Positions 1 through 32,000 are shown, counted from the first letter of the stretch. The stretch: DNA of 32,000 nucleotides from Thermococcus kodakarensis KOD1 (GCF_000009965.1 NC_006624.1:660001-692000), one strand, 5' to 3'. Notes: generated by a model from the sequence alone, not told the origin. Numbers and translations are program-made.

Positions 1-162
1 GTCGTCAAAATAGTCGTAAAGCCCACAGGTGGCGCAGAAGGAGCCCTCGAACTCTATTATCACTTCGTCTCCTTCAATCGAGAGAATCCTCGCGTTTGCC
101 TCGCTCCCGTGAAGCCTGTTGAACTCGGCGAGGACTTTCTCTATCTTCTCCCTCACGTCCAT
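1..162 (-). CDS. hypothetical small protein, N-terminal part only (gene runs off the left edge)
   Basis: A reverse-strand ATG at 162-160 opens a frame that stays open to position 1 (MDVREKIEKVLAEFNRLHGSEANARILSIEGDEVIIEFEGSFCATCGLYDYFDD...). It is absent from the ORF track because the window truncates it. It is divergent from lhr, and the 90-nt spacer holds TATA-like boxes at 193-201 and 223-230. Confidence 0.45.
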   Translation of the reverse strand, partial: MDVREKIEKVLAEFNRLHGSEANARILSIEGDEVIIEFEGSFCATCGLYDYFDD

Positions 163-252
163 CTTCTCACCATGTCTGGTTTTGATTCATCACTTAAAAA
201 GTTTGTTAGACTAACCGAATAGTTTAAAAATCTAAGTCCGAGATGGAGAACG

Positions 253-3200
253 ATGAGCGGGATAAGGTGGGCCGAGAGGGAGTACACGGACGAGGAGATT
301 TATTCCATCCTTAGCGAGCCGGTTAGGGAGTGGTTTAAGCGGAAGTTTGGAACATTCACCCCGCCCCAGCGCTACGCCGTCCTTGAAATCCATAAAGGTG
401 AGAACGTTCTCATTTCATCCCCAACGGGTTCTGGAAAGACTCTCTCGGCATTTCTCTCCGCAATAAACGAGCTGATTCTCCTTGGAAAGGAAAGCAAGCT
501 TGAGGATAAGATCTACGTCCTCTACGTCTCACCCCTCCGCGCCCTGAACAATGATATCAAGAGGAACCTGGAGGGTCCGCTGGCGGAGATAAAGGAAGTG
601 GCCAAAGAGCTCGGCTATGAACTGCCTGAGATAAGGGTAGGGATAAGGACGAGCGACACATCGAGCTATGAGAAGAGCAAGATGGTAAAAAAGCCACCTC
701 ACATTCTAATAACAACCCCAGAAAGTCTCGCCATTGCCTTAAACGCTCCCAAATTCAGCGAGAGGCTGAAGACGGTTAAGTACGTCATCATTGACGAGGT
801 TCACGCGCTGGCCGAGAACAAGAGGGGTTCTCACCTCGCGCTGAGCATTGAAAGGCTCCAGGAGATGGCCGAGAACGAGTTTGTGAGAATCGGCTTGAGC
901 GCAACTATTCACCCGCTTGAGGAAGTCGCCAAGTTCGTTTTCGGCTTCAACGACGATGGAACTCCAAGGCCGGGCCTCATAGTGGATGTATCCTTCGCCA
1001 AGCAGACTGAGATAAAAGTTGAAAGTGTTGTGGAAGACCTCATTTACACCGATGCCGGAACGCTCAGCGACGCCCTCTACAACCGCTTGGCGGAACTCAT
1101 AAGGGAGCACAGGACGACGCTCATCTTCACCAACACGAGGAGCGGCGCCGAGAGGGTGGCCTTCAACCTTAAGAAGCGCTTTCCCGAGTTTGAGGGTCTG
1201 ATAGAGGCCCATCACTCTTCCCTGTCGAGAGAGGTTCGCCTGGATGTTGAGGAGAAGCTGAAGAGGGGAGAGCTGAAGGCTGTTGTATGCGTCTCCGGGG
1301 ATTCAAAAATCCTGACTGGGAAGGGGCCCGTCGAAATAGGGCGTTTGAACTCAAACATGATTGCAGGTATTTGGAGATTCCAAACTGAGCTTGTCAGGTT
1401 CGAAGAGCCCCACAGGGTAGAATACAGGAGAGAGGGAGTCAAGATAAGAACGCGGTTGGGATTCGAGATAAAGGCGACAAAGGAGCACAAGTTCCTAACC
1501 GTTGATGAAAATGGAGAGCTGAGATGGGTTGAGGCTTGGAAACTCAAGGAAGGGAACTGGGTTGGGGTCGTGAGGAGACTACCGAGTCCGAACGTAAAGG
1601 TCTCGATCTTGGACTTACTGCCCCCGAACGCATACCTTAAGCTCAAGGGGGAATTTTTGAGGGAGTTAAAGCTTTCAATACAGGCAAAATTCGGCTCAAT
1701 ACGGACCTATGCTAAGAAAAAGAGGTGGAGCGAATCTTACTTAGTAAAACAGCTTAACGGTGTCTATCCATTCCGGTGGGAGCGGCTGAGTGCCGTTTTA
1801 AAAGACCTTGACCTTAGAATGACAGAAAACGATGTTGAGAGGATAACTTCAGATAAAGGAAAATACTCGCTTCCCATTGAGTTCACACCAAGTATGGCAA
1901 GACTACTTGGCTTCTGGATGGCAGACGGCTCGTGGAAGGGGGGCACGCTAACTCTATTCTCGTCTGACAGGAAAATGCTTGAGAAGTACAAAGAACTGTG
2001 CAAAGAAGAATTTGGAGTGGTTGGAAGAATAAGGATGCTGAACGAGAGTACTTACTCCCTGGAAATTTCTTTCAACCTTCTTCCAGCCATCTTTAAGAAT
2101 CTAACAGGAAACACTGAACGGAAGTCAAAGCTTGGAACTTTTCCCAGTATTATCTATTCGCTACCTGAAGAGCATAAGAGGGAGTTCCTGGCCGGCTACT
2201 TTGATGGGGACGGCTTTCTTGAGGTGAAGGGTGGAAGGGTTTATTCCGCTGGATTTTCGACGTTCAATAAGAGATTCGCCGAGGGCATACGGGACATCCT
2301 GCTTCAGTTGGGAATAGTCTCCTCAATAAGGGCCAGAGAATACGACGAAGTTCAAAAGTTTAAGGGAAGGGTAATCCCCAAGAAAGGGGCCTCTTACACA
2401 GTCTCCGTTCTAGGTGGAGAATACCTGAAGAGGTTCTTCGATGCTGTTCGCCCGTGGAGGTCAGATTATGAAGGATGGGAAGGTATGTACAATGAGGGGT
2501 ACTCGAACTCCGATGTCGTACCCAACCTTGGAAAGCGCTTGAGGAGCATACGTGAGAGGCTTGGAATAAGTGCATACCGTATGAGCAAAATGGGCTTCTA
2601 CAACCCCGTAAGGGTTGAACTGGGGGAGAGGGAGATAAGCAGGAGAAACTTGAGGCTCCTTGTAGAATTCTACGAAAGAGTGGCGAAAGAGAAGAGAGTT
2701 GAAGATGTTCTTGAGGAGCTATCTTATTTGAGGGAACTGGCCGAAGGGGATGTGTTCTTTGACAGGATAACCTCGGTTGAGCCCGCCTACATTGATGTTG
2801 CCTACGGCATCATAAACTCTGAAACTGAAAACTACATTGTTGAAGGATTTATCTCGAAAAACAGCTCGACAAGCTTGGAGTTAGGTATTGACATCGGTAC
2901 AATTGATCTCGTCGTTCTCATCGGCTCACCAAAGAGCGTTAACAGGGCCCTGCAGAGAATCGGTAGGGCCGGCCACAGGCTCCACGATGTGAGCAAGGGC
3001 GTTATCCTTGCCCTCGACAGGGACGACCTCGTTGAGGTTACTGTTTTAGCTCACAACGCGAGGAATAGAAGATTAGACAGGGTCAGAATCCCGAAAAACC
3101 CGCTCGACGTTCTCGTCCAGCACATAGTCGGTATGGCCCTCTACAAGGTCTGGGAGGTCGAAGAGGCCTACCGCCTGGTTAGAAGGGCCTATCCCTTCCA

Positions 3201-4425
3201 CGAGCTTCCCTTTGAGGACTTCATGAGCGTCCTGAAGTACCTTTCAGGTGGCTATGAGGGACTTGAAGACAGAAAGGTCTACGCCAAGATATGGCTCGAG
3301 GACGGGAAGTTCGGAAGGCGCGGCAAGATGACGAGGGCTATCTACTACATGAACGTTGGCACTATTCCAGACGAGGCAAAGATAAGGGTTTACACGATGG
3401 ACAAGCAGATGATTGGAACCGTTGAGGAGGAGTTCGCCGAGAGGCTGATGCCAGGGGACATCTTTGTCTTGGCTGGAAGAACCTACGAGTTCATCAAGAG
3501 CAGGGGAAACAAGATATACGTCGTCCCGCGCGAGGGGGCGAAGCCCACCATCCCAGCCTGGTTCTCCGAGATGCTCCCGCTGAGCTTTGATTTAGCCCTC
3601 GACGTTCAGCGCTTCAGGAGGGAAGTGAAGGAGCTGTTGAACAAAAAACGGGCCAAGTCCCTTCTCATGAGGAAGTACGGAATAGACGAGAGGGCAGCCA
3701 AGGCCATAATAGCCTACTTCCGCGAGCAGGAGAGGTATTCAACAGTCCCCGACGACGAGACGGTTCTCGTTGAGGAGGTCGAGAAGGAGAACACTTACGA
3801 GTACTTCTTCCACACGCTGATAGGAAGACGGGCCAACGACGCCCTCAGCAGGGCCTTCGCCTACGCCGTCGGAAGGCGGAAGGGGGTAAACGTCGGCATA
3901 GCCCTCAACGACAACGGCTTCCTCCTTAGAGTTCCGAAAGAAGCCAGGCTGAGCGAGGCTGAAATCAGGGAACTCTTCCAGCTGGAAGACCTGAGGGAGA
4001 TTCTCAAGAGGGCTCTCGACAACACGGAGCTTTTGAAGAGGCGCTTCAGGCACGTGGCGAACAGGGGCTTCCTGATCTTGAGGAGGTATGTGGGGGGGAG
4101 CAAGCGCCTCGGCAGACAGCAGGTCATAGCGGTTTCGCTCCTCAAAGTCCTCAAGGAGCACTACCCTGACTTCCCGCTCCTGAAGGAGGTTTACAGGGAG
4201 ATCATGGAGGACAAGATGGACGTTGAGAACGCCGAACTGTTCCTGAGCTGGGTGCGGGAGGGGAAGATCAAGGTCGTCTTCGAGAGGAACGAGCTTCCGA
4301 GTCCGTTCGCCTTCAACCTCGAGGCGATAGGTTCGAGCGATGTCGTTCTGATGGAGGACAGGAGGGAGATGATAAAGGCCCTCTACCGGAAGATAATGGC
4401 CCTAATAGGGGAGAACGCCACCTGA
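253..4425 (+). CDS. lhr: Lhr-type SF2 (DEAD/DEAH-box) helicase, interrupted by an intein
   Basis: 1390-aa ORF. Motif I is SPTGSGKT, motif II is IIDEVHAL, and SAT is present. Motif V ([16 protein letters not shown]) is split by a 525-aa insert. Motif VI is QRIGRAGHR, and a long Lhr-like C-terminal region follows. Removing the insert leaves 865 aa, a typical Lhr-core size. Confidence 0.93.
1288..2862 (+). mobile_element. intein (525 aa) with a LAGLIDADG homing-endonuclease domain, inserted in helicase motif V
   Basis: It starts with Cys (CVSGDSKIL) at codon 346 and has block B TxxH (ATKEHKF). Two LAGLIDADG motifs are present: [11 protein letters not shown] (about 1903-1935) and [12 protein letters not shown] (about 2185-2220). 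It ends ...EGFISKN, followed by the +1 Ser of [12 protein letters not shown]. Excision restores [15 protein letters not shown], the same length as the bacterial Lhr motif AVVATSSLELGID. Confidence 0.9.
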
Positions 4426-4431
4426 TTTGGC

Positions 4432-4438
4432 TTTTTTT
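4432..4438 (+). terminator. oligo-T tract (T7) immediately after the lhr stop
   Basis: A run of seven T lies 7 nt after the TGA at 4423-4425. Archaeal RNA polymerase terminates at oligo-T tracts. Confidence 0.4.
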
Positions 4439-4525
4439 AGCCTTTCAAAACGCTTAAGACGGTCCAATGATTTTTCTGACTTTATTTGCTTTGCCGGTGT
4501 AAAAATGTGTTCCTGGTTACACCAC

Positions 4526-4562
4526 TTTTCACCGCCGGTGAAAACAAGCCTTAAGTATTTTA
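4526..4562 (+). promoter_or_regulatory. TGM-like palindrome (Tgr/TrmBL1-type site) followed by the gap TATA box
   Basis: TTTTCACCG-C-CGGTGAAAA is a perfect 9-bp inverted repeat at 4526-4544. Its core TTCAC-N5-GTGAA fits the Thermococcales glycolytic motif TATCAC-N5-GTGATA. The A/T-rich box TTAAGTATTTTA at 4551-4562 lies about 27-38 nt upstream of the gap ATG at 4589. Confidence 0.6.
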
Positions 4563-4588
4563 CAGTCATAAAATTGTCGGGTGGTAGC

Positions 4589-5593
4589 ATGAAGGTGAAA
4601 GTCGGGATAAACGGTTACGGGACAATCGGGAAGAGGGTTGCTTACGCCGTTTCCAAGCAGGACGACATGGAGCTCATCGGCGTAACCAAGACGAAGCCCG
4701 ACTTCGAGGCCTATCTAGCAAGGGAAAGGGGCATTCCTGTCTATGCCGCGAGCGAGGAGTTCCTCCCGCGCTTTGAGAAGGCCGGTTTTGAGGTTGCAGG
4801 AACGCTCAGCGACCTTCTGGAGAATGTTGACGTAATCGTTGATGCCACACCGGGTGGAATGGGTGCAAAGAACAAGGCCCTCTACGAGAAGGCAGGCGTT
4901 AAGGCGATCTTCCAGGGCGGTGAGAAGGCAGAGGTTGCTCAGGTATCATTCGTGGCCCAAGCCAACTACGAGAAGGCCCTCGGAAAGGACTACGTCAGGG
5001 TCGTCTCCTGCAACACGACTGGATTGACGAGGACGCTCTCAGCCCTTCAGGAGTACATCGACTACGTCTACGCCGTCATGATACGCCGCGCAGCTGACCC
5101 AAACGACTCGAAAAGAGGCCCAGTCAACGCAATAACTCCGAGTGTAACCGTCCCATCTCACCACGGGCCTGACGTCCAGACGGTTATTCCGATAAACATC
5201 GAGACGATGGCCTTCGTCGTGCCCACTACCCTCATGCACGTCCACAGCGTCATGATTGAACTCAAGAAGCCGATAACGAGGGAAGATGTGATAGATATCT
5301 TTGAGAACACCACCAGAGTTCTCCTCTTTGAGAAGGAGAGGGGCTTTGAGAGCACGGCCCAGCTCATAGAGTTCGCAAGGGATCTCCACCGCGAGTGGAA
5401 CAACCTCTACGAGATAGCAGTCTGGAAGGAGAGCATAAGCGTGAAGGGCAACAGGCTCTTCTACATCCAGGCCGTTCACCAGGAGAGCGACGTCGTGCCA
5501 GAGAACGTGGATGCCATAAGGGCCATGTTCGAGATGGCGGACAAGTGGGAGAGCATAAGGAAGACGAACAAGAGCCTTGGAATTCTGAAGTGA
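4589..5593 (+). CDS. gap: glyceraldehyde-3-phosphate dehydrogenase, archaeal type II
   Basis: [21 protein letters not shown]... carries the Rossmann GxGxxG motif, and the catalytic region is [14 protein letters not shown] lies just upstream of the ATG at 4589. The track's 54-codon N-terminal extension from 4427 is noncoding-looking and contains the promoter. Confidence 0.93.
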
Positions 5594-5633
5594 TTTCAGA
5601 AACGTCTTTAAACCTGCCCCCAATTTATTTTTG

Positions 5634-6002
5634 ATGGAAATGGAAGCCGAAGAGTACCTTCTCCTGCTCGGGCTGGCACTGGCAGTTCTTGCCCTTATTT
5701 ATCCCGGGCAGACGTTAAGCGGGGAATTCTGCGAGGGATCTCACGAAAAGCTTGGGGACTACTACGTCAGCGTCTCGGGCGGTTTCCTGCGGGTATCGGC
5801 CGTGAGCGGGGATGTATTCATCGCCCACGGCCAGAACGTTATTCTGAGGAGGGCACCGATTGAGTACTCGTATCTACCGGACAGCAGGTGCTACACAGTC
5901 AAAATCAGGTACAAGGGAGGGACTTCCCTCTACGCTTTCGCCGGCGGGATTGCCCTTGCTGGCGGGGCCTTCTTTTACATGGCCTTTCTGAAGTACCGCT
6001 GA
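5634..6002 (+). CDS. hypothetical membrane protein (hydrophobic segments at both the N and C termini)
   Basis: The ORF has hydrophobic stretches LLLLGLALAVLALIY and GGIALAGGAFFYMAF. The first ATG is at 5634; the track's 5631 is a TTG. I recognise no family. Confidence 0.5.
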   Translation: MEMEAEEYLLLLGLALAVLALIYPGQTLSGEFCEGSHEKLGDYYVSVSGGFLRVSAVSGDVFIAHGQNVILRRAPIEYSYLPDSRCYTVKIRYKGGTSLYAFAGGIALAGGAFFYMAFLKYR

Positions 6003-6105
6003 GTCTATCTTTCTTTAAAAAAGGTCTTCATATCAACAAAACTACCCAGCAAAAGAAATAAGAAATGGATAAATACCACCGAGGCCAACATGAGATGGTG
6101 GTGAC

Positions 6106-6342
6106 ATGTCAGTATCAAATACGCCAGAAGAATGGGCGTCAGCATTCCCTTCAAGGCGTGATCTAAAAGAGAGGCTCGAGTTCATCCGCCTCTATGTCTT
6201 CAGGCTCAAGCAGAACCCGGACGAGGTTTTCAGAGAGCAGGTTAAGCTCATCAACTCCCTCCTCAAGTCGTCGAAGAGCTTTCCGCTATCAAGAGAGAAG
6301 TACCTCCGCCTTAAGGGGGAGCTGAGGGTCAAGAAAGGCTAA
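6106..6342 (+). CDS. hypothetical small protein (78 aa)
   Basis: The ATG is preceded by GGTGGTGA at 6097-6104, and the composition is protein-like and charged/helical. I recognise no family. Confidence 0.55.
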   Translation: MSVSNTPEEWASAFPSRRDLKERLEFIRLYVFRLKQNPDEVFREQVKLINSLLKSSKSFPLSREKYLRLKGELRVKKG

Positions 6343-6623
6343 ACCCCCAGCTTCTTCCTAACTTCCTCAACGCTCAACCCCTTAACCAGCAAATCCTTCT
6401 CCCTGCTCGTCTCTCCCCTGACTATGTTGACTTCCGCTCCGAGGAGTTTCGAGAAGAACTTCACGACTTCCTTGTTGGCCTTGCCCTCAACTGGCGGAGC
6501 CGCTATCCTGACCTTCAGCCTTCCGCGCCACCCGTCTACCCCTTCAATCGCGTTCTTCTTTGCCTTTGGCTGGACGTAAATCATTATCAGGACTCCCTCT
6601 TTAGTCTCCTTGATGAACTTCAT
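6339..6623 (-). CDS. DUF167 / UPF0235 (YggU-like) family protein
   Basis: 94 aa. The pattern ...VQPKAKKNAIEGVDGWRGRLKVRIAAPPVEGKANKEVVKFFSKLLG...VNIVRGETSREK... is characteristic of the DUF167 family. Confidence 0.85.
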   Translation of the reverse strand: MKFIKETKEGVLIMIYVQPKAKKNAIEGVDGWRGRLKVRIAAPPVEGKANKEVVKFFSKLLGAEVNIVRGETSREKDLLVKGLSVEEVRKKLGV

Positions 6624-6624
6624 A

Positions 6625-7131
6625 TCAATCCCTCCACTCGTACTTCCAGACTATTTCCTGCGGGAATTCACCCCGCTTAAGCTTTTCGAGTATCTCATTT
6701 GCCACCGAATATGCAAAATCGAAAGTTTTCTTGTCTATCAGCCTGTAGTTCAGCGCCATCTCAAGCTCATCCTCGTCGAGGAGAAAAGCTTCCCCGCTCG
6801 GGAAGACGAAGATATCTAAGAACAGGTCGAGCATCTCTATCGTGTCTCCATAACGCTTTGTATAAGCCAGAACATCAACGTAAAGCCCCTTGAAGTATCC
6901 TTTCTCATCGTAAACTTTGAGGATGTCGTAGTTTCTCCCGATGAATGCAAAGTACACCATCTTATAGCCGTTGTCTACGACCTTAACGCCGTTTACGAAG
7001 AGGGGCGCCAGCATGCCTGAGAACTCCGATTTTGCAACGACTACGTCCCCAATGTCAGCGAGAACTTCGTCTTCTCTCTCAAGCACTCTGTTTGGAATGC
7101 GTTTGTAGATGAGGTGGATTTTTGAACTCAT
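6625..7131 (-). CDS. DUF402-family protein (FomD/Ntdp-like nucleoside di/triphosphatase fold)
   Basis: YVDVLAY...MLDLFLDIFVFPSGEAFLLDEDELEMAL matches the DUF402 acidic motif pattern. I prefer the ATG at 7131 (MSSKIHLIYKR) because the A/T box TTTTAATTATTTT lies just upstream of it. The track start at 7176 would place that box inside the gene. Confidence 0.7.
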   Translation of the reverse strand: MSSKIHLIYKRIPNRVLEREDEVLADIGDVVVAKSEFSGMLAPLFVNGVKVVDNGYKMVYFAFIGRNYDILKVYDEKGYFKGLYVDVLAYTKRYGDTIEMLDLFLDIFVFPSGEAFLLDEDELEMALNYRLIDKKTFDFAYSVANEILEKLKRGEFPQEIVWKYEWRD

Positions 7132-7224
7132 GTTTAAAGGAGGATTCAAAATAATTAAAACGATTTTTGTTCCCATGCAATAAATTTTGACTTGTCCCTC
7201 CAGAGGTACCCCCTCAAAAAAGGG

Positions 7225-7722
7225 CTATGGGGAAGTCCCCTCAAGTTCCCTTTCTATCGTTGATATTTCCTCATCGAGGACGTCTCTGATCCTCTTCAGG
7301 AGCTCTAAGTACTCCATGATCGTTTCCCTGCGCATCTGCCTAGTCTTTCCAATCTCTTCAAGCTTTTTCTTCAGGGCTTCATGGTACTCAACGGCCGTGT
7401 AGAGTATCCTGAGGGTGAGGTTGTTGGAGGTCTTGAGGTACTCCCATCCTTTATCGGTGAGCCTGTACTTAACGCGCCTCACCCTACCCCTGTACTCCTC
7501 CCTCGGTTCTAGAAGGCCTTCCTCAACCATCTTGTTCAGGATCGTGTAGAGGTTGCTGTGGCTGGGCTTCCAGAGGCCTATTGCGAGCTTTTCGAGCTCC
7601 TTTAGGATTTCATAGCCGTGGGCTTCTCCCTTAAGGCCGACGATGACCAAGATGATGTCCTTCAGCGGCACCGTGAATAGACTCTTTATTATCCTCCTCT
7701 CAACGTCGGTCTTTCTCTCCAT
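7225..7722 (-). CDS. PadR-family transcriptional regulator
   Basis: The winged-helix pattern is AHGYEILKELEKLAIGLWKPSHSNLYTILNKMVEEGLLEPREE...RVKYRLTDKGWEYL, followed by a C-terminal coiled helix. The ATG at 7722 is preceded by GGTGA; the track's start at 7731 is a GTG. Confidence 0.88.
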   Translation of the reverse strand: MERKTDVERRIIKSLFTVPLKDIILVIVGLKGEAHGYEILKELEKLAIGLWKPSHSNLYTILNKMVEEGLLEPREEYRGRVRRVKYRLTDKGWEYLKTSNNLTLRILYTAVEYHEALKKKLEEIGKTRQMRRETIMEYLELLKRIRDVLDEEISTIERELEGTSP

Positions 7723-7758
7723 TGGTATCACCGTTGCCCAAATATTTGACCAAAACCC

Positions 7759-7815
7759 TTATAAATGCTTCTCCTGACGACATGTCGAAATTTAACATGT
7801 TTGAAAACTTCATGT
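7759..7815. promoter_or_regulatory. divergent padR/MMPL promoter region with three ACATGT-type boxes (candidate PadR operator)
   Basis: The TATA-like box TTATAAAT is at 7759-7766. ACATGT occurs at 7780-7785 and 7795-7800, and a third box (T)CATGT at 7811-7815, spaced 15-16 nt apart. ATGT-N9-ACAT (7782-7798) resembles the ATGT-N8-ACAT operators of PadR regulators. Confidence 0.4.
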
Positions 7816-7830
7816 TGATAAGCGTCATGG

Positions 7831-9495
7831 ATGGTGGTGGAAATGGCCTGGAACGACTGGATTGTGAAGCACGCGAAGGCGCTCGTTGTGCTCTGGATCC
7901 TGGTGGTGATCCTCACGGCACCATTTGCAGCAAAGCTGAGCGACCTCACAAACTACAGCACCGACCAGTTCCTGCCGAAGGACGTTGAGTCGGTCAAGAC
8001 CATGGACACACTGGAGAAGGAGTTCCCGAGCTTCACCACGAGTGAGAACCAGACTTACATGATCATACACGGAATCGACGTTAACGACCCAAAAACGAGG
8101 GATGCCTACGAGAGGTTTAAGGTTGAGGCCAAGCCCTACGGCGACAACTTCACCTCGTACTACGATGCGCTCGATATTCTCCAGAATGAATCTTACAATA
8201 TAACTCTGAACATAACAAAGACAGCCGCTAACTTGAGCGGAATACTCTACGATTCTGCCGTAAACGGGAGCGACACATACAGGATGCTCCTCCTCGGTAT
8301 TGAAAACTTGACAAACCAAGTGAGGCTCCTTAACGAGACCCTCCCAGAGCTGGCCGATGCCTATCTCAAGCTTGAGACCAACCTGACTATCCTGTACAAC
8401 CAAACTCTCGAGCTCAAGGGAGCGCTCAATGAAACTGATATGGCTTACGTTCAGCTCCACCAGAATTTGACCAAAGCCAGCACACAGCTGAAGGAGCTGA
8501 ACTCAACCATAGCCATGCTGAACATTAAGCTTTACAACCTCAGCGAGTCTTATGCTAAGGCCTACCTTGGGGCCATGGGAGTTTATGAAGCCCTGTCAGC
8601 CAAGACGAACGCATATCAGACCTGCAACCTCGACCCACAGACGGCTCAGGCCGTTGCCGCTCAGCTCGGCGTTCCCGTTGAGTTCGTCTATGCGGTCTTC
8701 AACGCGACGTATTCCGCTTATCACACCTACGGACCGAGCGCAATAACGGATGAACTCCTAGCCAACGTTACAGGCGGGATAATTTCAAATACCCTCACCT
8801 ATTCGCTTGAGAAGAGCCTCGTTAAGGCGTACTCCTACGCCTTCTATTCCGGAGTCATTGCCTTTGACAGGACACACGGAAGCAACTACACTCTATTGGA
8901 AAGTGGTGAGAACGCTGAAGCTGCAGTCATTGAGATAGCTGAAAACGCCCTTCAGGGCACTCCAGAGGTCGTTGCAAGGGCCGGCGGAACCTACGCCGTC
9001 CCTGGATTCGGAGAGGTTTCCGCAAAGGTGCTGGCAAAGGTTCTTAACGTTGCAGTAGGACTGGGAAGAAACCCGACAGCGGGGGCCGTTGAAGATGCCA
9101 CAGTTGAGGTTGCTAAGGCCATCCTGGATGGAAGTCCTCTGCTATCGCTCCCTAACGCCGACTACGTCCTAAAAACCCTCCTCGTGAGTGGCCCGACGAA
9201 GGAACTTGAGGAGAGCATCCTCGCCAATGCGCTGGCCGAAAAGCTCTCTGAAGACCAGAGGAAGATGGCCGAGCCGGTAGCTAAAACAGTCACAACCTTC
9301 GACCCAATGGCTGAGGGAGTACTCTCCCAGAACTCCAGCGCCCTGAAAGAGGCAACCGTTTCCCTCCTAAGCGAGATATTGAGGGAGAAGGGTGTTGAAC
9401 TTCCGAATGACGTTCTGGCAAAGGTCTACGACTCAAACGGCAACGTCGGGCCTATAGCCAAAGAGATACTCGTCAAAGAGACCGCAAGGCAGTGA
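7831..9495 (+). CDS. MMPL/RND-superfamily exporter, 5' fragment (TM1 plus a giant extracellular loop), ending at an in-frame TGA
   Basis: It has an N-terminal TM (AKALVVLWILVVILTAPFAAKL) followed by about 500 aa of soluble, helical sequence rich in N-x-S/T. It contains no further TM segments. The frame continues open beyond the TGA at 9493-9495 into the next ORF. Confidence 0.8.
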   Translation: MVVEMAWNDWIVKHAKALVVLWILVVILTAPFAAKLSDLTNYSTDQFLPKDVESVKTMDTLEKEFPSFTTSENQTYMIIHGIDVNDPKTRDAYERFKVEAKPYGDNFTSYYDALDILQNESYNITLNITKTAANLSGILYDSAVNGSDTYRMLLLGIENLTNQVRLLNETLPELADAYLKLETNLTILYNQTLELKGALNETDMAYVQLHQNLTKASTQLKELNSTIAMLNIKLYNLSESYAKAYLGAMGVYEALSAKTNAYQTCNLDPQTAQAVAAQLGVPVEFVYAVFNATYSAYHTYGPSAITDELLANVTGGIISNTLTYSLEKSLVKAYSYAFYSGVIAFDRTHGSNYTLLESGENAEAAVIEIAENALQGTPEVVARAGGTYAVPGFGEVSAKVLAKVLNVAVGLGRNPTAGAVEDATVEVAKAILDGSPLLSLPNADYVLKTLLVSGPTKELEESILANALAEKLSEDQRKMAEPVAKTVTTFDPMAEGVLSQNSSALKEATVSLLSEILREKGVELPNDVLAKVYDSNGNVGPIAKEILVKETARQ

Positions 9496-9741
9496 AGGAC
9501 GAACGAAGAGCCAGAGACAATAGTCAGCGTTGCTATCCAGCATGCCGATGAGCTTGCAAAGGGTGAGAACGTTAAGGAAGCCGTTAAAGAGGTCATCATA
9601 AAGCTCGCTGGCAATCTGCCGATTGACGTTGAGAGGGTTGTCGATGAGATATACTCAGGCAAGAGTGCCAGTGAGATAGCGCTGGAGCTTTACAGGGAAG
9701 GAGTTGACGAGAAGCTCGACGATGTAGACGCCCCAAAAGAG

Positions 9742-11925
9742 GTGAAAGACGCCCTCAGAGAGGTTCTCCTGGCGGTCGCCGAGAACTATCCAATGAGCGA
9801 AACCGAAATTGAAGAGCTGACGAAGGAGAAAGTGGCTGAGCTCGTTGAAGAATTCATGAAAGACACCGAAAGCAAACTCGGAATGAGGATTGACCCGGCT
9901 AAACTCGCAGAGATAGCGTTCAAATTCAAAGACAACCCAGAAGGGATGGACAGGGAAGACGTTGCACCCGTCGAGAAGGACGTCTACACAGCCCTCTACA
10001 ACAAGGCCAAACTCTACATCAACATGCTCAAGAGCGACGACAACAGGACTATGCTGGTTATCTTCGTACCCAAGGCTCTCAAAGGGGTTAACGACCTCGA
10101 AAAGCAGAGCAAGTTCCAGTACGAGAACTCGATAAAGGCCAAGGAGGTCGCCCTGAAGGAGTTCGGAAAGCTCTCGCCTTCTGTTGAGGTATATGTAACG
10201 GGAACTCCGATCCAGACCTACGAGGCAATCAAGTACGGAAAGGAGGACAACGACAAGACCACCAAGTTCAGCATCGCAGGAGCGTTCATAGTCCTCCTCA
10301 TTCTTATGGGAGTGGCCTTTCTGGCGACTCTACTCCCTTTCACTGGCGTCGCAACGGCCACACTCACGGCCCTTGGAATCCTCTACCTCCTGGCAAAGGG
10401 TGACATACTGGATGTCGGCAGCTGGGCGCAGATGCTCACCGTAACGACCGCTCTCGGCCTTGGAATTGACTACTCGACCTACTACCTCCACAGGTTTAGG
10501 GAATACCTCGCTGAGGGCTACGACCACAACAAGGCCGCGAGCGAGGCCCTCAAGAGGGCAAAGGACGCCGTTCTGGCGAGCGCTTCAACCGACATCATAG
10601 CCTTCGCCAGCTTCGTCCTTGCCTACGAGTTCCCGATATTCAAGACAATGGGTATCATAGCCCCTCTCGCGGTGATAGTCGTCCTCCTGGCGAGCTTAAC
10701 CTTCATCCCGTCAATAACCGTTCTCATCGGTGACAAGCCGATCTTCTGGTGGCCAAGACACATCGAGCACCACCTTGAGAACATCGACCTCCACGAGAGA
10801 AGCAGGATAGCGGAGTGGGCCGTGAAGCACGCCAAAGTCGTAACAATTATAGCCCTCCTCATAGCGGTTCCCGCTGCTTACAACTTCGTAAACTTCAATG
10901 GAACCCATGACATCAAGCTATTCATCCCGAAGGACAGCGAGACCTATCACTTCCTCCAGCTCAGCGAGGACACCGTTGGAGCGGGAGTTACCTCCCCGAC
11001 CTATGTCGTCATCGACCTTGGGCATAAGGTAAGCGACTCTGATCTGGCGAGGATAAACGAGCTGGTTGACAGGATATCAAAGGTCAGCGGCGTCAGGTAC
11101 GTCTACACCATCACCCAGCCGTTCGGAGAGAGAATTGACAACGCGACCCTGGATGAGCTCACGAAGTTCGAGGGAGACCGCTACATCTCAAAGGACAGGC
11201 ACAAGGTCCTCATTCAGGTGACGGGTGAGTACGGAGCAACCGACGACCGCTCGAAGGACATGGTTAGGGAGATTAGGAGCATCGTTGAGGACGAGAAGGA
11301 CTCGAGAAAAATAGCTGACGGAATGGTCGGAGGAAACACCGCCTTGGCCCTTGACCTCAGCAACCTCATCAACGACGTCTTCTGGCACAGGATATTCCCT
11401 GTGGCGCTGCTCCTGATGTTCCTGTCGCTAATCCCGACGCTCAAGGGACTTCCAGCGGTCATAACGACCATGGGTACAATAGCGGCAGGCGTGCTCCTCA
11501 GCATCGGTGTCTCCAGCTGGCTCTTCGAGAAGGTCTTTGGACAGCAGGTCATGTGGTTCCTGCCCATGCTGGTCTTCATAGTGCTCATGGGAGTCGGCAT
11601 TGACTACAACAGCTTCTATCTAGTTAAGGCCAGGGACGAGTTCGAGCGCAGGAAGCCCGAGGAGGCCCTGATAGTCGCCGCTGGAACCATGGATACCCTC
11701 GTCGTTGGCCTTGCGGCAGTGCTCGCGGCCACCTACGGCTCCCTGATGACAGGGGCGACGTGGGGCATAAGGGAGATAGGCTTTGCCCTCGCCCTCGGAG
11801 TGCTCCTTACGGCGACGGCAGTGGTCTACTTCATCGGGCCAGCAACCATGGCCCTCTTCGGAGAGAAGGCCTGGTGGCCGCTGTTCAATAACAGGGAAAA
11901 AGTGTCTCCGAGGAGAAGAAAGTAA
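9742..11925 (+). CDS. MMPL/RND-superfamily exporter, 3' fragment (two 5-6-TM bundles), in the same frame as the upstream ORF
   Basis: Two MMPL-type bundles are present, with GLGIDYSTYYLHRFRE and GVGIDYNSFYLVKARDE. The track start is a GTG at 9742, but the frame is open without any stop from 9496, directly after the TGA of the upstream ORF. No ATG or RBS is evident at 9742. Confidence 0.85.
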   Translation: MKDALREVLLAVAENYPMSETEIEELTKEKVAELVEEFMKDTESKLGMRIDPAKLAEIAFKFKDNPEGMDREDVAPVEKDVYTALYNKAKLYINMLKSDDNRTMLVIFVPKALKGVNDLEKQSKFQYENSIKAKEVALKEFGKLSPSVEVYVTGTPIQTYEAIKYGKEDNDKTTKFSIAGAFIVLLILMGVAFLATLLPFTGVATATLTALGILYLLAKGDILDVGSWAQMLTVTTALGLGIDYSTYYLHRFREYLAEGYDHNKAASEALKRAKDAVLASASTDIIAFASFVLAYEFPIFKTMGIIAPLAVIVVLLASLTFIPSITVLIGDKPIFWWPRHIEHHLENIDLHERSRIAEWAVKHAKVVTIIALLIAVPAAYNFVNFNGTHDIKLFIPKDSETYHFLQLSEDTVGAGVTSPTYVVIDLGHKVSDSDLARINELVDRISKVSGVRYVYTITQPFGERIDNATLDELTKFEGDRYISKDRHKVLIQVTGEYGATDDRSKDMVREIRSIVEDEKDSRKIADGMVGGNTALALDLSNLINDVFWHRIFPVALLLMFLSLIPTLKGLPAVITTMGTIAAGVLLSIGVSSWLFEKVFGQQVMWFLPMLVFIVLMGVGIDYNSFYLVKARDEFERRKPEEALIVAAGTMDTLVVGLAAVLAATYGSLMTGATWGIREIGFALALGVLLTATAVVYFIGPATMALFGEKAWWPLFNNREKVSPRRRK

Positions 11926-12000
11926 TTTGATCGTTATGATTTTTATTTATCTTTTTGGTTCTTTATAAAATACTCTTCTCGTAACTATATATCAAAAGTA

Positions 12001-12014
12001 AAATTTTTAAATAG
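12001..12014 (+). promoter_or_regulatory. TATA-like box for the OLD-family gene
   Basis: AAATTTTTAAATAG lies about 32-45 nt upstream of the ATG at 12046. GGTGA at 12036-12040 is placed as an RBS. Confidence 0.4.
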
Positions 12015-12045
12015 AGACCCATGGATATACCTACTGGTGAAGTTT

Positions 12046-13992
12046 ATGAGATTATTAAAGTTAATCGGATTAAAAATTAGGAACTATAGGTCCATTAAAG
12101 AGCTTCCTTTAAACGATGAATACTTAATGGTTGAAAATTTTGTCACGATAATCGGAAAAAATGATGCTGGGAAATCAAATATTTTGAACGCAATTAGGAT
12201 AGTTCTAGAAGAGGATAAAGTAACCAAAGATGATTTTCATAAGGGTACCAATGAAAACATTGAAATTTCATTGATATTTGATGCCACAGAAAATACGGAG
12301 ATTATGCATATCATAAACCATGATTCTAATGAAACTGCAAAGGGACTGGGGGCATTTTTCAGTAGATATAACAACAAGAGTTCTACAAATACTAAAATAA
12401 AAATAAAAAAGATTTTTGAAAAAGATAAACTTAATTCACGAAATTATAAAGGAGATACTATTGTAGAATATTTTGATGAGGATAAGAACAAATGGGTTAA
12501 AATTAAAGATAAAAAACTCATTAATACCATATTAAATGATCTTCCAGAGGTCATTTACATTCCGGCTATTAGAGATGCAATTGCAGAAACAACTCAAAAA
12601 TCTGGTTTTTTAATGTCAAAGCTTCTTTTGCCACTTTTAGAAAAACAAAATAAAAGCAATTCTAATGAAGAAAATGGAAAAGAAAAGCAGAGAAGTATAA
12701 CAGAGCTAAAGAAAGAATTGCAAAATCTGATTAGCAGAGAGTCTAAGAAGCTCACTAAAAAAATTTTGAAGGAATTAACTGTATTCAATAGTTCAATTGA
12801 AGAGATAAAAATTGAGCCTAATAAAGTTCAAATTAACTTTAGTCCTAAAATACAAATCAAAGATAAATACTTGCCAGATAGTGTTCCTCTCGAGCAAAGG
12901 GGAGCTGGATTGAGAAGTGAATTTCTCTTGGCAATGTTCAGAATATGGGCAGAAGTCGGTGCAGGAAAAGGTTATATACTTCTATTTGAAGAGCCAGAGC
13001 TATATTTACATCCCGAAGCTCAGAAAAAAATGTTCTCTGCATTAAAACGCATAAGCAATGAGGCTCAAGTTTTGATAACAACCCATTCAACAATATTTGT
13101 GGACAGAAGTGATTTAAAGTCAATATGGCTTATACGAAGAGAGAATGGGGAGACAAAGATTACAACATTCGAAAAGCCTAAGGTATTATCTGAGATCCTT
13201 GAAGAAATTGGGGCAACTCCCAGTGATCTGTTTTTATCCAATGGGGTCATATACGTCGAAGGAAAAACAGAGATTAAGGTATTTAGTAAAATTGCAAAGG
13301 CTATATGCCCCAAGTGGGAAGAGTACAATATTTCAATTGTTAGTTTAGGAGGAGGCAACATCCGAGATTTATCCGAAACGCTGTTATTCAATGGTCTTGC
13401 TTCACTAAATCCGAATGGAGTTGTTGTAATTGATTCAGATGGAGAGCAAGAAGATAAGAAGAGTGGAGGTTGTAAACCAAAACCTGAAAAGCTTAAGATA
13501 AAAGAAAACTTCGAGCAATATGGGCTCACGGTTCATATCCTTCAAAGAAGAGAGATTGAAAACTACATTCCTCTTAATATTCTTGAAAAGTATTTCATAG
13601 AGGGATACATTAAATCGAAATATATAACCAAAATTGGGGATCAGCAGCTTAAAGTCAACAAAATTAAGAGTAAAGAGTATTTCAAAAAACAATATCTCAA
13701 ATATTTCAAAAGAATGGAGTCTAATTTGAGAGAGATAGAGAGAAAACAAAACATGATTAGGGCAATAAATAGAGTATCACCCTGTGAGGACATCCTTAAG
13801 AAGATTGACGAGCTCTTATATACTAAAAAACATAAAAAATGGGATCGCAAAAAAGCCGAAATAACTCCCAAATTATTTGAAATGATGATCAAAGAGAAAA
13901 AAGCTCCACTTGAGTTTAAAGAGATACTAGAAGAGGCAATAAGAAAATGCGGATTTGAGCCAGAATTTAGCGACGAATTTGAGTACATTTAA
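12046..13992 (+). CDS. OLD-family ATP-dependent nuclease (ABC-type ATPase + Toprim), solitary
   Basis: The N-terminus MRLLKLIGLKIRNYRSIKEL is typical of AAA_15/OLD proteins. Walker A is GKNDAGKS (12154-12177), followed by a K/E-rich helical insert. Walker B is ILLFEEPELYLHP (about 12976-13014) and the H-loop is LITTHS. The Toprim Glu is in VIYVEGKTE (13258-13260), DxD is in VVVIDSDGE (13432-13440), and REIENYIP follows. A Lys-rich tail of about 150 aa has no family I recognise. Confidence 0.85.
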   Translation: MRLLKLIGLKIRNYRSIKELPLNDEYLMVENFVTIIGKNDAGKSNILNAIRIVLEEDKVTKDDFHKGTNENIEISLIFDATENTEIMHIINHDSNETAKGLGAFFSRYNNKSSTNTKIKIKKIFEKDKLNSRNYKGDTIVEYFDEDKNKWVKIKDKKLINTILNDLPEVIYIPAIRDAIAETTQKSGFLMSKLLLPLLEKQNKSNSNEENGKEKQRSITELKKELQNLISRESKKLTKKILKELTVFNSSIEEIKIEPNKVQINFSPKIQIKDKYLPDSVPLEQRGAGLRSEFLLAMFRIWAEVGAGKGYILLFEEPELYLHPEAQKKMFSALKRISNEAQVLITTHSTIFVDRSDLKSIWLIRRENGETKITTFEKPKVLSEILEEIGATPSDLFLSNGVIYVEGKTEIKVFSKIAKAICPKWEEYNISIVSLGGGNIRDLSETLLFNGLASLNPNGVVVIDSDGEQEDKKSGGCKPKPEKLKIKENFEQYGLTVHILQRREIENYIPLNILEKYFIEGYIKSKYITKIGDQQLKVNKIKSKEYFKKQYLKYFKRMESNLREIERKQNMIRAINRVSPCEDILKKIDELLYTKKHKKWDRKKAEITPKLFEMMIKEKKAPLEFKEILEEAIRKCGFEPEFSDEFEYI

Positions 13993-14039
13993 TGTTTTTA
14001 GTTCAATATCCTTTTAAACGCTGAATTTTAGCTTTTAAC

Positions 14040-14918
14040 ATGAACATCTACGAGATGCTCGCGCTCATAGCATTCGGATACGTTCTCAAGCGTCTGTTTA
14101 AGTCTGAGAAGCCCTTTGACTACATCCGAATCCTCACAAACGACATTCTTCTGGCCTTCTTCGTCTTCGGCAACGTCGCGAGCAAGGATTTGGGATACTT
14201 ACTCAGCATAAAGACGGTTTTCATCTACGTCTTTCTCGTAATAGGCATAAGTCTTGGCTCCTCTTACCTCTACGGCAGGTTCGTTCTCAAAAACGACCCC
14301 TGGGCTGGTGCACTCATGGTTCTCTCGGTTTACCCGAACACCGCGGCCCTAGGCTTCCCGATAGCGAGCCTCTTCTTGGACGACATAACCCCCGCAATTC
14401 TCTACTCAACAACCAACAGCCTCATCGTAATCCCGATAGTGACGTTCATAGCGGCCCACTACTCCAGCGGCGGTGCTTCACTAAGGAGGAGCATCGAAAA
14501 GGCCCTGAAGTTCCCGCCGACAGTCGCCAACCTGCTTGCCCTCGCCCTTGTGATAGCTGGAATCCGCCTTCCGGGCTGGATCATCGAGCCCATTAAGACG
14601 ATCGGCTGGTGGAGCATCCCGCTCCTGATAATCTACTTCGGCTCGCGGATAACCCTCAGCAGGTTCGAGCTCAGGAAGTTCCTCGAAGTGGGGGCCTTTA
14701 GGATAGCGATTCCATTCATCTTCGTCTTCCTCACCCTCAGGAACGCCAGCCCAGAGGTTTTCTACTCGGTTCTGGTCGAGGCCAGCATGCCGCCGGCGAT
14801 AGCCGCCAATGCGATTCTTGCACAGTACCAGCTGAAGGCTGAGGAGGCAATAAGCGTTACCTTTGTCCTTACTCTCATCGTTATCGGCCTCTTCATGGCC
14901 TTAAAGGCTCTTCTCTGA
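14040..14918 (+). CDS. AEC-family (auxin efflux carrier-like) membrane transporter
   Basis: 292 aa and polytopic. The start MNIYEMLALIAFGYVLKR... and the two-repeat hydrophobic architecture are typical of the membrane-transport (AEC) family. The TATA-like box CCTTTTAAAC is at 14010-14019. Confidence 0.8.
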   Translation: MNIYEMLALIAFGYVLKRLFKSEKPFDYIRILTNDILLAFFVFGNVASKDLGYLLSIKTVFIYVFLVIGISLGSSYLYGRFVLKNDPWAGALMVLSVYPNTAALGFPIASLFLDDITPAILYSTTNSLIVIPIVTFIAAHYSSGGASLRRSIEKALKFPPTVANLLALALVIAGIRLPGWIIEPIKTIGWWSIPLLIIYFGSRITLSRFELRKFLEVGAFRIAIPFIFVFLTLRNASPEVFYSVLVEASMPPAIAANAILAQYQLKAEEAISVTFVLTLIVIGLFMALKALL

Positions 14919-14963
14919 CCGATGCCTTTTTAGTCCTTCGATGGATTTTTGAACGGTGATAAC

Positions 14964-15977
14964 ATGGAGCGCGTCGTTGAGATTCTGAAGGAGATACTTG
15001 AGATACCGTCCCCAACAGGCTACACAAGGGAAGTTATGGAGCACATTGAGAAAAAGCTTACCGAGGCAGGGATTAAGACCTACTACACCAACAAGGGCGC
15101 CCTGATAGCGGGCAACCACCCCGAGCCTGAACTCGTGATTGCGGCACACGTTGACACTCTAGGTGCGATGGTAAAGGGCATCCTCCCCGACGGACATCTG
15201 AGCTTCACGAGAATAGGCGGCCTTCTCCTTCCTGCCTTCGAGGGGGAGTACTGCACGATAATCACCCGCTCAGGAAAGCGCTACCGCGGGACGCTCCTCC
15301 TCAAGAACCCGAGCGTTCACGTGAACAAAGAGGCAGGAAAGAAGGAGAGAACAGAGGAGAACATGTACATCCGCCTCGATGCAGAGGTGGAGAAGAAAGA
15401 AGACACTGAAAAGCTCGGCATAAGGCCCGGCGACTTCATTGCCTTCGACCCGAAGTTCGAGTACGTGAACGGCTTCGTCAAGGCCCACTTCTTGGACGAC
15501 AAGGCGAGCGTGGCAGTGCTAATTGACCTCATGCTCGACCTTAGTCAGACCCTTGAAAAGCTCCCGGTTGCGTTCTTCTTCTCGCCGTACGAGGAGGTCG
15601 GCCACGGCGGTTCGGCAGGCTATCCCAAGAGCACGAAGGAACTCCTAGTCGTTGATATGGGAGTAGTTGGCGAAGGCGTGGCTGGAAAGGAGACGGCCGT
15701 CTCAATAGCGGCCAAAGATTCGAGCGGCCCCTACGACTACGAGATGACGACCAAACTAATCGAACTTGCCGAGAAGAGGGGAATCCCTTACACCGTGGAC
15801 GTCTTCCCATACTACGGCTCGGACGGGAGCGCGGCCTTGAGGGCTGGCTGGGACTTCAGGGTTGCCCTCATCGGCCAGGGAGTCCACGCCAGCCACGGCA
15901 TGGAGAGAACACACGTTAAGGGAATGCTCGCCACGAAGGAGCTGATAAGGGCATACATCGAGGAGAAGTTCCTCTGA
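14964..15977 (+). CDS. M42-family metallopeptidase (TET/FrvX-like aminopeptidase paralog)
   Basis: The sequence runs MERVVEILKEILEIPSPTGYTREV..., ...VIAAHVDTLGAMV..., ...FLDDKASVAVL..., ...PYEEVGHGGS.... The ATG at 14964 is preceded by GGTGA; the track's 14949 is a TTG. Confidence 0.88.
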   Translation: MERVVEILKEILEIPSPTGYTREVMEHIEKKLTEAGIKTYYTNKGALIAGNHPEPELVIAAHVDTLGAMVKGILPDGHLSFTRIGGLLLPAFEGEYCTIITRSGKRYRGTLLLKNPSVHVNKEAGKKERTEENMYIRLDAEVEKKEDTEKLGIRPGDFIAFDPKFEYVNGFVKAHFLDDKASVAVLIDLMLDLSQTLEKLPVAFFFSPYEEVGHGGSAGYPKSTKELLVVDMGVVGEGVAGKETAVSIAAKDSSGPYDYEMTTKLIELAEKRGIPYTVDVFPYYGSDGSAALRAGWDFRVALIGQGVHASHGMERTHVKGMLATKELIRAYIEEKFL

Positions 15978-16044
15978 TTGGTCTTTCCAAATTTTTATCA
16001 CATTTGCCGAAAAGCTTAAATTGATTCTCAACAGAATCATTCTC

Positions 16045-17301
16045 ATGAGAATTATTCCCAGAAGAATTGAAATGAAAACCCTAAGATATCCAGGCTGGAA
16101 GATGCTCTACGGCCGCAGAAAAACAGGGAAGAGCTTTATAGCAAGCAGGTTCTTAGATCACGACCTCTATTACTTTGTACAGCGAGATGGAGCCATCCTT
16201 GAGAGGAGGAGTGGTGCAAGGTTATCATATCAGGAACTGCTGAAAGAGCTATCCAAGAACCTTGGGGAGAAAACAATCGTTATTGATGAGTTCCATAGAC
16301 TCCCTGAGGACTTCCTCGATTTCCTGCACGCAAACGCTGGGAGAAGTGAAAAGGATCTGGTTCTCCTCACGTCAACGCTCTGGCTCTCACTGCGGCTTCT
16401 CTCCAAAAAGGAAAGTCCCTTACTTGGGGTAGTGCTGCCGATAAAAATCGGACTTATTGACGAGAGAGAAGTTATCATCGAGCTTTCAAAGGAAGTGAGT
16501 GGAAAAGAGCTTGTGGAAGCTTCCACGTATCTTAGAGAACCTATGCTTGTTCCCCTTTACAAGCCACCACTGAGGGAGTTCATGGCTCAATACCTGTACT
16601 CATCAGGGCCGGTCGTTGAAGATTTAATCGGCGAGGCTTTCACTGAAGAAGAAATCCTGTTTTCTGAGGTTTATCGAGCGATTCTCCACGCAGTAGCGGA
16701 TGGAAAGTCCAAGAGCGGCGAGATAGCGAGCTACCTGGTGTCCCAGGGACTTCTTGACTCGCCCTCAAGCATCCAGAAGTACCTCAAAGTTCTCTCCACA
16801 ATGGACATCATACGGAAAGTTCCCATCTTCCGAAAACGCAGGAGGTTCAGTTACTCCATAGCATCCCCCCTGCTGGATTTGCACTTCTACCTCAGCTCCA
16901 AGTACGCGTACACCGAGCTGGAAACCCCACTTGAGTTCATAAGGAGTGCCGTTAATGAGAAAGTCCCGAGACACGTTGAAAAATACATCGAGAGCCTGCT
17001 GGGAAAGGTATACGGGCTCAGACCAGTTAGAATCGAAGAACCTGACCTTGAAGTGGACATAGCCCTTCAGGGCTTCAAGCGTCTTGAGCTAGTGGGGGAA
17101 GTGAAATGGAAGAGCAGGGTAAAGAGAGAGGAAGTTTGGAAAATCGAGGAAAAGCTTTCAAGGTTCAACTGTAGAAAAGTGCTCGTCGTTCCCGATGAAA
17201 GCGTCCTTGAGTCAGAGCCAAAAACCGTTGAAGTGCTCACCCCAGAGGATCTCTTGACTCTCGCCCAGAAAAGCCTGAGAAAGGAGCTCGGGGAAGAATG
17301 A
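16045..17301 (+). CDS. AAA+ ATPase of the archaeal ATPase / DUF234 family
   Basis: The P-loop YGRRKTGKS lies near the N-terminus, Walker B is TIVIDEFHRL, and the C-terminal winged-helix/DUF234-like region is ...EIASYL...KYLKVL..MDIIRK. The start is uncertain between ATG 16045 and ATG 16072; the track's 16021 is a TTG. Confidence 0.78.
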   Translation: MRIIPRRIEMKTLRYPGWKMLYGRRKTGKSFIASRFLDHDLYYFVQRDGAILERRSGARLSYQELLKELSKNLGEKTIVIDEFHRLPEDFLDFLHANAGRSEKDLVLLTSTLWLSLRLLSKKESPLLGVVLPIKIGLIDEREVIIELSKEVSGKELVEASTYLREPMLVPLYKPPLREFMAQYLYSSGPVVEDLIGEAFTEEEILFSEVYRAILHAVADGKSKSGEIASYLVSQGLLDSPSSIQKYLKVLSTMDIIRKVPIFRKRRRFSYSIASPLLDLHFYLSSKYAYTELETPLEFIRSAVNEKVPRHVEKYIESLLGKVYGLRPVRIEEPDLEVDIALQGFKRLELVGEVKWKSRVKREEVWKIEEKLSRFNCRKVLVVPDESVLESEPKTVEVLTPEDLLTLAQKSLRKELGEE

Positions 17302-17308
17302 AGCTTTC

Positions 17309-18157
17309 TCACTCCCCCATCAGCTTCTCTATCAGCTTTGCCTTCTCCTGGGCCTTGCGGAGATGTTCCACTGTTACCTTGGTGTATATCTGGGTAGTTG
17401 AGAGGTTCGAGTGGCCGAGAAGCTCCTGTATGGCCCTTATATCCACCCCTTCCTCAAGTAGGTGAGTCGCGAAGCTGTGGCGGAGCTTGTGTGGCGTTAC
17501 CTCAACCCCAGCTTTCTGGCCGTAGCGCTTGAGGAGGTACCACACGTTCCTTGTTGAGAGCTTATCCTTCCTCCTTCTTCTGTCCTCGACGAGGAGGTAT
17601 TCGCTCTCATCGGAGCGGCTCTCGAGGTAGGCCCTTATCTCGTCGGCGAGGTACTTCGGGATTGGCACGACCCTGTCCTTCGCTCCCTTTCCGCCCCTTA
17701 CCACTATTAGCCCTCTGTCGAGGTCAACGTCGTCCTTTTTGAGGTTGCACAGCTCGCTAACGCGCAATCCAGCGCCGTAGAGGAGAAGAACAATGAGCCT
17801 GTCTCTCTTCCTTGTTGGCGGTATAACAGAGAGAAGCCGCTTAACCTCCTCCCTAGTGAGTGCTTTCGGCAGGCTCCTCGGGACTTTGGGAGGCTTCAGC
17901 CTCTCGGCTTCATCGTCAAGGCCCTCAAACCGAAAGTAGGCCCTCAACGCCTGGACGACGAGGTTGAGGCTCCTGTTAGAGTAGCCGTTTTTCCTCAGAT
18001 GGGCAAGAAATCGGAGGGCGGAGTGGGCGTTCAGATCGCCGCCCCACTCAAGGTATCGCCTAACGTAGTAAGTGTACATCCTGATGGTATGGGGGCTTTT
18101 ACCCTCAAGGTCCAGATAGGTCTCGAACTCCTCAATGACCTCGTTCGGCTCACTCAT
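17309..18157 (-). CDS. xerA: tyrosine recombinase XerA
   Basis: 282 aa. The N-terminal SAM-like domain is [28 protein letters not shown]. The catalytic residues sit in GLRVSEL (Arg), [12 protein letters not shown] (His-x-x-Arg), LLGHS and the nucleophile Tyr in TQIYTKV. Confidence 0.92.
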
Positions 18158-26880: not shown

Positions 26881-27640
26881 CCTTCATCGCCTCCAGGATG
26901 GTGTTCAGGAGCCTCTCGTTTGCGACGGCTATTATGTTGGTCTTCTCCGTTGCGCTGAGCTTGACTTCGAACTCCCTTCCCCTTTCGTCCGTTACTATTC
27001 CGCCCGCTTCCCTCACAAGGAGGACTCCAGCTGCAACGTCCGTCGGCCTAACGTAGTTCCTTATGTCAAAGACCCCATCTAAGGAGCCCCTCGCAACGTA
27101 GGCAAGCTCCACCGCTATCGCCCCGAGCACGCGGACTCGCTTCACCTTCTTCACGAGACCGAGGCATCTTCCCCGGGTATAGAAGCTCAGGGCTTCCTTC
27201 CCCGGTTCGGGTTCGTTCACCCTTATCCTCTCTCCGTTGAGGTACGCACCTTTCCCTGGCTTTGCTTCATAGAAGTTCTCAGGCAGGAACTCATAGATTG
27301 CCCCGTAGACAGGCTTCTTCCCCTTGAAGATCCCCAGGCTGAAGGCGAAGATTGGTATCCCGGCCGAGAAGTTGTAGGAACCGTCCAGAGGGTCGACGAC
27401 AACGGTGTAGTCACTCCCGCTGTCAACCGTCCCGACCTCTTCGCTGACGACGTTTACTCCGAGAGGGACGAGCCTCTTGAGTATTATGTCCTCGGCGACC
27501 TTGTCCACGTACTTTGTTACGTCTCCGCTCACGTTAGTCCCAACGTTCTCGCCGGCTTTTTTTGTCCCAAAGAGTGGCATTATTTTCTCTTCAAGCTCCT
27601 TGGCGGTATTTAGCGCTATCTCACTCCAGTTAAACTCCAT
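26870..27640 (-). CDS. suhB: inositol monophosphatase / fructose-1,6-bisphosphatase family protein (archaeal SuhB-like)
   Basis: The metal-binding motifs are SEE(V)G and VVVDPLDGSYNF, and the C-terminal motif is ...DVAAGVLLVREAGG.... It overlaps the rhomboid start by 11 nt. Confidence 0.9.
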   Translation of the reverse strand: MEFNWSEIALNTAKELEEKIMPLFGTKKAGENVGTNVSGDVTKYVDKVAEDIILKRLVPLGVNVVSEEVGTVDSGSDYTVVVDPLDGSYNFSAGIPIFAFSLGIFKGKKPVYGAIYEFLPENFYEAKPGKGAYLNGERIRVNEPEPGKEALSFYTRGRCLGLVKKVKRVRVLGAIAVELAYVARGSLDGVFDIRNYVRPTDVAAGVLLVREAGGIVTDERGREFEVKLSATEKTNIIAVANERLLNTILEAMKDEP

Positions 27641-27644
27641 AATA

Positions 27645-28454
27645 TCACCCCAGCAAGGCTATAAGCAGGTTTCTCGTCCCGGGGCCGAAGCCGAGGACGA
27701 ATATTGCCAGTTTGACGAAATTTATCAGCTCGGGGTCTTCATCTTCCATCATCCTGTCGAGTATGTAAACGACTGGAATCAAAACCAGCAATTTTTCCAG
27801 ATACATTACTGCAGGTGTGCCCGTTAGGTCTATGAGCGTCCTTGCGAGGACGTGCTGCTCCCAGAAGCCGAAGAACTGTATCCCGACAAAGGTCGTGGTC
27901 GCGTCGTAAAAGTGGGTGTAGAACAGCACTTTGTTGTCGACTATCAGTTTGAACTTCTTTGCTAGAGCCCAGATAAAGGCCTCGGAGACAGCAAGGCTCG
28001 GGATGAAGTACTTGAAGTACTCCCATCTGACAGAAAGCTTCCCCCAGTTGATTATGATTATGAAAACCAGCCCTCCCACGAGCACCCAGCCGAAGTCGCG
28101 GTATATCGGGTAGAGCCTCTCATCCGGGCCCAGATGTCTCCACACCGCAAAGAGGGAAGCTATCGCAAAGGCCGCTATGACGAAGTAGCCGCCGGGGCTA
28201 ACTGTAAGGTAAGTCCTCGGAAGCAGGCCCTCATCTGTTATGGCCCTCATCAGCGGGCCGAGGACTATGTAGGGCATCAGGGAGAGGAAAAAGCGGTCGT
28301 CTATCCTTATTCCCATCCTCTTAAGTATTCGGTAGAGGAGGAGAACCATTATTCCAAGGATTACCGCGTAGACAAGCGTGTTAACAGGGTTGTAGCCCTG
28401 GTTGTATTTTATCGGCTCAACGAAATACCTGTAAAAAAACTCCCCAACTCCCAT
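27645..28454 (-). CDS. polytopic membrane protein, probably DUF63 family
   Basis: 269 aa with about 7 hydrophobic helices. The N-terminus ...EPIKYNQGYNPVNTLVYAVILG... resembles archaeal DUF63 proteins as I recall them. This family call is from memory only. Confidence 0.6.
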   Translation of the reverse strand: MGVGEFFYRYFVEPIKYNQGYNPVNTLVYAVILGIMVLLLYRILKRMGIRIDDRFFLSLMPYIVLGPLMRAITDEGLLPRTYLTVSPGGYFVIAAFAIASLFAVWRHLGPDERLYPIYRDFGWVLVGGLVFIIIINWGKLSVRWEYFKYFIPSLAVSEAFIWALAKKFKLIVDNKVLFYTHFYDATTTFVGIQFFGFWEQHVLARTLIDLTGTPAVMYLEKLLVLIPVVYILDRMMEDEDPELINFVKLAIFVLGFGPGTRNLLIALLG

Positions 28455-28522
28455 TCGACCACCGTAGGGAGTCTTCCGATAGCCTTAAAGCTTTTCCCAC
28501 CAATAGTTTTTCGGCGATAAAA

Positions 28523-29578
28523 ATGGAGAGAAGGATTCATCTCATGCAGCTCCCAAGGGAGGTACTGCTGGGCGAGAACCTCACGGGAGAAGTTGTTAGC
28601 GTTGCCAAGAGGATAGGCCTTACTGGAAAGGCACTCGTTATCTACGGCCCAAAAACGAAGGAAATAGCTGGTAGAGATGTGGAAGATGCGATAAAATCTG
28701 CGTACGAGGTGAGCTCCCTCACCATCAGAAAAGGCGCAACGATGGAGGAAGTCGAGAGAACGATTGAAAAGATCAAGGACGAAGGCATCGGCTGGGTGAT
28801 AGCAGTTGGCGGCGGGAGCATAATAGACGTCGCCAAGCTCTCTTCATTCAAAACGGGCGTTCCCTTCATAAGCTTTCCAACAACCGCTTCCCACGACGGC
28901 ATAGCGAGTGCGAACGCTTCAATAAAGGACCTCGGCTCAAAAACGTCCGTGAAGGCCGTTCCACCAGTTGCAGTCATTGCCGACGTCAAGGTCATCAAAA
29001 CGGCACCCTACCGCTACTTAGCGGCCGGTGTTGGCGACACTATAAGCAACTTAACGGCTGTGAGGGACTGGCAGCTTGCCCATAGAATCAAAGGTGAATA
29101 CTACAGCGAGTACGCCGCATCACTCTCACTCATGAGTGCCAAGATGGTAATGCGGAACGCCGATATAATCCGCCTCGGAAACGAGGAGTCCGTCAGGAAG
29201 GTCATCAAGGCGCTCATCTCCACAGGTGTGGCCATGAGTATAGCCGGGTCTTCAAGACCAGCAAGCGGCGCTGAGCACCTCTTCAGCCACGCCCTAGACA
29301 TGCTCCTCGATAAGCCCGCCCTTCACGGCGAGCAGACGGGCCTCGGGACGATAATCATGGCCTACCTGCACGGTATGAAGTGGGAGCGCGTTAGGGAAAC
29401 CTTAAAGAGGGTCGGCGCACCTACAAACGCATACGAACTTGGGATCGACCCCGAGGTTATAATCGAGGCGCTCACCATAGCCCACACCATAAGGCCCGAG
29501 CGCTACACCATCCTCGGAAAGGACGGTTTAACTCGGGAGGCCGCTGAAAAGGCCGCTAAAATCACAGGAGTGATATGA
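28523..29578 (+). CDS. egsA: sn-glycerol-1-phosphate dehydrogenase (G1PDH)
   Basis: The sequence ...[13 protein letters not shown]..., the glycine-rich [19 protein letters not shown] and the metal-binding His in [12 protein letters not shown] are typical of the iron-ADH/DHQS superfamily member EgsA. The alternative start is Met8 (28544). Confidence 0.92.
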
Positions 29579-30036
29579 TCATCCATCAGGAGGTGTTGAA
29601 AGTGGCCATAATCACGTTAGTTGGGGAAAAGCTCGCAAAACCGGGGGTTGAGTTCATATTCTACGGTCCGGCCGAGCCCTGCAAGACCTGCAAGCTCGCG
29701 GGCGTTTGTGTCGGCAACCTTGAGCCTGGAAGGCGCTACAAGATTCTCAGGGTAAGGAGCATGCCTTCCCACTCCTGCCCGCTGCACGAGGGAAAGGTCA
29801 GGGTAGTGGAGGTGGTCGAGCCGAGCATAGAGGTGGCAATAGAGCCGAGGCTTGCAGTGGTGGGCTCGGTGATAACGCTGAAGCTCGAGGACTGCCCCGA
29901 CCTGGACAAAAGGGATCTTTTCAAGCCGGAGGGGCTCTTTGACGGGGACAGCGTGAAGATAATCGAAATAACTGGGGAAGTCGAGTGCAACGGCAAGACA
30001 TACAAGATAGCCAAGGTCATGAGGAAGAAGGAGTGA
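29575..30036 (+). CDS. UPF0179-family protein
   Basis: ...[52 protein letters not shown]... shows the Cys pattern of UPF0179. The ATG at 29575 overlaps the egsA stop (ATGA). The alternative GTG at 29602 is preceded by a strong AGGAGGTG at 29588-29595. Confidence 0.72.
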
Positions 30037-30066
30037 GTCTTATTTTCCATTTTCTCTGAGAATTCT

Positions 30067-30333
30067 TTAGGAATAAACGTTCCCCCTTTTTCCTACCTTC
30101 AGGATCATCACAATTCGCTCTTCTTTGTTATACTCAAATATTACCCGATACTCTCCAACCCGGAGTCTGTAGACATTGTCGTATCCTTTCAGTTTTTGGA
30201 CGTCAAGCTTTACGAGCGGAAAGAAAGCGAGTTTGGAGATTCTGTCTTTTATAATGTCCCTCTGACTTTCGGGGACATTCTTGAGTTCCTTGAGGGCTCT
30301 TTTGCTTATGAGAATTCTGTTCTCAAAGCTCAT
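30067..30333 (-). CDS. relE: RelE/ParE-family type II toxin
   Basis: 88 aa from the ATG at 30333. MSFENRILISKRALKELKNVPESQRDIIKDRISKLA...GYDNVYRLRVGEYRVIFEYNKEERIVMILKVGKRGNVY is the classic RelE/ParE C-terminal pattern. The track's longer start adds 29 basic, junk-like residues. Confidence 0.8.
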   Translation of the reverse strand: MSFENRILISKRALKELKNVPESQRDIIKDRISKLAFFPLVKLDVQKLKGYDNVYRLRVGEYRVIFEYNKEERIVMILKVGKRGNVYS

Positions 30334-30520
30334 CCTTGACCACGTCCCATTCCATAAACTCGTCCTTTCTGCGCTTTTGAATTTCCTTAATCTCCCATTC
30401 CTCTGGCTCGGACTCTTCAATGAGCTGAAGGTTTACTTCTATGAGCTCTTTGAGGAACTTCTCTATCTCGTCTATCTTCCTCTGTATCTCAACCAGAGTA
30501 ACGCTCACAGTTCTCACCAC
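30323..30520 (-). CDS. putative antitoxin (small acidic helical protein) of the RelE pair
   Basis: 65 aa and strongly acidic/helical (IDEIEKFLKELIEVNLQLIEESEPEEWEIKEI...). It lies directly upstream of the toxin start and overlaps it by 11 nt. It has a GTG start, and I recognise no family. Confidence 0.6.
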   Translation of the reverse strand: MVRTVSVTLVEIQRKIDEIEKFLKELIEVNLQLIEESEPEEWEIKEIQKRRKDEFMEWDVVKDEL

Positions 30521-30556
30521 AAAAAGATTTGTAAAAGGACAAATTAAATTTTCCCT

Positions 30557-31360
30557 TCAGCTCCACGTCTCCGCTATGACGTCGTGCTTGTGGATGCTCT
30601 CGTTGCTGATGACCCTCACGTGGATTCTGCCCCTGAAGCGCTCCTTGGCCTTTGCGAATATCTCCCTGGCCACGTCCTCGACGAACTTCGGGTTGGCGAA
30701 CATTCCCTGGACGACGGCGTTCTCGTCCACAGTCTTTAGGAGCGTATAGGTCGGGTGGCTGAAGGAGCTTTCGACGACGTCTATCATCTCCTCAAGTGGA
30801 ATCTCTTCCTCAAAGGGTGCCCTTATCTCCAGCTCGCCGATGGCCCTCTGGATGTGGGTCTTGCCGTTGTTGTTCGCCATGGCGTGCGGACAGGCCGTGT
30901 TTCCTATCACCCTCACCCTGAGAACCTTCTCGAAGGAGCCGTCCTCATTCTTTATGACGCCGACCTCGACGTCGTAGGGTTCGTAGCTGGTCTTTTTACT
31001 GGCCGGAGTGGTTCTCGGAATTATCAGGTGCGTCTTGATCCAGACCTCAGCTCTCTTATGCGGGTGTTTTCCTTCGAGCCTCTCTATGACGGACTTTCCA
31101 AGCTCCTCTAGGGAGCTGTGGACTTTTGCCACTTCCTCCTCGACAGCTTCGCTCATGGCTTCTGTTATGCTCTCCACGAGCCTGCTCATGTGGATGCCCT
31201 TCTTCTCGGCCGGCACGTCTATGGTTACCTCTATGAGCGGAAGGAATGTGTACTCCCTTCCCTTCCAGTTTATCTTGGCGACCGTCCTTAGGTTCGTTAT
31301 GCCGACCCTTCTTAGAGGCTCTCTGATTTCGGGAACTTCTTCCTGTGTCTCGACGAACAT
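30557..31360 (-). CDS. mptA: GTP cyclohydrolase MptA (FolE2/GTP cyclohydrolase IV family)
   Basis: The sequence ...[15 protein letters not shown]......[10 protein letters not shown]......GNTACPHA... fits the FolE2/MptA (DUF198) family pattern. 267 aa. Confidence 0.88.
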
Positions 31361-31393
31361 TCTCTCACCCGACTGGAGTAGGCCTGCGGGTTT

Positions 31394-32000
31394 TTAAACC
31401 TCTCCCGAAGAGCAGAGGCCGAGGATGAAAGACTTCAGGTTTTCGGCGGTGTCCTCATCGATAACTACCGAGTTCTTCCTCAGCAGGATTTCGTCCCCTA
31501 TCATCGAAAGCTCGTACCCGAAGACCCCCACCCTCGTCCCGTCGAAGAACTCAAAGGTATCCTCCGGGCGCGCGCTAAAGAGGTTTGGAATCCAGTGGTT
31601 GTAAATTCCCTCGAGCCGCGGGTAGACTAGGAGAACTGGAACTCTTTTTGCCCCCAAATACTCGCTGACAAGGCGGGAGTACGTGTAGGCCTGATAAAGC
31701 TCGTCGCTCTTCCTAACGAGTTTTCTATGGGCCCTATTCTCTCCTCTGTGATACACGTAGAGGTTTCTGTATTTTACCTCAACGACGCAGGTTCCTTCGT
31801 CGGTGCTGACCACTATGTCTGGAAGGGGGTTGCCCATCATGAAGAGTGCGCCAAATCTAGCCTCGATTTCGCCCGCGTTTTTTATGACGTGGGGCAGCTG
31901 AACCTGGAATCTCACCTCTGCTTCGTTGTCGAGGACGGTCTTCAGCGTCCTGTAAACGAGCGTCTCAAAAAGCTCATCCATCCTGATGAACACTCCTGGA
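31394..32000 (-). CDS. McrC-like PD-(D/E)xK nuclease-domain protein, C-terminal part (gene probably continues beyond the right edge)
   Basis: The motif is NPLPDIVVSTDEGTCVVEVKYRNL (PD...ExK followed by Y), then ...VLLVYP. The track start at 31993 is a GTG, and the frame remains open to position 32000. Confidence 0.6.
   Translation of the reverse strand, partial: PGVFIRMDELFETLVYRTLKTVLDNEAEVRFQVQLPHVIKNAGEIEARFGALFMMGNPLPDIVVSTDEGTCVVEVKYRNLYVYHRGENRAHRKLVRKSDELYQAYTYSRLVSEYLGAKRVPVLLVYPRLEGIYNHWIPNLFSARPEDTFEFFDGTRVGVFGYELSMIGDEILLRKNSVVIDEDTAENLKSFILGLCSSGEV

What the first reader, a model, noticed from the sequence alone, without database searches (positions are those of the whole stretch)
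11926..14039. Low-G+C single-gene island encoding a solitary archaeal OLD-family nuclease with an unassigned C-terminal module
Composition changes sharply between the MMPL stop (11925) and the AEC-transporter promoter (about 14010). Spot counts give 18/60 G+C at 12061-12120, against 38/60 at 11821-11880. The island holds exactly one gene.

That gene has a complete ABC-type ATPase: Walker A at 12154-12177, Walker B at about 12976-13014, and an LITTHS H-loop. It is fused to a Toprim domain with the catalytic Glu at 13258-13260, DxD at 13432-13440 and the ENY motif. This is the OLD (overcoming lysogenization defect) architecture used by P2 Old, Gabija GajA and retron or PARIS-type effectors.

This copy has no UvrD-like helicase, reverse transcriptase or other partner. 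It has no integrase or flanking repeat that I can see. It also carries about 150 extra Lys-rich helical residues after the Toprim domain that match nothing I recognise.

A horizontally acquired, stand-alone OLD nuclease in a hyperthermophilic archaeon is a plausible uncharacterised anti-virus or anti-plasmid module.
Basis: partly seen in the sequence, partly recalled or inferred. Interest (0 to 1): 0.75.

Follow-up and report, generated by a model that had tools for sequence, protein, structure and literature searches.

The report
Solitary AT-rich OLD nuclease gene TK0773
This is TK0773 of Thermococcus kodakarensis, a lone, intact, AT-rich gene for an OLD-family ATPase-nuclease inserted between two core transporter genes; it is probably an anti-virus or anti-plasmid nuclease, but the gene, its odd composition and its likely defence role are already in the literature, so it is mostly ordinary.

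Summary
Window 11926-14039 has 31.9% G+C in a roughly 52% G+C genome. It holds one gene, 12046-13992 (648 aa), whose GC3 of 0.30 is 7 SD below 22 neighbouring ORFs. No partner gene, integrase, tRNA or convincing flanking repeat is present.

The interpretation needs three corrections.

1. This is TK0773 of T. kodakarensis KOD1, already annotated as an OLD endonuclease. A 2025 preprint already describes it as an AT-rich, probably horizontally acquired, defence-related gene (HICR4). Its 71%-identical relative is already listed in the uncharacterised OLD clade U1.
2. The "unassigned" C-terminus is mostly family-conserved. It comprises a helical domain that best resembles Class 2 OLD C-terminal regions by fold, plus a 52-aa Lys-rich helical hairpin found only in two Thermococcus proteins.
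3. The insertion is not recent or private. Thermococcus sp. 21S9 has the gene at the same junction, and it is as diverged at synonymous sites as its flanks (dS about 1.5, dN/dS about 0.12). Three other Thermococcus genomes have an empty site.

One point is unexplained: the gene has kept its low GC3 despite saturating divergence. Function is inferred, not tested.

The parts
11926..11961 (+). Native spacer after the MMPL stop codon, with oligo-T tracts (a likely archaeal terminator). The left edge of the insertion lies at about 11950-11962.
   Evidence: The T-tract after the MMPL stop is shared with L007, L019 and L011, and sequence similarity is lost beyond it.
11950..14001 (+). Inserted low-G+C segment of about 2.05 kb (approximate limits). 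It holds a promoter, one gene and a terminator, and nothing else.
   Evidence: G+C is 0.27-0.37 against 0.52-0.57 in the flanks. In L007 and L019 the MMPL and AEC genes are 86-90 nt apart with no such segment. Homology to relatives resumes at about 14002.
12001..12016 (+). TATA-box-like element AAAATTTTTAAATAG, about 30 nt upstream of the start codon. This is the presumed promoter of the inserted gene.
   Evidence: The sequence was read directly. The block is conserved upstream of the 21S9 ortholog. Promoter function is inferred, not tested.
12046..13992 (+). TK0773 coding sequence: a 648-aa OLD-family ATPase-nuclease of clade U1. A GGTGA ribosome-binding motif lies at 12036-12040.
   Evidence: 100% identical to P0001, 'predicted ATP-dependent endonuclease, OLD family [T. 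kodakarensis KOD1]'. Supported by Pfam, PADLOC and NCBIfam hits and by fold hits to 6P74, GajA and retron Eco8.
12154..12177 (+). Walker A / P-loop GKNDAGKS (aa 37-44).
   Evidence: G37, N39, G42 and K43 are invariant in 66 homologs.
12577..12786 (+). Helical insertion in the ATPase domain (aa about 178-247). It sits at the position of the OLD dimerisation domain.
   Evidence: The AF2 model has helices at 178-183, 186-203 and 218-247 between ATPase strands. Ts OLD has its dimerisation domain inserted in the ATPase fold (PMC7049728). The assignment is by analogy.
12898..12999 (+). ABC signature-like RGAGLRS (aa 285-291) and Walker B / D-loop LLFEEPE (aa 312-318).
   Evidence: G288 and E316 are invariant, and G286, E315, P317 and E318 nearly invariant, in 66 homologs.
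13078..13089 (+). H-loop TTHS (aa 345-348).
   Evidence: T346, H347 and S348 are nearly invariant.
13240..13566 (+). Toprim nuclease core (aa about 399-507). Metal-A ligands are E405 (13258-13260) and D463/D465 (13432-13440). Metal-B candidates are E409, E503 and E505 (13552-13563 covers E503-N506).
   Evidence: Pfam OLD-like_TOPRIM covers aa 399-468. V404, E405, G406 and D463 are invariant and D465 nearly invariant. The spacings E+4, DxD and x-E match Ts OLD E377/D381, D431/D433 and S478/E480 (PMC7049728). The mapping is by alignment position and is inferred.
13597..13752 (+). Lineage-specific 52-aa Lys-rich helical hairpin (aa 518-569). It is inserted at the start of the C-terminal helical domain.
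   Evidence: Present only in T. kodakarensis and Thermococcus sp. 21S9. Absent from P0003 (50% identical) and all homologs at about 38% identity. Modelled as two long helices, 510-537 and 543-572, with pLDDT 62-86.
13753..13989 (+). Family-conserved C-terminal helices (aa 570-648), the conserved part of the helical domain that follows Toprim.
   Evidence: Conserved across the 12-member clade alignment: D582 nearly invariant, M614 invariant. pLDDT is 90-98. The C-terminal-region model aligns over 261-263 columns with Class 2 OLD C-terminal regions, but only 128 columns with Class 1 Ts OLD.
13993..14001 (+). T5 tract (13995-13999) just after the stop codon, a likely terminator. This is the right edge of the insertion.
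   Evidence: The sequence was read directly, together with the junction alignment.
14002..14039 (+). Native AEC-transporter promoter region, including the conserved block CCTTTTAAACGCTGA (14010-14024).
   Evidence: The block is invariant in T. kodakarensis, 21S9, L007, L019 and L011.

Best explanation
**What it is.** The region is a roughly 2.05-kb single-gene insertion in the spacer between a core MMPL transporter gene and a core AEC transporter gene of Thermococcus kodakarensis. It encodes TK0773, a stand-alone OLD-family enzyme of the uncharacterised clade U1.

**What is shown.**
- The protein has a complete Rad50/SMC-like ABC ATPase head with a helical insertion at the position of the OLD dimerisation domain.
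- It has a Toprim nuclease with both sets of metal ligands.
- It has a C-terminal helical domain that is closer in fold to Class 2 (GajA-type) enzymes than to the Class 1 Thermus enzyme.
- It has no helicase or other partner.
- It is under purifying selection.
- The same insertion, at the same junction, is present in Thermococcus sp. 21S9 and absent from three other Thermococcus genomes.

**What is inferred.** By analogy with the OLD enzymes studied so far, the protein probably forms a dimer or higher oligomer through the ATPase insertion. Nucleotide binding or hydrolysis in the ABC head would gate the Toprim site, which nicks or cleaves DNA by two-metal catalysis. The Lys-rich hairpin and helical domain probably contribute DNA contacts. 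The most likely biological role is single-gene defence against viruses or plasmids, possibly of the abortive-infection type.
For: **Identity**
- Pfam AAA_15 1.3e-36, AAA_21 and OLD-like_TOPRIM, all above cut-offs.
- PADLOC Old 8.9e-53, plus many GajA models.
- PDB sequence and profile hits: Ts OLD 5.7e-24 and GajA 9e-16.
- Fold hits: 6P74 1.4e-19, GajA 5e-19 and retron Eco8, from a confident model (pLDDT 87, pTM 0.84).
- Catalytic residues are invariant across 66 homologs.

**Solitary**
- The neighbours are transporters and a peptidase. The only helicases in the window are core Lhr and XPD genes more than 7 kb away.
- Homologs in other hosts have no conserved neighbour.

**Insertion**
- Empty sites in L007 and L019.
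- The same junctions in 21S9.

**Functional constraint**
- dN/dS is about 0.12 over dS 1.47.

**Defence-like behaviour**
- Patchy distribution.
- Toxin-antitoxin genes lie close to the homolog in L025 and L029.
- Clade U1 has mixed bacterial and archaeal membership, which PMC12796447 reads as horizontal spread typical of defence genes.
- Single-gene Class 1 OLDs defend bacteria (PMC12392090).
- bioRxiv 10.64898/2025.12.08.692931 lists TK0773 as potentially defence-related.
Against: - No functional data exist for TK0773 or any U1 member.
- The one archaeal OLD protein studied, Cran1, did not appear to be involved in virus defence and acts in the cell cycle (PMC12796447).
- The insertion is old and stably kept at one chromosomal site, without the turnover or clustering with other defence genes often seen in defence islands.
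- The helical-domain assignment rests on modest fold scores (E 6e-4 to 1e-2, TM 0.4-0.55).
- Sequence profiles do not align past the DxD motif to any solved structure.
- A basic catalytic residue equivalent to Ts R487 or Bp K562 could not be pinned down.
Confidence: 0.6

Rival explanations
1. A domesticated cellular function rather than defence. Like Cran1 of Sulfolobales (class 5), TK0773 would act on the host chromosome in cell-cycle progression, chromatin handling or Rad50-like repair.
For: - Cran1 is an active OLD ATPase-nickase that did not appear to be involved in virus defence and is needed for cell-cycle progression (PMC12796447).
- TK0773 has been kept at one chromosomal site through dS of about 1.5 under purifying selection.
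- The ATPase head resembles Rad50/SMC heads.
Against: - Cran1's clade U11 is vertically inherited in all Sulfolobales and has a conserved membrane-protein partner.
- TK0773's clade is U1, of mixed bacterial and archaeal membership.
- The gene is absent from L007, L019 and L011, has very few close homologs and has no conserved neighbour.
- A housekeeping gene would not be expected to stay a 7-SD compositional outlier.
Confidence: 0.12
2. A selfish or mobile-element-derived gene. It would be a remnant of, or cargo dropped by, a virus or plasmid. It would act in element-versus-element exclusion or as an addiction-like nuclease, as old does for phage P2, rather than being a host-adapted defence gene.
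For: - The founding OLD gene is phage-borne and excludes lambda (PMC7049728 and PMC12392090).
- OLD relatives occur on viral contigs and on many plasmids, including haloarchaeal megaplasmids.
- U1 genes are AT-rich outliers in every host checked.
Against: - No integrase, attachment repeat, tRNA target or other element gene accompanies the island.
- Viral and plasmid relatives are only 23-36% identical, and none is from Thermococcales.
- The segment contains only a promoter, one gene and a terminator.
Confidence: 0.15
3. A recent, private horizontal acquisition. On this view the low G+C is simply the un-ameliorated signature of a recent donor.
For: - A sharp compositional step and an empty site in three related genomes.
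- No close homologs outside two or three Thermococcus strains.
Against: - Thermococcus sp. 21S9 carries the ortholog at the same junction with the same composition.
- Its synonymous divergence from TK0773 (dS 1.47, 4-fold identity 0.46) equals that of the flanking core genes (dS 1.22 and 1.32).
- Neutral amelioration over that divergence predicts 4-fold G+C of 0.45-0.58. The observed values are 0.28 and 0.19.
Confidence: 0.1
4. A silenced or decaying xenogene with no current function.
For: - Extreme AT-richness and atypical codon usage.
- The locus needs reverse gyrase to stay double-stranded at 95 C (bioRxiv 10.64898/2025.12.08.692931).
Against: - The 648-codon ORF is intact, every catalytic motif is present, and dN/dS is about 0.12 between two lineages.
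- The promoter-like element is conserved.
Confidence: 0.03

Closest known systems
Class 1 OLD nucleases (phage P2 Old, Thermus scotoductus OLD 6P74, Vibrio cholerae Vc OLD)
   Same: - A single isolated gene.
[quoted passage not shown] - The metal-ligand spacings are the same as in Ts OLD.
   Different: - Ts OLD lacks a C-terminal helical domain (PMC7049728). TK0773 has about 140 residues of helices after the IENY motif, and its C-terminal region aligns with 6P74 over the Toprim core only (128 columns).
- TK0773 has no basic residue at the position of Ts R487 (E505+7).
- The published phylogeny puts its close homologs in a separate clade, U1.
- Identity to Ts OLD is about 17%.
Class 2 OLD nucleases (Gabija GajA; Burkholderia and Xanthomonas OLD C-terminal regions 6NK8, 6NJV)
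   Same: - A Toprim domain followed by a helical domain. The C-terminal-region model's best PDB matches are 6NJV/6NJW/6NJX/6NK8, aligned over its whole length.
- GajA aligns over the full-length model (660-673 columns).
- Several PADLOC GajA models align to about aa 637.
   Different: - There is no UvrD/PcrA/Rep-like (GajB) gene downstream or anywhere nearby, and that gene is the defining feature of the class.
- Fold scores for the C-terminal region are modest (TM 0.4-0.55).
- Sequence profiles align only as far as the DxD motif.
- TK0773 has an extra 52-aa hairpin.
Clade U1 of OLD-family proteins (PMC12796447, Dataset EV1)
   Same: Thermococcus sp. 21S9 WP_167914810 (71% identical, same locus), a T. 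aggregans protein and Archaeoglobales RLI74500 (our P0007, 38%) are all listed as U1, with mixed bacterial and archaeal membership. TK0773 belongs with them by sequence.
   Different: TK0773 itself was not found by name in the held supplement text. U1 has no characterised member, so membership says nothing about mechanism.
Cran1 / class 5 OLD (Sulfolobales clade U11)
   Same: An archaeal OLD ATPase-nuclease with a helical element associated with Toprim. It is an active nickase and ATPase in vitro.
   Different: Cran1's clade is vertically inherited, order-wide and linked to a membrane-protein gene, and it functions in the cell cycle. TK0773 is patchy, solitary and compositionally foreign.
TK1395 (with TK1394), the second OLD homolog of T. 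kodakarensis
   Same: According to bioRxiv 10.64898/2025.12.08.692931 it is also AT-rich, breaks a Thermococcales synteny block and lies in a heat-induced clustering region, HICR6.
   Different: It comes as a gene pair, whereas TK0773 is alone. It lies outside this window and was not examined here.

Membership tests
OLD family (ABC ATPase + Toprim nuclease) | N-terminal ABC-type ATPase with Walker A, signature-like motif, Walker B and H-loop | tested here: met
   AAA_15 1.3e-36 and AAA_21 2.5e-16. The motifs lie at aa 37-44, 285-291, 312-318 and 345-348 and are invariant or nearly invariant in 66 homologs. Fold matches to Rad50/SMC heads and OLD ATPases.
OLD family (ABC ATPase + Toprim nuclease) | C-terminal Toprim domain with catalytic Glu and DxD on the same polypeptide | tested here: met
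   OLD-like_TOPRIM 1.8e-8, above cut-off. E405 and D463 are invariant and D465 nearly invariant.
OLD family (ABC ATPase + Toprim nuclease) | ATPase and metal-dependent nuclease activity | not testable with these tools
   Requires purified protein.
Class 1 OLD | Isolated gene in a variable neighbourhood with no dedicated partner | tested here: met
   It is flanked by MMPL and AEC transporter genes. Homologs have unrelated neighbours.
Class 1 OLD | No helical domain after Toprim and no helical insertion in it, as in Ts OLD (PMC7049728; PMC12796447) | tested here: not met
   About 140 helical residues follow IENY. The C-terminal region matches Class 2 C-terminal regions over its full length, but 6P74 over only 128 columns.
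Class 1 OLD | Falls within the Class 1 clade in the family phylogeny | tested here: inconclusive
   No tree was built here. The published dataset labels the 71% homolog and the 38% Archaeoglobales homolog as U1, not Class 1. By profile score, however, Ts OLD is the nearest solved relative.
Class 2 OLD (Gabija GajA) | [quoted passage not shown] | tested here: not met
   The downstream gene is an AEC/Mem_trans transporter that is syntenic in relatives lacking OLD.
Class 2 OLD (Gabija GajA) | Toprim domain followed by a helical domain that contributes to the active site | tested here: inconclusive
   Fold similarity to 6NJV/6NK8 extends over the whole C-terminal region, but with E 6e-4 to 1e-2 and TM 0.4-0.55. 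There is no sequence-profile alignment beyond DxD. The catalytic Lys equivalent was not identified.
Class 3 OLD (retron Eco8 type) | Adjacent reverse transcriptase and msr/msd non-coding RNA | tested here: not met
   There is no RT gene in the window and no Rfam hit. NCBIfam retron_eff_Eco8 scores 53.6 bits against a cut-off of 250.
Class 4 OLD (PARIS AriA/AriB) | ATPase and Toprim encoded by separate adjacent genes | tested here: not met
   Both domains are in one 648-aa ORF.
Class 5 OLD (Cran1, clade U11) | Vertical, order-wide conservation and an operon with a membrane-protein gene | tested here: not met
   The gene is absent from L007, L019 and L011. Homologs are sparse. The flanking membrane-protein genes are core genes that stay adjacent to each other when OLD is absent.
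Clade U1 (PMC12796447) | Groups with the listed U1 sequences | tested here: met
   71% identity to WP_167914810 (P0122/P0002) and 38% to RLI74500 (P0007), both labelled U1. No phylogeny was recomputed.

The most novel reading that the evidence does not exclude
The AT-richness of this gene may be a maintained property of U1-type stand-alone OLD genes, not a fading donor signature. It has survived saturating synonymous divergence in two Thermococcus lineages, and homologs are low-G+C outliers in every other host examined.

If so, composition itself would matter. One possibility is that it keeps a potentially toxic nuclease silent through chromatin, supercoiling or poor codon usage until infection or stress. 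Another is a self-reinforcing mutational trap: melt-prone DNA at 85-95 C suffers more cytosine deamination and therefore stays AT-rich.

In addition, U1 would be a distinct partner-less OLD class with a Class 2-like C-terminal domain, and the first anti-virus OLD system in archaea.
Probability: 0.15. Interest if true: 0.65.

Novelty: new member of a known kind. Interest (0 to 1): 0.33.

Why it matters
No archaeal OLD protein has been shown to act in defence. The only one studied, Cran1, works in the cell cycle. TK0773 sits in one of the most genetically tractable hyperthermophiles, so it is a practical test case for two questions: whether stand-alone OLD enzymes protect archaea from viruses or plasmids, and whether a Class 2-like C-terminal domain can work without the GajB helicase.

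The locus also offers a clean natural experiment on why foreign AT-rich genes fail to ameliorate in a hyperthermophile. That connects to recent evidence that reverse gyrase protects exactly this locus from melting.

As a discovery, however, it adds little. The gene, its family, its odd composition and its probable role are already published.

Tried and rejected
- **Flanking repeats or attachment sites.** The repeat finder found nothing convincing. My hand-spotted 13/16 repeat, TTTATCTTTTTGGTTC (11946-11961) and TTAATGTTTTTAGTTC (13989-14004), is matched or beaten by 52% of shuffles at k=12 and 12% at k=16. I rejected it as evidence.
- **tRNA target.** There is none near the island. The one tRNA later found, at 26100-26204, is 12 kb away.
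- **XerA-type integrase at 17309-18157.** It belongs to a conserved block, is 3.3 kb away and is separated from the island by three genes. The 2025 preprint uses XerA as a loading control. I rejected it as the island's integrase.
- **L011's 535-nt MMPL-AEC spacer as a decayed OLD remnant.** It has no blastn or tblastx similarity to the island beyond the shared AEC promoter, and its G+C is normal.
- **Rfam scan of the window and L011.** Nothing reached the gathering thresholds.
- **Carriage on Thermococcales viruses or plasmids.** Only distant relatives were found, at 23-36% identity.
- **Exact look-up of P0002.** It failed. The 643-aa form P0122 worked.
- **Sequence-profile assignment of the last 100 or so residues to a solved structure.** It failed: alignments stop after the DxD motif.
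Full report
**1.

The interval 11926-14039 is 31.9% G+C. It is the lowest 2114-nt window in the 32 kb; the lowest window that does not overlap it is 48.3%.

The only credible gene is on the + strand. It is listed from GTG 12037. The database protein starts at ATG 12046, behind a GGTGA motif, ends at 13992 and is 648 aa.

Its G+C is 0.325 and its GC3 is 0.302. The other 22 ORFs of the window average 0.531 (sd 0.028) and 0.686 (sd 0.052), so z is about -7.4 on both measures.

- Walker A GKNDAGKS at aa 37-44;
- Walker B LLFEEPE at aa 312-318;
- H-loop TTHS at aa 345-348;
- Toprim E405;
- D463-x-D465;
- IENY at aa 504-507.

These residues are invariant or nearly so in a 66-sequence alignment.

**2. 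What the protein is**

- Pfam gives AAA_15 (1.3e-36), AAA_21 (2.5e-16) and OLD-like_TOPRIM (1.8e-8), all above their cut-offs.
- PADLOC's best model is Old (8.9e-53), followed by AriA and many GajA models.
- NCBIfam gives only sub-threshold hits to the retron Eco8 effector, MAD3 and PtuA.
- Among solved structures, the nearest by sequence and by clade profile is the Class 1 Thermus scotoductus OLD, 6P74 (1.7e-14 and 5.7e-24). GajA is next, at 9e-16.
- An AlphaFold2 model built on 66 homologs is confident (pLDDT 87.2, pTM 0.84). Its best fold matches are 6P74 (1.4e-19), GajA (5e-19, aligned over about 670 columns) and the retron Eco8 nuclease, followed by Rad50/SMC heads.

The protein is therefore an intact OLD-family ATPase-nuclease.

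**3. The "unassigned C-terminal module"**

A 12-sequence alignment of the closest homologs splits the roughly 142 residues after IENY into two parts.
- Residues 518-569 form a Lys-rich segment. It is present only in T. kodakarensis and Thermococcus sp. 21S9, and absent from the 50%-identical P0003 and from all homologs at about 38% identity.
- Residues 570-648 are conserved in every member. D582 is nearly invariant and M614 is invariant.

In the models, the lineage-specific segment forms most of a long helical hairpin (helices 510-537 and 543-572, pLDDT 62-86). The conserved tail forms three confident helices.

I modelled residues 386-648 separately (pLDDT 89) and searched the PDB with Foldseek.
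- The best matches are the Class 2 OLD C-terminal regions of Xanthomonas (6NJV/6NJW/6NJX; E 6e-4 to 1e-3, 262-263 columns, TM 0.48-0.55 on the target) and Burkholderia (6NK8).
- The Class 1 structure 6P74 aligns over only 128 columns, which is the Toprim core.

Schiltz et al. report that Class 2 enzymes have a helical domain after Toprim and that Ts OLD lacks it (PMC7049728). So the C-terminus is best read as the family's helical domain with a clade-specific hairpin, not as a foreign module.

The caveat is that these fold scores are modest. Sequence profiles of the clade stop aligning to any solved structure just after the DxD motif. The basic residue that completes the active site (Ts R487 or Bp K562) could not be identified either.

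**4. Solitary**

The neighbours are:
- an intein-bearing Lhr helicase (253-4425);
- a GAPDH-like gene;
- a two-ORF MMPL transporter (7831-9495 and 9742-11925);
- the AEC/Mem_trans transporter (14040-14918);
- an M42 peptidase;
- an AAA_14 ATPase;
- a XerA-type recombinase (17309-18157, - strand);
- a Toprim protein;
- XPD (22724-24718).

None is a UvrD-like helicase, a reverse transcriptase or an AriB-like gene next to OLD.

Homologs of the clade in other organisms also have unrelated neighbours:
- toxin-antitoxin-like genes in L025 and L029;
- housekeeping genes in Phorcysia (L028);
- ribonucleotide reductase and ABC-transporter genes in an Archaeoglobales contig (L045).

**5. It is an insertion, and an old one**

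The AEC transporter was used to fetch 18 related Thermococcus loci.
- In L007 and L019 the MMPL and AEC genes are adjacent, separated by 86-90 nt of normal composition, with no OLD gene.
- L011 has a 535-nt spacer with no similarity to the island.

Alignment of the junctions places the insertion limits as follows.
- The left limit is just after the shared oligo-T tract, at about 11950-11962.
- The right limit is between the stop codon (13992) and about 14002, where the conserved AEC promoter region resumes (block CCTTTTAAACGCTGA).

The segment is about 2.05 kb and holds only a promoter-like element, the gene and a T5 tract.

No tRNA, integrase or significant direct repeat flanks it. A 13/16 repeat at the two junctions is not distinguishable from chance in this T-rich sequence.

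The 71%-identical homolog in Thermococcus sp. 21S9 lies at the same place, in the order MMPL, OLD, AEC.
- It shares the upstream TATA-like block and the right junction.
- Its composition is the same: G+C 0.325 and GC3 0.269, against flanks at 0.56-0.57 and 0.78-0.80.

Between the two genomes, synonymous divergence of OLD equals that of its flanks.

| Gene | dS | 4-fold-site identity |
|---|---|---|
| OLD | 1.47 | 0.46 |
| MMPL | 1.22 | 0.46 |
| AEC | 1.32 | 0.43 |

OLD has dN/dS of about 0.12, so the gene is under purifying selection.

The simplest reading is one insertion that predates the split of these two lineages. The current presence/absence pattern does not follow flank similarity: L007 is 75% identical to T. 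kodakarensis in MMPL yet lacks the gene, while 21S9 is 68% identical and has it. That pattern implies either later losses or transfer by homologous recombination through the flanks.

**6. An unexplained feature**

I applied an F81 model calibrated on the flanks' 4-fold sites. An insert that started at 4-fold G+C of 0.10-0.28 at the time of the split should now be at 0.45-0.58. The observed values are 0.28 ± 0.04 (T. kodakarensis) and 0.19 ± 0.035 (21S9).

Homologs are also lower in G+C than their surroundings in all five other contigs checked:

| Locus | Gene G+C | Rest of contig |
|---|---|---|
| L025 | 0.31 | 0.42 |
| L028 | 0.32 | 0.45 |
| L029 | 0.34 | 0.42 |
| L045 | 0.33 | 0.37 |
| L047 | 0.34 | 0.37 |

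There are two possible explanations. Either the AT-richness is actively maintained, or the two Thermococcus copies arrived independently at the same site from an AT-rich pool. I could not decide between them.

**7. What is already known**

- The protein is 100% identical to the T. kodakarensis KOD1 entry "predicted ATP-dependent endonuclease, OLD family".
- A December 2025 preprint (bioRxiv 10.64898/2025.12.08.692931) names TK0773. It lies in HICR4, one of seven large AT-rich regions. These regions are bound by reverse gyrase, melt and recruit RPA in delta-rgy cells at 95 C, and cluster in space.
[quoted passage not shown] They link such regions to horizontal transfer. They also report a second OLD homolog, TK1395, paired with TK1394.
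- The Cran1 paper (PMC12796447) built an OLD phylogeny with eleven uncharacterised clades. Its Dataset EV1 labels the 21S9 protein, a T. aggregans protein and the Archaeoglobales protein RLI74500 (our P0007) as clade U1, of mixed bacterial and archaeal membership.
- That paper also states that no archaeal OLD had been characterised before Cran1. Cran1 is a class 5 enzyme that did not appear to be involved in virus defence and functions in the cell cycle.
- Single-gene Class 1 OLDs do defend bacteria, by abortive infection (P2 Old and Vc OLD; PMC12392090).

**8. Mechanism**

Shown:
- domain content and intact catalytic residues;
- no partner gene;
- purifying selection;
- an accessory, presence/absence distribution.

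Inferred by analogy with characterised OLD enzymes:
- oligomerisation through the helical insertion in the ATPase domain (aa about 178-247);
- gating of the Toprim site by nucleotide binding or hydrolysis in the ABC head;
- two-metal nicking or cleavage of DNA, using E405, D463 and D465 for metal A, and E409, E503 and E505 for metal B;
- DNA contacts from the helical domain and the Lys-rich hairpin.

The most likely role is single-gene defence against viruses or plasmids (confidence about 0.6). The rivals are:
- a Cran1-like cellular role (0.12);
- a selfish or element-derived exclusion gene (0.15);
- a recent private acquisition, which concerns the gene's history only (0.1);
- a silent relic (0.03).

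**9. Verdict**

The finding is real and accurately described, but it concerns an already annotated gene whose composition, family and probable role have been published.

It does not fit Class 1 cleanly, because it has a helical domain after Toprim. It fails the defining test for Class 2, because it has no helicase partner. It belongs to the uncharacterised clade U1.

What this analysis adds:
- the dissection of the C-terminus;
- the insertion limits;
- the shared, old insertion in 21S9, under purifying selection;
- the failure of the gene to ameliorate.

Interest is modest, at 0.33.

Noticed in passing
window 26100-26204 (-) and 25181-26100: An intron-containing tRNA gene (Rfam RF00005, 53.4 bits, E 2.3e-10) was found only with the permissive Rfam search. 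ARAGORN and the gathering-mode scan of the whole window both missed it. Next to it lie about 0.9 kb with no ORF longer than 89 aa in any frame and G+C of 0.38-0.45. This may be a remnant of an integrated element beside a tRNA gene.
   Followed up: partly
window 253-4425 (+): A 1390-aa Lhr-type helicase (DEAD, WH_Lhr and DEAD_assoc domains) is interrupted by an intein with a LAGLIDADG homing-endonuclease domain, at aa about 388-870.
   Followed up: no
window 7831-9495 and 9742-11925 (+); L044 5853-9908: The MMPL transporter is two ORFs (554 and 727 aa, with a 246-nt gap) in T. kodakarensis, but a single 1351-aa ORF in Thermococcus sp. 21S9. The first T. kodakarensis ORF has no Pfam hit.
   Followed up: no
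window 16021-17301 (+); L002 4412-5666: The AAA_14 ATPase gene next to the XerA-type recombinase has a lower GC3 (0.555) than its neighbours. In one public T. kodakarensis assembly (L002) it is split into 295-aa and 140-aa ORFs, which suggests a frameshift variant or a sequencing error.
   Followed up: no
L047 6334-11264 and L048 3335-8154: A more distant OLD-like ATPase (P0016, 28% identical, no Toprim Pfam hit) is preceded by a PLDc_2 nuclease gene and followed by a DNA methylase gene in two independent contigs. This looks like a different, multi-gene system.
   Followed up: no
L044 about 11915-11950: In Thermococcus sp. 21S9 the end of the OLD gene carries a tandem duplication of about 15 nt: GATTATATTCACTGA followed by GATTATATTCACTAG. 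It spans the stop codon.
   Followed up: no
L011 367-901; L015 6877-7283; L017 6865-10686: The MMPL-AEC-M42 block varies in its spacers among Thermococcus genomes. There is a 535-nt ORF-less spacer of normal G+C in L011, about 400 nt between AEC and M42 in L015, and about 3.8 kb between them in L017. These intergenic sites may be recurrent insertion points.
   Followed up: partly
L025, L028, L029, L045, L047 (OLD homolog genes): OLD homologs in other hosts, archaeal and bacterial, are each lower in G+C than the rest of their contig. Gene G+C is 0.31-0.34 with GC3 0.23-0.29, against 0.37-0.45 for the surroundings. L047 carries the more distant P0016-type homolog.
   Followed up: partly
L008, L009, L010 (AEC homologs at 82-86% identity): Several Thermococcus MAG loci carry an AEC transporter 82-86% identical to the T. 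kodakarensis one, but with no MMPL or M42 match in 6 kb of flank. Gene order around this transporter is therefore not conserved across the genus.
   Followed up: no
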